From a bacterium (GTDB lineage Bacteria > Krumholzibacteriota > Krumholzibacteriia > G020349025): a DNA stretch of 64,000 nt. The notes under the pieces were generated by a model, which was not told the DNA's origin, ran no database searches, and was given only the letters and a program-made list of their open reading frames with translations. This document shows, one piece after another, positions 1-64,000 of this stretch. Within the stretch, counting starts at the first letter, position 1; every line of letters begins with the position of its first letter. Both the position numbers and the translations under genes were made by a program. The stretch covers positions 17,588-81,587 of the forward strand of contig JANLSU010000050.1 in NCBI GenBank assembly GCA_031362565.1. The letters run 5' to 3'.

Positions 1-48
1 TCGCTTTCTTACGACCGCCGCGGACGCCCTCCGCGTCTCGCGCCGCCG

Positions 49-435
49 CTACGACCGCCGCGTGCCGTCTCGGCGTTCGATTCGCAACAGGCGGATCGGT
101 GTGCCGATGAGACGTTCGTTGGGCAAGATTTCCCGCAACTCACCTGAGAAAAGCACCCGCAGTCCGTCTTCGCGGAACGCCTCCGGAAGGTCGTCGGGAA
201 GATAGCGTTCGTCCGGGTGTGCCTCTGGAATCAGCAGGAACGTCTCGGCATCAATCGGGAATCGCTTCAACGTTGCCGCGACGTCAGTGAGAGCCGCAGT
301 TGCCGGCTGCGATTCGGATTCCGATTTCGCCTCCGGCTTGGGTTCCGCCTGCCGGCAGCTACTCATCCCGGTCACGAAGATCGCCGCAATCACAGTGAGA
401 GACTTCAAGACTCGGATCCGGCCGCCATGCGCCAT
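49..435 (-). CDS. Hypothetical lipoprotein
   Basis: Basic N-terminus, hydrophobic stretch and lipobox-like GMSS-C; compact globular C-terminal part. Confidence 0.6.
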   Translation of the reverse strand: MAHGGRIRVLKSLTVIAAIFVTGMSSCRQAEPKPEAKSESESQPATAALTDVAATLKRFPIDAETFLLIPEAHPDERYLPDDLPEAFREDGLRVLFSGELREILPNERLIGTPIRLLRIERRDGTRRS

Positions 436-612
436 TCGATTGCCCCCCCCGAAGGATTGACCCCCAGTCTAAGCATCAACGCCCACCAACGCCAAGCACC
501 GCGCCCCGCCGCCAGATCACGCAGGCGGCACCCCCGCCGCAGCCGCCGCATCAAACGTGAGCGGGCGGCATCGCGGCGGGCTGCGGGCGGCCTCTGTGCT
601 AGGGTGGCCGCC

Positions 613-2436
613 ATGCGTCCCAACAGCGCAACCGGATTAGATCCCGCCGAAGGAACTCGAGCCCTCCCGGCGGGGGAGCCGTTGGCGTTTCTCTTCGTCG
701 CCACGACGCCACCAGTCGACGACGAATCGTGGCTCCTCGCGACCGCGCGGGCGTTGCTGGACCGTGGGCATCGCGTTGCGATCGCCACCGTTCGCGGGAC
801 CTCACTCGCTACCCGTCCACCGGAGCCCGGCCTGACCGTGCTCACGATGCGTCCTGGCCGCCGGTTCAACCTGCGAGCCCGATGGCGCGCCCGCGCGATT
901 CGCAAGCGGCATCAGTTCGACCTCGCGATCACGTTCGATCCCACCGCCTTCGAAATCGCCCGGTCGATTGCTGTCGAACCCACGCCGCTCGTTTGGCGGG
1001 CGAGCGCCGTCGACAGCAGCAAGCCGGCTCGACGCTGCTTGACGCATTCGCGCCTCACGGCGCTCTGGCTCGTCCCCGGTGCTCCACCCGTACCGGAACT
1101 TGCGGACATTCCGCGGCGTGCTGCACGCAGGGCTGCGCCCGCCGCTCTCGCGGTGCGCGTGCTCACGGACGCCGTTACGATTCCATCCGAGCCACTCGAT
1201 CCGACTGCGACGCGCCGCGAACTGCGCTTGCCGCGACGGGTGGTGCTCGGTTTGCACGTTGCGCCGCTCGAGCGCGGCTACGGTCACGAAACAATTCTGC
1301 GCGCCCTCCAGGAACTGCAAAAGAGCCGCCGGCCGTTGCCGACTGTTGCCTTCCTCGGCACCGGACCCGAGGAGTCGCGTTTGCACGTGCTCTGCCAAGA
1401 CCTCGGCGTCAAGGAGAACGTGTTGTGGCTCGGTTTCCGCCGCGACACCGAACCCTTCGTGCACGCGGCCGACTTCGTACTGGCGCCGGAAGCGAGCGCG
1501 AACACTCGATCCGTTCTCCTCGCCGCCCAAGCCGCCGGCGTACAAGTCCTCGCCGCCGACACGGCGGTTGCCGAAGAGTGCAGCCCGGCGCCCGGTGGTC
1601 TGCGCATCGCCAGCACTGCCCCGAAAGCCTGGGCCGAAGTGATCGCCCAAGTGTTGGCAGACCGCGCCGATCTCGCCGATCCCGCCGCGCTCGCCGCGGT
1701 CGCCGCGCGCAGTGCCGCCGCCCGCCGCGCCGCCGCAACGCGTGCGAACACCCACACCGCCGCCGAACTCGAGTGCGCCGTGCACGCCGCGCGCCTCCAA
1801 CGCGCCGGTTTCGCCGATCGTGCGCCCAGCCACGCCGAAAACCACGCGCCCAACCCCGCCGCCAACCGCGGGGCTCGCCGTCCCGCGCTGTTCTTGGACC
1901 GCGACGGTACGCTGGTCGAAAACGTGCCTTACAACGCCGATCCCACTGCCGTCGTTCTCGAACCACGCGTCGGGCGCGCATTGCGCTGGGCGCGCGACGC
2001 CGGGTTCGCGCTTGTCGTCGTCACGAATCAATCGGCTCTAGCTCGCGGCCTGTGCACCGAAGCGGACGTCCAAGCCGTGAACGACCGCATGCGGGATCTG
2101 CTGCGTGCCGAGGGCTGCGAGTTGGACGGCGTCTATGTTTGTCCGCATCATCCGGACTTTGGCCCGGCGTGCGATTGCCGCAAGCCCGCGCCCGGGTTGT
2201 TGCAACGTGCCGCACGTGACCTGCATCTCGATCTCACTCGCAGCGTGCTCGTGGGTGACTCCGAGCGCGACATGGAAGCAGCCCGCCGCGCCGGTGTGCG
2301 GCCACTCTTTTACCGCAACCCCTCGCTCGCCATCGCGCCCGGCGCCGAGCTAGTGCCAGCCGGTGTCCAAGCTCACGACGATTGGCTTGCGCTCGTACGT
2401 CAACTGCTGGCCGACACCGGCCGCGAATTCCTGTAA
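613..2436 (+). CDS. GT-B (family 4-like) glycosyltransferase fused to a C-terminal HAD-IIIA phosphatase (GmhB / D,D-heptose-1,7-bisphosphate phosphatase-like)
   Basis: GT4-like segments (GTGPEE, VLWLGFR, LAAQAAGVQVLA) followed by HAD-IIIA motifs FLDRDGT, VVTNQS, CPHHP..CDCRKP, GDS.RD. Start chosen at ATG 613 within ORF 217..2436. Confidence 0.8.
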   Translation: MRPNSATGLDPAEGTRALPAGEPLAFLFVATTPPVDDESWLLATARALLDRGHRVAIATVRGTSLATRPPEPGLTVLTMRPGRRFNLRARWRARAIRKRHQFDLAITFDPTAFEIARSIAVEPTPLVWRASAVDSSKPARRCLTHSRLTALWLVPGAPPVPELADIPRRAARRAAPAALAVRVLTDAVTIPSEPLDPTATRRELRLPRRVVLGLHVAPLERGYGHETILRALQELQKSRRPLPTVAFLGTGPEESRLHVLCQDLGVKENVLWLGFRRDTEPFVHAADFVLAPEASANTRSVLLAAQAAGVQVLAADTAVAEECSPAPGGLRIASTAPKAWAEVIAQVLADRADLADPAALAAVAARSAAARRAAATRANTHTAAELECAVHAARLQRAGFADRAPSHAENHAPNPAANRGARRPALFLDRDGTLVENVPYNADPTAVVLEPRVGRALRWARDAGFALVVVTNQSALARGLCTEADVQAVNDRMRDLLRAEGCELDGVYVCPHHPDFGPACDCRKPAPGLLQRAARDLHLDLTRSVLVGDSERDMEAARRAGVRPLFYRNPSLAIAPGAELVPAGVQAHDDWLALVRQLLADTGREFL

Positions 2437-2487
2437 GCTCGCCAACCGCCCTTTGCCGCCAGTTTGTCGCCCAAGCCCCCCGCCGTC

Positions 2488-3606
2488 CTAGCCAGCCCGT
2501 GGAGGCAGCGAACGAGCGAAATTGTCGACCATGGCGCCGTACGGCTGCGGGAGTTCGCGCACCCCTTCGGCGTGCCACGGCCCGAAGAACTCGCGCGCCT
2601 GATGCTGGTTGTGGCGCGCGCACAAGAGCCGCACGTTGGCCACCGTGGCGCTGCCACCGTCACCGTGCGGCCGCGCGTGATCGAACTCGATCTGATCCTC
2701 TTCAGTGCAGCGTTTGCCGCTCGGGCTGACGAAGGAGCAGCGGCCTTGATCGCGCTGCCACACGGCACGTTTCACGGCGGCTGGAATGTACCGCGAGTGT
2801 CCCTCTGCCGTTTGCTTTCCCGCCCGCGGCCGATCGGTGGCCGCGATCTTTTTCTTTTCGAGATCCCGCACGAGCAGCTCGAGCGCCCGGCCCATGACGG
2901 CCGCCAAATCGCCATCCGGGATCTGATGGCGCAACAGCGCTTGCGCCCGGCGCAGATTGCGATAGATCGCCGCGCTCGCGGTGAATTGAACTTTGTAACG
3001 CTCCGGCGCGAGCGGAACGACAACCGCTGGACGCGTGGGCGCAGCTGCGGCCGAGGCCGCCCCAGGTCGAGCCGCGGCGGTCCCTTGCGCGGCGGCCGCC
3101 GCTGCCTGCGCTGCAGCTGCCAACGCGAGTTCCGGCTCACACGTTGGCCCCGGCGCGGGTCGCGGCGTTGCGACCTTGCGCACCGCATCCGGCACATCCG
3201 GCTGTGGCCGCAGGCGCGCTACCAGCTCTTCCACCTCGCGTTTCGACTTGTGCTTCGCTGCATCGAGCAGCTCTTGATGGTTCTCGGGCGTCAGGATCGA
3301 CCCCAGCATCTGAACTGCGGTCAGATGGATGTCGCCGCGGGCGAGACGCACCAAAACGACGGGAAACCGGCGGACGATTCTTGCCGCCTCGATCCGGTTG
3401 TAGGCCGCGTGCTCCGAGAGATGCAAGACCTGGACGCAGTACGTGAAGAGCGACCGGCAACCCGCTCCGAGATACAACTGACGCCTGTCGAACTCGGCCA
3501 GGTGCGCGACGAGTGTCGCCGTCGCATGGCTTTCGTGCCGCACGAGGTGCTTCAGCCGCGCCGTAAGTGCGGCATCAGAAAGGCTGGCAGGAGATCCGAT
3601 GTTCAT
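2488..3606 (-). CDS. HNH endonuclease with DUF222-like N-terminal region
   Basis: N-terminal LAEFDRRQLY..GCRSLFTYC..LHLSE.AAY.RI; C-terminal RDQGRC..RC....EFDH..P...GG.AT.ANVRLLC.RHN. ATG 3606 is preceded by an AAAGGAGG RBS. Confidence 0.85.
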   Translation of the reverse strand: MNIGSPASLSDAALTARLKHLVRHESHATATLVAHLAEFDRRQLYLGAGCRSLFTYCVQVLHLSEHAAYNRIEAARIVRRFPVVLVRLARGDIHLTAVQMLGSILTPENHQELLDAAKHKSKREVEELVARLRPQPDVPDAVRKVATPRPAPGPTCEPELALAAAAQAAAAAAQGTAAARPGAASAAAAPTRPAVVVPLAPERYKVQFTASAAIYRNLRRAQALLRHQIPDGDLAAVMGRALELLVRDLEKKKIAATDRPRAGKQTAEGHSRYIPAAVKRAVWQRDQGRCSFVSPSGKRCTEEDQIEFDHARPHGDGGSATVANVRLLCARHNQHQAREFFGPWHAEGVRELPQPYGAMVDNFARSLPPRAG

Positions 3607-4014
3607 CGTCGCCTCCTTTCTTCTCGCGTGAGAGTGTGGTGAGCACGTTCGTGTCCGAGGAACGCGAACCATCGTCCATCGATGGCGCCCAAGGTTGGGC
3701 GGTCGCAAGGATCTTGCAATCGACGGGCCGGGTGAACTGGCCGCGGAATTTGGCTCTGCGACTGCGGCGATTCCGAAATTGCCGGGCGCCAATCGTAAAG
3801 CGCAGAGATAGGGAAGTGTCGATCGCGTTGACGCCAGTGCCGAGGATTTCTGTGATCGCCAGGTGCGACGGGCGGCAGGCGCGCTCGGGTGGTAGCGCGC
3901 CAGGCGCACCCGCGCGGCAACGCAATTGTGTCGTTCGGCGTCCTCGCGCAAACCCGCATCACCGAAGTAGTTGCAAACATCGTCGGGCGGGTTTGCACTC
4001 GTTCCAGAACGAGT

Positions 4015-5957
4015 GTGCGCCAGGCAAAGCCTGAGAAGGGGGAAGGCGTGAGCGGGTCGCCGCTCACCGGAAACTCTTCATCGTGACCCAGTGAGAATTT
4101 GAAAGCTCACCCGGCAAAGCTGGCCAGCAGCCGGAACCGAGTGTTGCGTGGTCTCGGGGTGACCCGAGCTGCGAAGCGTACACAGGGAGCAAGCGGGCCG
4201 TGTGATTGAGCCTCGAAAACGGAATCATTGCGGGAGCCGACGTATTACTCGTCGCGGAAGGCAGCATGAACATCCCGAATGGCAAGGGATGTCTCGTCCC
4301 GCCGGGGTCGTAGAGCAGGGCACGTTTGCATAGGGGCCACTCAGGAACCTGGGAGATCCGACGGTTTCTCGTCGAGTGATGAGTACGCACGTACGACGCA
4401 AGGAAGGACGTGCGGATGGGCCGCCGGAAGTCAGAGCACCTGCACAGTACCGCAGAAGCGGGGGAACCGACCCGAGGGACCCCGTGGAGGGAAGGCGGGT
4501 GTCGGATTACGGGATCGTTGGAGGGAAAGGCGAATGGGAACACTGAATCCCCGCGACGTCTCGACATCACTTCAACGAATAGCGGATCTGGCGCGGAAGG
4601 CGCCGGAGCGCTCGTTCATGAGCATCCACCACGTGATCGATGTGGATCTACTGCGGGAAGCGTATCGGCGGACACGCAAGGATGGAGCAGTTGGTGTGGA
4701 CCAGCAGACAGCGGCAGAGTACGCAGCAAATCTGGAGGAGAATCTCCCGTCGCTGCGTGACCGCCTGAAGCTTGGCACCTACTACGCGCCTCCGGTGCGT
4801 CGCGTCGACATCCCAAAGGGAGACGGATCGCAGACACGGCCGATTGGAATTCCGACCTTTGAAGACAAGGTGCTTCAACGGGCGGTGGCGATGGTACTGG
4901 AAGAAATCTACGAGCAGGACTTTATGGATTGCTCGTACGGCTTCCGCCGTGGCCGGTCAGCGCATCAAGCGCTGGACACAATCTTCCATTCGATGATGCA
5001 AATGCGCGGCGGCTACGTGATTGAGCTCGACATCGAGAAGTTTTTCGATCGGCTCGATCACGGACATCTCCGGACCTTTCTCGACCGGAGGGTGTGTGAC
5101 GGGGTGATCCGTCGCGCGATCGACAAGTGGCTGAAGGCCGGCGTACTCACAGAGGGCCGACTGACGCACTCTCGACAAGGGACACCGCAAGGTGGAGTGA
5201 TCTCTCCGCTTCTTGCCAATATCTATCTGCATGAGGTCTTCGATCGATGGTTTCAGGAGCAGATCGCACCACAACTACGAGGTCGCTCGTTTATGGTGCG
5301 CTACGCCGATGATGCTATCCTGGTGTTTTCGTCCGAGGAGGACGCTCGCCGCGTGTTCGAAGTCTTGCCAAAGCGGTTTGCTCGCTTCGGTCTGACCCTG
5401 CACCCGGAAAAGACCCGCCTCGTCCAATTCACCTGCCCGCCCTATCTGCGAATGCAACGGCTTCCGCAGAAAGAAGGCGGACCGGACACCTTCGACTTTC
5501 TCGGCTTCACCCACTACTGGGGCAAGTCCAGGAAAGGTCGATGGATCGTGCGCAAGAAGACGATCAGAGATCGTCTCGTCCGCTTCCTGCGGCGGATCGC
5601 GCAGTGGTGCCGACGATATCGGCATGAGAAGATCGCGTGGCAACACGCGCATCTTGTCCGCGTGATCCGAGGTCACGATGCCTACTACGCTGTGACAGGT
5701 AACGAACGCCAGCTTGATCGGCTTCGTCAACTCGTGCATCGTATCTGGCAGAAATGGCTCTCACGTCGCTCGGAATCGACGCCCATGTCATGGGCACGTT
5801 TCAACCGCCTGCTCGCGCGATACCCACTTCCGAAGGTGCGAGTCGTACACTCGCTCTATCATGCAGCGAAACCGTAATCTGAGGAGCCGGATGCGTCAAT
5901 CGCGCACGTCCGGATCTGTGGGGGGCGGCCGGTCGCGAGACCGGTCGCTATCCCGAT
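4015..5957 (+). mobile_element. Group II intron (IIB-type, probably bacterial class D/E), apparently intact
   Basis: 5' end GTGCG at 4015; domain V GAGCCGGATGCG...GCACGTCCGGATC from 5884; domain VI ending ...CTATCCCGAT at 5957; EBS1 ACTCGT (4247-4252) is complementary to IBS1 ACGAGT (4009-4014); RT ORF inside. Confidence 0.92.
4534..5877 (+). CDS. ltrA: Group II intron reverse transcriptase/maturase (no endonuclease domain)
   Basis: Motifs RPIGIPTFEDKVLQ, SYGFR.GRS, DIEKFFD, GTPQGGVISPLLANIYLH, RYADD, GLTLHPEKT, FDFLGF, then a maturase X region; ends just before domain V. Confidence 0.95.
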   Translation: MGTLNPRDVSTSLQRIADLARKAPERSFMSIHHVIDVDLLREAYRRTRKDGAVGVDQQTAAEYAANLEENLPSLRDRLKLGTYYAPPVRRVDIPKGDGSQTRPIGIPTFEDKVLQRAVAMVLEEIYEQDFMDCSYGFRRGRSAHQALDTIFHSMMQMRGGYVIELDIEKFFDRLDHGHLRTFLDRRVCDGVIRRAIDKWLKAGVLTEGRLTHSRQGTPQGGVISPLLANIYLHEVFDRWFQEQIAPQLRGRSFMVRYADDAILVFSSEEDARRVFEVLPKRFARFGLTLHPEKTRLVQFTCPPYLRMQRLPQKEGGPDTFDFLGFTHYWGKSRKGRWIVRKKTIRDRLVRFLRRIAQWCRRYRHEKIAWQHAHLVRVIRGHDAYYAVTGNERQLDRLRQLVHRIWQKWLSRRSESTPMSWARFNRLLARYPLPKVRVVHSLYHAAKP

Positions 5958-6057
5958 GTTTGCAAGATAACAATGCCGCGATCGAGGCTCATCGCGGGCT
6001 CGCCAGCGCCGGCCGCCGCCGCACGATTACGCCGGTCCGCGAATTGCTGGGCTTGGT

Positions 6058-7128
6058 TCAGCGCGCTGCGAAGAATTCGCGGAATTCGCGTGGGAGGGCG
6101 TCGGCGCCGACGGTTGTTTGGTGCGCGAATGCGTTGGCGGGCTGGGTGTGCCAGAAGAGCACGGGGCCGGTGACGGTGCCGGCGCGCACGTCGTGCATGA
6201 GCGCGGCGAGCGCCGGCGAACCGTGCCGTGAATCCAGTTCGATGTTCTCGAGGTCACGCAGCAGGCCGCGTGCCTGATGCGCGGCGACATTGCCGAGACT
6301 CGAGTCCGTGAAGTTATGGCGCATTTCGATGTTCTTGAATCCGAACGGCTGAGTCGGGATACGCCGTGTCTTGTGCCGGAGCAGGCCGGCTGTACGTTCG
6401 GCAAGCGCCGTCGGCCGGGCGTGCGTGCCCCGCGCGTTGGCAACGGCCACGATCGTCGAGCGGATCTGCGCCAACTGGCAGCCGAGCGCGAGACCCGCAG
6501 CCGTGGCGCCCGTCGTCGCGGGCACATAGATGCGTTCCGGCTCGGGCAGAATGCCGACGTTGATCTGGCGTTTCAATTCGTACGCCGCGTTGACATATCC
6601 GAGGGCGCCAAAGAGTGCGGCGCGGCGCGGCCACAGCACATACGGACGGCGCGAATCGTCGTCGTCGGCGCGCCGCAAGGCGCTGCGCAACAGCCGGACG
6701 AGCGCCATCGGTCCGCCGTCCAGCCGATGCAACTCGGCCCCGAGTTCGTGTTCGATTTGCAACGAGCGCTGCACGTCGCGCCCGTCGCGCCGGCGCGCCA
6801 ACGCCAGAACCGGCTGGACTCGGAAGTGGTGCGCGAACGTCGTGACGGCCAGGCAATGACCGCTGCCGACACCGCCGAAGGCGACGATGCGGCGTGCGCC
6901 GCTCCGCAGCACGTCTCCGAAGACGAACTCGAGCTTGCGCGGTTTGTCGCCGCCGTACACTTCGCTCGTCTGGTCGTCGCGCTTCACCCACAGTGACGCC
7001 GCGTGCAAGTACGACTCGATGCGCACGAGCCGCTCGACTGGGGTGGCGCGGGCCAACGGCACCCAGGGCAGGCGCTCGCGCAACTCCGGGTAGTTGCGGA
7101 AGATCTCGGGTGTTGGATAGCTGCTCAT
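6058..7128 (-). CDS. PLP-dependent D-cysteine desulfhydrase / ACC deaminase family protein (divergent)
   Basis: TPVERL, LWVKRDD, YGGDKPRKLEF, GALGYV, TGATAAGL, VLFWHT. Confidence 0.8.
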   Translation of the reverse strand: MSSYPTPEIFRNYPELRERLPWVPLARATPVERLVRIESYLHAASLWVKRDDQTSEVYGGDKPRKLEFVFGDVLRSGARRIVAFGGVGSGHCLAVTTFAHHFRVQPVLALARRRDGRDVQRSLQIEHELGAELHRLDGGPMALVRLLRSALRRADDDDSRRPYVLWPRRAALFGALGYVNAAYELKRQINVGILPEPERIYVPATTGATAAGLALGCQLAQIRSTIVAVANARGTHARPTALAERTAGLLRHKTRRIPTQPFGFKNIEMRHNFTDSSLGNVAAHQARGLLRDLENIELDSRHGSPALAALMHDVRAGTVTGPVLFWHTQPANAFAHQTTVGADALPREFREFFAAR

Positions 7129-7271
7129 GGCGTCGACTCCACGAGGAGTATACCAGTGTCGAAGCACGCGGCAAACCATGAGCCGCCGGCCGATTCATCG
7201 ACCGCCAACAGAACGGCACGCTGGGCTATACTTCAGGTCGCGCTTTCTCATCTTTGGGGGGACATCTCGCC

Positions 7272-10200
7272 ATGGCGCCCAACCATCCGCACGGATCCCG
7301 ATCCCGATCCCGATCCCGATCCCGGTGGCCCGGCGGGCTAGCACTCGTCGCGTCCAGCGTCCTGAACACCGGACTCGTGTCGCCGGCCGCGGCGCGGCAG
7401 ATCGAAACGACCCTGCCCGCCAGAACGACCACGACCTCCGTCCCTGTCGGCTCTGATGTCGTAGGTTCCGCGGCTGCCGCCGCCGGCTCCGCCATCCTGG
7501 GTTCCGCCGCTGCCGCCGTCCGTTCGGGTGGCGGCCTCCTGGGTGGTTCCGAGGGCGCCCTCTATACATTCGTTGTGCCCGACGGTGAGGTCGCCACGGC
7601 AGTGCGGTCGCTCGATCCAGGCACGGCTGTCGAGCTCGTGGGGACTGCGACCTGGCGCGGCGCGGCGCTGGCGATCGTGCGCGCCACTGGCCGCGACGTC
7701 ACTGGCCCGGGCGCCACCGGCCCCGGCGCCGCGTTGGACGCCTTCGGGCAGCGCGTCGTGATCGAGACCGCCATGGCACCTGGTGCGCCTGCCCCTGGGA
7801 CTGGGGCCGCCGCCGGCGACGCCATCCGCCGCCTGCGCCCGGACCCCGCCGGCGAGCAGGCCGAGCGCGCCGAACTCCGAGCCCTCGTCGCCAACCCCGC
7901 GGACGTCGCGGTGTTTCACCCAGCGCTTCCACCGCGCGTTGCCAAAGCCACTCCGAGTCGATTCCGGCCGTCCAGCTACCCCGACCTCGAGGGCAGCCCG
8001 GTTCGCTATCTCATCGTGACCGACGCGGCGTTCGTCGCGGATTTCCAAACTCTTGCCGATTGGAAGACACGCCGTGGCTTTCCGGCGCAGGTGCGGACCC
8101 TCGACTGGGTCGTAGCGCACGCTCGGCACGGCAGCGACCTGGCTGAAACCATTCGGAATTTCTTGCAGGACGCATACGCACTTTGGGGCGTGGACTACGT
8201 GCTCTTGGGCGGCGATACCGACCGCATTCCAGCCCGCATCGCGACCTCCGGCGTCCCCGGCACGGCGACGCCTGTCCCGACGGATCTCTACTACGCCTGT
8301 CTCGACGGGACGTGGAACGCCAACCGCAACGGCATCTGGGCGGAGCCCGCGACCGGCGCCAACAACCTCGGCGACCAAGCGGATCTTTACGCCGAACTCT
8401 TCGTGGCGCGTGCCCCCGTGCACTCCGGCACCGAAGTGCAGAATTTCGTCCAGAAAACGATTCGCTACGAGACCCCCATCGACACCGCGTATCAAAATCA
8501 GATGCTGTTACTTGGCGAGGTCCTCTCGCCGGCCGACTACGACAGCCTGCAGTCCATCACTCTCGACGGCGCGGCGCTCTCGGAGCAGGTTCGCATCAAC
8601 AATGTGCCGGGAACCCAGGCCATCACGCGCCAATACGAAACGGCATTTCTCTATCCGGGCTCGACGAAAATCACCAAAGCCGCGTCTCTCGCCGCCATGA
8701 ATGCCGGCACGAACTTCGTCAATCACATCGGCCACGGATTCCGTTACAACATGTCGGTCGGCAACGCGAGCATCGTGAATGCCGACGCCGATGCGATGAC
8801 CAACGGCAACCGGACTTTTATTCTTTATTTGCTCAACTGCACTGCACTCGCATATGACAGCAATTCGCTGGGCGAACGCTTTTTGCTCGCACCCAGCGGC
8901 GGGGCAGCAGGCGTCATCGGCGCGAGCCGCGAGGCCTACCCGTCGACGTCGATCGCCTACAACCAAGCGTTCTACGATCAACTTTTCGCGCAGGGGAATA
9001 CGGCGCTCGCCACCGCGTTCTCGAACGCCCGGCTCGGACGCACTGTATTCACGTTCTTCGACACCCAAGACCGCTGGACGCATTTCATCGACAACGTGCT
9101 GGGGGATCCGGCCCTCACCGTCTACACGGGCCCGGCGCTGGCCCCGCAAGTGACGCATCCGGCGACGATCGCGCTCGGCACGACCAGCGTCGCGGTGCAC
9201 GTCGATGCAGCGTCCGTGCCGGTCGCCGGCGCGCTGGTTTGTCTCTGGAAGGGCGACGAGGCGTATGCGACCGGAACGACCGACGGTTCCGGCGATATCA
9301 CGCTCGACCTGCGCGCCGACACGCAGGGCAGCGTCCTCGTCACGGTGTCGCAGCGCAACCTCCGCACCTATCTCGGCACGATCGCCGTCGGCGCCTCCGC
9401 ACCGGCTCACCCGCGCATCGCGTCCGCGACAATCATCGACGACGGATCGAACGGTTCAGTCGGCAACGGTGACGGCGAGGCCGATGCCGGCGAGACGGTG
9501 GGCCTCGACGTCCACATCGCCAACGCCGGCGGCGCGTCGATCACGGCGCGCGCCCGGCTCGTGTCGGGGCTCCTGCAAGCGGTCGCGCTCCAGGATTCCG
9601 TCGAACTAGGCGTCCTCGCGCCGTCCGCGACGCCAACCGCGATCGCACACTTCCTCGTGCATCTCGACCCGGCAATCGCCGACCAGACCACCGTGCCGTT
9701 CACGGTGCAGTTCCGCGATCAATCGGCAACATCGTTCGGATCCGAAGCGCTGCCCAAGGTCATTCACGCCCCACGCCTCGAAGTCGTCGAGGTTTTGCCG
9801 GCCAGTGCGGCCGGTACCACGACATTCAATGTTGTCGTCAAGAACTTCGGCTCCGGTGCCGCAACGGCGCTCGCGGCAACGCTGACGAGCACGGACCCGG
9901 ATGTGTCGATTGGACAGGGCGCGGCCACCATCGCCGCCGCCGCGAGCTACGGAACCGGCTCGACATCGCCGGCGCTCGTCGTCACCGAAACCAACACCAC
10001 GCAGCGCAACCGGCTGCACCTGGCGCTGGTGGATGGCTTCGGGCGCAGCACGCCTTTCGACTTCGATCTGCGCGGTCCGGGAACAGCGTCGAAACCCGTC
10101 GCCGATGCGAGCCAGGGCCCGACCGTCATGCGCCTCACCTGGAGCACCTCCGCCGATGCGGATCTACTCGGTTATCACGTCTACCGGCGCCTGTCGGGGA

Positions 10201-11969
10201 TCGGCACGTTGGTGCGCGTCAGCACCGACGTCGTGCATCAATCCTATGTTCTGGACACGGGCCTCGCGCCCAGCACGCGCTACGATTGGGCGGTTGCGGC
10301 GGTCGACAGCAGCGGCTTGGTCGGCGCCTTGTCGCCGAGCGTCACGGCGAGCACCAATCCACCGCAGCTCGCGGGCTGGCCGCTGCTTCTGCCGGCTGCT
10401 ACATCCAGCAGTGTCGCGATCGGCGACATCGACGGCGATGGCAGCCGCGAGATCCTGGTGGGCGACGAAGGCGTCTACGCCTGGCATTCGAACGGCGTCG
10501 AAATGCAGGATGGTGACAACGATGCCAGCACCTGGGGCGCGCTGACGAATGACCCGGCAGTCGTCACCGGTTGCATCGCGCTCGGCGAATTCGATCCGGC
10601 GCGGCCGGGTCTCGAAATCCTGCGCGCCAATTGGGCCGACAGCCGTGTCACTGTCCTTGATGGCCAAGGCAACATTCTGCCGGGCTGGCCGCGCCAGCCC
10701 GCGAACGGTGCACCCGGCTACTGGGGCACGCCGACGGCCGCCGATCTGGACGGCGACGGACGCGCCGAGGCGCTCGTCGTCGGCAAGGACGGCCATTTGT
10801 ACGGCTGGCACTTCGATGGCACACCGCTCGCGGGTGTGGACGGCACGCTCGCCATCGTCGGTGGTTTCACGCGCACGTCGCCGACCGTCGCCAACTTGGA
10901 CGGCGATCCGCAGCTCGAAATCCTCGTCGCCGGCGCCGACGGTTTTCTGCGCGCTCTCAACCTGGACGGCTCCGTCGTCGTGACATCAGGGTCGGCATGG
11001 CCCGTGAATCTCGGCGGCCCGAGTCTGTCGTCACCGGCAGTCGCCGAGATCGACGGTAATCCGCGCACGACGGAAATCGTCGTGACGTCGGAAAACGATC
11101 GCGTGCACGTCATCAGCCATCGTGGCCTCGAACTCACCGGTTGGCCCAAGACGTTGGTCGAGGATTCGCCGAGTTTCGGCCCGTCGCCGGCGCTCGGTGA
11201 CCTGAACGGCGATGGCCGGGCGGAAGTCGTCGTCGTTTCGAATCGGAATCCGGCGTCGCTCAGCACTCTTGTCGTCTATGACGGCGCGACCAGCACGGTG
11301 CTGCTCACGAAGCTGCTCAACAATAGCTCCGAGTCGTCGCCCATTCTGGCCGACGTCGACGGCAACGGTTCGGTGGATGTCGTGGTTGGTGGCGAGAGCG
11401 GTGTCATCAATGCCTGGAACCTCGCGGGCCAGCAGTTAGACGGCTTCCCGCTGACCGTCAACGATTTCGTGCGCAGTACGCCCGCTTACGCCGACGTCGA
11501 TGGCGATGGCGGCGCCGATCTCGTCCTCGCGGGCTGGGACCGCAATCTCTATATCTGGGACTTGAGTGCGCCGTATGTCGCGGCCCGCGCGCCGTGGCCG
11601 ACGTTCTGCCGGGACGCGTCGCGCACCGGCAATGCCCTCGAGAAGCTGCCGACCGACAGCGGCGGCGGCGCCGTGCCGGCCGCCAACCCGCCGCGCTTCC
11701 GGGTGCTGCCCAACGTACCGAATCCGTTCAATCCAAGCACCGAGTTGCGGTTCGAGCTGCCCATCGCCGGCGACACGGGCGTACGGATTTTCGATGCGCA
11801 GGGGCGCTTGGTGCGGACCCTCGTCCATGCAGTGCTTGCCGCCGGCGCGCACACCGTCGAGTGGAACGGCCGCGACGATGCGGGCCACACGCTGGCAAGC
11901 GGCATCTACTGGTCGCGCGTCGAATTCGCCGGCCAAGTGCGCATGCGCAAGCTGACGCTGCTCAAGTAA
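7272..11969 (+). CDS. Exported C25 (gingipain-family) cysteine peptidase with Ig/FN3 domains, FG-GAP repeats and a C-terminal FlgD-Ig (T9SS-like) domain
   Basis: YLIVT..F..LADWK, YVLLGGD, TDLYY, catalytic-type HIGHG and LLNC, LGDP; FN3 (LTW...GYHVYR..L.PSTRY); several D-x-DGDG repeats; C-terminal NVPNPFNPST...WNGRD..G..LASGIY..KLTLLK. Confidence 0.88.
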   Translation: MAPNHPHGSRSRSRSRSRWPGGLALVASSVLNTGLVSPAAARQIETTLPARTTTTSVPVGSDVVGSAAAAAGSAILGSAAAAVRSGGGLLGGSEGALYTFVVPDGEVATAVRSLDPGTAVELVGTATWRGAALAIVRATGRDVTGPGATGPGAALDAFGQRVVIETAMAPGAPAPGTGAAAGDAIRRLRPDPAGEQAERAELRALVANPADVAVFHPALPPRVAKATPSRFRPSSYPDLEGSPVRYLIVTDAAFVADFQTLADWKTRRGFPAQVRTLDWVVAHARHGSDLAETIRNFLQDAYALWGVDYVLLGGDTDRIPARIATSGVPGTATPVPTDLYYACLDGTWNANRNGIWAEPATGANNLGDQADLYAELFVARAPVHSGTEVQNFVQKTIRYETPIDTAYQNQMLLLGEVLSPADYDSLQSITLDGAALSEQVRINNVPGTQAITRQYETAFLYPGSTKITKAASLAAMNAGTNFVNHIGHGFRYNMSVGNASIVNADADAMTNGNRTFILYLLNCTALAYDSNSLGERFLLAPSGGAAGVIGASREAYPSTSIAYNQAFYDQLFAQGNTALATAFSNARLGRTVFTFFDTQDRWTHFIDNVLGDPALTVYTGPALAPQVTHPATIALGTTSVAVHVDAASVPVAGALVCLWKGDEAYATGTTDGSGDITLDLRADTQGSVLVTVSQRNLRTYLGTIAVGASAPAHPRIASATIIDDGSNGSVGNGDGEADAGETVGLDVHIANAGGASITARARLVSGLLQAVALQDSVELGVLAPSATPTAIAHFLVHLDPAIADQTTVPFTVQFRDQSATSFGSEALPKVIHAPRLEVVEVLPASAAGTTTFNVVVKNFGSGAATALAATLTSTDPDVSIGQGAATIAAAASYGTGSTSPALVVTETNTTQRNRLHLALVDGFGRSTPFDFDLRGPGTASKPVADASQGPTVMRLTWSTSADADLLGYHVYRRLSGIGTLVRVSTDVVHQSYVLDTGLAPSTRYDWAVAAVDSSGLVGALSPSVTASTNPPQLAGWPLLLPAATSSSVAIGDIDGDGSREILVGDEGVYAWHSNGVEMQDGDNDASTWGALTNDPAVVTGCIALGEFDPARPGLEILRANWADSRVTVLDGQGNILPGWPRQPANGAPGYWGTPTAADLDGDGRAEALVVGKDGHLYGWHFDGTPLAGVDGTLAIVGGFTRTSPTVANLDGDPQLEILVAGADGFLRALNLDGSVVVTSGSAWPVNLGGPSLSSPAVAEIDGNPRTTEIVVTSENDRVHVISHRGLELTGWPKTLVEDSPSFGPSPALGDLNGDGRAEVVVVSNRNPASLSTLVVYDGATSTVLLTKLLNNSSESSPILADVDGNGSVDVVVGGESGVINAWNLAGQQLDGFPLTVNDFVRSTPAYADVDGDGGADLVLAGWDRNLYIWDLSAPYVAARAPWPTFCRDASRTGNALEKLPTDSGGGAVPAANPPRFRVLPNVPNPFNPSTELRFELPIAGDTGVRIFDAQGRLVRTLVHAVLAAGAHTVEWNGRDDAGHTLASGIYWSRVEFAGQVRMRKLTLLK
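7294..7323 (+). repeat. (GATCCC)5 hexanucleotide tandem repeat in the peptidase N-terminus
   Basis: Five perfect GATCCC copies encoding a Ser-Arg run. Confidence 0.9.
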
Positions 11970-11999
11970 ACGGCGCGCGAAGAAGCCCCTGAAAGACCG

Positions 12000-12035
12000 G
12001 AGCCCCGCTCATCCGTGTTGCACGGAGCGGGGCTC
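12000..12035. terminator. Hairpin between convergent genes (probable terminator)
   Basis: GAGCCCCGCTC / GAGCGGGGCTC 11-bp inverted repeat 30 nt after the peptidase stop. Confidence 0.65.
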
Positions 12036-12119
12036 AGTTGCGTGGGGATTTCTTGTTGCGGAGATTGGGCGGCGCGGCCGGCCCGGGGTTTTGGGCCATG
12101 GCGCCGCGCCGCCCGGGGC

Positions 12120-12605
12120 TCAGTGCATCTCGACCTGCAGACGCTCCATCGCGTCGCGTGCGAGTGCGTAACCGGAATCGTGTTCGAGGGCGCGGCGATA
12201 CTCGCGCTGCGCGCGCTCGCGGTGCCCCAGCTTCTCGTAGGCACGCCCTAAGTTGTAGTGCGCGTAGTGGTATGTCAGGTAGCGCGGCGCTTTGACTGCC
12301 TGCTCTAGATACGGGATGGCCTCCATCGGCCGGTCCAAGGCCAACAAATAGGCGCCCAGATCGTTCAACGGATTGCCGAACTCGGGGTCCAACGTGATCG
12401 CGTGGCGGCAGAGCCGGATGGCCGGTTCGAAGTTGCCGCGCATGCTCTCGGTCCACGCCATGAACGTGTACGCTTCCGGGCTCTCGACGCAATCGATCGA
12501 GCGGCCGTAGTAATACAGGGCTCGATCCAGATCGCCCTGCATCTGCAGCTCGTAGGCCAGCTCGAAATAGTCCTGGGCCATCAGTTTCATGGACTGCGAA
12601 TTCAC
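12120..12605 (-). CDS. Tetratricopeptide repeat protein
   Basis: TPR patterns (A..YY..SI...EAYT; P.FGNP.NDLG.YL; AHYNLGR.YE..G); GTG start with GGAGG RBS. Confidence 0.85.
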   Translation of the reverse strand: MNSQSMKLMAQDYFELAYELQMQGDLDRALYYYGRSIDCVESPEAYTFMAWTESMRGNFEPAIRLCRHAITLDPEFGNPLNDLGAYLLALDRPMEAIPYLEQAVKAPRYLTYHYAHYNLGRAYEKLGHRERAQREYRRALEHDSGYALARDAMERLQVEMH

Positions 12606-12622
12606 AGCGGTCCTCCGAAGGT

Positions 12623-14032
12623 CTAACTGCGGATCGCGGCGGCGCCGGAGCGTTCGCCGTACAGGCGGCGCAAGTCGGCAGCCGTTTGCCGGCCGTCGTG
12701 CTTGCGAACTGCCAAGGCGCGGAGGCGCTCGCCGAGTTCGGGCCGCAGCCGCACGATGCGCCCGAGCTTTTCTTCAATTTCACGGACCGCCGGTGCGTCG
12801 GCGCGCAACACGCACAGCGACGCGATCTCGGCCGAGATCTCGCTCGCGATCGTGCTGACCACCTGGGCTGCGGGGGTGGCTTCGCGCACGAGCGGCAGCA
12901 CGCCGCCCGCCAACGCCTCGAGCGCCACGTGCGCCGACCGGCGCGGGTCGATGCCAGGCAGCACGGCGACGTCGGCCAGCGCCAGGAGCGCCGCGAATTC
13001 ACTGCGTTCAACTTCGCCCGCGAAGCGCACCCGCCGCTCCGGCTCGAGGCGCGCGGCGTTCGCCCACCAGGCGTCGGCGCGTCCCTGAGCGTGCAGCAGA
13101 TCGAGGTGATCGGCGAGCGGCTGGTACATCTCGTTCGTTTGCAGGATGGCGTACAGCGCCTCGGGATTCCGGGCCGCGAGCGCCGCGCGCAGGCTGTCGA
13201 TGGCCGGCGACGGCGGCCCGAGCTGCGCGACGATGGCGATCAGGCCGGGCTGGGTCCGCAGCAATTCCGGCAGGGCGAACAGCAGATGCTCGAAGCCATC
13301 CGTTTCGCCTTCGTGTTGCACGCACAACACCACGCAGGCCCGCTCCCAATCGATGCCATCCAACCGCGACGCGAGTTCGGGTTTGCGGGCAAGACGTAAG
13401 GCGGCGTTCCGGCGCTCTGGGCGTGGGAGGGGCTTAAAAAACTCCAAGTCCACACCACGGTGGAGCATGCGCGGCCGTAGGGGGGACTCGCCGGCGCGCC
13501 CCGGAAACGCCGCCTCCATCGAGCGGCGCATGTCCTCGTCGAACAACACGATGTGGCGGGCGTCGCGCAGCACGGCGCGGCCGCGCTCGGAGACCTCGCG
13601 CCGGTCGATGAGATCGGTCCAGCGCGGCGTCACGCAGTAAGGAGTTCCGGTGCGCTCGTGCACGAGCCGCACCACGCGTCCGGCGATGCCCAGTCCGACG
13701 GCGTGCAGGACGTCGAGGCCTTCGGTCTGCAACACGGCGCAGACTTGGCTGGCGAGCAGGTCGAGACATTCGTCGGTAGGTTCGCGGTCGATCCAGGCGG
13801 CGGGCGCCGGATCGGCGGCAGCTGCCGCGCTATTGCGGTAGACCCACGTTTCAGCATGACGAATGGAATGCGTGATGCGCGGTGCCGGAGCAGGAACGAC
13901 CTCGATGCGATGTGTCTGGAAGCCCTCGCTCGCGAGACCGCGTGCGACGTCGTCGACGAGAGCATGCGCGCCCGGGCTGCGGACGCGCCCTTCGAGCACG
14001 AAGCCGACCATCTTCACCACCACCCGTCCCAA
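12623..14032 (-). CDS. Glycosyltransferase family 4-like protein
   Basis: LDVLHA, GVDLEFFKP, VRFAG, ADVAVLP, ALEALAGG motifs of GT-B fold; start uncertain. Confidence 0.75.
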   Translation of the reverse strand: MGRVVVKMVGFVLEGRVRSPGAHALVDDVARGLASEGFQTHRIEVVPAPAPRITHSIRHAETWVYRNSAAAAADPAPAAWIDREPTDECLDLLASQVCAVLQTEGLDVLHAVGLGIAGRVVRLVHERTGTPYCVTPRWTDLIDRREVSERGRAVLRDARHIVLFDEDMRRSMEAAFPGRAGESPLRPRMLHRGVDLEFFKPLPRPERRNAALRLARKPELASRLDGIDWERACVVLCVQHEGETDGFEHLLFALPELLRTQPGLIAIVAQLGPPSPAIDSLRAALAARNPEALYAILQTNEMYQPLADHLDLLHAQGRADAWWANAARLEPERRVRFAGEVERSEFAALLALADVAVLPGIDPRRSAHVALEALAGGVLPLVREATPAAQVVSTIASEISAEIASLCVLRADAPAVREIEEKLGRIVRLRPELGERLRALAVRKHDGRQTAADLRRLYGERSGAAAIRS

Positions 14033-14135
14033 CCACCTCGGCCGGGAGCGCAGAGTCCTTGCAGTGGTGCGTTGTCGTCAATACAAAATATGTGTTGTCG
14101 GGAATGGCGCGGAGTGCGGACTTGCGCGCGGCGCT

Positions 14136-15692
14136 TCAGAAACGACTGACAAGCAGGGCGCTGACTCCTTCAAACTCCAAGACTCGATAGCAAGTACCGG
14201 CCGTGCACGCGAGGCCGCCGCGCCGCCGTCCCCAGAAGAGCGACAAGCTGTGGCGATCGCGGCTCAAACTCGCTTGCAGGGAATCGAACGCGCGCCGTGC
14301 GACGTGTCCGGTGACCGGATCCGTGGCTTCACCCGGATCATTGGTGGTCTGGCGGACGACGCCGATCGAGAAATGTTCGGCCCACGCATAGGTGAGAGAT
14401 GCATAGCGGTCCTCGATGTCGACCGATTGGCGCGACGTGCGGCGCGTCGCCGACTGGCGCTCCAATTCGGCTTCGATGCTGTGCACGCCGGCGAACGGCA
14501 TTTGCGTGAAGCCGCCGAACGTATCGCGGTCATGCGTGCTGTCGAAGTCGTCCGCGCCGCGGCCACCAAAGAGCGCCGCCGTACGGCCCCGCCAGTGGGT
14601 GGCGAGTTCGGCGTAGCGTTCGTGAAACCGCCGCGACCGGGCATTCTCGGCGCGGCTCCAATTGAGTGTCAGTTCCGCCCAGCCGCGGTAATCAACGCGC
14701 GTTTCGAACTGATACCCCTGTTCTTGCTGCGGCTCGACGACGTGGGTGACACGGTTCAAGAGGGCATACGAATGCTCGCGGACCAGCGGCGGCGGTTCGT
14801 TCGCGAAGAGCTGCAGCCCTTGGTAGTCTTTGTATTCGTAGGTCGCGCCCCATCGGAGTCCCGGCAACGGTTCATCGAGAGTCGCGGACTGCGACACGTA
14901 CACGCCGTAGCCGCGCCCTTGGCTGGTGCGCGGGCTGGGGCGAGCGAAATGTCCCGACACGTGGGCGTACTCGCCATACGTATCAAGTGTCAAACGCGAC
15001 CAGCCGGCGCGCTCGAGCCACGGGTCGGCGGTGAACTGCACGAAGCCGCCGCCGCCTTCGTGGGGCGCGCCGTCGATGCCATCGATACGCACGTAGTTGG
15101 CGCCGGCCCGCGTGCCGCGCACGATCTCGGCGCTCGCCGTCGCGCCGGCCACGTCGAGGACGCGCGGTTGGTCGGGCGGCAGAGCCTCGACACGCGGCTT
15201 GCCTTGCACGACCTCGACATTCCAGCGGGCGCCGCCCGTCCGCAGGCGCAGGCCATCGAGATCGCGCGAATCGGCGTATTGCGCCAATCCAATCTCTTCG
15301 CGAATCACCCCTGGGAGTTCAAAGGCACGCAGCAGCAGGCCGCGCCCGAAGAGGGTTTCGTAGTTGCCGACCGTAATCTCGAGGCCGTCGGCGGCCCAGG
15401 TGGCGTAGCGCCGCGAGAACTCCCGCAGTTGGAGAGTGCGCGGCTCGGAGACGTCATAGAACTCATACCGGAAACCGAGCCGCAACGCGGCGTGCGACCA
15501 GTCGAGCGTGAAAGCGTCGAAGGTCGAATAGCCCGTCGACGGTAGTCCGGGGTTCGGCGGTTGGAACGGCAGGTTGCCAGGCGGCTTGCCGGAGCGAATG
15601 AGGGCGATATTCGAAGCACTGATCTGCGCCTCCGCACCCGCCGCGAAGCAAGCGAGAGCGCCGACGATAGCAAAAATATGCGGCTTGTTCAC
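14136..15692 (-). CDS. DUF6029-like outer-membrane beta-barrel protein
   Basis: Signal peptide; GNYETLFGRGLLLR; alternating beta-strands; C-terminal GGLACTAGTCY..FEG..RF ending in Phe. Start overlaps the upstream stop (GTGA). Confidence 0.7.
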   Translation of the reverse strand: MNKPHIFAIVGALACFAAGAEAQISASNIALIRSGKPPGNLPFQPPNPGLPSTGYSTFDAFTLDWSHAALRLGFRYEFYDVSEPRTLQLREFSRRYATWAADGLEITVGNYETLFGRGLLLRAFELPGVIREEIGLAQYADSRDLDGLRLRTGGARWNVEVVQGKPRVEALPPDQPRVLDVAGATASAEIVRGTRAGANYVRIDGIDGAPHEGGGGFVQFTADPWLERAGWSRLTLDTYGEYAHVSGHFARPSPRTSQGRGYGVYVSQSATLDEPLPGLRWGATYEYKDYQGLQLFANEPPPLVREHSYALLNRVTHVVEPQQEQGYQFETRVDYRGWAELTLNWSRAENARSRRFHERYAELATHWRGRTAALFGGRGADDFDSTHDRDTFGGFTQMPFAGVHSIEAELERQSATRRTSRQSVDIEDRYASLTYAWAEHFSIGVVRQTTNDPGEATDPVTGHVARRAFDSLQASLSRDRHSLSLFWGRRRGGLACTAGTCYRVLEFEGVSALLVSRF

Positions 15693-16240
15693 TGCTTCGG
15701 GGCCTTGTCCAGCAACGCCTCGGTTGCCTTGCGGAGGGCATCGATTTCGCCGGGCCGGTAGCCGAACGTCGTGCGCACGACCGTACCGTCCTTATCGAGG
15801 AGCAGCGTCGTCGGCAACGCCGGAATCTGCAACTGGCTCTGCGCCGCGCGGTTCAAATCGAGGACGATGGGAAAGTCGATGCCGTGGCTCTTGGCAAACG
15901 GTTTCACCTTCGGCGCGTTGCGCGGTCCGTCCTCGTTCACACCGACGATCTGCAAGCCGCGCGGCGCCAGGTCGGCATACAACTGCTGGAGTTCCGGCAA
16001 GGCGCTGATGCACGGCTTGCACCAGGTCGCCCAGAAATCCAGGATGACCGGTCCCTTGCCGAGATACGACGCCAGTTCGACGCTACGCCCTTCGAGGTCT
16101 TGGAGCCGCAGGCCGGCGAGTGAGATTTTTTGCGCCGGCGCTTCCTGTCCAGCAGCCGGGCCAGCCAGAACTGCCGCGAGCAGGCAGGTGAGTGCCGCGG
16201 TTTGGGCGCGAGCGATGCGGCCACGCCGGTGCATTCTCAT
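15689..16240 (-). CDS. TlpA/ResA-family thiol-disulfide oxidoreductase, exported
   Basis: Signal peptide; LDFWATWCKPC; LPTTLLLDKDG. ATG overlaps the upstream TGA (ATGA, 16237-16240). Confidence 0.9.
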   Translation of the reverse strand: MRMHRRGRIARAQTAALTCLLAAVLAGPAAGQEAPAQKISLAGLRLQDLEGRSVELASYLGKGPVILDFWATWCKPCISALPELQQLYADLAPRGLQIVGVNEDGPRNAPKVKPFAKSHGIDFPIVLDLNRAAQSQLQIPALPTTLLLDKDGTVVRTTFGYRPGEIDALRKATEALLDKAPKQ

Positions 16241-16785
16241 CGATACAATCCCTTCACGGTCGACCATGTTGGTGTCGCAACCGGCGTCGGCAGGTTCGCG
16301 ACGATGGCTGCCCGCACGTGCGCCTCGTTGAAGGCGAAGTCCAAGTCCGACTGGTAGCGCACGATGCCCTGCGGGTCGATGACGAAGTAGTTGTCACGGA
16401 TCTGATTGTAATACGCTGGGCCCACGAGATATCCACCCAGACGCAGGAACGGGAACGTGATGCCGGTGCGATCGACGAAGCTTTGGGCACCGGAGGCCGA
16501 GCCCTGCCACACGTCCACCGCCAAGGTTTGAAATCCAGGCCCCGCCTTATAGTCCTGCCAGACTTGCTCCACGACCGGACCGGCCGTGCGACACTCGCCT
16601 CAATTCCACCCAAACAGCGCCAGCAGCACGACCTTGCCGCGGAGCGCGCTGAGCGTCCAGCTCTGACCGTTGGTGTCGGTGAGCGTGAAATCAGGCGCCG
16701 GGTCGCCGACCTGGAGCGCGGCGGCCGGCGATCCGAGCGCGCCACAGAGGGCGGCGGATGCGACAAGGAGGCGCAAGGAACGCAT
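16237..16785 (-). CDS. Exported AhpC/TlpA-like redoxin, predicted selenoprotein (UxxC; UGA at 16600-16602)
   Basis: ORFs 16600..16785 and 16237..16572 are in one frame and join as ...VGDPAPDFTL..RGKVVLLALFGWN-TGA-GEC-RTAGP...FVIDPQGIVRY; the TGA occupies the first Cys of CxxC and a SECIS-like hairpin follows. Confidence 0.82.
16570..16588 (-). promoter_or_regulatory. Putative bacterial SECIS hairpin
   Basis: mRNA CACGGCC-GGUCC-GGUCGUG (7-bp stem with one G-U pair, GGU at the loop) starts exactly 11 nt after the UGA. Confidence 0.7.
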
Positions 16786-16921
16786 GGTCTTCTCCTCGGC
16801 ACTGGAACGAACCCCACGAGTCTACAGGACCAACACTACACCCAACCAGGCCAGGCGCCCGGGTATTCCGGGGCTGGGCTGGGGTGGGGCGGGGCGAAGG
16901 CGGCCCAAGGTTCGCGGGCGT

Positions 16922-17761
16922 TCAGACCAGCGCCGCACTCACGCGGCGCTCCCGATCGGCGACGTGCGCCGCGATGAGCGCCAGGGCGTCGTGCGTGCCG
17001 GCGTCGATCGCCACCCACTCGGCGCCTTGCGCGCGGGCGTCGGCCCCGAGCGCCAGCCCGAGCCCGGCGTCGAGACCGGAGTGCACCAGGACGAGCAGTG
17101 CCGGGTGCTCGGCGCGCAGTCCGCCGCGCACCACCTCGGGGGTCACATCGGACCCCAGGTCCACCACGCGCCAACCGCGTTCGGCGAGCGTCACGTGGAC
17201 GAGGATCGCGGTGACCGCGTCGGCGGTGCCGGGTGCCGCTGCCAGAAGCGCGGTCGCGGCTGCAACGCGAGTCGCCGCCGTTTGGTCGAGCAACGAACGC
17301 AACGTCGTGACGGCGCATTGCTCCGCCCGACGGCGCTTGAAGGCGTCGAAGTCGGGCGCCAGCGCCGTCGCAACGAGTTCGTGCCAGGCCCGCGCCACGA
17401 GGGCCGCGGATTCCGCCAAGCGCAGCCCATGACGGTGCAGGTCGAGGGCAATGCCGCGCGCCGTGGCGGTGTCACCGTTCCCCAAGGCGGTCGCGATGTG
17501 GGCGGCGAGAGCAGCGTGGTTCCCCTGCAGGAGCAGCAGTGCGAGTTCATCGATCTGAGCCGCGGGCCGCACTTCGGTGTCGACGATCGACAGCCCGAGT
17601 TTGCGGCCGGCCTCGGCGACATCCTGCACGCGGTACTTGCGATGCCCGCCCGGCGTGCGCACGCAGCGCAAGAGCCCGGCGTCGGTCCAACGTTTGACAG
17701 TGGAAATGCTGACCCCGCAGACGCGGGCTAAATCGGCGGTCGAATAGAATCGATCCCTCAT
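16922..17761 (-). CDS. MerR/excisionase-type HTH regulator with a degenerate B12-binding-like domain (CarH/LitR-like architecture)
   Basis: YSTADLARVCGVSISTVKRWTDAG.L...RTPGGHRKY; C-terminal L..RGW.VVDLG.DV.P Rossmann-like segment. Confidence 0.75.
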   Translation of the reverse strand: MRDRFYSTADLARVCGVSISTVKRWTDAGLLRCVRTPGGHRKYRVQDVAEAGRKLGLSIVDTEVRPAAQIDELALLLLQGNHAALAAHIATALGNGDTATARGIALDLHRHGLRLAESAALVARAWHELVATALAPDFDAFKRRRAEQCAVTTLRSLLDQTAATRVAAATALLAAAPGTADAVTAILVHVTLAERGWRVVDLGSDVTPEVVRGGLRAEHPALLVLVHSGLDAGLGLALGADARAQGAEWVAIDAGTHDALALIAAHVADRERRVSAALV

Positions 17762-17913
17762 CCCTACCCATCCTCCCTGGCGCCGGTGCCGCCGACAGCG
17801 GATTCGAACGATCCGGTCGGTATGGGCTCCTTTGCGTTCGACTAGGCGCAGAGTAGCCGCATGGAGTCCAGGCGCGCAAGCGCCGGTTTCGCCGACCAAG
17901 GGCGGAAACGAGC

Positions 17914-17937
17914 GCGGCCCCGGAGTTCCGGGGCCGC
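17914..17937 (-). terminator. Hairpin terminator downstream of the cyclophilin gene
   Basis: GCGGCCCCGGA-GT-TCCGGGGCCGC inverted repeat. Confidence 0.6.
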
Positions 17938-17966
17938 ACCGCACGTCCAAGCTGCGCCTTGGTGGG

Positions 17967-18581
17967 TCACTCGACGAGGATGGCCTTCTTGATCACGATC
18001 GGCACGAGCGGCTGGCCCTCGGAGATCTGTGTCGCCGCGACCTTGACGGCTTTGATCTTCTCGACGACATCGGTGCCGCCGACGACTTTCCCGAACACGC
18101 AGTAGCCGACGCCGTCGGAATACTTCGCCTTGTCCAAGAAGCCATTCTTGGCCGTGACGTTGATGAAAAATTGGTCGGTGGCGCTATTCGGTGCATTCGT
18201 GCGCGCCATGGCGACGGTATAGAGCTCGTTGGACAGGCCGTTCGTCGATTCGTTGACGATCGGTGGCAGGCCCGGCTTCTCCTTGTAATTCACATCGAGC
18301 CCACCGCCCTGAATCATGAAGTTGGACATGACGCGGTGGAATACGGTGCCATCGTAGTGGCCGTTCTTCACGTAGGCCAGGAAGTTGGCGACGGTCTTCG
18401 GAGCTTCCTTCTTATAGAGCTCGATCGTGATGTCGCCGAGTGTGGTCGTCATCTTCACGACCGGGTTGGTCGCATCCTTCACTTTCTGGACCGCCTCGGG
18501 GACTGCCGCAGTTGCGGCGTGAGTGGCGCCCAGCACGAGGATCGTGCTGGCAAGGGCGAACGCCCGACGAACCGATTGCAT
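17967..18581 (-). CDS. Cyclophilin-type peptidyl-prolyl cis-trans isomerase, exported
   Basis: APKTVANFL.Y, YDGTVFHRV..FMIQGGG, VAMART, QFFIN, GYCVFGKV; signal peptide; GGAGG RBS. Confidence 0.95.
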   Translation of the reverse strand: MQSVRRAFALASTILVLGATHAATAAVPEAVQKVKDATNPVVKMTTTLGDITIELYKKEAPKTVANFLAYVKNGHYDGTVFHRVMSNFMIQGGGLDVNYKEKPGLPPIVNESTNGLSNELYTVAMARTNAPNSATDQFFINVTAKNGFLDKAKYSDGVGYCVFGKVVGGTDVVEKIKAVKVAATQISEGQPLVPIVIKKAILVE

Positions 18582-18780
18582 GCGAACCTCCGGCAGCAAG
18601 GCTTGGAACGGCAGGCCCTGGAATCGGGCCGCGAATTTTCGGCGCGGGAGACTACCACGCGCCGCACGAACCGCGACCCCCTTCGACACCACGGCCCGGC
18701 GCCAGGTTCCAAGGTGGCGGTTGCCGCCGCCCGGCGCGCCGTTCCGAGGCACGACCGGCCGCTGCCGGGAGCAAAGCAAA

Positions 18781-18806
18781 GGCCCCGCGGCACGTGCCGC
18801 GGGGCC
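18781..18806 (-). terminator. Rho-independent terminator of the beta-barrel gene
   Basis: Perfect palindrome GGCCCCGCGGCAC-GTGCCGCGGGGCC followed on the minus strand by TTTGCTTTGC. Confidence 0.7.
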
Positions 18807-18875
18807 ATGGACCTTCGCCAGGGGTGTCGTGGGAGGAAGGCCCTCCTCGCCCCGACGTTCGCCGGAAAGCGAGCG

Positions 18876-20168
18876 TCAGAACGACACAGTGCCCTGCGCG
18901 TAGAACCAGTACGAGTTGTCGGCCTTCGTCGAGCCCACCGGCGCCGGGACGGCGTCACCGGGCATGAACGCGCTCACGCCCACGGTCGGCATGAAGCGTT
19001 CGCGATAGGCCCACGTGCCGTGCACGTCGACTTCGTTGCCGAGGGCGTTGCTGGCCGTTCCGGCCTCCGCCAAACGGAAGTTGTGGAACTCGCCACCCAC
19101 GGCGAACGAGTTGTACTCGTTGCTCCACACCGTCGCCTTGGCGTTGACCTTGATATCCTGCAAGCCGCCCGATGCGACGCTCGAGCTGCTCGCCGGTTGC
19201 ACCACGTCCATGAGGCCATAGAACGTGTGGTTGTCGCCGAACAGCGTGTTGAACGCCTTCTGCTTGTTGTCGGTGCCGTTGTCGTCGCCCGACAGCAGGT
19301 CCACGCCGGCGCCGAAGCGCACCGGACGTGCCTCGTTGCCCAACGTCACGCCGACCTCGCCGCCCACCATATAGGCGCCGATGTCGTTCTGAGTCGACGG
19401 ACCGGTGTCCTGCGAACCCATCTGGTACGCGCCTTCGACGCTGTAGTCGAACTGCGTCGCGGCCTTGCCATGGACGCGGCCACCCAGCGTGAAGGTGTCC
19501 ATGTTGTCGTCCGGGGTCACGGCGCCCTTGTCGCGCTCGTTGATCGCGTAGACGTCGACATTGGCGTTGTCGTTGACGCCGAACGTCCCGAACCCAGCCT
19601 GCATCGTCGCGTCGGTCTTGTTCTGGAAGTCCGGCGAGCCGATGGACGGCGTGTCGTTCTCGGCCAAGTTCGCCCACAGCAACTGGCCGTTGAAACGGCC
19701 ATGGTTCACGGTCGCCATCGCGCCGTCGAACGACGTGGAGACGTTGTTCCACGCGTCCGGCGCGATCAAGCGCTCGTTGCCGAAGCTGACTTCCATGCGG
19801 CCGGCCTTGATGCCGAAGCCCTGCCACCCCAGGTTGTTCACCTGGAAGAAGCCCTGATGCAGATCGAGGTTACCGTTCTCCTGCACGCCCGGCGTCGTCG
19901 ACGACGGCACCTGGCCCTGCACGCGTGAGTCCTGCACCTGCACGAACACACTCATGTCGGCCGCTGGATGCACATTGATCCCGATGCGCGTCCGCATCAG
20001 GCTGAAGCTCTTCATGTCGGTATTGCTGTTGAAGTCACGATTGTCGTTTTCATTGCGCACCCGAAGCTCGCCGTTGATTTCGAACGGTGTCGCCGTCGGG
20101 TCCGCAACTGCGGCGCCGGCACACGCCAGAACCGCGACGGAAGTCACCAGCATCGACTTGAACTTCAC
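18876..20168 (-). CDS. Alginate-export (AlgE-like) family outer-membrane beta-barrel protein
   Basis: Signal peptide; GELRVR.E, RTR.G, VQ.QDSR, LDLHQ, GRME..FGNERL....W, SGD, F..LFG..H.FYG.MD, LG.EVD; terminal Phe. Confidence 0.8.
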   Translation of the reverse strand: MKFKSMLVTSVAVLACAGAAVADPTATPFEINGELRVRNENDNRDFNSNTDMKSFSLMRTRIGINVHPAADMSVFVQVQDSRVQGQVPSSTTPGVQENGNLDLHQGFFQVNNLGWQGFGIKAGRMEVSFGNERLIAPDAWNNVSTSFDGAMATVNHGRFNGQLLWANLAENDTPSIGSPDFQNKTDATMQAGFGTFGVNDNANVDVYAINERDKGAVTPDDNMDTFTLGGRVHGKAATQFDYSVEGAYQMGSQDTGPSTQNDIGAYMVGGEVGVTLGNEARPVRFGAGVDLLSGDDNGTDNKQKAFNTLFGDNHTFYGLMDVVQPASSSSVASGGLQDIKVNAKATVWSNEYNSFAVGGEFHNFRLAEAGTASNALGNEVDVHGTWAYRERFMPTVGVSAFMPGDAVPAPVGSTKADNSYWFYAQGTVSF

Positions 20169-21020
20169 TGCATTGCCTTTCGGTGAGGTACGACTTCGGC
20201 GGCAACCTGCGCGTCGAAGTGGACCGGTCGGCGCTCCCTTGACCATCGCTCGCGCCCGACGCGATCTTTTGCAAGCGGCACCCAAGGGCCGCTCGCAGTT
20301 CACCGAGGCGCGCCCGCGGCGCTGCCTCGAGAATCCACCGTCACGGAGCCATCGCCCTCACCCCCTCCGCCTCTCGCCACCCCTGGCGACGGTGCGTCGC
20401 CGCATGCGGCACGAACCGTTCGAAGCGGAGCGCATGAAAGCAGTGCGATCGATGAGTGCGCAAACGGATCTGCGCGGCGGAGTGCATTCGGGGCACTCGA
20501 CTCTGTCTCGACCGCTTCGCCAGACGGCTCCAGAGCCCGCTTGACGACCTGGGTGCTGGCTGGTTCTTGTCCGGGGCTCGGCAGCAGGTCACCCTGCTTC
20601 ACGGACGACGGGGTCGCGAATTCAAGTTCCGCGCACCCTGAACCGCAGCTCGATCAGGGTGGGGAAATGCAAGCGCACGTCCAACGTCGCGTGTGGAACC
20701 GGCGCCGGCTTTGGATGTCGTTGCAGCTTCGACAGCCGCGGCGCCGCGCGGTGCGTGAGGCTGGCGTGTCTGGCCGGTGCAGGCGCGGTACAGCCCGGCC
20801 CGGATGCGGGTGTTAATTTGCCGGACCCCGGCCGACGTTTCACGGCGCCGCGCCGCGCGCCGCATCTCCAGATGCGGTTCCGGCGGAGCAAAGGTGGCGC
20901 GCTGCAGCCTCGGCGGGAGAGGACGCAACTGACCACGGATGGGCCGCACATCATCGTTCGATCGAGATGCATGAAAAATATCCGCCGGGCACTGTCGGGA
21001 AGGGCCTGGACGCCGAAACG

Positions 21021-22292
21021 TCAGTGGCCCCGCACGCCCGGGGCCGGTGTGAGCGCACTCGCTGCGAGCGCGGCGCGCAGATCGCGCAGTATGTCGCCCG
21101 GATGTTCGAGTCCAATCGACAAGCGCACACCGGCGGCCTCGACGGCATCGGGGCAAGCGCTGTGCGTCATCCAACGCGGCATTTCCACCAGCGTCTTCAC
21201 GTGGCCAAGGCTGACGGCGAGCGTCACCGCATAGGCATGCTGCGCCAGGTGATCGACGAAGCGCGCCGCATCGGCGCGGGCCGCGTCGAGTTCGAAGTAG
21301 ATCATGCTGCCGGGCGCGAAGCCGCCGTCGGGCGTCCGCAACAGTTTCGCCGCCAGCGCGCGCTGTGGGTAACTTGCAAGCCCGGGATAGCGCACGCAGC
21401 GCACCGCCGGTTCTAACTCGAGTGCGGTGGCGATAGTGAGCGCGCTGGCCTGCTGGCGTTCGAGCCGGATCGCCAGCGTCGGCAGCCCGTGCACGAGCAC
21501 CGACCAGGCGCTTTGCGCCGCGAGCACGCCGCCAAAATCCTTGCGGTAGACGCGGACCTCGGGCGCCAGGTCCGCTTTCACGAGCACCGCGCCGCCCAGT
21601 TCGGTCCCGAAACCGCCGATGTTCTTGGTGAGGCTGTGCACGACGACGTCGGCACCCCAGGCCGCCGGGCGCATGCAATAGGGCGTCGCAAACGTGTTGT
21701 CGACGACGATCTTGGCGTGGCACCCGGACGGATGCGCATCGATGATCGCGCGGATGAGCGGCACATCGAAGATTTCCAGGCTGGGATTGACGATGGTCTC
21801 GAAGAACACCACGCGGGTCGATGGTTCGAGCGCCTCGGCAAGTTCGTGGGGCCGCGACAAGTCCACTTGCGTGACCCGCAGGCCCAAGCGCGGAAACCAG
21901 CGGTCGAAGAGCGACTGCGTGCACCCATACAATGTGCGGTGCGCGACGATGTGATCGCCGGTGCGCAGCAGGCACCCGAGCGCCGCCGCAATCGCCGCCA
22001 TTCCGGATGCGAAGCACACCCCGGCGTCCAGACCCTCGGCATCGGCGAGCGCATCCTCGAGCATGCCGCGCGCGGGCTCGTCGAGCCGGTCATAGATGTA
22101 GACGGGCTGTTCGCTGTCCTGCCCGTATTCCTGGAAGCCGCGCGCGCCGCGGCCGGTCGTTTCGAGCCGGTAGCTGGAGGAAGCCGAGATCGGCGGCACC
22201 ACGTGGTGCGAGAAATCCCAGCGTTTGCTACGGGATTCGCCGTGCAGCCAGCGAGTGAGCGGGTGATAGGCCGTTTGCCGAGGCGTCTTCAT
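21021..22292 (-). CDS. PLP-dependent trans-sulfuration enzyme (methionine gamma-lyase / cystathionine gamma-synthase family)
   Basis: VVPPI, Y.Y.R, FASGMAAI, YGCT, FFET..NP, VVDNTF.TP, VHSLTKNIGG, AVSLG, RLSIGLE; GGAGG RBS. Confidence 0.9.
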   Translation of the reverse strand: MKTPRQTAYHPLTRWLHGESRSKRWDFSHHVVPPISASSSYRLETTGRGARGFQEYGQDSEQPVYIYDRLDEPARGMLEDALADAEGLDAGVCFASGMAAIAAALGCLLRTGDHIVAHRTLYGCTQSLFDRWFPRLGLRVTQVDLSRPHELAEALEPSTRVVFFETIVNPSLEIFDVPLIRAIIDAHPSGCHAKIVVDNTFATPYCMRPAAWGADVVVHSLTKNIGGFGTELGGAVLVKADLAPEVRVYRKDFGGVLAAQSAWSVLVHGLPTLAIRLERQQASALTIATALELEPAVRCVRYPGLASYPQRALAAKLLRTPDGGFAPGSMIYFELDAARADAARFVDHLAQHAYAVTLAVSLGHVKTLVEMPRWMTHSACPDAVEAAGVRLSIGLEHPGDILRDLRAALAASALTPAPGVRGH

Positions 22293-22519
22293 GGTGGTTC
22301 CTCCTGCAAGACACGGTGCAACCGGTACGCCGGGAAGCGCCTGGAAACCCGGTGCAGTTCGCCGTGCCGCCGTTGCCCAAGCCGCCGTGACTGCGACCCG
22401 GCGCCCCAGCCGCCGCCCGCACCCCTGCCGCCGCGGCCGCGCGCCTTCCCCCGCGGGATGCCCACAACCAGCTGTCTGGAAGACGTTTAACTGCGCACCG
22501 GGAGCTCGCTCGGGGCCTC

Positions 22520-22532
22520 TTGAACAATTCAA
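22520..22532. promoter_or_regulatory. Palindromic candidate operator TTGAA-N3-TTCAA in a divergent intergenic region
   Basis: AT-rich perfect inverted repeat in a GC-rich context between divergent genes. Confidence 0.4.
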
Positions 22533-22601
22533 ATGGAACAGCCTGGTGGGGTGGTCCGTACTGGTCGCAGGACACTGAACCGAGGCCAAGGGAGAACGCC
22601 G

Positions 22602-24266
22602 ATGCGCCGCTCGATCGCGATTGCCGCCGCCGCAGTTTTTTGCGCCGGGTGCCACACGCAGGACGTTGCCCCGCCGGCGCTCGCGCGCCCGATCGAAGCG
22701 CTGCCGAGCGGCGCGCGCGCCGTACTCCTGGCCGCTGATTTGCGCAACACGTGGCAGCGTGTCGAAGCGCACGACCTGCGGTCGATTCTCAGCGAGTTGC
22801 CGGGGTCCGCGCCACTCCTGCGCGACTCGACGCTCATCAAGCTCGAAGCGGCGTGCAGCGAGTTCGAACGGCGCACCGGTACGCGCCTCCACGAGGACGT
22901 GGTGCTGAACTTGGTGGGCGGCCGTGCCGGGGTCGGACTCTATGGCCATCGCAACGATGCCAACGATATTGCGCTGGTCGGAGAACTGCGCGATCCGGCG
23001 CGCTTTCGTGCCGGCATCGAGGCGTTGAGCCGCGAACCACTCGAGTCGATTCGCGTCGAAGCAGCGACGTTCGAAGGGCTCGCCGGTTGGCGCGTGAGCG
23101 GCGACCGCGGCACTTCGGTCTTGGTGGTCGAGCGCGATGGATTCGTAGCCCTGGCGACGCGCGACGAATTGGTGCACGCCGCGCTCGAACTGCGCGGCGG
23201 TGCCGGCAATGGCAATGCCTCGGCGCTCGCCGACACCGCGATCGCTGCCGGACTGCGGGCGATTGGCCCCCACAACATCATCGGGGTCGCGGCGCACAAC
23301 GGCGGCTGGATGGCGCAGGCATTCACGTGGGATGGCACCGGCCTGCATTTCGATCACGCCTCATCGGCGCCCGCCGCACCGGCGCCGGCGCTCGCGAGTG
23401 AATCGCGCCGCGCCGAGATTTTGAGGTCGATTCCCGATGGCATGACGTTCGCAGCCTATGCGCGCACCCCCGATCTCGATTTGGGCGGAGCGCTGGGCTC
23501 GGCGCTCCGCACCGGCATCGGCACACCCACATTCCGTTCAATCTCGACTCAGGACAATTCGGTCTCGACCCAAGAGAATTCGATCGCCACCCAAGGCAAT
23601 TCCGTCGCCACTCAGCCCGGCGTTTGGGTACCGCCCTTTTTGCCCGGAGAAATGCGCGATTGGATGGGCGATGAGATCGGGATCGCGGTGCGCGGTGTCG
23701 AGCCGACGCAACTTGCACCGGTGCCGGACATGGCACTCGTGTTCGAAGTGCGCGACGCCGCCGCGGCAACCGCGGGCTTGCGCGAACTCGAGGGACGGCT
23801 CGCCTCGATGCCGCTCGGTCCGGCCGCGGCCGGGTTCACCGACATCACGTATGGCGGCCGCACGTTCCGCAGCTTCGCGCAGCCGTTCGCCGAGCGCATC
23901 AGTCCAAGTTGGATCGTCGATGGCGACGTGGCGATCTTGACCTCGACGCGGACTCTCATGCAGCAGATCATCGACACGCGCCGCACCGGCCGGCGCAATG
24001 TGCAGAGTGATGGCGCCTTCCGCGGTTTCAAAGCCTTCGTGCCCGATGCTGCGAGCGCCATCGTCTATGCCGACGATCGCCGCCTGCATCACGTGGTGCA
24101 ACAACTCGACGACTCCGCGGCACTCTGGGGCCCGCACGTCGCCCGCGGCATTCAAGAAGTCGAGCGTTGGTCAGGCCTGCTCGAACACTTTCCGTCCGGC
24201 GCCGCCTACGTGATCCGCGACGGCAAGACGCTCGCAGTCCGTGGCTGGATGACGGAGTCGGACTAA
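22602..24266 (+). CDS. Hypothetical lipoprotein (DUF3352-like)
   Basis: Lipobox CAG-C; two repeated mixed alpha/beta halves (W.GDE...., LVFEVRD); GGGAG RBS. Confidence 0.65.
   Translation: MRRSIAIAAAAVFCAGCHTQDVAPPALARPIEALPSGARAVLLAADLRNTWQRVEAHDLRSILSELPGSAPLLRDSTLIKLEAACSEFERRTGTRLHEDVVLNLVGGRAGVGLYGHRNDANDIALVGELRDPARFRAGIEALSREPLESIRVEAATFEGLAGWRVSGDRGTSVLVVERDGFVALATRDELVHAALELRGGAGNGNASALADTAIAAGLRAIGPHNIIGVAAHNGGWMAQAFTWDGTGLHFDHASSAPAAPAPALASESRRAEILRSIPDGMTFAAYARTPDLDLGGALGSALRTGIGTPTFRSISTQDNSVSTQENSIATQGNSVATQPGVWVPPFLPGEMRDWMGDEIGIAVRGVEPTQLAPVPDMALVFEVRDAAAATAGLRELEGRLASMPLGPAAAGFTDITYGGRTFRSFAQPFAERISPSWIVDGDVAILTSTRTLMQQIIDTRRTGRRNVQSDGAFRGFKAFVPDAASAIVYADDRRLHHVVQQLDDSAALWGPHVARGIQEVERWSGLLEHFPSGAAYVIRDGKTLAVRGWMTESD
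23538..23621 (+). repeat. Degenerate 21-nt tandem repeat x4 (heptapeptide S-[IV]-[SA]-T-Q-x-N)
   Basis: SISTQDN SVSTQEN SIATQGN SVATQPG, in frame inside the lipoprotein. Confidence 0.85.
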
Positions 24267-24300
24267 GGCGCCGCGGGTTCTCGAGGTGCCACAGTGCTCT

Positions 24301-25938
24301 CTAGCGCGCCGCTGAGGCGCCGATGCGCTCCAGCAGGTTTCGACAATTGCGGATTTCAGCCTCGCGAGTTGCGGCGTCCCAGCCGAGCTCGCGGCTGAAG
24401 ATGGCCGCGATGATCTCGAGGTCGGCAATGCCGTTGCCGGGTTCGAATGCCGTGCCCGAGCGGCGCAGGAACCAATCCTCGAGACGCAGCGCGAACTCGT
24501 GGCGGACGGCGTAGGCCACCTCGGCCGGATGAAAGCGGACAGGCGTTTCGGGCCCGGTCGCCGGCGCGGCGGGTGCCGCGGCTGCCAACGCCGCGATGGC
24601 TGCGGCGCGCGTGCCGTAGAGCGTCAACCACCGCGCCGCCATCGCGGTCTCGACGCGGGCGTAGGCGGCGAGTTCGGCGGCTTTCGCCTGGAACTGTGCA
24701 CCGCGTTGCCAGTGTTCCTCGGGTGACCATGCGAAGTCGCCGCCGGGCAATGGCGTGGTGCGCGTGCGGCACGCGGCGCGGCGGCCGAGGGATGGTTCGA
24801 TGCGATCGACGACCGACTCGGCGACGGCGCGATACGTCGTGTACTTGCCGCCGACGACGGCGAAGAGTCCGGGCACCGGTTGCAGGATGGCATGCTCGCG
24901 GCGGCGGGCCGAGGCGTCACCAGTGGCGCGCAGGAGCGGCCGCAAGCCGGCGAATGCCGCCACGACGTCGTGCCGCAACAATCCTGCCGCCGGGAAGAAA
25001 CGGTTCGCTTCGGCGAGCAGATATTCGATCTCGGCTTCCGTCGGTTCGACGGCTTCGGGAAGCCCCGCGTCCTCGACGTCGGTCGTGCCGACCAGTGTTC
25101 CCTCGCCCCAAGGCAGGGCGAAGAACACCCGGCCGTCGCGCTCGGCGGCGAGCGTGAAGGCGCGCTCGCCAAGCCGCCGTACGACAATGTGGGTGCCGCG
25201 CGTCGGCGCGACCGCCGGCTGCGTGCCGGGAATCGCCGCCAGGAGCGCATTGGTCCACACGCCGGTGCAGGCGACGACGCAACGGGCGTTCCACGTGGCG
25301 CGGTCCCCGGACACGGAGTCGTGGATTTCGACGCCACGCGCGCCGGCGCCCGCCCCACTGCCGTCGAGATCGATCCGCGTCACTGTCGCGCGGCTCAGCA
25401 CGACCGCACCGGCTTCGCGCGCCGCGACGACATTCGCCAGCACGAGCCGCGCATCGTTCATCGCCGCGTCGTAGTACAGCGCCGCGCCCCGCAAGCCGTC
25501 GCGCCGCAGGTTCTCGCTCCACGCCTCCGGATGGCGCATTGACAGGACGCGATGCCGGCGCACATTGCGAAATGCCGCCAGCAGATCGTAGAGCCACATG
25601 CCGGCCCGCAACCGCCACAGACCGACACGGCCACCGGCGTACACCGGAAAGACGAAGGGCAACGGGCGCACGAGATGCGGGGCGAGCTGCAGCAGGCGGC
25701 GGCGCTCGTGACACGCCTCCCACACCAAGCGGATCGCCCCGTGCTCCAGGTAGCGAATGCCGCCATGCACGAGTTTGGATGTCCGCGAACTCGATCCAGA
25801 TCCGAAATCGTATTGCTCGACGAGGGCGACGCGAAAACCGCGCAGGGCGGCGTCACGTGCGACTCCGGCGCCATTGATACCGCCGCCGATGATCACCAGA
25901 TCGAAGTCGCGCGGCAGGTCTGCAAGCCGCTCATGCAT
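24301..25938 (-). CDS. glpD: FAD-dependent glycerol-3-phosphate dehydrogenase
   Basis: IIGGGINGAG.ARDAALRG, SSRTSKLVHGGIRYLE, DARL, GTTD, GLRPL, GGKYTTYR; follows glpK. Confidence 0.93.
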   Translation of the reverse strand: MHERLADLPRDFDLVIIGGGINGAGVARDAALRGFRVALVEQYDFGSGSSSRTSKLVHGGIRYLEHGAIRLVWEACHERRRLLQLAPHLVRPLPFVFPVYAGGRVGLWRLRAGMWLYDLLAAFRNVRRHRVLSMRHPEAWSENLRRDGLRGAALYYDAAMNDARLVLANVVAAREAGAVVLSRATVTRIDLDGSGAGAGARGVEIHDSVSGDRATWNARCVVACTGVWTNALLAAIPGTQPAVAPTRGTHIVVRRLGERAFTLAAERDGRVFFALPWGEGTLVGTTDVEDAGLPEAVEPTEAEIEYLLAEANRFFPAAGLLRHDVVAAFAGLRPLLRATGDASARRREHAILQPVPGLFAVVGGKYTTYRAVAESVVDRIEPSLGRRAACRTRTTPLPGGDFAWSPEEHWQRGAQFQAKAAELAAYARVETAMAARWLTLYGTRAAAIAALAAAAPAAPATGPETPVRFHPAEVAYAVRHEFALRLEDWFLRRSGTAFEPGNGIADLEIIAAIFSRELGWDAATREAEIRNCRNLLERIGASAAR

Positions 25939-27415
25939 CGGCCACGCGCCGCACTGCCGCCTGCCACGCACCCAAGAGCGCCTGGCGCCGGCCGGCCTCG
26001 ATCCCGGGTTCGAAGCGGCGTGCGGTGCGCCGCGCCCGGCCGAGTTCCGCCGCATCGGTCCAGAACCGCGCCCCGAAACCGGCTAAGAAGGCGGCGCCGA
26101 GCGCCGTTGTTTCGATCTGTTCCGGGCGATCGACCACGAGGCCCAACACATCGGCTTGGAACTGCATCAAGAAGTTGTTCTGTGAGGCGCCACCATCGAC
26201 CCGCAGCGGTCCGAATGCGGCCGCGGCATCCGCGGCGCGCACGTCGGCTTGCATGGCGTTGCACACATCCCACGTCTGATACGCCATCGCTTCGAGTGCG
26301 GCCCGGCAAACGTGCGCGCGCGTCGAACCACGCGTCAGCCCGAAGAGCGCACCGCGCGCATTCTGCACCCAGTGTGGTGCTCCCAAGCCGGTAAAAGCCG
26401 GCACCAACACGACGCCGCCGCTGTCCTCGACGGTTTGTGCCAAGTGTTCGCATTCCTGTGCGTCGGCGATCAATCCGAGTCCGTCGCGCAACCACTGCAC
26501 GGCGGCACCGGCGGTGAACACCGCGCCCTCTAGTGCATAGGCCGGTTCGCCGCCCGCGCCGCACGCCAGCGTCGTCAACAGGCCATGGCGCGATTCGAGC
26601 GCCCGGCCGCCGGTATTCAGCATCAAGAAACAGCCCGTGCCGTAGGTGTTCTTCCAATCGCCCGGCGCGACGCATTGCTGTCCGAAGAGCGCCGCTTGCT
26701 GGTCGCCTGCCACACCCAGGATCGGCAGTCCATCCGGCAGCGGATCCACGCCCCGCACGCTGCCGTAGTCCGCCACCGAAGGCCGCACGTCCGGCAACCA
26801 GGCGCGCGGCACGCCGAATGCCTGCAGCAATTCGTCGCTCCAACGCCGCTCGTGAATATCGAAGAGCAGGGTGCGTGAAGCATTTGTGAAGTCGGTGGCG
26901 TGTTGCGTTCCGCCGGTGAAACACCACAGGAGCCACGTGTCGACCGTACCGCACGCGAGTCCGGCGGGATCCAGCCCTTGATCGAGCCACCAGCGCAACT
27001 TGCTGGCCGAGAAATAGGCGTCGAGGACCAAACCGGTGCGGCGCCGCACTTCGGGTTCGAGGCCCGCACTTCGCCAGGCGTCACATTGTGCGGCCGTGCG
27101 CCGGTCCTGCCACACCAGAGCCCGCGCCGCGGGTGTGCCGGTGGCGCGATTCCAAACGACGGTCGTCTCACGCTGATTGGTGATGCCAAGCGCGACCGCG
27201 GCGCGTGGATCGAGCCCCAGATAGAGTTCGGCGAGAACCTGGCGCGTCGCGGCCCAGATCTCGAGCGCGTCGTGCTCGACCCAGCCCGGTTGTGGGAAGT
27301 ACTGCGGAAATTCGCGCCAGGCACGCGCCAGAGTGCGGCCATCGTGTGCGACCGCAAGCGCCGTCACGCCGGTCGTGCCGGCATCGAGACCGACGATGTG
27401 CGGAGTCTTTTCCAC
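25931..27415 (-). CDS. glpK: Glycerol kinase
   Basis: LDAGTT, PQPGWVEHD, ITNQRETT, WQDRRT, YFSASK, GDQQAALFGQ, KNTYGTGCF, DGGA, ETTALGAA. Confidence 0.96.
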   Translation of the reverse strand: MEKTPHIVGLDAGTTGVTALAVAHDGRTLARAWREFPQYFPQPGWVEHDALEIWAATRQVLAELYLGLDPRAAVALGITNQRETTVVWNRATGTPAARALVWQDRRTAAQCDAWRSAGLEPEVRRRTGLVLDAYFSASKLRWWLDQGLDPAGLACGTVDTWLLWCFTGGTQHATDFTNASRTLLFDIHERRWSDELLQAFGVPRAWLPDVRPSVADYGSVRGVDPLPDGLPILGVAGDQQAALFGQQCVAPGDWKNTYGTGCFLMLNTGGRALESRHGLLTTLACGAGGEPAYALEGAVFTAGAAVQWLRDGLGLIADAQECEHLAQTVEDSGGVVLVPAFTGLGAPHWVQNARGALFGLTRGSTRAHVCRAALEAMAYQTWDVCNAMQADVRAADAAAAFGPLRVDGGASQNNFLMQFQADVLGLVVDRPEQIETTALGAAFLAGFGARFWTDAAELGRARRTARRFEPGIEAGRRQALLGAWQAAVRRVADA

Positions 27416-27563
27416 GCGCCACCTCTTGGTTGCCACCTTAGCGGCGCCACCGAGCGCTCGCAAGCACGGGCCGTGCGTTGCTGCCGAAGCGCGCCGATGG
27501 TACGCTGCCAGGCCGGAGCGCGACCCCCACGCTTCGCGCCGCATGGTCCGGAGGTCGTCGTCG

Positions 27564-29720
27564 ATGTTCGACGCAAAGGTTCCATTGGGCGCGATCGGCG
27601 CGGCACTCGGCCGCGCATGGCGGCGGCGGTCCGGCAAACTGATGGCCGTGTGCCTCGTGTTGGCGGTCTGGCGGCCGTTTTTCGCCGCCATTCCAGCCGT
27701 GTTCTACGGCATCCCAGCCGTCCGCGCCCTCATGCGGCGGCTGCTCTATTCGGTACGCGCCAAGCTCGCGGCATTCTATGTCTACGCCGCCGTGCTGCCC
27801 ATTCTCATCGTCGCCACCGTGTTGTTGTTCGCGGCATACATCGTTTTCGGCCAAACCAGCGCGCGTGTCGTGCAAGACCGCCTCGAACGGCACGTCGAGT
27901 GGGGCGAGGACAGTGTGCAACGCGCCGACCATGCCTACTGGCAAGCCCGCTCGCGCGGTTTGCCCCTTGCCCAAGCCGCACAAGCGGCGCTCGACGCCGG
28001 CTGGGGCGACGCGCCGCCGCAACTCACAGCTTGGGTTCGGACCGGCACGACCGTACTGGCGGTGCGTGGACAGCCGGGTCCCGGCGACATGAACGTGCCG
28101 GCGTGGCTCGACACTCTGCGGTTGCCGTTCGTAGGACTGACTGCCGTCGACTCGACGCATCTCGATTTGCGGACGCGTTTGCAAGTTCGGGATGGCGGCG
28201 CCATTCTCGAGATCGGCAGTACGCTGCCGATCGGCAGTGCGCTGCTGAACCGCGCCTTGCCGGGCCGTCACGCCGCTTTCCGCGGCGGAGTCGGCGCTCC
28301 GGAGCGCAGTCTCTACGAATTCGAATCGGTCGCCGACTCGGCCGTCCTGCGCGAGGGTGTCGTGGCGTTTTTTCGCGGCTCCGGTGATATCGGCAACGGG
28401 CCGGCTCATTTGCACTTCGACGATCCGGCCTGGCGGCGCGCCGCCCGGGACTCGCTGCGAAACATGACGTTTTCCTTCCGCGCCGCGATCGACAACGATG
28501 TTCCGATGCGTGCCGGTGCGGATTCACTGCCGGCGAATGCCACGGCTCTCGCGCCGTCCGGCCTGCGGTCGCGTTGGGGCCTGTTCAATTGGACGTACAT
28601 CGCCAACCCGGTCGACTGGCAGACCGGGCGGCCGCAATCCGTCGGCCCGCCGATCGCCATTCTCTTCACGATCGAAGGCACGGCGCGGGCGTTGCTCGCC
28701 ACCGGCTGGGCCGGCATCGAGAACTACGTCTTGATCGGCGTGCTCGTCGTGATCGTGTTCTTCATCTTGGTGCAAATGGTGGCGACTCTGCAGGGTTTCG
28801 TGTACGCCCGCGCCATAGCCAATTCGGTGTCACGGCTCGACGATGGCGTCCGCGCAATTCGCGCCGGCGACTTTGGCCAGCGCATCCAGCCGCACGAACG
28901 CGACCAGTTGGGCGGGCTGGCCATGGCGTTCAACGACATGTCCGAACGCCTGCAATCGCTGCTCGAGGAACGCGTCCATCACGAAGCTGTCGAACGCGAG
29001 CTGGCCATCGCGCGCGACGTGCAGGCGCGCCTTTTTCCGGCTCGCATGCCCTACGCGCCGTTCCTGGAGGCCGTCGGCATGTGCATGCCGGCGCGTGTCG
29101 TGAGCGGCGACTCCTACGATTTCGTCGAAGTTCCGGGGGGCTGGGATTCATTCGTGGCCGACGTGAGCGGCAAAGGGATGTCCGCCGCGCTGCTCATGGC
29201 GAGTCTGCATTCCGCCTTGCATGGCGCCTACATCGGCCAGCCGCGCGGCTACGCACCGGATCCCGCCGACGTGGTGACGCGTCTCAACCAACACTTGCAC
29301 CAATACGCGGAGCCGTCGCGGTTCGTGACGCTGTTCATGGCGCGCTATTGCGGCGACGGCAAGCTGATCTACTGTAATGCGGGACACAACCCGGCGGCGC
29401 TGGTGCGCGATGGCCGGGTGCAATGGTTGCAATCGGGCGGGCTCATGTTGGGGCCGTTTCCCGATTTGCAATACACGAACACCGTGGTTGCCGTGCAGCC
29501 GGGTGACGTGTTGTGCATGTATACCGACGGCGTCACCGAAGCGGAATCGCCGACCGGTGAACAGTTCGGCGACGAACGCCTGGCGCGGACGTTGCGCAAG
29601 GCCGCCGGGGCGCATCCGCGCGATGTCGCCGCGGCGCTGCAAGACGCAGTGCAGGATTGGCGGGCCGGCGGCGAACCTTTGGACGACGTGACGATCGTCG
29701 TACTGCGCATCATGGCTTGA
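27564..29720 (+). CDS. Membrane HAMP + SpoIIE/PP2C (RsbU-like) phosphatase
   Basis: TM helices, HAMP (GDF..RI...RDQLG.LA.AFN.M), ERELAIAR.VQ, VSGDSYD, ADVSGKG, NAGH, YTDGVTEA, DDVT. Confidence 0.9.
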   Translation: MFDAKVPLGAIGAALGRAWRRRSGKLMAVCLVLAVWRPFFAAIPAVFYGIPAVRALMRRLLYSVRAKLAAFYVYAAVLPILIVATVLLFAAYIVFGQTSARVVQDRLERHVEWGEDSVQRADHAYWQARSRGLPLAQAAQAALDAGWGDAPPQLTAWVRTGTTVLAVRGQPGPGDMNVPAWLDTLRLPFVGLTAVDSTHLDLRTRLQVRDGGAILEIGSTLPIGSALLNRALPGRHAAFRGGVGAPERSLYEFESVADSAVLREGVVAFFRGSGDIGNGPAHLHFDDPAWRRAARDSLRNMTFSFRAAIDNDVPMRAGADSLPANATALAPSGLRSRWGLFNWTYIANPVDWQTGRPQSVGPPIAILFTIEGTARALLATGWAGIENYVLIGVLVVIVFFILVQMVATLQGFVYARAIANSVSRLDDGVRAIRAGDFGQRIQPHERDQLGGLAMAFNDMSERLQSLLEERVHHEAVERELAIARDVQARLFPARMPYAPFLEAVGMCMPARVVSGDSYDFVEVPGGWDSFVADVSGKGMSAALLMASLHSALHGAYIGQPRGYAPDPADVVTRLNQHLHQYAEPSRFVTLFMARYCGDGKLIYCNAGHNPAALVRDGRVQWLQSGGLMLGPFPDLQYTNTVVAVQPGDVLCMYTDGVTEAESPTGEQFGDERLARTLRKAAGAHPRDVAAALQDAVQDWRAGGEPLDDVTIVVLRIMA

Positions 29721-30390
29721 CGCCGCGCGCCATGGCCGGATAGATGCGCGCCAGCCGGCGGGGCGATACGCCCACAACGTACAGCGTCAACAATGCGGCG
29801 TTGCGAAGTTGCCGGCGCAACACGCCCTGACTCTCGTAGCGCCTTGCCGACGCGATCACGGCGCCCGCCGCGCGGCCGATCGGCTTCCGGGCGCGCAATC
29901 GGGCCAGGAAATCCACATCTTCGAACAGCGGCCAGTCGGCGAATCCGCCCAAGAACTCGAAGGTCTCTCGCCGCACGAACAGTGCACCCTCTCCGAACGA
30001 CGTAAAACGCGTCTCGAAGCGCGACATCGCGCCGGCGAGCCGCAGCATCGGATGCCGGGAATCGTAGCGGATGGCGAAGATGCCGGCTTCGTGCCCGCCA
30101 GCGAATATCGCGTCGATTGCCGCCAGCGCATTCGGCGGCAGCCGGCAGTCGGCGTGCAGGAAGAGGAGCGCCGTCCCACGGGCGAGACGCGCCCCGGCAT
30201 TCATCTGCGGACCCCGGCCCGGCGGCGACGTGACGACGCGCGCACCGGCTGCATGTGCCGCGTCGGCGGTGCCGTCGTGACTGCCGCCATCGGCGACCAC
30301 GACGTCGATCGCTGGCGATAGCGTTCGTACATGCTCGATCGTGGCGGCAATGCGCGCCATTTCGTCGAGCGCCGGGATCACGACCGACAA
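29710..30390 (-). CDS. GT2 glycosyltransferase, TIGR04283 (rSAM/selenodomain-associated transferase 2)-like
   Basis: SVVIPALDE, DGGS.DGT, GRG.QMNAGA, LLFLHAD, FVRR..F..LGGF..PLFED, SARR. Start uncertain (TTG 30390 chosen; ORF open to 30558). Confidence 0.8.
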   Translation of the reverse strand: MSVVIPALDEMARIAATIEHVRTLSPAIDVVVADGGSHDGTADAAHAAGARVVTSPPGRGPQMNAGARLARGTALLFLHADCRLPPNALAAIDAIFAGGHEAGIFAIRYDSRHPMLRLAGAMSRFETRFTSFGEGALFVRRETFEFLGGFADWPLFEDVDFLARLRARKPIGRAAGAVIASARRYESQGVLRRQLRNAALLTLYVVGVSPRRLARIYPAMARGVKP

Positions 30391-30569
30391 CTCGGGGCAG
30401 GCGCGTGGATTGTGACTCGTCCGGTGCTCTGCTATGCTGCCGCGGCGCGCGGCCCGGTGGTGCGATTGCGTACGGCCTCCCCGGATTTCCAGTGTCGCGT
30501 TCGAACCGCAAGTTGTAACGAGCCCTGGCAGCGGGCGCAAGCCCCGCGGCCGAGCCACGGAAGCGAGTC

Positions 30570-31511
30570 ATGGCGCGAGTCGAGAAGATTCTGATTATCG
30601 GATCCGGTCCAGCAGGGTTGACCGCGGCGATTTACGCTGCACGGGCTAATCTGTCGCCCGTCGTCATCGAAGGCATGCAGCCCGGTGGCCAGCTGACGAT
30701 CACGACCGAAGTCGAAAATTATCCGGGTTTCACCGGCGGCATCATGGGTCCGGCGCTCATGCACGAGATGCGCGCCCAAGCCGAGCGTTTCGGCACGCGC
30801 ATCGTGCGCTATGACGCCCAACGCGTCGATCTGTCGCGGCGGCCGTTCTCGGTCTGGTCCGCGGACGACGAAGAGATTCAGTGCCATGCGCTCATTATCG
30901 CTTCGGGAGCCAGCGCCAAATTGCTGGGGATCGACAGCGAGTCGCGCCTCATGGGGTTCGGGGTGTCGGCGTGCGCCACGTGCGACGGGCCGTTCTTCCG
31001 GGATCGCGACATCGCGGTCGTGGGCGGCGGCGACACGGCGATGGAAGAGGCGAACTACCTCACCAAGTTCGCTCGCAAGGTGACGGTGATTCACCGGCGC
31101 GATTCCTTGCGCGCCTCGAAGATCATGCAGGAACGGGCCCTGAAAAATGCCAAGATCGAGTTCCAGTGGAATTCCGAAGTCACCGCGATTCTCGACCCCG
31201 AGACCAAAGAAGTGCACGGCGTGCGGCTGCGCAATCTGGTGAGCGGCGCGGAAAGCGACCTGGCGGTGCAGGGCGTGTTCATCGCCATCGGCCATCAACC
31301 GAATACGAAGTTGTTCGAGAAGCAACTCGCCATGAACGAGGCAGGATACCTGCATGTGAATCCGGGCACGACGCGCACCAGCGTCGAGGGTGTGTATGCG
31401 GCCGGCGACGTCGCGGATCACATCTACCGGCAAGCGGTCACCGCAGCCGGAACCGGCTGCATGGCGGCAATCGATGCGGAGCGCGACTTGGCGGTGCTCG
31501 GCATCGAGTGA
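30570..31511 (+). CDS. trxB: Thioredoxin-disulfide reductase
   Basis: [53 protein letters not shown]. Confidence 0.97.
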
Positions 31512-31530
31512 GGGCGCGGCTACCGGGTCC

Positions 31531-31830
31531 TCAAGCGTGCCGCGGGCGCGCCAGCCGCACGAGCACCACGATCCCAGCCACCAGCAACGCGATGGGCGCG
31601 AGCGGCAAGAGGACCAGACTGGCCACCAAGCCCAGAATGACGGCCAGCCCGGCGAGGATGACGACCGGCAACACGACGGCGGTGCCCACAACCGTGAGCA
31701 GTGCGCCGAGCAGATGCACCGGCACGAGGACGATCGCCAGGGCGACCTTCGCGAGAATAAAAGCGCCCTTCGCGACCCCACCCAAGACGGCGAGCGCAAC
31801 GACGGCCGCCGCGCCCAAGATCCATTCCAT
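31531..31830 (-). CDS. Small hydrophobic membrane protein
   Basis: Nearly all hydrophobic, 99 aa; AGGAGG RBS. Confidence 0.7.
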   Translation of the reverse strand: MEWILGAAAVVALAVLGGVAKGAFILAKVALAIVLVPVHLLGALLTVVGTAVVLPVVILAGLAVILGLVASLVLLPLAPIALLVAGIVVLVRLARPRHA

Positions 31831-31903
31831 GAGGCCTCCTTATGAACGACGTTGAGAGTACGCAACCGGCCCGGCCGGGGTTTCAGCTACGGGAGGCCGG
31901 CGT

Positions 31904-32608
31904 TTGAAAAACCATCGCCGGCTGCTGCTCTTCGACATCGACGGCACCATGCTTACCTGCCAAGGCCGCGGGCTGAAGGCCATGCACCGGGTGGTGCAAG
32001 AACTCTGGGGGACGGCACCCGTCGAAGTGCAGATCCATCCCCACGGCAAGACCGACCCGATGCTGTTCGAGGAAGTCGGCGCGGCGTACGGCCTTTCGGC
32101 GGCCGACATCGGCGGCCGCAATGCCGATCTGCAACAGGCGTATGCCAAGGCGTTGGCCGGCGAGCTGCGTACCCCGGGGGTATGCGTCGTGAAACCCGGC
32201 GTGACGGCGCTTCTCGGGACGCTCGGCGAACGGCCGGGTGCGACGCTCGGCCTGGTGAGCGGCAATCTCGAATCGACGGCGTGGCTGAAGCTCGAGAACG
32301 CCAACCTCGCCGGTTTCTTCGCCGGCGGCGCCTTCGGATCGGACGGGCGGCGCCGGGCGGATCTTGTCGCGCTGGCCATCGAGCGGTTTGCGATTCGCAC
32401 TGGTGCGGGCTTCGCGGCGCGCGATGTGTGGGTCATCGGCGACACGCCGGACGACGTTGCCGGGGGGCGCGCCCATGGGACGCGCACCCTCGCGGTTGCT
32501 ACCGGCAGTTTCTCGCGCGCCGAACTCGAGCGTTGCAGCCCCGATGTCGTGTTCGACAACTTCGCCGACACCGCAATCGTGGTGGACGCTTTGTGTCGCA
32601 ACGTGTGA
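31904..32608 (+). CDS. HAD-superfamily hydrolase (phosphoglycolate phosphatase-like)
   Basis: LLFDIDGT, GKTD, LVSGN, FGSD, IGDTP.D; TTG start with GGAGG RBS. Confidence 0.88.
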   Translation: MKNHRRLLLFDIDGTMLTCQGRGLKAMHRVVQELWGTAPVEVQIHPHGKTDPMLFEEVGAAYGLSAADIGGRNADLQQAYAKALAGELRTPGVCVVKPGVTALLGTLGERPGATLGLVSGNLESTAWLKLENANLAGFFAGGAFGSDGRRRADLVALAIERFAIRTGAGFAARDVWVIGDTPDDVAGGRAHGTRTLAVATGSFSRAELERCSPDVVFDNFADTAIVVDALCRNV

Positions 32609-32784
32609 CGGAGCGCGCACCGCACCCCGCACCGGGCCCTGGTGGCGCGCAGTGGCGCGCGTTGGCGCGCCACTTGCGGCTGCCTTGACGGTGCGGAGCG
32701 TGTTCCTTAGCATTTGAACCCGTCCGCGGCGATCCCCGATTTCACGGCCGCATCGCGGCCGAGCGCACCTCGAGAGGAGAGGGC

Positions 32785-33234
32785 ATGGCAAGCGTCAACA
32801 AAGTGATCCTGGTCGGCAATCTTGGAGCCGATCCAGAATTGCGGTACACGAACACGGGTACGGCCGTGGCGAATTTCCGCATCGCGACCAACGACCAGTG
32901 GACCGACAAGAACGGTGAGAAACAGGAACGCGCCGAATGGCACCAGATCGTCGCTTGGGGCAAGCTGGGCGAGATCTGCGGCAAGTACCTCAAGAAGGGC
33001 CGGCCGGTGTACGTCGAAGGCCGCCTGCAGACGCGGTCGTGGGAAGACCAGCAAGGCAACAAGCGCTATACGACCGAAATCGTCGCGCAGACCATGCAGA
33101 TGCTCGGCCGTCCCGGTGAGGGCGCGGGCGAGGCGCCGGAAGGCGGCTGGGAGCCGCGCAGCCAGGCCCCGCAGCACGACGAGGACGTCGCCGTTGCGCC
33201 GGCCGGAAATTCCGACGACGATTTGCCGTTCTGA
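32785..33234 (+). CDS. ssb: Single-stranded DNA-binding protein
   Basis: [33 protein letters not shown]-terminal DDDLPF. Confidence 0.98.
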
Positions 33235-33291
33235 GCGCCGGATCGTTCGACGCCGGAGACCTTCATCCGGGCCGCGTTTCCGGGCGGTTGC

Positions 33292-33320
33292 TTGACAGCC
33301 ATCGGACGCCGTGATAGCTT
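33292..33320 (+). promoter_or_regulatory. Sigma70-type promoter for tRNA-Lys
   Basis: TTGACA-N17-TAGCTT with TG extended -10, 37 nt upstream of the tRNA. Confidence 0.65.
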
Positions 33321-33357
33321 CCGCCGCCGTCGTCGAACGATTTCGTACGCCTTGGTT

Positions 33358-33433
<76 letters not shown>

Positions 33434-33512
33434 CTTTTCCCTTCTTTCGAACTCCTGCCCTGATCCCATTAGGAAGCAGGAACCCAGCGCACCGAAATTC
33501 CGGAGTCCGGCG

Positions 33513-34160
33513 ATGAAGCGTTCCTGGATCGTTCCCGCCGCCATCGTGCTGGCGATCGTCGTCGCCATCGTGGCGCTCGTCGCCCGCCGGGGTGGCCCGG
33601 GTACGGCGCAGCCGGCCTCGGGAACGGGCACGCAGACGATTGCCACGCGTGTCTATTCGGATGACTCACTGGGTATCCGACTCCGTATCCCGGAATCGCC
33701 GGGCTGGACGCTCGAACGGGATCTTGGCGTGCGGCCCGATGGCCGCGTTGTCACCGCCAACCACGCCAGCGGGCTGGCGACGGCGCGGGTTTTCGTTCTC
33801 CCAACCACTCCGGCAACGAATATCGACGCGATCCTGGAGGCGCGCAAGAAGGAGATCGCGGTCGCCTTCGGTGTCGACGATCTCGACAAAGCCGTTGCCG
33901 GTACGGTGCGCGACGAGCGCAAAGACATCAACGGCCATACCTTCCGGCAGTGGCAAGCTGTGACCCAGCCGGTCGTGGCGCCCGGCGAGAAGTCCTCCCG
34001 TCTGGTATTCCTCTGGCTCGGGACGGTCACTCCGGGGCACAGCCTCGAGTGCCTCGGCATCGTCCGCTACCACGACCTGCCGACGCCCGAGGAACAGCAA
34101 ACCACCGACGCTCTCCTGCGCGACGCCAGCTACGTCATGCAGTCCTTCGAAGTCCGCTGA
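33513..34160 (+). CDS. Hypothetical protein with N-terminal membrane anchor
   Basis: Hydrophobic N-terminal helix, GGAG RBS, typical GC3 bias. Confidence 0.7.
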   Translation: MKRSWIVPAAIVLAIVVAIVALVARRGGPGTAQPASGTGTQTIATRVYSDDSLGIRLRIPESPGWTLERDLGVRPDGRVVTANHASGLATARVFVLPTTPATNIDAILEARKKEIAVAFGVDDLDKAVAGTVRDERKDINGHTFRQWQAVTQPVVAPGEKSSRLVFLWLGTVTPGHSLECLGIVRYHDLPTPEEQQTTDALLRDASYVMQSFEVR

Positions 34161-34276
34161 TCCCTGGCGCGGTCGTGCCCCAAAAGGCCCCATGATGGCT
34201 TCGTCTTGTGGCGGCCGGCGCGCTGGCGTATGGTTGACCGAACCGCAGCACCGGAGCGGGCACTCCATTCCGAGAT

Positions 34277-34638
34277 GGGGGCGAACGGTTTCGACGGGGT
34301 CACGGAATCCCTGGATGCGTGCCGAGGTCCACTGGCTCGTTAAACAAGTGGAAAAAGACAGCTGACAACCAGCTGCAACTCGCTGCCTAATCTGAACTAA
34401 GTTCAGATGTAGGTGCCGTCGGCTCCGTTCGCGCCCGCAGGGGTGGAGTACCGGCGTTATATTCTGCAGGCTGGCCGAAGGCTGCGTCCCGAAGCCGACG
34501 GCGAGATTTCAGGGACTGGTGACGTGGACATCCTGCTCGGTGGAGTTCCACGGCATGAGATCAAATACCGAGACACGCACGTAGACTCCTTGGAGGATGG
34601 ATCTCCGGACGCGGGTTCGATTCCCGCCGCCTCCACCA
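34277..34638 (+). ncRNA. ssrA: tmRNA; tag peptide (A)ADNQLQLAA
   Basis: 5' GGGGGCG..TTCGACGGG, 3' GCGGGTTCGATTCCCGCCGCCTCCACCA; tag reading frame 34361-34390 ends LAA-TAA. Confidence 0.96.
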
Positions 34639-34641
34639 CAT

Positions 34642-34684
34642 CGCGCTCCCTCGCGCCCGGCGTGGGGGAGCGCGTTCGCTTTTC
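34642..34684 (+). terminator. Terminator downstream of tmRNA
   Basis: CGCGCTCCC...GGGAGCGCG stem followed by TTCGCTTTT. Confidence 0.65.
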
Positions 34685-34732
34685 GGCGCCGGTCGCTTTA
34701 CGCGGCGCGGCGTCGATGCTACGGTGACGCGC

Positions 34733-35413
34733 ATGCACGCTCCGACACAAGAAAAACCGGGCATGGGCTGGATCGAAGTGATCGCCGGCAGCATGTTCAG
34801 CGGCAAGAGCGAAGAGCTGATCCGCCGCTTGAAGCGGGCGCGCATCGCGCGCCAAAACGTCCAGGTCTTCAAGCCGGCGATCGACAACCGCTACTCGGCC
34901 GATGACGTGGTCTCGCACAACGACCAGCGCCTGCCGTCGGAACTCGTCACCTCGGCGCGCGAGATTCTGGAACGCTTGGCGCCCGACACCCAGGTCGTCG
35001 GCATCGACGAAGCCCAGTTCCTCGACGCGGATCTGCTCGATGTCTGTGACCGGTTGGCGAATGCCGGGGTGCGGGTGGTGGTGGCGGGCCTCGATCAGGA
35101 CTACCGGGGGCGGCCTTTCGAGCCGATGCCCCAGCTCCTCGCGGTGGCCGAGTACATCACCAAAATGCGGGCCATCTGCATGCGTTGCGGCGAACCGGCG
35201 CTGCGGTCCCAGCGCCTCGGCCAAAGCACCGAGCGGGTCGTCGTCGGTGCCGCAGAGACCTACGAACCCCGATGCCGGGCCTGTTTCGAGGACCCGGAAC
35301 GGCCCGAGCCGCCGCTCTTCGGGCCGGTTCCCGATGCCATCCGGCCGCACGGCGCCGAGGCGGCGACCGACGCCGAGGTGCGCATTGCCTCCTCTCCACA
35401 CCCGCCACTATAG
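34733..35413 (+). CDS. tdk: Thymidine kinase
   Basis: G.MFSGKS.ELIRR, FKP.IDNRY, IDEAQF, AGLD.DY, C..C, YEPRCR.C. Confidence 0.96.
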
Positions 35414-35457
35414 TGGTGCGCCCTCCCGACCCGGCGCCCGTGTCGGGAGGTGGCGGA

Positions 35458-36126
35458 ATGGCAAGCCTCGCCGACAATCTGGCGCGGGTGCGTGAACGCA
35501 TCGCGCGCGCCGTCGAGTGCGCCGGCCGCGACGCCGGCTCGGTGACTCTCGTGGCCGTGACCAAGGGGCATGGCGGCGAAGCGGTTCGCGCGCTGTGGGA
35601 ATTGGGCGAACGCGAGTTCGGCGAGAATCGCGTCCAGGAAGCGTTGCCCAAGATGATGGCACCGCTCGCTGGGGCGCATTGGCATTTGATCGGGCACTTG
35701 CAGGAGAACAAGATCAACAAGATCCTCCCGCACGTGCACTGGATTCAGTCGATCGACTCGCTGGAGTTGGCGCGTGCGGTCGCGGCGCGCGCCGCGCACT
35801 TGGGCCGTTCGGTGCCGGTGTTGCTCGAGGTGAAGACCTCACCCGAGCCGACGAAGCACGGCATCGCGCCGGATGCGATCGTCGATGCCGCCGGCCTCGT
35901 CGCCGGCCTGCCGCATCTCGAGCTGCGCGGTCTGATGACCATCGCGGCGTTGAATGCGGACGAGCGGGAGTCGCGGCGGTCGTTCGCCGCGGTACGGGCA
36001 TTGGGCGAGCGTCTCGATCTCGGGTTCGCGCCTGTCTTGTCGATGGGCATGAGCGACGACTTCGAGATCGCGATCGACGAAGGTTCGACGATGGTGCGCG
36101 TCGGGCGCGCGCTGTTGGATCGCTGA
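35458..36126 (+). CDS. yggS: PLP homeostasis protein YggS
   Basis: LVAVTK, FGENRVQE, WHLIGHLQ.NK, GLMTI, LSMGMS.DF, GST.VRVG. Confidence 0.95.
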   Translation: MASLADNLARVRERIARAVECAGRDAGSVTLVAVTKGHGGEAVRALWELGEREFGENRVQEALPKMMAPLAGAHWHLIGHLQENKINKILPHVHWIQSIDSLELARAVAARAAHLGRSVPVLLEVKTSPEPTKHGIAPDAIVDAAGLVAGLPHLELRGLMTIAALNADERESRRSFAAVRALGERLDLGFAPVLSMGMSDDFEIAIDEGSTMVRVGRALLDR

Positions 36127-36160
36127 GGCGGGGCCGCACTTTGGCCCGTGGAGGTACGTG

Positions 36161-37060
36161 ATGCGTCTGACACCGCTCGACATCCGCGAGCAGCAGTTCC
36201 GCCGCGTGATGCGTGGGCTCGATCCGGAAGAGGTCGAGACGTTTCTCGCGACCGTCGCCGGGGAATTCGAACAACTGGTGACCGGCCAGAACGAGATGCG
36301 CCAGCGGGTGGTGGAACTCGAGGACAAGATCCAAGAGTACCGCAGCATGGAGAAGGCGCTGCGCGACACGTTGCTGACCGCCGAAAAGGTCATGGGCGAT
36401 GCGAAGGAAAGCGCCCAGCGCGAGGCGACGCTCATCATCCGTGAAGCGGAAGTCGCGGCCCAGCGCAGCAAGGGCCGCCTGCAGCAGGAACTCTCGCAAC
36501 TGCAGCATGACATCGGTGAAATGCGCCGCGCCAAGGACGGCTATCTCACCCGGGTGCGGTGGTTGTTGCGCAGCCATCTCGAAATGGTGGAAGGCCAGGG
36601 CCAGGAGTTCGCCGAAATGGATCAAGGGTTGGGGATGACGCCGGGTCTGCCGCAGCAGGCGAGCGCCCCACCGGCCGCCGCGTATACGCTGCCGCCGGCT
36701 TATCCGCCGCCGCCGCCAGGCCCCGCGCCGGTATACGCGCCGGCCGCGCCGGCGCCTCCGCCCCATGCGACGCGCGACGATCTGGGTGACGCATTGCGGC
36801 CGATCGCGCCGGACGGCACCTATGCGGCACCCGGCTTTGGCCCCCTGCCGCCCACCTATGCGGCGCCTGCCAACGCGCCCGCCGCACCGGCGTCACGTGC
36901 CGCCACTTCGGCTGAAGAACTCACTCAGGCAGCGCGCCGCGCCGAGCGTCTGGCCGCCGAAGCGCGGGCGGCGCTCGAACGCCACGCGAGCGCGCCGCAA
37001 AATCCCGCCGGCGCATGGAGTGTCGACCGCTTTCGCGAGGATCCGGGCGCGCGCCCCTGA
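36161..37060 (+). CDS. DivIVA domain protein with Pro/Ala-rich C-terminal tail
   Basis: LTPLDIR.Q.F....RG.D.EEV..FL followed by a coiled coil. Confidence 0.9.
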   Translation: MRLTPLDIREQQFRRVMRGLDPEEVETFLATVAGEFEQLVTGQNEMRQRVVELEDKIQEYRSMEKALRDTLLTAEKVMGDAKESAQREATLIIREAEVAAQRSKGRLQQELSQLQHDIGEMRRAKDGYLTRVRWLLRSHLEMVEGQGQEFAEMDQGLGMTPGLPQQASAPPAAAYTLPPAYPPPPPGPAPVYAPAAPAPPPHATRDDLGDALRPIAPDGTYAAPGFGPLPPTYAAPANAPAAPASRAATSAEELTQAARRAERLAAEARAALERHASAPQNPAGAWSVDRFREDPGARP

Positions 37061-37087
37061 TCCCCTAAGGGTCCGCAAGGGAGAACG

Positions 37088-37930
37088 ATGCCAGCGAACG
37101 AAACGCCGCTCTACGAGCGCATCCAGGAAACGAGCGCGTTTCTGCGCGGCCGTTCGCGCCTGACACCGCGTTTCGGGCTGATCTTGGGCACCGGGCTCGG
37201 CGGGCTCGCGGACCAGATCGAGGATCCCGTCGCGATTGCCTATCGCGACATTCCAAATTTCGTGCCTTCGACCGCCGAAAGCCACGCCGGCAACTTGGTG
37301 TTCGGCAGCCTCGGCGGCGTCGACGTCGTGGCGATGCAGGGACGCGTGCACTATTACGAGGGCTACTCGATGGCGCAGGTCACGTTCCCGGTGCGGGTGA
37401 TGAAGGCGCTCGGCGTCGATTCACTCGTGGTGTCGAATGCCGCCGGCGGGATGAATCCGCACATGCGGGCCGGCGATTTGGTGGCAATCGTCGATCACAT
37501 CAACCTGATGGGCGACAATCCGCTCCGCGGTCCGAACGACGAACGCCTCGGCGACCGGTTTCCCGATATGTCGGAACCCTACGATCGCACCTATCTGCGG
37601 CGCATCGAAGCCATTGCCCTCGATCAGCACGTGCAACTGCACCGCGGGGTGTTCGTGGCAGTGGCCGGTCCCAACCTCGAAACCGCGGCGGAGTACCGTT
37701 TCTTGCGCGCCATCGGCGCCGATGTCGTCGGCATGTCGCTCATTCCGGAGAGCATCGTCGCGGCGCATTCGGGAATGCGGGTGCTGGCGCTCACCGTGGT
37801 GACCGATGAATGCTTTCCGGACCGTCTCGAGCGGGCCGATGTCGCCAAGATCATTCGAATTGCCAACGAAGCGGAGCCGCTGCTGGCGCGGCTCGTGGTC
37901 GAATTCCTGCGGCGCGCCGATTCCGTTTGA
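37088..37930 (+). CDS. punA: Purine nucleoside phosphorylase (trimeric type)
   Basis: ILGTGLG, IP.F..ST..H.G, QGR.H.YEGY, NAAGG, GPN, GPNLET.AE, VGMS..PE. Confidence 0.93.
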   Translation: MPANETPLYERIQETSAFLRGRSRLTPRFGLILGTGLGGLADQIEDPVAIAYRDIPNFVPSTAESHAGNLVFGSLGGVDVVAMQGRVHYYEGYSMAQVTFPVRVMKALGVDSLVVSNAAGGMNPHMRAGDLVAIVDHINLMGDNPLRGPNDERLGDRFPDMSEPYDRTYLRRIEAIALDQHVQLHRGVFVAVAGPNLETAAEYRFLRAIGADVVGMSLIPESIVAAHSGMRVLALTVVTDECFPDRLERADVAKIIRIANEAEPLLARLVVEFLRRADSV

Positions 37931-37972
37931 CGGACGTGCGCTTGGGTGATCTGTCGTTCCGAAGGAGGGCGC

Positions 37973-38356
37973 GTGGAGCGCAAGGATCTCGAACTCATGA
38001 AGGTAAAGTTGCTCGAGGAGCGTGAGCGTTTGGTGGCCGACCTCGCGTCGCTCGAAGAGACCACCGCCTCGACATCGCGCGATGCCTCGGGCGATCTGTC
38101 CAGTTACTCGAGCCACATGGCGGACATGGGCAGCGACTCGATGGAGCGCGAGAAGGCGTTCATGTTCGCCAGCGTCAAACGCCGCCGCTTGGATGAAATT
38201 ACGTTGGCTCTGACCCGGGTGGACGCCGGCACCTTCGGCATCTGCGAGACCTGCGCCAATCCCATCCCCGCCAAGCGTCTCGAGCGCATGCCGGGTGCGT
38301 CGATGTGCGTCACGTGCAAGGAGAAGGACGAGAAAGAGCAGGGCACTTCAGCTTGA
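37973..38356 (+). CDS. TraR/DksA family C4 zinc-finger protein
   Basis: HMADMG.D, AL.R...GTFGICE.C..I..RL...P....C..C; AAGGAGG RBS before GTG. Confidence 0.92.
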   Translation: MERKDLELMKVKLLEERERLVADLASLEETTASTSRDASGDLSSYSSHMADMGSDSMEREKAFMFASVKRRRLDEITLALTRVDAGTFGICETCANPIPAKRLERMPGASMCVTCKEKDEKEQGTSA

Positions 38357-38871
38357 TCTTCTACGCTCTGGCGATTCTCGTCGTGCTTCTCGATCAGCTC
38401 GCCAAGTGGTGGATCGTGCACCGCGTCGGTGACCGCAGCGTTTGGGGCGAGGTGCTGCGCTTCACCGTCACCCACAACACCGGCGCGGCGTTCGGATTGT
38501 TCCCCGGGGCGCGGATTTCGTTCATCGTCATCAGCATCGCCGCTGCCGCCGGCCTGGTGTATGCGCATCATGTCCTGGCGCCGGCGGACCGGCGCCGGCC
38601 CTACTTGGCGCTCATTCTGGGCGGCAATCTCGGCAATCTCGCCGACCGGTTGCGCGTCGGCCGCGTCACCGACTTCATCGACATGGGCATCGGCACGGCG
38701 CGCTGGCCGGTCTACAACGTTGCCGACATCGCGGTCGTCTGCGGGGCCGTCGGGCTCGGTTGGCTGTTGCTGCGCGACGTGATGCTGGAGCGCGCGCCGC
38801 GGCCGCCGGTCTTGGTGTCGGCCGCGGACGACTCGGTGGGTTCCGAGGAGACTTCCGCGGACGCGAGGTGA
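38353..38871 (+). CDS. lspA: Signal peptidase II (lipoprotein signal peptidase)
   Basis: DQ.AK, NTGAAFG, GNL.DR, V.DFI, YNVAD; TTG start overlaps the upstream TGA. Confidence 0.93.
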   Translation: MIFYALAILVVLLDQLAKWWIVHRVGDRSVWGEVLRFTVTHNTGAAFGLFPGARISFIVISIAAAAGLVYAHHVLAPADRRRPYLALILGGNLGNLADRLRVGRVTDFIDMGIGTARWPVYNVADIAVVCGAVGLGWLLLRDVMLERAPRPPVLVSAADDSVGSEETSADAR

Positions 38872-38874
38872 GGG

Positions 38875-39858
38875 GTGGAAACCGAACTTCACCTCGCGAT
38901 CGATGCCGGAATGCGCGGCCAACGCATCGACCGCCTGCTCGCCGAACAGTTTCCCGCCATCACCCGGTCGCGCTTTCAGAAGCTCCTGCGGGATGGGTGT
39001 GTCACCGCCGCGGGCCGCAAGGTGCGGAGCGCCTATCGCGTCATGCTCGGTGACGAGGTGCGGGTCACCATTCCGCCGCCCGAACCGGCCGACCTCGAAC
39101 CCGAAGATATTCCACTGCGTGTCGTCTTCGAGGACGAACACCTGCTCGTCATCGACAAGCCCGCCGGCTTGGTCGTGCACCCGGCGGCGGGCAATCAGAC
39201 CGGCACTCTCGTGCATGCGCTGCTGTTCCACGCCCGGCAATTGTCGGCACACGGTGATTTGCTGCGGCCGGGCATCGTGCACCGGCTCGACAAGGACACC
39301 ACGGGCCTCATGGTGGTCGCCAAGACCGAACACGCCCACGCGACGCTCGCCGACGCATTGCGGGCGCGCACCGTCAGGCGCGAGTACGCGGCCATCGTTT
39401 GGGGCCGGATCCGGGACGACGCGGGTGAGGTCGAGGCGCCGATCGGCCGCAACCCGGGCGACCGCAAACGGATGGCGGTCCGCAGCACCGGTGGCAAGGC
39501 GGCCCTGACCCGCTACGCGGTGCGGGCGCGGTACGCCTTCGCGACGCTTCTCGACCTGCGGCTCGCCACCGGCCGCACGCACCAGATTCGTGTCCACATG
39601 GCATTTATCGGCCACCCGGTGTTCGGTGACCCGAGTTACGGCGGCCGCGCCCCCCGGTTGACTCAACTCACACCGCCGCTTAGAGTTCAGGCGAAGCGCG
39701 CGCTGGAGGTCCTGCCGCGGCAGGCGTTACACGCCGCGCGCTTGTCGTTTCGGCATCCAGAGACCGGGCGCGAACTCGAATTCGCGTCACCGTTGCCCGA
39801 AGACTTCACCACGGCTCTGGCCCTGATTGCGGACCTCGAGCCTGGAGACCCGCGATGA
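38875..39858 (+). CDS. rluD: RluA-family 23S rRNA pseudouridine synthase with S4 domain
   Basis: S4 N-terminus, KPAGLVVHP, GIVHRLDKDTTG, TGRTHQIRVH, QALHA. Confidence 0.9.
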   Translation: METELHLAIDAGMRGQRIDRLLAEQFPAITRSRFQKLLRDGCVTAAGRKVRSAYRVMLGDEVRVTIPPPEPADLEPEDIPLRVVFEDEHLLVIDKPAGLVVHPAAGNQTGTLVHALLFHARQLSAHGDLLRPGIVHRLDKDTTGLMVVAKTEHAHATLADALRARTVRREYAAIVWGRIRDDAGEVEAPIGRNPGDRKRMAVRSTGGKAALTRYAVRARYAFATLLDLRLATGRTHQIRVHMAFIGHPVFGDPSYGGRAPRLTQLTPPLRVQAKRALEVLPRQALHAARLSFRHPETGRELEFASPLPEDFTTALALIADLEPGDPR

Positions 39859-40193
39859 CCATTCAACAGCGTGACATTGGCGATGTCGTAGTCGTGGACG
39901 TGCATGGCAAGATCATGGGCGGTCCCGACTCCGACGGCCTCAAGCAGGCGTTGCGCGATCTCATGGAACGCGGCGCGCACAAAGTCCTGGTGAACTTAGG
40001 CGATGTGACCTGGATCAACAGCAGCGGCCTCGGGATCCTGATCGAGGGATTTTCCGAGCTGCGGCGCCAGGGCGGCAGCCTCAAGCTGGTGCACGTGCCG
40101 CCCCGGATCGAAAGTTTGCTCACGGTCACGAAACTATCGACGATCTTCGAGTCGTATAGGCAAGAGGACGAGGCGGTCCGCAGTTTCGCCTGA
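39855..40193 (+). CDS. STAS-domain anti-sigma factor antagonist (RsbV/SpoIIAA-like)
   Basis: V..INSSGLG.L phospho-Ser motif; 112 aa. Confidence 0.9.
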   Translation: MTIQQRDIGDVVVVDVHGKIMGGPDSDGLKQALRDLMERGAHKVLVNLGDVTWINSSGLGILIEGFSELRRQGGSLKLVHVPPRIESLLTVTKLSTIFESYRQEDEAVRSFA

Positions 40194-40233
40194 GGGGCGA
40201 TGCCGCCCCGCATTGCGCCGACGGAGGGATCGC

Positions 40234-40695
40234 ATGCCGCAACCCGCAGACCAAGTCGAACTCCGCATTCCGAGCCAGCTTCGTTACCTCGCGGTCGTGG
40301 ACGCCGTCGTTCAGGCGTTCGCCGCCGATTTTGGCTGGGAGGCGGATGACATCAACAATCTGGGCACCGCGGCCATCGAGGCGGCATCGAACGCCATGGA
40401 ACACGGCAATCGGTTCGCCGAAAACACCAACGTGTGGCTGCGGATGCGTGGCGATGCGGGCGGCGTCGAAGTCGAGATCGAGGACCAAGGCCCGGGGTTC
40501 GACCACCGCCCGTACGAGCGTGAACTGACGGCCGACGACCTGCTCAAGCTGCGCGGGCGCGGCATTTTCATCATGCGGTCGTTCATGGATGAAGTCAGTT
40601 TCGCACCGGGCCAGGGGCATGGCACCTGTGTGCGGCTCGTCAAACACGGCCACATCAAGGCCGAACAGTCGGGCGGCACGAGCACTGGTGCCTGA
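40234..40695 (+). CDS. Anti-sigma factor Ser kinase (RsbW-like HATPase_c_2)
   Basis: EA..NA.EHGN, I.DQG.GFD, GRGIFIM..FMD.V. Confidence 0.9.
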   Translation: MPQPADQVELRIPSQLRYLAVVDAVVQAFAADFGWEADDINNLGTAAIEAASNAMEHGNRFAENTNVWLRMRGDAGGVEVEIEDQGPGFDHRPYERELTADDLLKLRGRGIFIMRSFMDEVSFAPGQGHGTCVRLVKHGHIKAEQSGGTSTGA

Positions 40696-40737
40696 GCGCC
40701 GTCCGCGCCAGCGGGCCCGAAGGGCGCGGGTGGCCTC

Positions 40738-42999
40738 GTGACCTACGCACAGTTGTTCTCCACCCTGTCGCTCGTCGGTGGCCTGGCGATTCTGCCACTC
40801 GGCCTGGTGATCCTGCGCGAGAACCCGCGCAGCCCGGTCAATCGCGCCACGGCCCTCATGCTGTTCTCGGGCGCGTTCGGTTCGATGCTCGGCGCCCTGG
40901 GACGGCTTCTCGACCAGCCGGCGGCGACGGCCGGCGCTTCGGCGGCCTGGCTGCGGAGCTTCGCCTATCTCTGGGAGTTCTTTTTCCCATCGCTGTTGTA
41001 CTTCGCCCTCGTGTATCCGATCGCGCTGGTGCGCGACCGCCAACTGCGGGTCATGGAGGCGGCGCTCTACATCCCCCACTTGTGCCACTTGGCGCTCGTT
41101 CTCCTGGTGGGCGACAGCGCCGTCGGCGCCCGCGCCATCGACGCCGTCGTGGCGCGCGCCGGGAGCGGCACGGTCGGCGATCTCATCTCGTCGTTCCTCG
41201 ACGTATTGAGTTTCATGGTGACGTTGCTGGGGCGCATTCACCAGCAGATCTTCTCGATCGTCAATCTGTCGTACGCCGGGGTCGCCATTCATCTCCTGCG
41301 GCGCAGCGGCAGCCGGGTGCGGAGCGCGCGGGTCCGCGGCCAAGTGCGGATCATCGTCGTCGGCCTGACCCTCTGTGTCATCGGCTACGGCACCGCCAAG
41401 TTGCTGCCGGTGTTCTTCGCGTATCGCGCTAGCGATGCGCTCGAAGTCATGCTCACGAGCATCGCGCTGCTGGTGGCGAGCGGCACGATCGGCTGGGCCA
41501 TCGTGCGCCACAAATTCCTCGACATGCGGAACTTGGCCCGCCGCTCGATCCTGTACGGCACGACGGCGCTCCTGTTCGCGGCGTTCTATATCGTCGTCAT
41601 GAAACAGATCGCCCGTCTCACCGCCGGGGCCTTCGGGCCGAACGCCGACATCATCGAAGCGGGTTTCATCGTCGTGTCGGTGCTGGTGTTCCAGCCGCTG
41701 CTCTTGGGTGCCGAAGAAGTGCTCGAATCGTTACTGCGCCGGCGCGGCGGCGGTGATCCGCAGTCCATGCTGCAGGATTTGTCGCGGGCGCTGGCCGTGG
41801 AAGTCGATCTGGTTTCGATGCGGGTCCGATTGGCTGCGAATCTGCGCCAGAGCCTGCTCGTGGACGGCGCAACGCTCTACACCCTGGAGCGCCTGCCGGG
41901 CGGCATGGTGCTGGACGCCGGCGACCGCCGGGCGCGCCTCGAACCCGGCTCGTCGCTCGCATCATTGGTGCGCTTCTTCGAGTCGGCCCCGGAGCCGGCG
42001 CTGCGCCAGGACCTGGAGCGATCGCTGCCGCGCACCACCGAGGCCGACCGCGAGACGTTGCTGACTTGGATCCAGGACCAGGCGCTGTTCGTACCGATCG
42101 TGCGCCAGAACGAACTGCGCGGCTTGCTTGGCGTCGGACCGAAGGTGACCGGCGCCCGCTTTCATTCCGAGGATGTAGGCTTGCTCGTCTTGATCGCGCA
42201 GCAAATCGGCGTGTCCCTCGAAAACCTGCGCCTGTTGTCCGACAATCTGCGCAAGCGCTTGCTGGAGGAAGAACTGCAGCTTGCCGCCGAAATCCAAAAG
42301 CAATTGCTGCCGACCATTTTCCCGGACCAGCTGGGGTACGCGACCCACGCGCTGAGTCTCGCCAGCAAGGAAGTCGGCGGCGACTATTTCGACCTGTTCG
42401 TGGCCCGTGACGGACGCATGCACCTCGCCATTGCCGACGTCTCGGGGAAGGGGATGCCGGCGGCGCTGCTCATGGCTTCGCTGCGCGCCGCACTGCGCTC
42501 CAACGTCCAGCATCTGGACTCACCCGCCAGGGTGCTGGAGCACATCAACGACCTGCTGTACGAAAGCACTTCGCTGGAGAAGTTCGCGACGTTCTTCTTC
42601 GGCACCCTCGACATGCGGACCCACGAACTCGTGTACGCGAATGCCGGCCACAATTATCCGGTTCTCGTGCGCGCCGACGGCGAAGTGCGAGAACTCGCCG
42701 AAGGCGGCTTGGTGCTGGGCATCGTCCCAGGAACGTGTTACGAGGACGGCAGAACCAGTCTGGGTCCGGGGGACGTGCTGTTCTTGTATACCGACGGCAT
42801 CACCGAAGCCATGGACAACCTCGAGGAGGAGTTCGGCGTGGACCGGCTGCATGCCCATCTGCGCGACAACGTGCATTGCTGCGCCTCCGAGATCGTCGAT
42901 GGCGTGTTGCGCGAAGTGCGGCAATTCGTGCGCGGCTTGGAACTGGGCGATGACGTCACCATGCTCGTGGTGCGGCGCGCGGTCGTGGCCGTGTCTTGA
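40738..42999 (+). CDS. Multi-TM + GAF + SpoIIE/PP2C (RsbU-like) phosphatase
   Basis: About 8 N-terminal TM helices, GAF-like region, EEL.LA..IQ, VGGDYFD, ADVSGKG, NAGH, YTDGITEA, DDVT. Confidence 0.9.
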   Translation: MTYAQLFSTLSLVGGLAILPLGLVILRENPRSPVNRATALMLFSGAFGSMLGALGRLLDQPAATAGASAAWLRSFAYLWEFFFPSLLYFALVYPIALVRDRQLRVMEAALYIPHLCHLALVLLVGDSAVGARAIDAVVARAGSGTVGDLISSFLDVLSFMVTLLGRIHQQIFSIVNLSYAGVAIHLLRRSGSRVRSARVRGQVRIIVVGLTLCVIGYGTAKLLPVFFAYRASDALEVMLTSIALLVASGTIGWAIVRHKFLDMRNLARRSILYGTTALLFAAFYIVVMKQIARLTAGAFGPNADIIEAGFIVVSVLVFQPLLLGAEEVLESLLRRRGGGDPQSMLQDLSRALAVEVDLVSMRVRLAANLRQSLLVDGATLYTLERLPGGMVLDAGDRRARLEPGSSLASLVRFFESAPEPALRQDLERSLPRTTEADRETLLTWIQDQALFVPIVRQNELRGLLGVGPKVTGARFHSEDVGLLVLIAQQIGVSLENLRLLSDNLRKRLLEEELQLAAEIQKQLLPTIFPDQLGYATHALSLASKEVGGDYFDLFVARDGRMHLAIADVSGKGMPAALLMASLRAALRSNVQHLDSPARVLEHINDLLYESTSLEKFATFFFGTLDMRTHELVYANAGHNYPVLVRADGEVRELAEGGLVLGIVPGTCYEDGRTSLGPGDVLFLYTDGITEAMDNLEEEFGVDRLHAHLRDNVHCCASEIVDGVLREVRQFVRGLELGDDVTMLVVRRAVVAVS

Positions 43000-43442
43000 C
43001 CGCGCCCGGCGACGCGGCCTGGCCGCGCTTCAGCACGGTTCTGGGCCTCGATCCGGGCGACCGGCGCGTCGGACTCGCAATCAGCGACCCAGAGCGGCGG
43101 GTTGCGGTCGGTCTACCCACCTTCGACCGGCAGTCTGGGCGGAAGCTCGTCGACCACCTCCGTGAACTCTTGCAAGTCTACGCCGTGCATCGCATTGTCG
43201 TAGGCGAACCGCGGACGATGCGGGGCGAAATCGGCGCCGCGGCGCGTAAATCCGCCACGCTGGCGCGCCACTTGCGACGCGAACTCGGCGTGGACGTCGA
43301 CTTGTGGGACGAGCGCCTGACCAGCGTCGCCGGCGACCGCGTTCTGCGCGGGACGCGCGCCGCCAAAGGGGCGCGCGACCGCATCGCGGCGACACTGCTG
43401 TTGCAAAGCTACCTCGACCGGCTCCACGCGGAGGATTCGTGA
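42996..43442 (+). CDS. ruvX: RuvX/YqgF family nuclease
   Basis: LGLD.G..RVG.A.SD, VVG.P, DERLTS, D..AA..LLQSYL. Confidence 0.93.
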   Translation: MTAPGDAAWPRFSTVLGLDPGDRRVGLAISDPERRVAVGLPTFDRQSGRKLVDHLRELLQVYAVHRIVVGEPRTMRGEIGAAARKSATLARHLRRELGVDVDLWDERLTSVAGDRVLRGTRAAKGARDRIAATLLLQSYLDRLHAEDS

Positions 43443-44608
43443 GGCGCGGGCTCGTCTGGACGCTTGTCGTGACCCTGTGCGTCGCGCTTTGCGGCGCGGC
43501 GGGCGGCGTGTTGTTCGTGGTCCGGCCCATTCTCTACGGCGACCGCGCCGGGACCGATCCGGTGCGCGTCGACATTCCCGCCGGCACCGGGCTCGCGGAC
43601 ATCGCCGGGCGCCTCGACGCGGCGCATGTCATCCAACATCCATTCGTGTTCCGCCGCTACGCAACGATGGCGCACTTCGATCGCCAGGTGCGGCCCGGCG
43701 AATACGAGTTTGTGGCCGGGGAATCGTACCGGCGCATTCTCGAGCGGCTGCGCGAGGGCGACATCATTCAGATCAAAGTCACGATTCCAGAGGGTTTGAC
43801 CTGCAAGGAAATCGCCGACATCGTTCAGAGGAAGCTGGGCATCGGTCGCGAGGTCTTCTTGGCTGCGACCGAAGACCACGAATTGCTCCGGCGGCACAAC
43901 ATCGATTCGCCGAGCTTCGAGGGCTATCTCTTCCCCGACACCTATTTTTTCCCGAGCAAGTCGACCGCCCAGGACGTCATCGAAGCACTCCTGCAGCGGT
44001 TCTTCACGGCCTGGACCCCGGAACTCGAGGAGCGGGCCCGTTCTATCGGCATGACGCGCGGGCAGGTGTTGGCGCTCGCCTCGATTATCGAAGGTGAGGC
44101 GCTGCTCAATTCGGAGCGGCCGCGCATTTCGGCCGTGTATCACAACCGCCTGCGGCGCGACATGCTGCTGCAAGCCGACCCCACCGTGTTGTATGCACTG
44201 GGCGGCATCAGGCGACGGGTGCTGTACCGCGACTTGCTCGTTCCGTCGCCGTTCAACACCTACGTCAACCGTGGCCTGCCGCCCGGCCCCATCAACAACC
44301 CGGGCCTGCTGTCGATCGAGGCCGCCTTGTCGCCGACGTCCGGGGTGGAAGACATCTACTTCGTGGCCGCGAACGACGGCACGGGCCGCCACGTGTTCAC
44401 TCACACTCTGGTGGATCACGAGGCGGCGAAGCACCACGCGGACCGGCTTTCGGCAGCCCGGATTGCGGCCAGCGCCGCGAAGCGCGACAGCGAGGACTTG
44501 AGCCCGGGTGCGCCGGTCGAAGGCAAGCATCCCAAAGGCGGGACGGCGGCCGCCGCCGCAACTGCCCCCGCGCCGCCACGCCGCGACCGGGATGACGACT
44601 CGGATTGA
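43439..44608 (+). CDS. mltG: Endolytic transglycosylase MltG
   Basis: N-terminal TM, TIPEG, EGYLFPDTY, LASIIE.E, NRL...M.LQADPT, SP.NTY..GLPPGPI.NPG, YFVA. Confidence 0.95.
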   Translation: MRRGLVWTLVVTLCVALCGAAGGVLFVVRPILYGDRAGTDPVRVDIPAGTGLADIAGRLDAAHVIQHPFVFRRYATMAHFDRQVRPGEYEFVAGESYRRILERLREGDIIQIKVTIPEGLTCKEIADIVQRKLGIGREVFLAATEDHELLRRHNIDSPSFEGYLFPDTYFFPSKSTAQDVIEALLQRFFTAWTPELEERARSIGMTRGQVLALASIIEGEALLNSERPRISAVYHNRLRRDMLLQADPTVLYALGGIRRRVLYRDLLVPSPFNTYVNRGLPPGPINNPGLLSIEAALSPTSGVEDIYFVAANDGTGRHVFTHTLVDHEAAKHHADRLSAARIAASAAKRDSEDLSPGAPVEGKHPKGGTAAAAATAPAPPRRDRDDDSD

Positions 44609-44647
44609 CGCGCCGACGGACGGCGGCGAGTCGGCTATACTGCGGGC

Positions 44648-45574
44648 ATGAAGAACGAAACCGTTCAACCGGCGACACCCAAGACTCCACCTGAGCCCGC
44701 GGCCGCGCCCGCGACCCCGGCCACCCCGACGCCTACCGAAGCGCGCCTGCGGGCCGTACTGCAGCGTCATGGCCGCGTTCTCGTCGCTTTCTCGGGCGGC
44801 GTCGACAGCACCCTGGTGTTGCGTGCCGCGATCGAGGCCCTCGGCCGTGACTCGGTGCTCGCGGTCACCGGGGTGTCGGCGTCCCTGGCCGAGAGCGAAC
44901 GCGTCGACGCCGAAGCACTGGCGAGCGCCATGGGGGCGACGCACCGCTGGCTCGACACGCATGAACTCGAGAATCCGAACTACGCGGCGAATCCCACCAA
45001 CCGCTGCTATTTCTGCAAGAGCGAACTGTACGACCGCTTACAGGAAGTCGCCGCCCGCGACGGGTACGACGCGATCCTCGACGGCACCAACCTGGACGAC
45101 GTGCACGACATTCGTCCCGGGCGCCAAGCGGCGCGTGAGCGCGGCGTCGTGAGTCCGCTCTTGGAAGCGGGCCTGACGAAGAGCGACGTGCGCGCCCTGT
45201 CCCAGGCCTGGGGCCTGCCGACATGGGACAAACCCGAGATGCCATGTCTCTCGTCGCGAATTCCGTACGGTAGCGCGGTCGATCCGGAAAAGCTGCGGCA
45301 GATCGAGACCGCCGAAGACGTCTTGCGCCGCGCCGGGGTGCGTGGCGGACGGGTGCGCCATCATGGCGAGATCGCGCGCCTCGAGCTGCCCGCCGAGTCG
45401 CTGGAGCGGTTTGCGGACGCGACGTTTCGCGACACCGTCGCGGCGGGAATTCGGGCCGCCGGGTTCGCCTACGTCACCCTGGACCTCGACGGCTATCGCA
45501 AGGGGCGCCTGAACGAAGCGGTCGCGGCGCAAATCGCCTGGCGCCCGTCGCGCCCGCCCGAAGGCACTCGGTAG
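44648..45574 (+). CDS. larE: ATP-dependent sacrificial sulfur transferase LarE family
   Basis: AFSGGVDS PP-loop, RCYFCK, DGTN.DD..D.RPG, WDKP..PCLSSR.PYG, RVR.H, GF.YVTLDL.GY. Confidence 0.9.
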   Translation: MKNETVQPATPKTPPEPAAAPATPATPTPTEARLRAVLQRHGRVLVAFSGGVDSTLVLRAAIEALGRDSVLAVTGVSASLAESERVDAEALASAMGATHRWLDTHELENPNYAANPTNRCYFCKSELYDRLQEVAARDGYDAILDGTNLDDVHDIRPGRQAARERGVVSPLLEAGLTKSDVRALSQAWGLPTWDKPEMPCLSSRIPYGSAVDPEKLRQIETAEDVLRRAGVRGGRVRHHGEIARLELPAESLERFADATFRDTVAAGIRAAGFAYVTLDLDGYRKGRLNEAVAAQIAWRPSRPPEGTR

Positions 45575-45835
45575 GGCGGCGCAACCGCACTGCCGGATGC
45601 CACGGCGGTCGCGGGCCCACTCTCGGCCCGACGGCACGCCCCTGCCGTCCTGGGCCCGCATCGCCGCGCCGCGGCACGTGTCGCCCGAACCCTCGCACCC
45701 AAGCCCAAGACGCGGGTCAGATGCCCCGCAGCGATGACATCCGGCGAGCGGTCTCACGCAGAGCGGTCCACTAGGCTCCCGGAAACAGCTGGGGCCCGCT
45801 CCTCAAAGTTCCTCGCCGCTCCGATGAATTTCTGC

Positions 45836-45865
45836 TTGACGGATTCCCGACGTTGCCGATATCCT
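45836..45865 (+). promoter_or_regulatory. Sigma70-type promoter candidate for the small ORF/tRNA-Val unit
   Basis: TTGACG-N18-TATCCT. Confidence 0.5.
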
Positions 45866-45916
45866 CCTACTTGCTTCTCTCTGCTTCCGAGGGAGTTCAT
45901 GACCCAAAGAGAGGGA

Positions 45917-46078
45917 ATGCGTTCGAAGCGCAGCCGTTGGCTGTTCCTGGGGGGGATCGCTTCGATCGCGTTGGGTTATGTTCTCCTAGCGATGAACGAT
46001 AAGTTCCTGGCACCGTTTCTGCTCGTGGCAGGATACCTGGTGCTCGTGCCCTTGTCGTTCATCGTGTCGGGCGAATAG
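45917..46078 (+). CDS. Small two-TM membrane protein (DUF3098-like)
   Basis: LFLGGI..I.LGY.LL.....LAP.LLV.GY.V.VP pattern; GAGGG RBS; stop lies inside tRNA-Val. Confidence 0.65.
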   Translation: MRSKRSRWLFLGGIASIALGYVLLAMNDKFLAPFLLVAGYLVLVPLSFIVSGE

Positions 46079-46145
46079 CTCAGCCGGTTAGAGCGCCTGC
46101 CTTACAAGCAGGAGGCCACAGGTTCGAGTCCTGTTTCGCCCACCA
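46069..46145 (+). tRNA. tRNA-Val (TAC)
   Basis: Acceptor GGGCGAA/TTCGCCC, anticodon arm CCTGC-CT-TAC-AA-GCAGG, GTTCGA, CCA. Confidence 0.97.
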
Positions 46146-46417
46146 CTCTGAGTGATCCTAAGAGGGCCCGCAGCGCCGAACGATGATTCGTTTCGGATTT
46201 GCGACGCTTTCATCTCGACGGGGTCGAATCGTTCTGGAATGACGTAACACGCGACTTGACAACGACTCAGATGCGGTGGTAGGCTTGCCGAAGTCAAGTT
46301 TCCACCCAAGCGAAGCCCGGAGGGAGGTGCGAGGGGACTCCTGTATCAGCAACAACTTCGGGTTTTGACTTCCGTCTCGAATGACTCGCTGAATGTCCTT
46401 TTGGAGGTGTCGCAAAG

Positions 46418-47020
46418 ATGAAGAAAGCACTCGTGATGGTGCTTGCCGTTGTCCTGACGGCTGCCTATGTGGGTACGGCCGCTGCCGACATCGTTTGTGC
46501 AGACTCGTCGTACTGCATCGTGACGTTTACGAACCCGGCCAAGGATCGGATCTCCATTTCGCCGAACGGCAATGGCGATACGTTCGCAAACACCGGGATC
46601 ACGATTCAGGTCTTCCTGCGGAACTGCAACGGCGCACCGCTCGCTGGCGTGCCGGCTCAGGAAGTCGTCCTGTTCAATAGCGGCCTCTGCATCTGCCCCG
46701 GTGGAAACATCGCGGATGCAGCCACGGATTTGAACGGTAGAACCACGTTCTCCGGTTCGATCCGCGGCGGCGGTTGCGCCAATAGCTTGACCGTGTTCGC
46801 AGACGGCATCACCATCTGCACCACGACCGTCAAGACGAACAGCTGGGACGCCCTGCCGGCGTCGCCGTGCTTCGTTGACTCGAGCGACTTGCCGCCGCTC
46901 GCCCAGAAGCTTGGCGTGCCCATCCTGTACACGATCTGCTCGGACTGGAACGAAGACGGTTTCATCGACGCTGCTGAAATCGCCTCGTTCGCCGCGCAGC
47001 TGGGCGCGTTCTGCCAGTGA
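46418..47020 (+). CDS. Exported Cys-rich protein with Ig-like region and C-terminal dockerin/EF-hand-like repeats
   Basis: Signal peptide; ITIQVFLRN.NG.P..GV and TD.NG.TTF (Big-1-like); VDSSDL and SDWNEDGFIDAAEI; GGAGG RBS. Confidence 0.75.
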   Translation: MKKALVMVLAVVLTAAYVGTAAADIVCADSSYCIVTFTNPAKDRISISPNGNGDTFANTGITIQVFLRNCNGAPLAGVPAQEVVLFNSGLCICPGGNIADAATDLNGRTTFSGSIRGGGCANSLTVFADGITICTTTVKTNSWDALPASPCFVDSSDLPPLAQKLGVPILYTICSDWNEDGFIDAAEIASFAAQLGAFCQ

Positions 47021-47060
47021 TCGTTCGGTTCGTGGTTTGGTTCGTGTGACGAGCATTCGA

Positions 47061-47089
47061 GCGGGAGGCGGACTTGCTCCGCCTCCCGC
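47061..47089 (+). terminator. Hairpin after the dockerin-like gene
   Basis: GCGGGAGGCGGA-cttgc-TCCGCCTCCCGC 12-bp perfect stem, no U-tract. Confidence 0.55.
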
Positions 47090-47247
47090 CGAATCTCCGA
47101 CAGGAGAGGCACGAAGGGAATCGGCCGATTTCTCCTCGATGGAGACGAGGGTTCAGACGGCAACGATCTCCCCGGGTTCCATGCTCTGGTTTCAACTCAG
47201 CAGGTCGCTGAACCCTGGATAGGTCCGCTACAAAGGAGTGGCGCTAC

Positions 47248-47961
47248 ATGAAAAAAACACTGATCGTCACGGCGGCGGCACTCTGCCTTGCAAACGCCGC
47301 ATCCGCCCAGTTTGTCAACAATGGCACGATCGGCATCTACAATGATGCTGCCGGTACGTCGTGCTGTATCCCGCTCGCGTCCGGGCAGGCGAACGCCCAC
47401 GTCATCATGACGCTCGCCGGCGCTTCGGCAGCCGGTGGTGCCGGTTTCAACGGCGGTTTCACGGGCGCCGAATTCCGAATCGAAGAGAGTGCGCCGACCG
47501 GCTACTTCTTCATTTGGGCCGCCAATTCCGCGTTGTTCAGCGTCGTCGTCGGTAGCCCGCTCGACGAAACGCCGGCCGTTCCGGATGACGCGCGCGGCAC
47601 CAACATGGCCTCCGCCGCGTGCCAGCCGAGCGACCACGCCGGCATCGTCGGCGACAAGGTCGAACTCGGAACGATTCAGATTCTTGCCTTCGGCCCTGTG
47701 CCGCCGTGCGACTTGATCGTCAAGCGCAAGAGCCCCCCCGGCAACGCGCAGCTGGCGGACTGCCCGCTGGTGACGCTCTGCGATATCCCGACCTTCACCA
47801 AGGTTTGCTTGTCGGTGCAGCCGTCGGCGCTGCCCGGTGGTTCAGCTGAACCGCAGCACTTCGTCGCGAAGGTCAACGCGCCCGGATGCCTCGGCTCGGC
47901 GTGTGGTTTTGTCGGCGTCGAGCAGCAGACGTGGACGGGCGTCAAGGCGCTCTTCCGTTGA
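47248..47961 (+). CDS. Exported Cys-rich hypothetical protein with C-terminal TW-x2-VK-x-LF motif
   Basis: Signal peptide (ASA), AAGGAG RBS; paralog of 48395..49021. Confidence 0.8.
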   Translation: MKKTLIVTAAALCLANAASAQFVNNGTIGIYNDAAGTSCCIPLASGQANAHVIMTLAGASAAGGAGFNGGFTGAEFRIEESAPTGYFFIWAANSALFSVVVGSPLDETPAVPDDARGTNMASAACQPSDHAGIVGDKVELGTIQILAFGPVPPCDLIVKRKSPPGNAQLADCPLVTLCDIPTFTKVCLSVQPSALPGGSAEPQHFVAKVNAPGCLGSACGFVGVEQQTWTGVKALFR

Positions 47962-48085
47962 TCGACTCTGCAGTGCGGCCCCGTCGGCCGTAGTGCAGCA
48001 CGGGAATGCGAGCCGCCTCGGCCGCTCGCAGCGTCGGCGAACGGGCGAGACCTCCGAGAACGCCTGAGTCGTCGAGACGGATGCG

Positions 48086-48112
48086 GAGCCGACCGGAACT
48101 TCCGGTCGGCTC
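48086..48112 (+). terminator. Rho-independent terminator
   Basis: GAGCCGACCGGAA-C-TTCCGGTCGGCTC 13-bp perfect inverted repeat followed by T-rich sequence. Confidence 0.7.
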
Positions 48113-48394
48113 TCGCATTTCTAGGCGATTTTTTTCAGATTACCGCGTGCCGCTGTCCGGACACCCCACCTCGGGCTCCCCATGAAGGCCAGTTCGGGCG
48201 CCGCGCTCCGCAGGGGCGAGTGGCGCATGTCCTGCATCTCTCTTCTCGTTGCGCTCCGCGCTTCGCTCGCTCGGAACACCGCCGAGCCGGCCGGGGAACT
48301 CCGCCAAGGGTTCCGACGCGGTGCGACGGGCGGGGTTGCGGCGCAGGGTTGCGCCGGACCTTGGTGCGTGGAGCTTCCAGGCAAGGAGAGTTCG

Positions 48395-49021
48395 ATGAAG
48401 ACGAATCGGCTAGTGACGCTTGCTTTCGCGACCCTGGTGACCGGAGCCTCGGCAGCTCACGCGGTTTCCAATGGCTCGATCGCCGTGTACTTGGATGCGG
48501 CCGGTACCCAATGCCAGGGACCGATCTCCGGTACCGTCATCGGTTCGGTCTGGATGAACCTGGGTGGCGCGACGTCATCGGGCATCACCGGTACCGAATT
48601 CCGGATCGATAATTCCAATTCGAACGCCTACAGCGTCAGCTTCTCCGCTGATCCTGGCGTCACGATCTCGCTTGGCAACGCGTTCCTCGGCGGTTGCAAT
48701 CTGGCGTTCGCCGCCTGTCAGACGGGTACCTCGGGACGCGTCAAGTTGGGCAGCCTCTTCATCATCGAGCTGGCGTCGAGCCAGGACGTGCTCTTGACGG
48801 TGCGGCCGCATTTCACGCCGTCGAATCCGAGCCCCGAACTGGCGTGCGCACTCGCCAACGGCTGTGATGTGCCGTTCTACACGCAGATCTGCGTCAGCGC
48901 GGTGGACAGCGACCACTGGCGCGCGGTCATCAATCCGACCGGCGCGATCGCCGGCGATTGCCAGCCGGTGGCCGTGGCGCCGGCGAGCTGGACCGCCGTG
49001 AAGGCGTTGTATCAGAACTGA
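48395..49021 (+). CDS. Exported Cys-rich hypothetical protein with C-terminal SW-x2-VK-x-LY motif
   Basis: Signal peptide (AHA), AAGGAG RBS; paralog of 47248..47961. Confidence 0.8.
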   Translation: MKTNRLVTLAFATLVTGASAAHAVSNGSIAVYLDAAGTQCQGPISGTVIGSVWMNLGGATSSGITGTEFRIDNSNSNAYSVSFSADPGVTISLGNAFLGGCNLAFAACQTGTSGRVKLGSLFIIELASSQDVLLTVRPHFTPSNPSPELACALANGCDVPFYTQICVSAVDSDHWRAVINPTGAIAGDCQPVAVAPASWTAVKALYQN

Positions 49022-50000
49022 CGACTCTCGCCGCCGCACGCGGCGGCGCCGGTTCGACCAAGCGGGGCCCGTCCATGCGGACGGGCCCCGCGCCGCTTTC
49101 GAGCCCGCCGGGCGGCGCCAGATGGCGTTCGTGCAGCAGCGCGAGAAAGCGGCGTGCGTGCGCCGAGAGTGTCCGCCCACGCCGCACCACGATGCCGAGG
49201 CGGCGCGCAAAACGCGCGTCGGGCACCGTCAACTGGCGCAGACGTCCGGCAGCCACATCGTCGCGCACCAATGCTTCCGGGATGATGGTGATCCCGATGC
49301 CGGCTTCCGCCAGGCGCTTCATGGCCTCCGGCGATGCGGCTTCCATGGCGACGTGGGGTGCGAGGCCATGGGCTTCGAAGACCGCGTCGAGCATCGCACG
49401 CGTCGTGGAGCCGCGCGCGTAGAGCACCAGCGGATGTGCACTCACGTCGCGCAGCGCACACGCCGCGCCGGACGCGAGCGGATGTGTCGGTGCCGCGACA
49501 CACACCAATTCCTCTTCGAAAATAGCCTCGATGTCGAGCTCGGGATGCGACGCCGGCAGTGCGACGACACCGATGTCGGCTTCGCGTGCACGCACCAGCG
49601 CCAACACGTGCCGCGAATCGACGACCTGTACGAACAGCTGCACCTGCGGGTGCGCGGTGCGATACTCGAGATACAGCGCCGGCAGGACGTAGATGCTCGC
49701 GGCATCGATGGTCGCGAGCCGCAGCCTGCCCCGGTCGGCAGTTGCTGCTTCCTGCACCTGGTCGACGAGTTCGGCGGCGGCGCGCAGCAAGAGCGGCGCT
49801 TCGGCGGCCAAGACGCGGCCGGCATCCGTCAGCTCGAGGCGCCGGCCAACCTGCTCGAAAACCTGCGCTCCCACGGCGCGCTCCAGCTCCTGCAGGCGCG
49901 CCGACACGGCGGGCTGGGAGCGGTGCAGCGCCACCGCCGCACGCCGGACCCCGCCCTGTTCGAGAACGGCGAGAAAGGTTCGGAAGAGCTCGAGATTCAT
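48930..50000 (-). CDS. LysR-family transcriptional regulator
   Basis: MNLELFRTF, AA..L..SQPAVS..L..LE...G..F, LT.AG; substrate-binding domain (G.GITI.P). The ORF has an abnormally long C-terminal tail. Confidence 0.92.
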   Translation of the reverse strand: MNLELFRTFLAVLEQGGVRRAAVALHRSQPAVSARLQELERAVGAQVFEQVGRRLELTDAGRVLAAEAPLLLRAAAELVDQVQEAATADRGRLRLATIDAASIYVLPALYLEYRTAHPQVQLFVQVVDSRHVLALVRAREADIGVVALPASHPELDIEAIFEEELVCVAAPTHPLASGAACALRDVSAHPLVLYARGSTTRAMLDAVFEAHGLAPHVAMEAASPEAMKRLAEAGIGITIIPEALVRDDVAAGRLRQLTVPDARFARRLGIVVRRGRTLSAHARRFLALLHERHLAPPGGLESGAGPVRMDGPRLVEPAPPRAAARVVSSDTTPSRRSSSPAPRPPAGNRRRSRRSD

Positions 50001-50100
50001 GCGTGGTCCAGTCGCCGCAGGCGGCGTTGCGCCGCCGAGGCAGTGTCGCGCCGCCAAGGTTACCCAGGGACCGGTGCGCCCCCCGCCTCTCCCGCCATTT

Positions 50101-50122
50101 GATCATAATAATCGATCATAAT
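50101..50122. promoter_or_regulatory. Putative LysR box (ATC-N9-GAT) in the lysR/ino1 divergent region
   Basis: ATC-ataataatc-GAT at 50102-50116 fits T-N11-A; GATCATAAT is repeated twice in an AT-rich patch. Confidence 0.55.
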
Positions 50123-50234
50123 GAGAAATAAAATCAACTCGACCGATCGAACGCCTTGGCGTAGGCTCCGCGTCCGGATCGAGGGCGAGGGCGATTCAGC
50201 CCTTCCCCCAAAGGAGTCTCCCAGGAGGATCGCA

Positions 50235-51563
<1,329 letters not shown>

Positions 51564-51566
51564 GCG

Positions 51567-54098
51567 TCAGCGGACGATGAGCAGGGAATTGCGGCCGCCG
51601 AAACCGTCGGGCTCGAAGTCGTGCGAGGCGGGATCGGGCCGCAGATGGCCGTCGACCAGCAGCTTGTAGGCGTAGCGTCCGGGCGAGAGGCGCAGGTCGC
51701 GCTGCCACGACCCGTCCGGCTGGCGATCGAGCCCGGCCGGCACCCAGGCGTTGAACGAGCCGAGCACCGCGACTTCACTAGCGCTCGAGGCGGCACGGAA
51801 GCGCAACGTCACCAACCGGTCCACCGGGCCGGTCGCGGTGGTGCGCGGCGCGGCCGTTGCGAGACCCGTGTAGCCGTCCAGGAGCCGCGCCAGATCGTTG
51901 GCGACGGTATGCAGCGGCTCTCCCTGCGCGTCGGCCAGTTGGACGCGCAAACCCCAGCCGTTCGGGCCACGGCAGCTGCGTGCGACGAGCACGTTGCGGC
52001 CGCGCTCGAGCCGCACCGTGCCGCCGGGTTTACCCGCCGCGCCGTTCCATAGATAGCGCACCGCGCCGTCCGTATGCAGCGTCGCCGGTCCCGGTTCGGC
52101 AGCTTCGAACACGGTGATCGCGCAAGCGCACGCATCGCCCGGCGTGTTCGGGTACAAAGCATCAAAATCGAGCCAACCATCGACGTCCAACGCTACGGGT
52201 GGCACGGCCTGCCAGGCGATCTGGGTGCCGCCCAAGCCGTTGAAATGCGATTGCAGCGTGACGCCTTTCTCGGGTGGCAACGTTGCATTCCGGGCCGGGG
52301 CTGCAAACGGCCCGGCCGCAGCCCACTGCACGGGCTTTATTAAATGGGCCCGCAACGTTCCTACCGCGGCCGTGTCGGCGTCGAGCCGTATGGCGATGTC
52401 ATACGGCCCGGGGCTCGCGACGCGCGGCAATGTGAACACCACACGTTGGCGGGCACTCTGGCCCGGGCGGCGCAGCAGGAAACGGAAGGCACGCGACGGA
52501 GATACCGTCCAGTCCGCGGTCCCGAGCACCGACACGCCGCCGGCGATGGGATGCGGCGCGCGGCTCGTCACGACGATGTCGAACGCCTTGGCGTCCGCGG
52601 ACCACAGGGGCCCGTCCGCCGGGATGAGTGTGGCTTGAACCGGAGCGACGATGCGCGCCACGCCGCGGTCCGTCACGGTGACCGCACCCCAGCCTGGAAC
52701 ATCGAGTTGCAGAACGAGTGGAATGCCGAGCCGCCCGCCAGGTGCCGGCGTCGCGCCGGGTACGAATCCGGTTCGCACCACCAACGGTTCGCTCGTGTCG
52801 ATCGACAGGAGCGCCGGCGTCGCGGGCGACGCAATGTCGCGCACCCGCGCTTCACACACGCTCGCGTGCACGGCGCCGACGGAATGCAGCGACCAGATGG
52901 CAGCCACGGATTGGCCAGGCACGAGTTCGACCGGATCCAAGTCCGCGGCGGCGTGCAGGCCGATCGCGCCAAGCGCCGCATCGCTGAATGCGGCGCGCAT
53001 CTCCGCCAGGGCGGTGCGAGCCAAGCTGCGGGCCCGTTCGCCGCTGCGCGGGTCGGACAGGGGTGCCGTCTCGCCCGAGCGCCGGTAGAAGTCGCGGCGT
53101 GAACCGTGGATCGATTCGCGTTGCGGAGCGCTCGACTCGAACGCCGTCACGACGGAATCGAGCCGCGCGCTTCGTTGGCGGAACGTTTCGGGGCTCGCCA
53201 CGAAGGGTGAGGCCAGGATGCGGACGCGCGTTTCCAGTTGCGAACTTACTGCACCGTCTTCGCGCAACGCCCGCACCGCGAGCAAGAGCCGGCGCGCCGG
53301 GTCGTCGGCGGCGAAGAGCTCGATGCGTCCGGCGACCACCGCGGCGGCGATCGTCGCCAACGCCGCGTCACACGCATCGCGGCGTGGCCCGGCAGCGATC
53401 GCGCCCGCCAACTGCGCATCGCGCTCGACGGCCAGATGGAACAACCAAAAACGCTGGGCCGGATCCGCCGCGGGCGCCGTGATTGCAGCCGTCCAGGCCG
53501 CGGCGATCATCGCGTCGACATCGGACCGCGCGGCGCGATTCGGATGGATGCCGGCCGCGAGAATCGCCAGGCTCGCGTCATCGGGCCCCATCTCTTCTTG
53601 CTGATCGGTGAGCGCCGCGGCCAGGGAATCGGCGGCGACGGCGTGCGCCAAGCCCACTTCGGTGGCGCCGAGCCGGGCGGCGATTGCCTCGAGGACGCGA
53701 AGTTGCAACAGGAGCGCGGCGCTATCCTCGATCGACGACTCGAGCAGTGGATCGGCATCCCGATTGGCGCGCAGCCGGAGGCGCTCGACACGCGCCTTGC
53801 CGCGCTCGAGCGCTGCGGCGAGCGCCGCATGCGTGACGCCGCCCTGGAGCACGTCGGCGTAGAGGAGCAAGAGATCACTGGCGGCCGCCGCGCGCAGCGA
53901 CGCGATTGCGGTGCCCGAGGTTGCAAAGACCGACGCGCCGTCGAGACTGCTCGACGGCGGCGGTGGCATCTCGCCATGCGCCGCTGACACAACGGCCAGA
54001 GCGGCGGCGCAGAGCGCCGCCGCGACTAGCCGCGCGATGCGGGTTCGGGGCGCATCAGCATCGAGATGCGTTCGGCGATCTCGTTGATGGGCAGGCAT
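51567..54098 (-). CDS. Large exported protein with C-terminal CBM48/AMPK-beta glycogen-binding domain
   Basis: Hydrophobic signal-like segment near the N-terminus; C-terminal V.V.GSFN.W..DG.W...L.PG.Y.YK..VDG..DP..DGFGG.NS. Start uncertain. Confidence 0.7.
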   Translation of the reverse strand: MPAHQRDRRTHLDADAPRTRIARLVAAALCAAALAVVSAAHGEMPPPPSSSLDGASVFATSGTAIASLRAAAASDLLLLYADVLQGGVTHAALAAALERGKARVERLRLRANRDADPLLESSIEDSAALLLQLRVLEAIAARLGATEVGLAHAVAADSLAAALTDQQEEMGPDDASLAILAAGIHPNRAARSDVDAMIAAAWTAAITAPAADPAQRFWLFHLAVERDAQLAGAIAAGPRRDACDAALATIAAAVVAGRIELFAADDPARRLLLAVRALREDGAVSSQLETRVRILASPFVASPETFRQRSARLDSVVTAFESSAPQRESIHGSRRDFYRRSGETAPLSDPRSGERARSLARTALAEMRAAFSDAALGAIGLHAAADLDPVELVPGQSVAAIWSLHSVGAVHASVCEARVRDIASPATPALLSIDTSEPLVVRTGFVPGATPAPGGRLGIPLVLQLDVPGWGAVTVTDRGVARIVAPVQATLIPADGPLWSADAKAFDIVVTSRAPHPIAGGVSVLGTADWTVSPSRAFRFLLRRPGQSARQRVVFTLPRVASPGPYDIAIRLDADTAAVGTLRAHLIKPVQWAAAGPFAAPARNATLPPEKGVTLQSHFNGLGGTQIAWQAVPPVALDVDGWLDFDALYPNTPGDACACAITVFEAAEPGPATLHTDGAVRYLWNGAAGKPGGTVRLERGRNVLVARSCRGPNGWGLRVQLADAQGEPLHTVANDLARLLDGYTGLATAAPRTTATGPVDRLVTLRFRAASSASEVAVLGSFNAWVPAGLDRQPDGSWQRDLRLSPGRYAYKLLVDGHLRPDPASHDFEPDGFGGRNSLLIVR

Positions 54099-55087
54099 TC
54101 CACGACTCCCCCGCCGTCCCGCGCCTGACCTGGCGCGTCATACAAAAGCGAAGACACCCGGTCTTGCACCACCGTGAGGCCGCCCATGCGCCGCACTGCG
54201 AGCAGTCCCTGAGTCCCGTCGACACCGCCGCCGGACAACAGCACCGCAACGCTGCGCTCGGCGTAGGTCGCCGCCACGGATTCGAATAAACGATCGAAAT
54301 TCGGTGTTTCGGCGCCGTCGGCGGGCGTGACGACGAGAGTCGGAGCACCGCTATGGCTCTCGACGCGCGCTTCACACCCCGAGGGCACGACATACACCGT
54401 ACCGACTTCGAGCCGGCCGGTCGTGGCCCGCACCGTCTGTGCCCCGGTGTGGTGCTCGATCCAATGCACGAGCGCATTGGCGAGCGATTCCGGGACCCGC
54501 TGCGCGAACACCACCGGGCTGACGACGGTTGTTTTCAGCTCGTGCAGCACGCGGCGCATCGCCATCGGGCCGCCGATGCCCCCGCCCACGACGACAATCT
54601 TGCCCGCCGGCTCGACGCCCTGCAGCGCCCGCCGCATGTCGAACACCGAGGCGTCCGGAAAAGCTCCCGACAACGGAAACTGGTTTTCGAGCACTTCGAC
54701 AACCTGCGAGTTGCGCACTTCCGTGACCGCGGCTTCGAGCCGCCCGACGAGCTCGCTCACGGAATCGCATTCGCGTGGAACACACACCGCGGCGCCCCAC
54801 TCGAGCGGCCTGAGCGCTGCGAAACCCGGCTGTTGCGAACGCACGAGCGCGACGACCGGGACGCGCAATCGCGTCGTCGCCGCCTGCACGAGGGCGCGAG
54901 CCCCATCACTCTCGACATCGACCACAACGATATCCGGACGAACGCGCGCCAATTCCTCGGCAATCGAATCGCTGGCCTCGGCGTGCATCCCGCACAGCGT
55001 CAGTTCGGCACCGCGCCACTGTTGCTGCAGTTGGCGTCTGAGCGGTGCATCACCGAGAAGTGCAAAGACCCTCGTGGTCTCCTTCAT
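54026..55087 (-). CDS. CheB-like receiver + methylesterase-fold protein, catalytically degenerate
   Basis: Receiver-like RPDIVVVD; esterase-fold P.FD.LF.SVA, AVLLSG.G.DG.QGL, T.VQD..S...P, LP..EIA. Confidence 0.8.
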   Translation of the reverse strand: MKETTRVFALLGDAPLRRQLQQQWRGAELTLCGMHAEASDSIAEELARVRPDIVVVDVESDGARALVQAATTRLRVPVVALVRSQQPGFAALRPLEWGAAVCVPRECDSVSELVGRLEAAVTEVRNSQVVEVLENQFPLSGAFPDASVFDMRRALQGVEPAGKIVVVGGGIGGPMAMRRVLHELKTTVVSPVVFAQRVPESLANALVHWIEHHTGAQTVRATTGRLEVGTVYVVPSGCEARVESHSGAPTLVVTPADGAETPNFDRLFESVAATYAERSVAVLLSGGGVDGTQGLLAVRRMGGLTVVQDRVSSLLYDAPGQARDGGGVVECLPINEIAERISMLMRPEPASRG

Positions 55088-55500
55088 GGCATCCAGCCTC
55101 CAACGAAGACGTGCTCGCAGCGCCGCGTTTTGCACCTGGCAGGTGCAACAAAGAGCCATTGCCGATGGCCGATCGAGTCCTGGGCGGTCGAGCATGTTTG
55201 GTGCCCCAGTCACGGCCGGCCTGCGGCCGGCCGTACGGTTGCGCCTGCACGCACCCAACGCGGTTCGGGGTGGCGAGTGACGCCGTACCGTCCGCAGGGC
55301 ATCGGCCTGCGTCCCCGCCGTTCCACGCAGTCCCGACGGCGCGGCATGCACGGGGCCGGGCAGCCCTTCGGCGCCGCCGCCCTGTCTTGACACCCCCCGG
55401 GAAGCCCCATATAAACGCGGAGGGCTCCATTACGGGCCGCGGCGGTTTTGCGCCGCCGGATCAAGGCCGGCCGATCTCCCACCCCAAGGTGCCGAAGTCC

Positions 55501-56688
55501 ATGAATACGGCCGTCATCACCGCCGCTCGCCGGACGCCGATCGGGCGCTTTCTAGGCGCGTTCGCTGAGACTCACGTGTCCCAGCTCGGCGCTGCGGCGG
55601 TGCGCGCCGCGTTAGCCGACGCCAAACTGAGCCCCGACGCGGTCGATGAACTCGTCTTCGGGCAGGCGCGCGGTGCAGGGTGCGGTCCAAATCCCGCCCG
55701 CCAGGTGGCGCGGGCTGCCGGGCTCCCCGATCGCATCCCGTCGTTCACCGTCAACAAAGCCTGCGGCTCGGGTTTGAAGGCGCTGGTACTGGGCGCCCAG
55801 GCGATTCGCTTGGGCGAGGCGCGGGCTGTCGTGGTGGGCGGCATGGAGAACATGTCGCGTGTGCCGTATCTGCTCGACCGCGCCCGGTCGGGTTATCGCC
55901 TGGGGCACGGCACGCTCATCGACGCCATGTACCAGGATGGGTTTCAGGATCCGCTCTCCGGACTCTTGATGGGTGAGACGGCGGAAAAATTGGTCGAGCG
56001 CGATGGACTGACGCGCGCTGAACAAGACGCCTATGCCGTGGAAACGCAACATCGCGCCGGACGCGCTTGGGACGCGGGCCGGTTCAACGCCGAAATCGTC
56101 GCCGTCACGGTGCGCGATGCGGCGGGGCGCGAACAGACGGTCGGGCGCGACGAGCACCCACGTCCCGATACGACAGTCGAAAAGCTCGCCAAGCTGGCGC
56201 CGGTTTTTCGCCCCGACGGCACGGTGACGGCGGGCAACTCGTCCGGCATCACCGACGGAGCTGCGGCACTCGTCCTCATGGAGGAAGGCGCGGCACGTGC
56301 CGGCGGGCATCCCATCCTCGGGCGCGTCGGCGCCTCGACGCAGGTCGGAGTCGATCCCACGATCATGGGCATCGGACCGGTGCCGGCGCTCCGGCAACTG
56401 TTCGAGCGCACCGGACTCGGGCCCGGCGACATCGATCTGTTCGAGATCAACGAGGCATTCGCCGCCCAGGTGCTGGCCTGTCTCCGAGAGTTGCCGATCG
56501 ATCGCGAGCGCCTGAACGTCAACGGCGGTGCGATCGCGCTCGGGCATCCCATCGGCGCGAGCGGGGCGCGCATCGTCGTGACATTGCTGCACGAAATGCA
56601 ACAGCGCGGCGCCCGCCGCGGTGTCGCATCGCTGTGTATTTCCGGCGGCCAAGGGATGGCTCTCCTGGTCGAGCGCGATTCCGAATGA
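55501..56688 (+). CDS. Acetyl-CoA C-acyltransferase (thiolase)
   Basis: RTPIG, VNKACGSG, GGMENMS, GTVTAGN.S..TDGA, EINEAF, GAIALGHP.GASG, SLCISGG. Confidence 0.95.
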   Translation: MNTAVITAARRTPIGRFLGAFAETHVSQLGAAAVRAALADAKLSPDAVDELVFGQARGAGCGPNPARQVARAAGLPDRIPSFTVNKACGSGLKALVLGAQAIRLGEARAVVVGGMENMSRVPYLLDRARSGYRLGHGTLIDAMYQDGFQDPLSGLLMGETAEKLVERDGLTRAEQDAYAVETQHRAGRAWDAGRFNAEIVAVTVRDAAGREQTVGRDEHPRPDTTVEKLAKLAPVFRPDGTVTAGNSSGITDGAAALVLMEEGAARAGGHPILGRVGASTQVGVDPTIMGIGPVPALRQLFERTGLGPGDIDLFEINEAFAAQVLACLRELPIDRERLNVNGGAIALGHPIGASGARIVVTLLHEMQQRGARRGVASLCISGGQGMALLVERDSE

Positions 56689-56702
56689 GGGAGCACCCTG
56701 CC

Positions 56703-57479
56703 ATGCAGAACTTGAAACTCGAACGTGACGGCGCCATCGCGACGTTGACCGTCAACCGGCCCGACAAACTGAACGCGCTCAATGCGGCGACGCTGCAGGA
56801 AATGGACGGCGCATTTCGCGACCTGGCGGACGACGACGCCGTACAGATCGTGATCGTCACGGGGGCGGGCGAAAAGGCCTTCGTGGCCGGCGCCGACATC
56901 GGCGAACTCGTCCACCAGACACCGGTTTCGGGCAAGGCAAACGCGCGGCGCGGCCAAACGCTCTTCCGCGGCATCGAATTGTTTCCGAAGCCCGTCATCG
57001 CCGCCGTGAACGGTTTCGCCTTGGGCGGTGGCTGCGAGTTGGCGCTCGCGTGCCATGTGCGGATCGCGTCCGAGAACGCGCTGTTCGGTTTGCCGGAAGT
57101 GGGTCTCGGAATCATCCCGGGATACGGTGGAACCCAGCGTCTGGCGCGCCTTGTCGGCCGGGGCCGGGCCATCGAACTGACCCTGACGGGGGCGCGCATC
57201 GACGCCGCAGAGGCCTATCGCATCGGCCTTGTGAACCGGGTCGTGCCGTTGGCGGGGCTCGCATCCGAAGTGCGCGCGCTCTGCGACGCGATGCTCAAGA
57301 ACGGGCCGGTGGCGGTGCGTGCGGCTCTCGAAGCCATCCAACGCGGCTTGGACATGCCGCTCGATGCGAGCATGGTGCTCGAAGCGAACATCTTCGGCGT
57401 CGTGAGCGCGACCGAGGACATGCGTGAAGGCATGACGGCGTTCCTCGAGAAACGCAAGCCGGCCTTCAAGAATCGTTGA
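56703..57479 (+). CDS. Enoyl-CoA hydratase (crotonase)
   Basis: NRP.KLNALN, AFVAGADI, AVNGFALGGGCELA, GLPEV.LG.IPG.GGTQRL, EG..AFLEKR. Confidence 0.95.
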   Translation: MQNLKLERDGAIATLTVNRPDKLNALNAATLQEMDGAFRDLADDDAVQIVIVTGAGEKAFVAGADIGELVHQTPVSGKANARRGQTLFRGIELFPKPVIAAVNGFALGGGCELALACHVRIASENALFGLPEVGLGIIPGYGGTQRLARLVGRGRAIELTLTGARIDAAEAYRIGLVNRVVPLAGLASEVRALCDAMLKNGPVAVRAALEAIQRGLDMPLDASMVLEANIFGVVSATEDMREGMTAFLEKRKPAFKNR

Positions 57480-57496
57480 CCAACGGAGGAAGTGTC

Positions 57497-58723
<1,227 letters not shown>

Positions 58724-58729
58724 GGCAAT

Positions 58730-59809
58730 ATGGCGAACGCAAAGGGCTACGACATTGCAGTCATCGGCGGCGACGGCGTCGGCCCGGAGGTCGTGCGCGA
58801 AGGCTTGCGCGTTCTGGATGCGGTGAGCCGCATCGAAGGGTTCGCCTACCGGACGCACGAGTTCCCGTTCGGTGCTGAACACTATTTGAAGAGCGGTGAA
58901 ATGCTGCCGCCGGGGGCGCTCGAGGAACTGGCGGACTTCGACGCCATCCTGCTCGGTGCCATCGGTGATCCGCGCATCGAAACCGGGCTGCTGGAACGCG
59001 CCATCATCGCCGGGGTGCGATTCGGACTCGACTTGTTCGTGAACTTGCGGCCCGTGAAGCTCTATCACTCGGACCTGACGCCGCTCAAGAACAAGGGCCC
59101 GGCGGATATCGACATGGTGTTCGTGCGCGAGAACACCGAGGACTTGTACGTCGGCATCCATGGCAACTTCAAGAAGAACACCGCGGATGAAATCGCCCTG
59201 CAGGAAATGGTGATGACCCGCAAGGGCGTCGAACGGGCGGTGCGCTACGCCTACGAATACGCGCGCCGGCGCAACAAACACAAGCGGCTCATGCTGATCG
59301 ACAAAGCCAATGCGCTGCGCGGCCAGGACATTTGGACGCGCGTCTTCGCGGCGGTCGGTAAGGAATACCCGGATATCCGCCAAGAACATGCCTATATCGA
59401 TGCGGCGTGCATGTGGCTGATCAAGAATCCGGAATGGTTCGACGTCGCGGTCGTGCCGAACATGTTCGGCGACATCATTACCGACTTGGGCGCGGCGGTG
59501 CAGGGCGGCCTGGGGATCGCGGCATCCGGCAACATTCATCCCGGCAAGGCCGGCATGTTCGAGCCGATTCACGGCTCGGCGCCGAAACATGCGGGCAAGA
59601 ATGTCATCTGTCCGGTCGCGACCATTGCCGCCGTGCAGATGCTTCTCGAGTACGTGGGGGAGACGGCGGCGGCGGTGCGTATCGAAGCGGCGATTGCGGC
59701 GGCGCTGGGCGGCGGACGCATTCGCGACCTGTCGACATCGAGCGGCATGCCGACGCCGCGGTTCACCGAGATCGTCCTCGAGGAACTCCAGGCGGGGAAT
59801 CGGCGCTAA
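58730..59809 (+). CDS. 3-isopropylmalate / isocitrate / tartrate dehydrogenase family beta-decarboxylating dehydrogenase (LeuB-like)
   Basis: [43 protein letters not shown]. Confidence 0.88.
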
Positions 59810-59862
59810 CCCACGCGCCGGCCGCGCAAGAGTTGCGTCCCGCGGACCCAAGGTTCCGGGCG

Positions 59863-59892
59863 TTGACCCGTCCGGCCGCGCGATGCTATGCT
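59863..59892 (+). promoter_or_regulatory. Sigma70-type promoter for tRNA-Leu/tig
   Basis: TTGACC-N18-TATGCT with TG extended -10. Confidence 0.6.
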
Positions 59893-59932
59893 GGCGTGCT
59901 CTCAAGTCATTGATTTTTCAGTGACTTCGTAC

Positions 59933-60019
59933 GCGAGAGTGGCGGAATTGGCAGACGCCCTGGATTTAGGATCCAGTGGGGGAAACCTCGTGCGGGTTCG
60001 AGTCCCGCCTCTCGCACCA
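59933..60019 (+). tRNA. tRNA-Leu (TAG)
   Basis: Acceptor GCGAGAG/CTCTCGC, anticodon arm CTGGA-TT-TAG-GA-TCCAG, long variable arm, CCA. Confidence 0.97.
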
Positions 60020-60105
60020 GTGGACGCGCCGTCCGCAAAGGGGGGGCGCGCCGTGCGCAACCGTCCGGGCGGCCGCGCTCGTCTTTGGCCCCGAAAAGGA
60101 TGCTC

Positions 60106-61431
60106 ATGACCGACACCGACTTCCGTGTGTCCACCACCAGTCCATCCCAGTGGGGACGCGTGCTGAGTATCGAAGTGCCTCGCGCTCAGTACGCCGCCGC
60201 CCGCGCCGCGGTGAGCCGCGACCTGCAGAAGCGCGTCGTCCGCCCCGGGTTCCGCAAGGGACACGTGCCGGCGGGGCTGGTGGAGCGCGATTTCGCGCTC
60301 AAGATCGAGGAGACAACCCTCGAAAAGTTCATCCCATCGGTCGCCGACAAGGCGATCGAGCGCGAGGGCCTGGATGTCATCTCGCAGCCGCGCGTCCGCA
60401 ACTTGAGCCTCGACGATCCCGAGGTCGTGAAGTTCGAGGTGCTGCTCGATGTGCGGCCCCAGATCGAGCTGCGGCCCCTGGACGGCCTGAAGGGGACCCG
60501 CTGGACCGCGAGTCTCACCGACGAGCACCTGGCGCGCGCGCTGGGCGAGCTGCAGGACCAGCAGGCGCAGTTCGGCGACGTGGATCGCGCCGCGCAGGAT
60601 GGCGACTATGTCGTGGTCGCATATGTGCCGCTCGACGACGCCGGTGTGGAACGCCTCGACCAGCGAGTCGAGAACTACCCGTTCCAACTGGGGTCGGGCG
60701 GCGTGGTGGCCGAATTCGAGCAAGTCGCCCGCGGCCGCAAGGTCGGTGAGAGCGGGCGCACCGAGGTGCACTATCCCGAGTCGAACGAGAATCCAGACTT
60801 GGCGGGCAAGACGGTCGCCTTTCAGGTGACGGTGCAGGCGGTCAAGGAGAAGCGGGTCCCGGCCGCCGACGACGATCTGGCGCGGGATCTGGGCATGGAG
60901 GACTTCGCGACCCTGCAAGCGCATATCCGCCAGGACCTCGAGCGGCGGGTCAAGGAGGAGTCCGAGCGGGATCTGCGCGAATCGCTCATCGAAGACCTCC
61001 TGGCCACGAATCCGTTCGATGCGCCGGAGTCCATGGTGGAGCAGTACTTGGAGGCGGTGCGCGCCGACTGGGAAGAGCGCCGTAAGCGCATGCATTTGCC
61101 GGCCCCCGAGGCCGCCGAACGCGAGCAGTTCTTGCAGGAGGCTCGTCCGGCAGCGGCGCGGTTCGTCAAGCGCGGACTCCTGCTCGACAAGCTCGGGCAA
61201 GAGCACGGAATCCAGGTGTCCGAGGAAGACGTTGACAAGTGGATCGAGGAGAAGGTACTGGCTGGGGGCTCTGGATCGGCGGACGTGCGCGCGTACTTCG
61301 CCGACGCCCGCCGGCGGCGCCGGCTGCGCAGCGAGTTGACGGAAGAACGATCTTTCGATTTCTTGAAGAGTAAGGCGCGGATCGAGGAAGTGTCGCGTTC
61401 CGTGCCCGCGCCGGGTGCCGAGGGACAGTGA
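60106..61431 (+). CDS. tig: Trigger factor
   Basis: PGFRKGHVP ribosome-binding signature, FKBP-like middle (YP.....DLAGK...F.V.V..VK), position before clpP. Confidence 0.95.
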   Translation: MTDTDFRVSTTSPSQWGRVLSIEVPRAQYAAARAAVSRDLQKRVVRPGFRKGHVPAGLVERDFALKIEETTLEKFIPSVADKAIEREGLDVISQPRVRNLSLDDPEVVKFEVLLDVRPQIELRPLDGLKGTRWTASLTDEHLARALGELQDQQAQFGDVDRAAQDGDYVVVAYVPLDDAGVERLDQRVENYPFQLGSGGVVAEFEQVARGRKVGESGRTEVHYPESNENPDLAGKTVAFQVTVQAVKEKRVPAADDDLARDLGMEDFATLQAHIRQDLERRVKEESERDLRESLIEDLLATNPFDAPESMVEQYLEAVRADWEERRKRMHLPAPEAAEREQFLQEARPAAARFVKRGLLLDKLGQEHGIQVSEEDVDKWIEEKVLAGGSGSADVRAYFADARRRRRLRSELTEERSFDFLKSKARIEEVSRSVPAPGAEGQ

Positions 61432-61448
61432 GGGGGGCTTAGGGGCTT

Positions 61449-62081
61449 ATGGGTTACGTACCGATTGTCATCGAGCAGACAGGCCGGATCGAGCGTTCGT
61501 ACGACATCTATTCCCGCCTGCTCAAGGACCGCATCATCTTCCTGGGCACGGAGATCAACGACCATATCTCCAACCTGATCATCGCCCAGCTTTTGTTCCT
61601 GACGGCCGAGGATCCCGAGCGGGACATCCACCTGTACATCAACAGTCCAGGCGGATCGGTGACGGCAGGGCTCGCCATCTACGACACGATGCAGTACATC
61701 GAGGCCGACGTGGCCACGACGTGCATGGGCATGGCGGCCAGCATGGCGGCGGTGCTCATGGCCTCGGGCGCCAAGGGCAAGCGCTCGGCCCTCCCGAACG
61801 CCCGCATCATGATCCACCAGCCTTTGGGCGGCACCCAGGGCCAGGCCTCGAACCTGGAGATCTACACGAAGGAGATCCTTCTCATTCGTGACCGCCTGAA
61901 CGATATTCTGGCCAAGCACACCGGCCAGGCGGTGAAAAAGATCGCCAAGGACACGGATCGTGACTTCTTCCTGTCGGCCCAGGAGTCCCTGGAGTACGGG
62001 ATCGTCGACAAGGTCATCGAAAAGACCGTGCCTGGGCCCCGCGTCGTCGAGGAAAAGCCGGCGCGCGCCGTGGAGCCCTGA
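61449..62081 (+). CDS. clpP: ATP-dependent Clp protease proteolytic subunit
   Basis: [36 protein letters not shown]. Confidence 0.98.
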
Positions 62082-62230
62082 GTCCGGGCTCCCGGTTCCG
62101 CTGCCGGGTCTGGTAGACTGTACCCCTGCGCCGGGGTCGACCGCGTGATTCGGGCGTGTTGTGGGGGCGGCAAACGAGTGCCGCCGCAGCCTGGTGGGAG
62201 CCTGGGCACCCAGGAGATTGGAAGTCGCGC

Positions 62231-63457
<1,227 letters not shown>

Positions 63458-63485
63458 CCGGACTTAAAGCGGAACGACGTGGCAA

Positions 63486-63521
63486 GAGCGGCGCCGGGCA
63501 CATCCCGGCGCCGTTCGTCTT
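63486..63521 (+). terminator. clpX terminator hairpin, target of the IIC intron
   Basis: GAGCGGCGCCGGG-cacat-CCCGGCGCCGTTC then GTCTT, immediately before the intron 5' end. Confidence 0.8.
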
Positions 63522-64000
63522 GTACGCCCAGCATGGGCACTGACTTGAGGGTGGAAGTCCCTCCGGGAGCTGGTCACCGCGACCGAAGCGAACCGCAGAG
63601 CGTCGAGCCGCGAGGGCGACGTGCAGGAAGCGGGGAGCGAAACTGCGGGCTGATGAACAAGAACCGCGTACGAGGCGACACCGGGAAGGCGAGCGGGCAA
63701 GTAACCGCGAAGCTTTTGTGACCAAAGCCCGGTGGCGTAAACGCGGCGGTCGTGCAGGGAAGGCCAGTGCTCTTATCTGGGGAGATCTCGCCTTACATCT
63801 GAAAGGATGACGCCGGCCCCGGCGGAGCGAGAAGTCAGCAGAGGCCATAGTAGCCTGGGACGCGGGCCTTCGTCTACGAGTCAACGAGACCAAGAGTGCA
63901 GTGGCGCGCGCCACGGAACGGAAATTCCTGGGCTTTTCCTACTGGATCGGCGCAGGCCGCGACGTGAAACGACGCGTATCACCGCAGGCCCTACGGCGCA
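63522..64000 (+). mobile_element. Group IIC (class C) intron, internally deleted; runs off the window end
   Basis: 5' GTACGCCCAGCATGGG, GGGTGGAAGTCCC, GGAAGCGG, GAACAAGAAC, CTTATCTGGGGAGATCT and AGAAGTCAGCAGAGGCCATAGTAG match class C domains I-III; located right after a terminator. Confidence 0.88.
63865..64000 (+). pseudogene. Fragment of group II intron RT (subdomains 6-7 onward)
   Basis: Translates as GLRLRVNETKSAVARATERKFLGFSYW...; no start codon or RT0-5/YADD upstream. Confidence 0.8.

Follow-up and report, generated by a model that had tools for sequence, protein, structure and literature searches.

The window, a stretch of 64,000 nucleotides from a bacterium of the phylum Krumholzibacteriota, carries on its minus strand a redoxin gene in which an in-frame UGA is almost certainly read as selenocysteine (Sec) with the help of a downstream hairpin. 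In the preferred reading, the product is an exported selenoprotein (Sec insertion, then export through the inner membrane) with a functional link to the TlpA-like protein and the DUF6029 barrel encoded next to it, whatever the geometry of a relay between them. We estimate the probability of this reading at roughly 0.6. At a minimum, the data define a phylum-wide selenoprotein family, with a strong match in 65 of 201 genomes, that databases represent only by fragments or rare Cys forms. An earlier note had described the split gene, its hairpin, its signal peptide and its overlap with the next gene, leaving the strand unstated. All of these features are present and the redoxin reading is upheld, but the TlpA and DUF6029 partners and the C-terminal tail had been overlooked. 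The features are collected in Table 1.

Table 1. Features of the redoxin gene and its neighbours (window coordinates)
Feature	Position	Strand	Basis or remark
Exported UxxC redoxin gene, 182 aa, Sec = residue 62	16237..16785	-	TlpA/ResA-like thioredoxin fold
RBS GAGGAG	16792..16797	-	sequence; 6 nt before redoxin ATG
Predicted Sec/SPI signal peptide, residues 1-23, ends A-A-A	16717..16785	-	inspection by eye; equivalent homolog N-termini
In-frame UGA, selenocysteine U62 of U-G-E-C (almost certain)	16600..16602	-	family TGA/Cys counts; selA/B/C/D in genome
Candidate bSECIS hairpin at +12 to +30 from the UGA, with loop G at +19/+20	16570..16588	-	structure, family constraint
Asp131, column of cis-Pro (TlpA/ResA) or Arg (peroxiredoxins)	16393..16395	-	alignment
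C-terminal tail, 17 residues, P-V-x-x-x-T-W-S-x-V-K-x-L-Y-R, candidate sorting signal	16240..16290	-	genome pattern count
Cys-TlpA with signal peptide, W-C-K-P-C and retained cis-Pro, without the tail	15689..16240	-	start overlaps redoxin stop (ATGA)
DUF6029 outer-membrane beta-barrel	14136..15692	-	Pfam PF19494; start overlaps TlpA stop (GTGA)
C-x-x-G-x-C pair, last barrel loop	14190..14207	-	both Cys invariant, 73/73 aligned sequences
MerR-HTH / CarH-like regulator, directly upstream of redoxin	16922..17950	-	same position in G002, G003

Predicted selenocysteine recoding

The upstream open reading frame starts at ATG 16785, runs for 61 codons and ends in FGWN, directly before TGA 16602-16600. 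Past this codon, 120 codons are free of stops in the same frame, up to TGA 16239-16237; the listed frame of 111 residues begins at a GTG ten codons past the first TGA. The 61- and 111-residue frames are thus parted only by the TGA, as the earlier note had claimed, and both lie on the minus strand. With TGA read as U, they join to a protein of 182 residues with the motif FGWN-U-GEC-RTAGP and the active site U62-G-E-C65. Its overlap with the start of the following gene, ATGA, is seen directly in the sequence. A single contig spans the site; it is identical over the whole stretch and has TGA, but it is possibly the source of the assembly and therefore not independent. In public collections, the window gene is represented only by the 111-residue fragment after the UGA, and two close relatives by fragments of 111-117 residues.

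The source genome (G000; 5.4 Mb in 133 contigs, completeness 100, contamination 1.85) contains selA, selB and selD above cut-offs and a tRNA-Sec (selC), and hence the whole machinery that the recoding calls for. The selD gene, whose identity was confirmed by HMM, carries an in-frame TGA of its own. Candidate sites for selenoproteins, SelD among them, lie at C6:975(+), C51:64523(+), C131:119976(+), C18:12733(-), C39:6828(+), C115:12967(+) and C100:10333(-). By their motifs, we take the further candidates to be deiodinase-like, arsenite-methyltransferase-like, YHS-like, SelW-like (two) and thioredoxin-like (one). A scan of the genome contigs with a generic pattern returned distant redoxins only.

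When the 201 phylum genomes were searched with a profile, 69 had a match at E 1e-22. A limit of E 1e-27 leaves 78 matches in 65 genomes, 76 with an in-frame TGA and two with none. Among the 74 of these 78 family genes that were inspected, the column of the catalytic Cys is TGA in 72, TGC in one and TGT in one; where a stop codon occupies it, this is always TGA and never TAA or TAG. The alternation of Cys and TGA foreseen in the earlier note is therefore found among the homologs. The genomes with the Cys forms, G002 and G003, still retain selA. Synteny with the window is complete at the G003 locus and, at the G002 locus, holds up to the end of the contig. A quick IQ-TREE run places the two Cys forms in one clade nested within the Sec forms, so that they look like a single reversion, one event within the phylum. 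Elsewhere, Cys forms are common, judging by the many CxxC rows among the best 150 protein representatives (67 on proteins with the C-terminal domain, CTD, discussed below, and three on short-tail proteins). One CTD-bearing family member, P0008, has Trp at the Sec column in its record, probably because the gene caller read TGA as Trp. Another member (L179, G183:C164:651-1118) is of the UxxU type, with the motif U-W-R-U and two in-frame TGA codons. Several family genes are tandem duplicates. The Atlas cluster closest to the Cys ortholog consists mostly of Krumholzibacteriota. Arrays of redoxin-like frames, most with one in-frame TGA, were also seen at G010:C1:108959-115350 and G015:C3:83692-89476 (family f5).

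All 24 non-overlapping close pairs have a pN lower than pS on either side of the TGA, one of them only marginally. This purifying selection on both halves, a check named in the earlier note, speaks against a pseudogene, which was rejected. Recoding of TGA as Trp was rejected as well, since TGA serves as the stop of ordinary genes in this genome and homologs have Cys at the column.

In the minimal E. coli fdhF stem-loop, the structure starts about 11 nt past the UGA and has GGU at the loop. The hairpin that the earlier note had drawn behind an 11-nt spacer, CACGGCC-GGUCC-GGUCGUG, is recovered at 16588-16570 in both the MFE and the centroid structures. It has a stem of 7-8 bp, a loop GGUCC or GUC at 18-19 nt after the UGA, and an energy of -12.6 kcal/mol. 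In a hand check it satisfies the bSECIS consensus as given in the available text of PMC13188914 (a loop of 3-9 nt, a stem of 4-16 bp, a spacing of 16-37 nt, a G within the first two loop positions, and an MFE of -7.5 or lower). By itself the hairpin is unremarkable: its stability does not exceed that of shuffled sequences (z of -0.28, +0.37, -1.82, -0.37 and -1.60 in five windows), and its difference from synonymous recodings is not significant (z -0.65). The support for a SECIS element therefore comes from family-wide constraint.

Two registers are found in the family, with the purine-G of the loop at about +19, as in the window gene, or at about +25. At codon 9 after the UGA, Gly is encoded by GGT in 30 and by GGG in six of 36 cases and never by GGC, which accounts for 446 of the 739 Gly codons elsewhere in the family genes; Ser at the same codon is AGT in 13 of 24 cases, compared to 24 of 339 elsewhere; and 62 of 72 family regions fold better than their synonymous recodings (mean z -1.0, against -0.13, -0.13, +0.17 and -0.28 in four control windows), although none of these codon and folding figures is a p-value, because kin are not independent. 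The Gly codon of the loop is lost in both Cys orthologs. A SECIS filter passes 47 of 72 family sites, 194 of 3999 random TGA codons, 38 of 1040 probable stops and neither of the two Cys forms, but it was devised after inspection of the family and misses the SelD UGA of this genome, and is therefore supporting only. We regard it as almost certain that SelB would recognise the hairpin past the UGA and insert Sec, which would create the active site U62-x-x-C65.

Fold and C-terminal tail

A single Pfam AhpC-TSA domain crosses the TGA (residues 26-144, E 8.8e-15). With UxxC in place, the protein scores 55.2 bits against PF00578 (gathering threshold 26) and 45.5 against PF08534 (26.6). The structure model has a pLDDT of 85 and matches the folds of ResA and DsbE (Z about 20, rmsd 1.8 over 136-137 residues). 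In TlpA, ResA and CcmG, a cis-Pro that faces the active site has a defining role. At its column, none of the 74 family members has Pro; 55 have D, 11 have H and four have E. The placement as TlpA/AhpC in the earlier note is thus partly retained: the TlpA/ResA fold and the first position of UxxC stand, but membership in canonical TlpA or AhpC does not, in view of the Asp at the cis-Pro column. A peroxiredoxin of the AhpC/BCP type was rejected because the motif is U-x-x-C rather than PxxxTxxC/U and the catalytic Arg column is Asp. A lipoprotein was rejected for want of a lipobox, and Cys14 is not conserved. None of the NCBIfam models reaches its cut-off on the redoxin: the best selenoprotein model, NF041054 (WAxxUGC_long), scores 31.6 bits against a cut-off of 300, NF040737 (PrxU) 13.4 against 270 and the ResA model 59.7 against 170, and NF045500 (GOS_C) has no match at E 0.05. 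Sequence and model together indicate that the redoxin would work as a thioredoxin-fold oxidoreductase, outside both the canonical TlpA proteins and the peroxiredoxins.

The signal peptide, already predicted for the joined gene in the earlier note, agrees with the equivalent N-termini of homologs, and would very probably carry the protein through the inner membrane. The notion of a Sec-containing extracytoplasmic redoxin is thus supported by the machinery, the alternation of TGA and Cys, the selection on both halves and the fold.

The C-terminal ends differ within the family. By pattern, 54 of the 74 members end in a CTD of the FlgD-Ig/type IX secretion (T9SS) type, some of them partial, 16 have a short T/S-W-x-x-V-K-x-L-Y-R tail, and four are unclassified, two of which resemble tail variants. 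On the quick IQ-TREE tree, CTD and tail require five changes, at least two of them forced by well-supported branches. Genome G184 has one CTD redoxin and one tail redoxin in tandem, and by motif the source genome has both forms, the tail on the window gene and the CTD on a paralog on contig C11.

A search of the 50,604 open frames of the source genome for the tail pattern gave 75 C-terminal and five internal matches; a CTD-like ending is found in 93 frames. Of the 75 tail proteins, 69 pass a crude, uncontrolled filter for signal peptides, and 22 share a domain with a CTD protein. Several known extracellular domains are present in 21 other tail proteins that were scanned; no NCBIfam or Pfam model covers the tail in these or in the window gene. 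The tail was modelled as a helix, without a beta-sandwich. According to the accessible part of PMC11285876, described T9SS export CTDs are folded beta-sandwich domains of 70-100 residues, and the window gene is without the domain of this kind that would be expected of a T9SS type A cargo.

The T9SS translocon and shuttle are represented in the source genome by SprA (G000:C38:44174-48457; SprA was found in all 61 phylum genomes searched), seven PorV-family genes above cut-off, and a PorU-like C25 peptidase. Models for GldM and GldN gave no match in the source genome and were silent on the controls too; the motor of this T9SS is possibly divergent or missing. A large C25 peptidase of the kind just named (PorU/gingipain-like) is encoded in the window itself at 7254-11969 (+); it has FG-GAP repeats and bears a FlgD-Ig CTD. 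Two small frames with signal-like N-termini and the same short tail, at 47248-47958 (+) and 48182-49018 (+), have no noteworthy Pfam or NCBIfam family. We lean towards the view that the tail, placed where relatives have the T9SS CTD, sorts the redoxin to or across the outer membrane. As one domain carries either the CTD or the tail, and both occur in one genome, the tail is directly testable, and the redoxin family offers a clean natural swap experiment for the two endings.

Partner genes and possible function

The three genes of the trio are translationally coupled, by an ATGA and then a GTGA overlap. A family redoxin lies within 2.5 kb of 25 of the 31 close-clade DUF6029 genes in the phylum, and a family redoxin is present somewhere in all 30 genomes with a close-clade barrel. 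Conversely, only 26 of the 78 family redoxins adjoin such a barrel and 52 do not, so that most copies act without an adjacent trio; in three of the five family-f1 genomes with a barrel, the barrel is apart from the redoxin matches. In the best 80 of 181 metagenome loci with DUF6029, which were found with Cys-containing patterns and not de-duplicated, TlpA is upstream of DUF6029 in 51 of 58 with enough flank, a family redoxin is near in 23 of 31 with enough flank, and the redoxin has the Sec form in 33 of the 38 loci that bear one; the trio in these loci spans 35-75% GC, in Sec and Cys forms.

Further observations concern the neighbourhood. A second trio in the source genome (G000:C11:61169-64171, L201:3169-6172) consists of a U-P-F-C redoxin with a FlgD-Ig/T9SS-type CTD, TlpA and DUF6029. 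Many phylum genomes have a second, more distant clade of DUF6029 paralogs (E about 1e-45 to 1e-67, e.g. G053:C13:37869-39305). At one locus (L169, G139:C15:86340-87844), a break in the DUF6029 gene and an overlong redoxin frame suggest frameshifts or assembly errors. Following the barrel in the window, and also in G003, is a GT4 glycosyltransferase gene (12623-14032, minus strand). Upstream of the redoxin are genes for a cyclophilin (17967-18779, minus strand) and an alginate-export-type barrel (18876-20303, minus strand), and it is possible that the MerR-HTH/CarH-like gene regulates the redoxin. PF19494 was not found in five named genomes from outside the phylum, where controls were silent too; in Bacteroidota, the DUF6029 neighbourhood is presumably linked to Omp28.

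The DUF6029 ortholog of G003 was modelled with a pLDDT of 94.9 as a large all-beta barrel. The PDB entries that match it best, ushers and TonB receptors, reach a TM score of 0.52 or less, and there is no close solved relative. In the model, the Cys pair sits on a short hairpin that separates the final two long strands; by the usual topology of outer membrane proteins, this hairpin would be extracellular. The pair can be a plain structural disulfide. Predictions of a complex between the Cys redoxin of G003 and its barrel scored 0.54, 0.01 and 0.56, and one control scored 0.37; these values speak neither for nor against the pairing.

From the computed recoding context, fold, conservation and gene order, we infer export, surface sorting and a partnership within the trio. 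Electrons from DsbD, a domain present in the source genome, would pass to the periplasmic Cys-TlpA, which would hand them on to the Cys pair of the last barrel loop. This pair would reduce the selenenyl-sulfide of the surface redoxin, whose own substrates would be oxidised thiols, or disulfides outside the cell or on its surface. The whole chain from DsbD through TlpA and the barrel to the surface redoxin is our leading mechanism, but a tentative one. More doubtful is the general statement that the trio constitutes a thiol/selenol relay across the outer membrane, as a counterpart of DsbD, and that about 75 proteins of this cell share a 17-residue sorting signal for which the T9SS CTD can be exchanged. 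Should the fuller reading be true, Gram-negative bacteria would have a selenoenzyme that is secreted or located at the surface, DUF6029 would receive its first function, and surface thiols could be kept reduced without haem.

The exported selenoprotein could instead be a free-standing antioxidant or disulfide reductase of the envelope, recycled by TlpA/DsbD or by small thiols, with the barrel merely co-regulated. The many family genes away from a close-clade barrel, several of them in tandem duplicates, would fit this model, as would the presumed role of the common UxxC Prx-like and redoxin selenoproteins as general thiol oxidoreductases (PMC2398784, PMC13188914, in the parts available). Nevertheless, we consider it unlikely, in view of the translational coupling of the three window genes, the persistence of the trio in metagenome loci of widely different GC content with both Sec and Cys forms, and the presence of the redoxin in every genome with a close-clade barrel.

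It is rather improbable that the barrel is a transporter of a thiol, a selenium compound, a metal or the redoxin itself, with the redoxins conditioning the substrate or gating a Cys-locked loop and no electrons crossing the membrane. The cis-Pro of thioredoxin folds blocks metal binding, and its loss could allow U and C to bind metal. The barrel is large and looks plugless, its nearest solved folds are those of ushers and TonB receptors, and the GT4 gene follows it in both the window and G003. In the literature, DUF6029 was met in one work, whose available text tentatively suggests polysaccharide export (PMC9603273). Cargo and shuttle of the T9SS are encoded by adjacent genes (PMC12618676), and HBP35, a T9SS thioredoxin, binds haem (PMC2907840), both according to the accessible portions. 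Against the transporter stands that neither a substrate nor a TonB box or transport gene was identified, and that a pure shuttle could do without a dedicated TlpA and without an invariant pair of Cys residues.

Finally, a true stop, by nonsense mutation, assembly error or as the end of the first of two separate small genes, might be suspected from the fragments in public collections and the insignificant hairpin, but is very improbable given the exclusive use of TGA in 72 of 74 genes, the selection on both halves, the full Sec machinery and the single Pfam domain across the codon.

Relation to known systems

The open literature that was searched yielded no paper that joins selenoprotein and selenocysteine with type IX secretion, and no mention of the window redoxin family, the trio or the tail; in the available text of PMC13188914, neither 'T9SS' nor 'secret' occurs. 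The exported form, the trio with TlpA and DUF6029 and the swappable tail were thus not found in print, and the function is proposed here from sequence.

The recoding itself is ordinary in kind, because UxxC redoxins are a catalogued class of bacterial selenoproteins, with PF00578 and PF08534 members described in the available text of PMC13188914 and PMC2398784. The redoxin is a new subfamily of this known class. It shares the Pfam domains and the UxxC motif with the Prx-like (PF00578, UxxC/UxxU) and redoxin (PF08534, UxxC) selenoproteins, and, to the extent that Table 1 of PMC13188914 and the entries Prx-like 1 and 3 of PMC2398784 tell, also the 3'-adjacent bSECIS, the Cys homologs and, in L179, the UxxU variant. 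In contrast to them, the window family has the distinct motifs G-Y-x-U-x-x-C, D-x-W-D/N-G and Y-D, and adds a C-terminal export module and the TlpA/DUF6029 context.

With TlpA, ResA and CcmG, which are fed by DsbD or CcdA, the redoxin shares the fold, the export signal and C/UxxC. It differs from them by Sec, by G-W/Y-x-U in place of W-A-x-W-C, by Asp in place of cis-Pro and by the C-terminal tail, whereas the neighbouring Cys-TlpA is a canonical member of this group.

Like HBP35 of Porphyromonas gingivalis and other thioredoxins secreted by the T9SS (PMC2907840; PMC13404670, as far as available), the family combines a thioredoxin motif with a C-terminal module that would bring the protein to the surface. 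HBP35 has Cys and an extra domain, the window redoxin has Sec, a short tail and no CTD; the Muribaculaceae protein in the accessible text of PMC13404670 is likewise a T9SS thioredoxin with Cys. The tail occupies the same position as the T9SS type A CTD (TIGR04183 / PF18962 / FlgD-Ig PF13860) of the CTD-bearing family members, but it has 17 residues, is predicted to be helical, lacks a beta-sandwich and matches no model.

Finally, the proposed relay resembles the porin-cytochrome (Mtr) system of Shewanella, in that both would pass reducing power via an outer-membrane barrel to extracellular disulfides. As described in the available portion of PMC10986466, Mtr uses multihaem cytochromes, whereas the trio would operate by thiol/selenol exchange, with no haem proteins.
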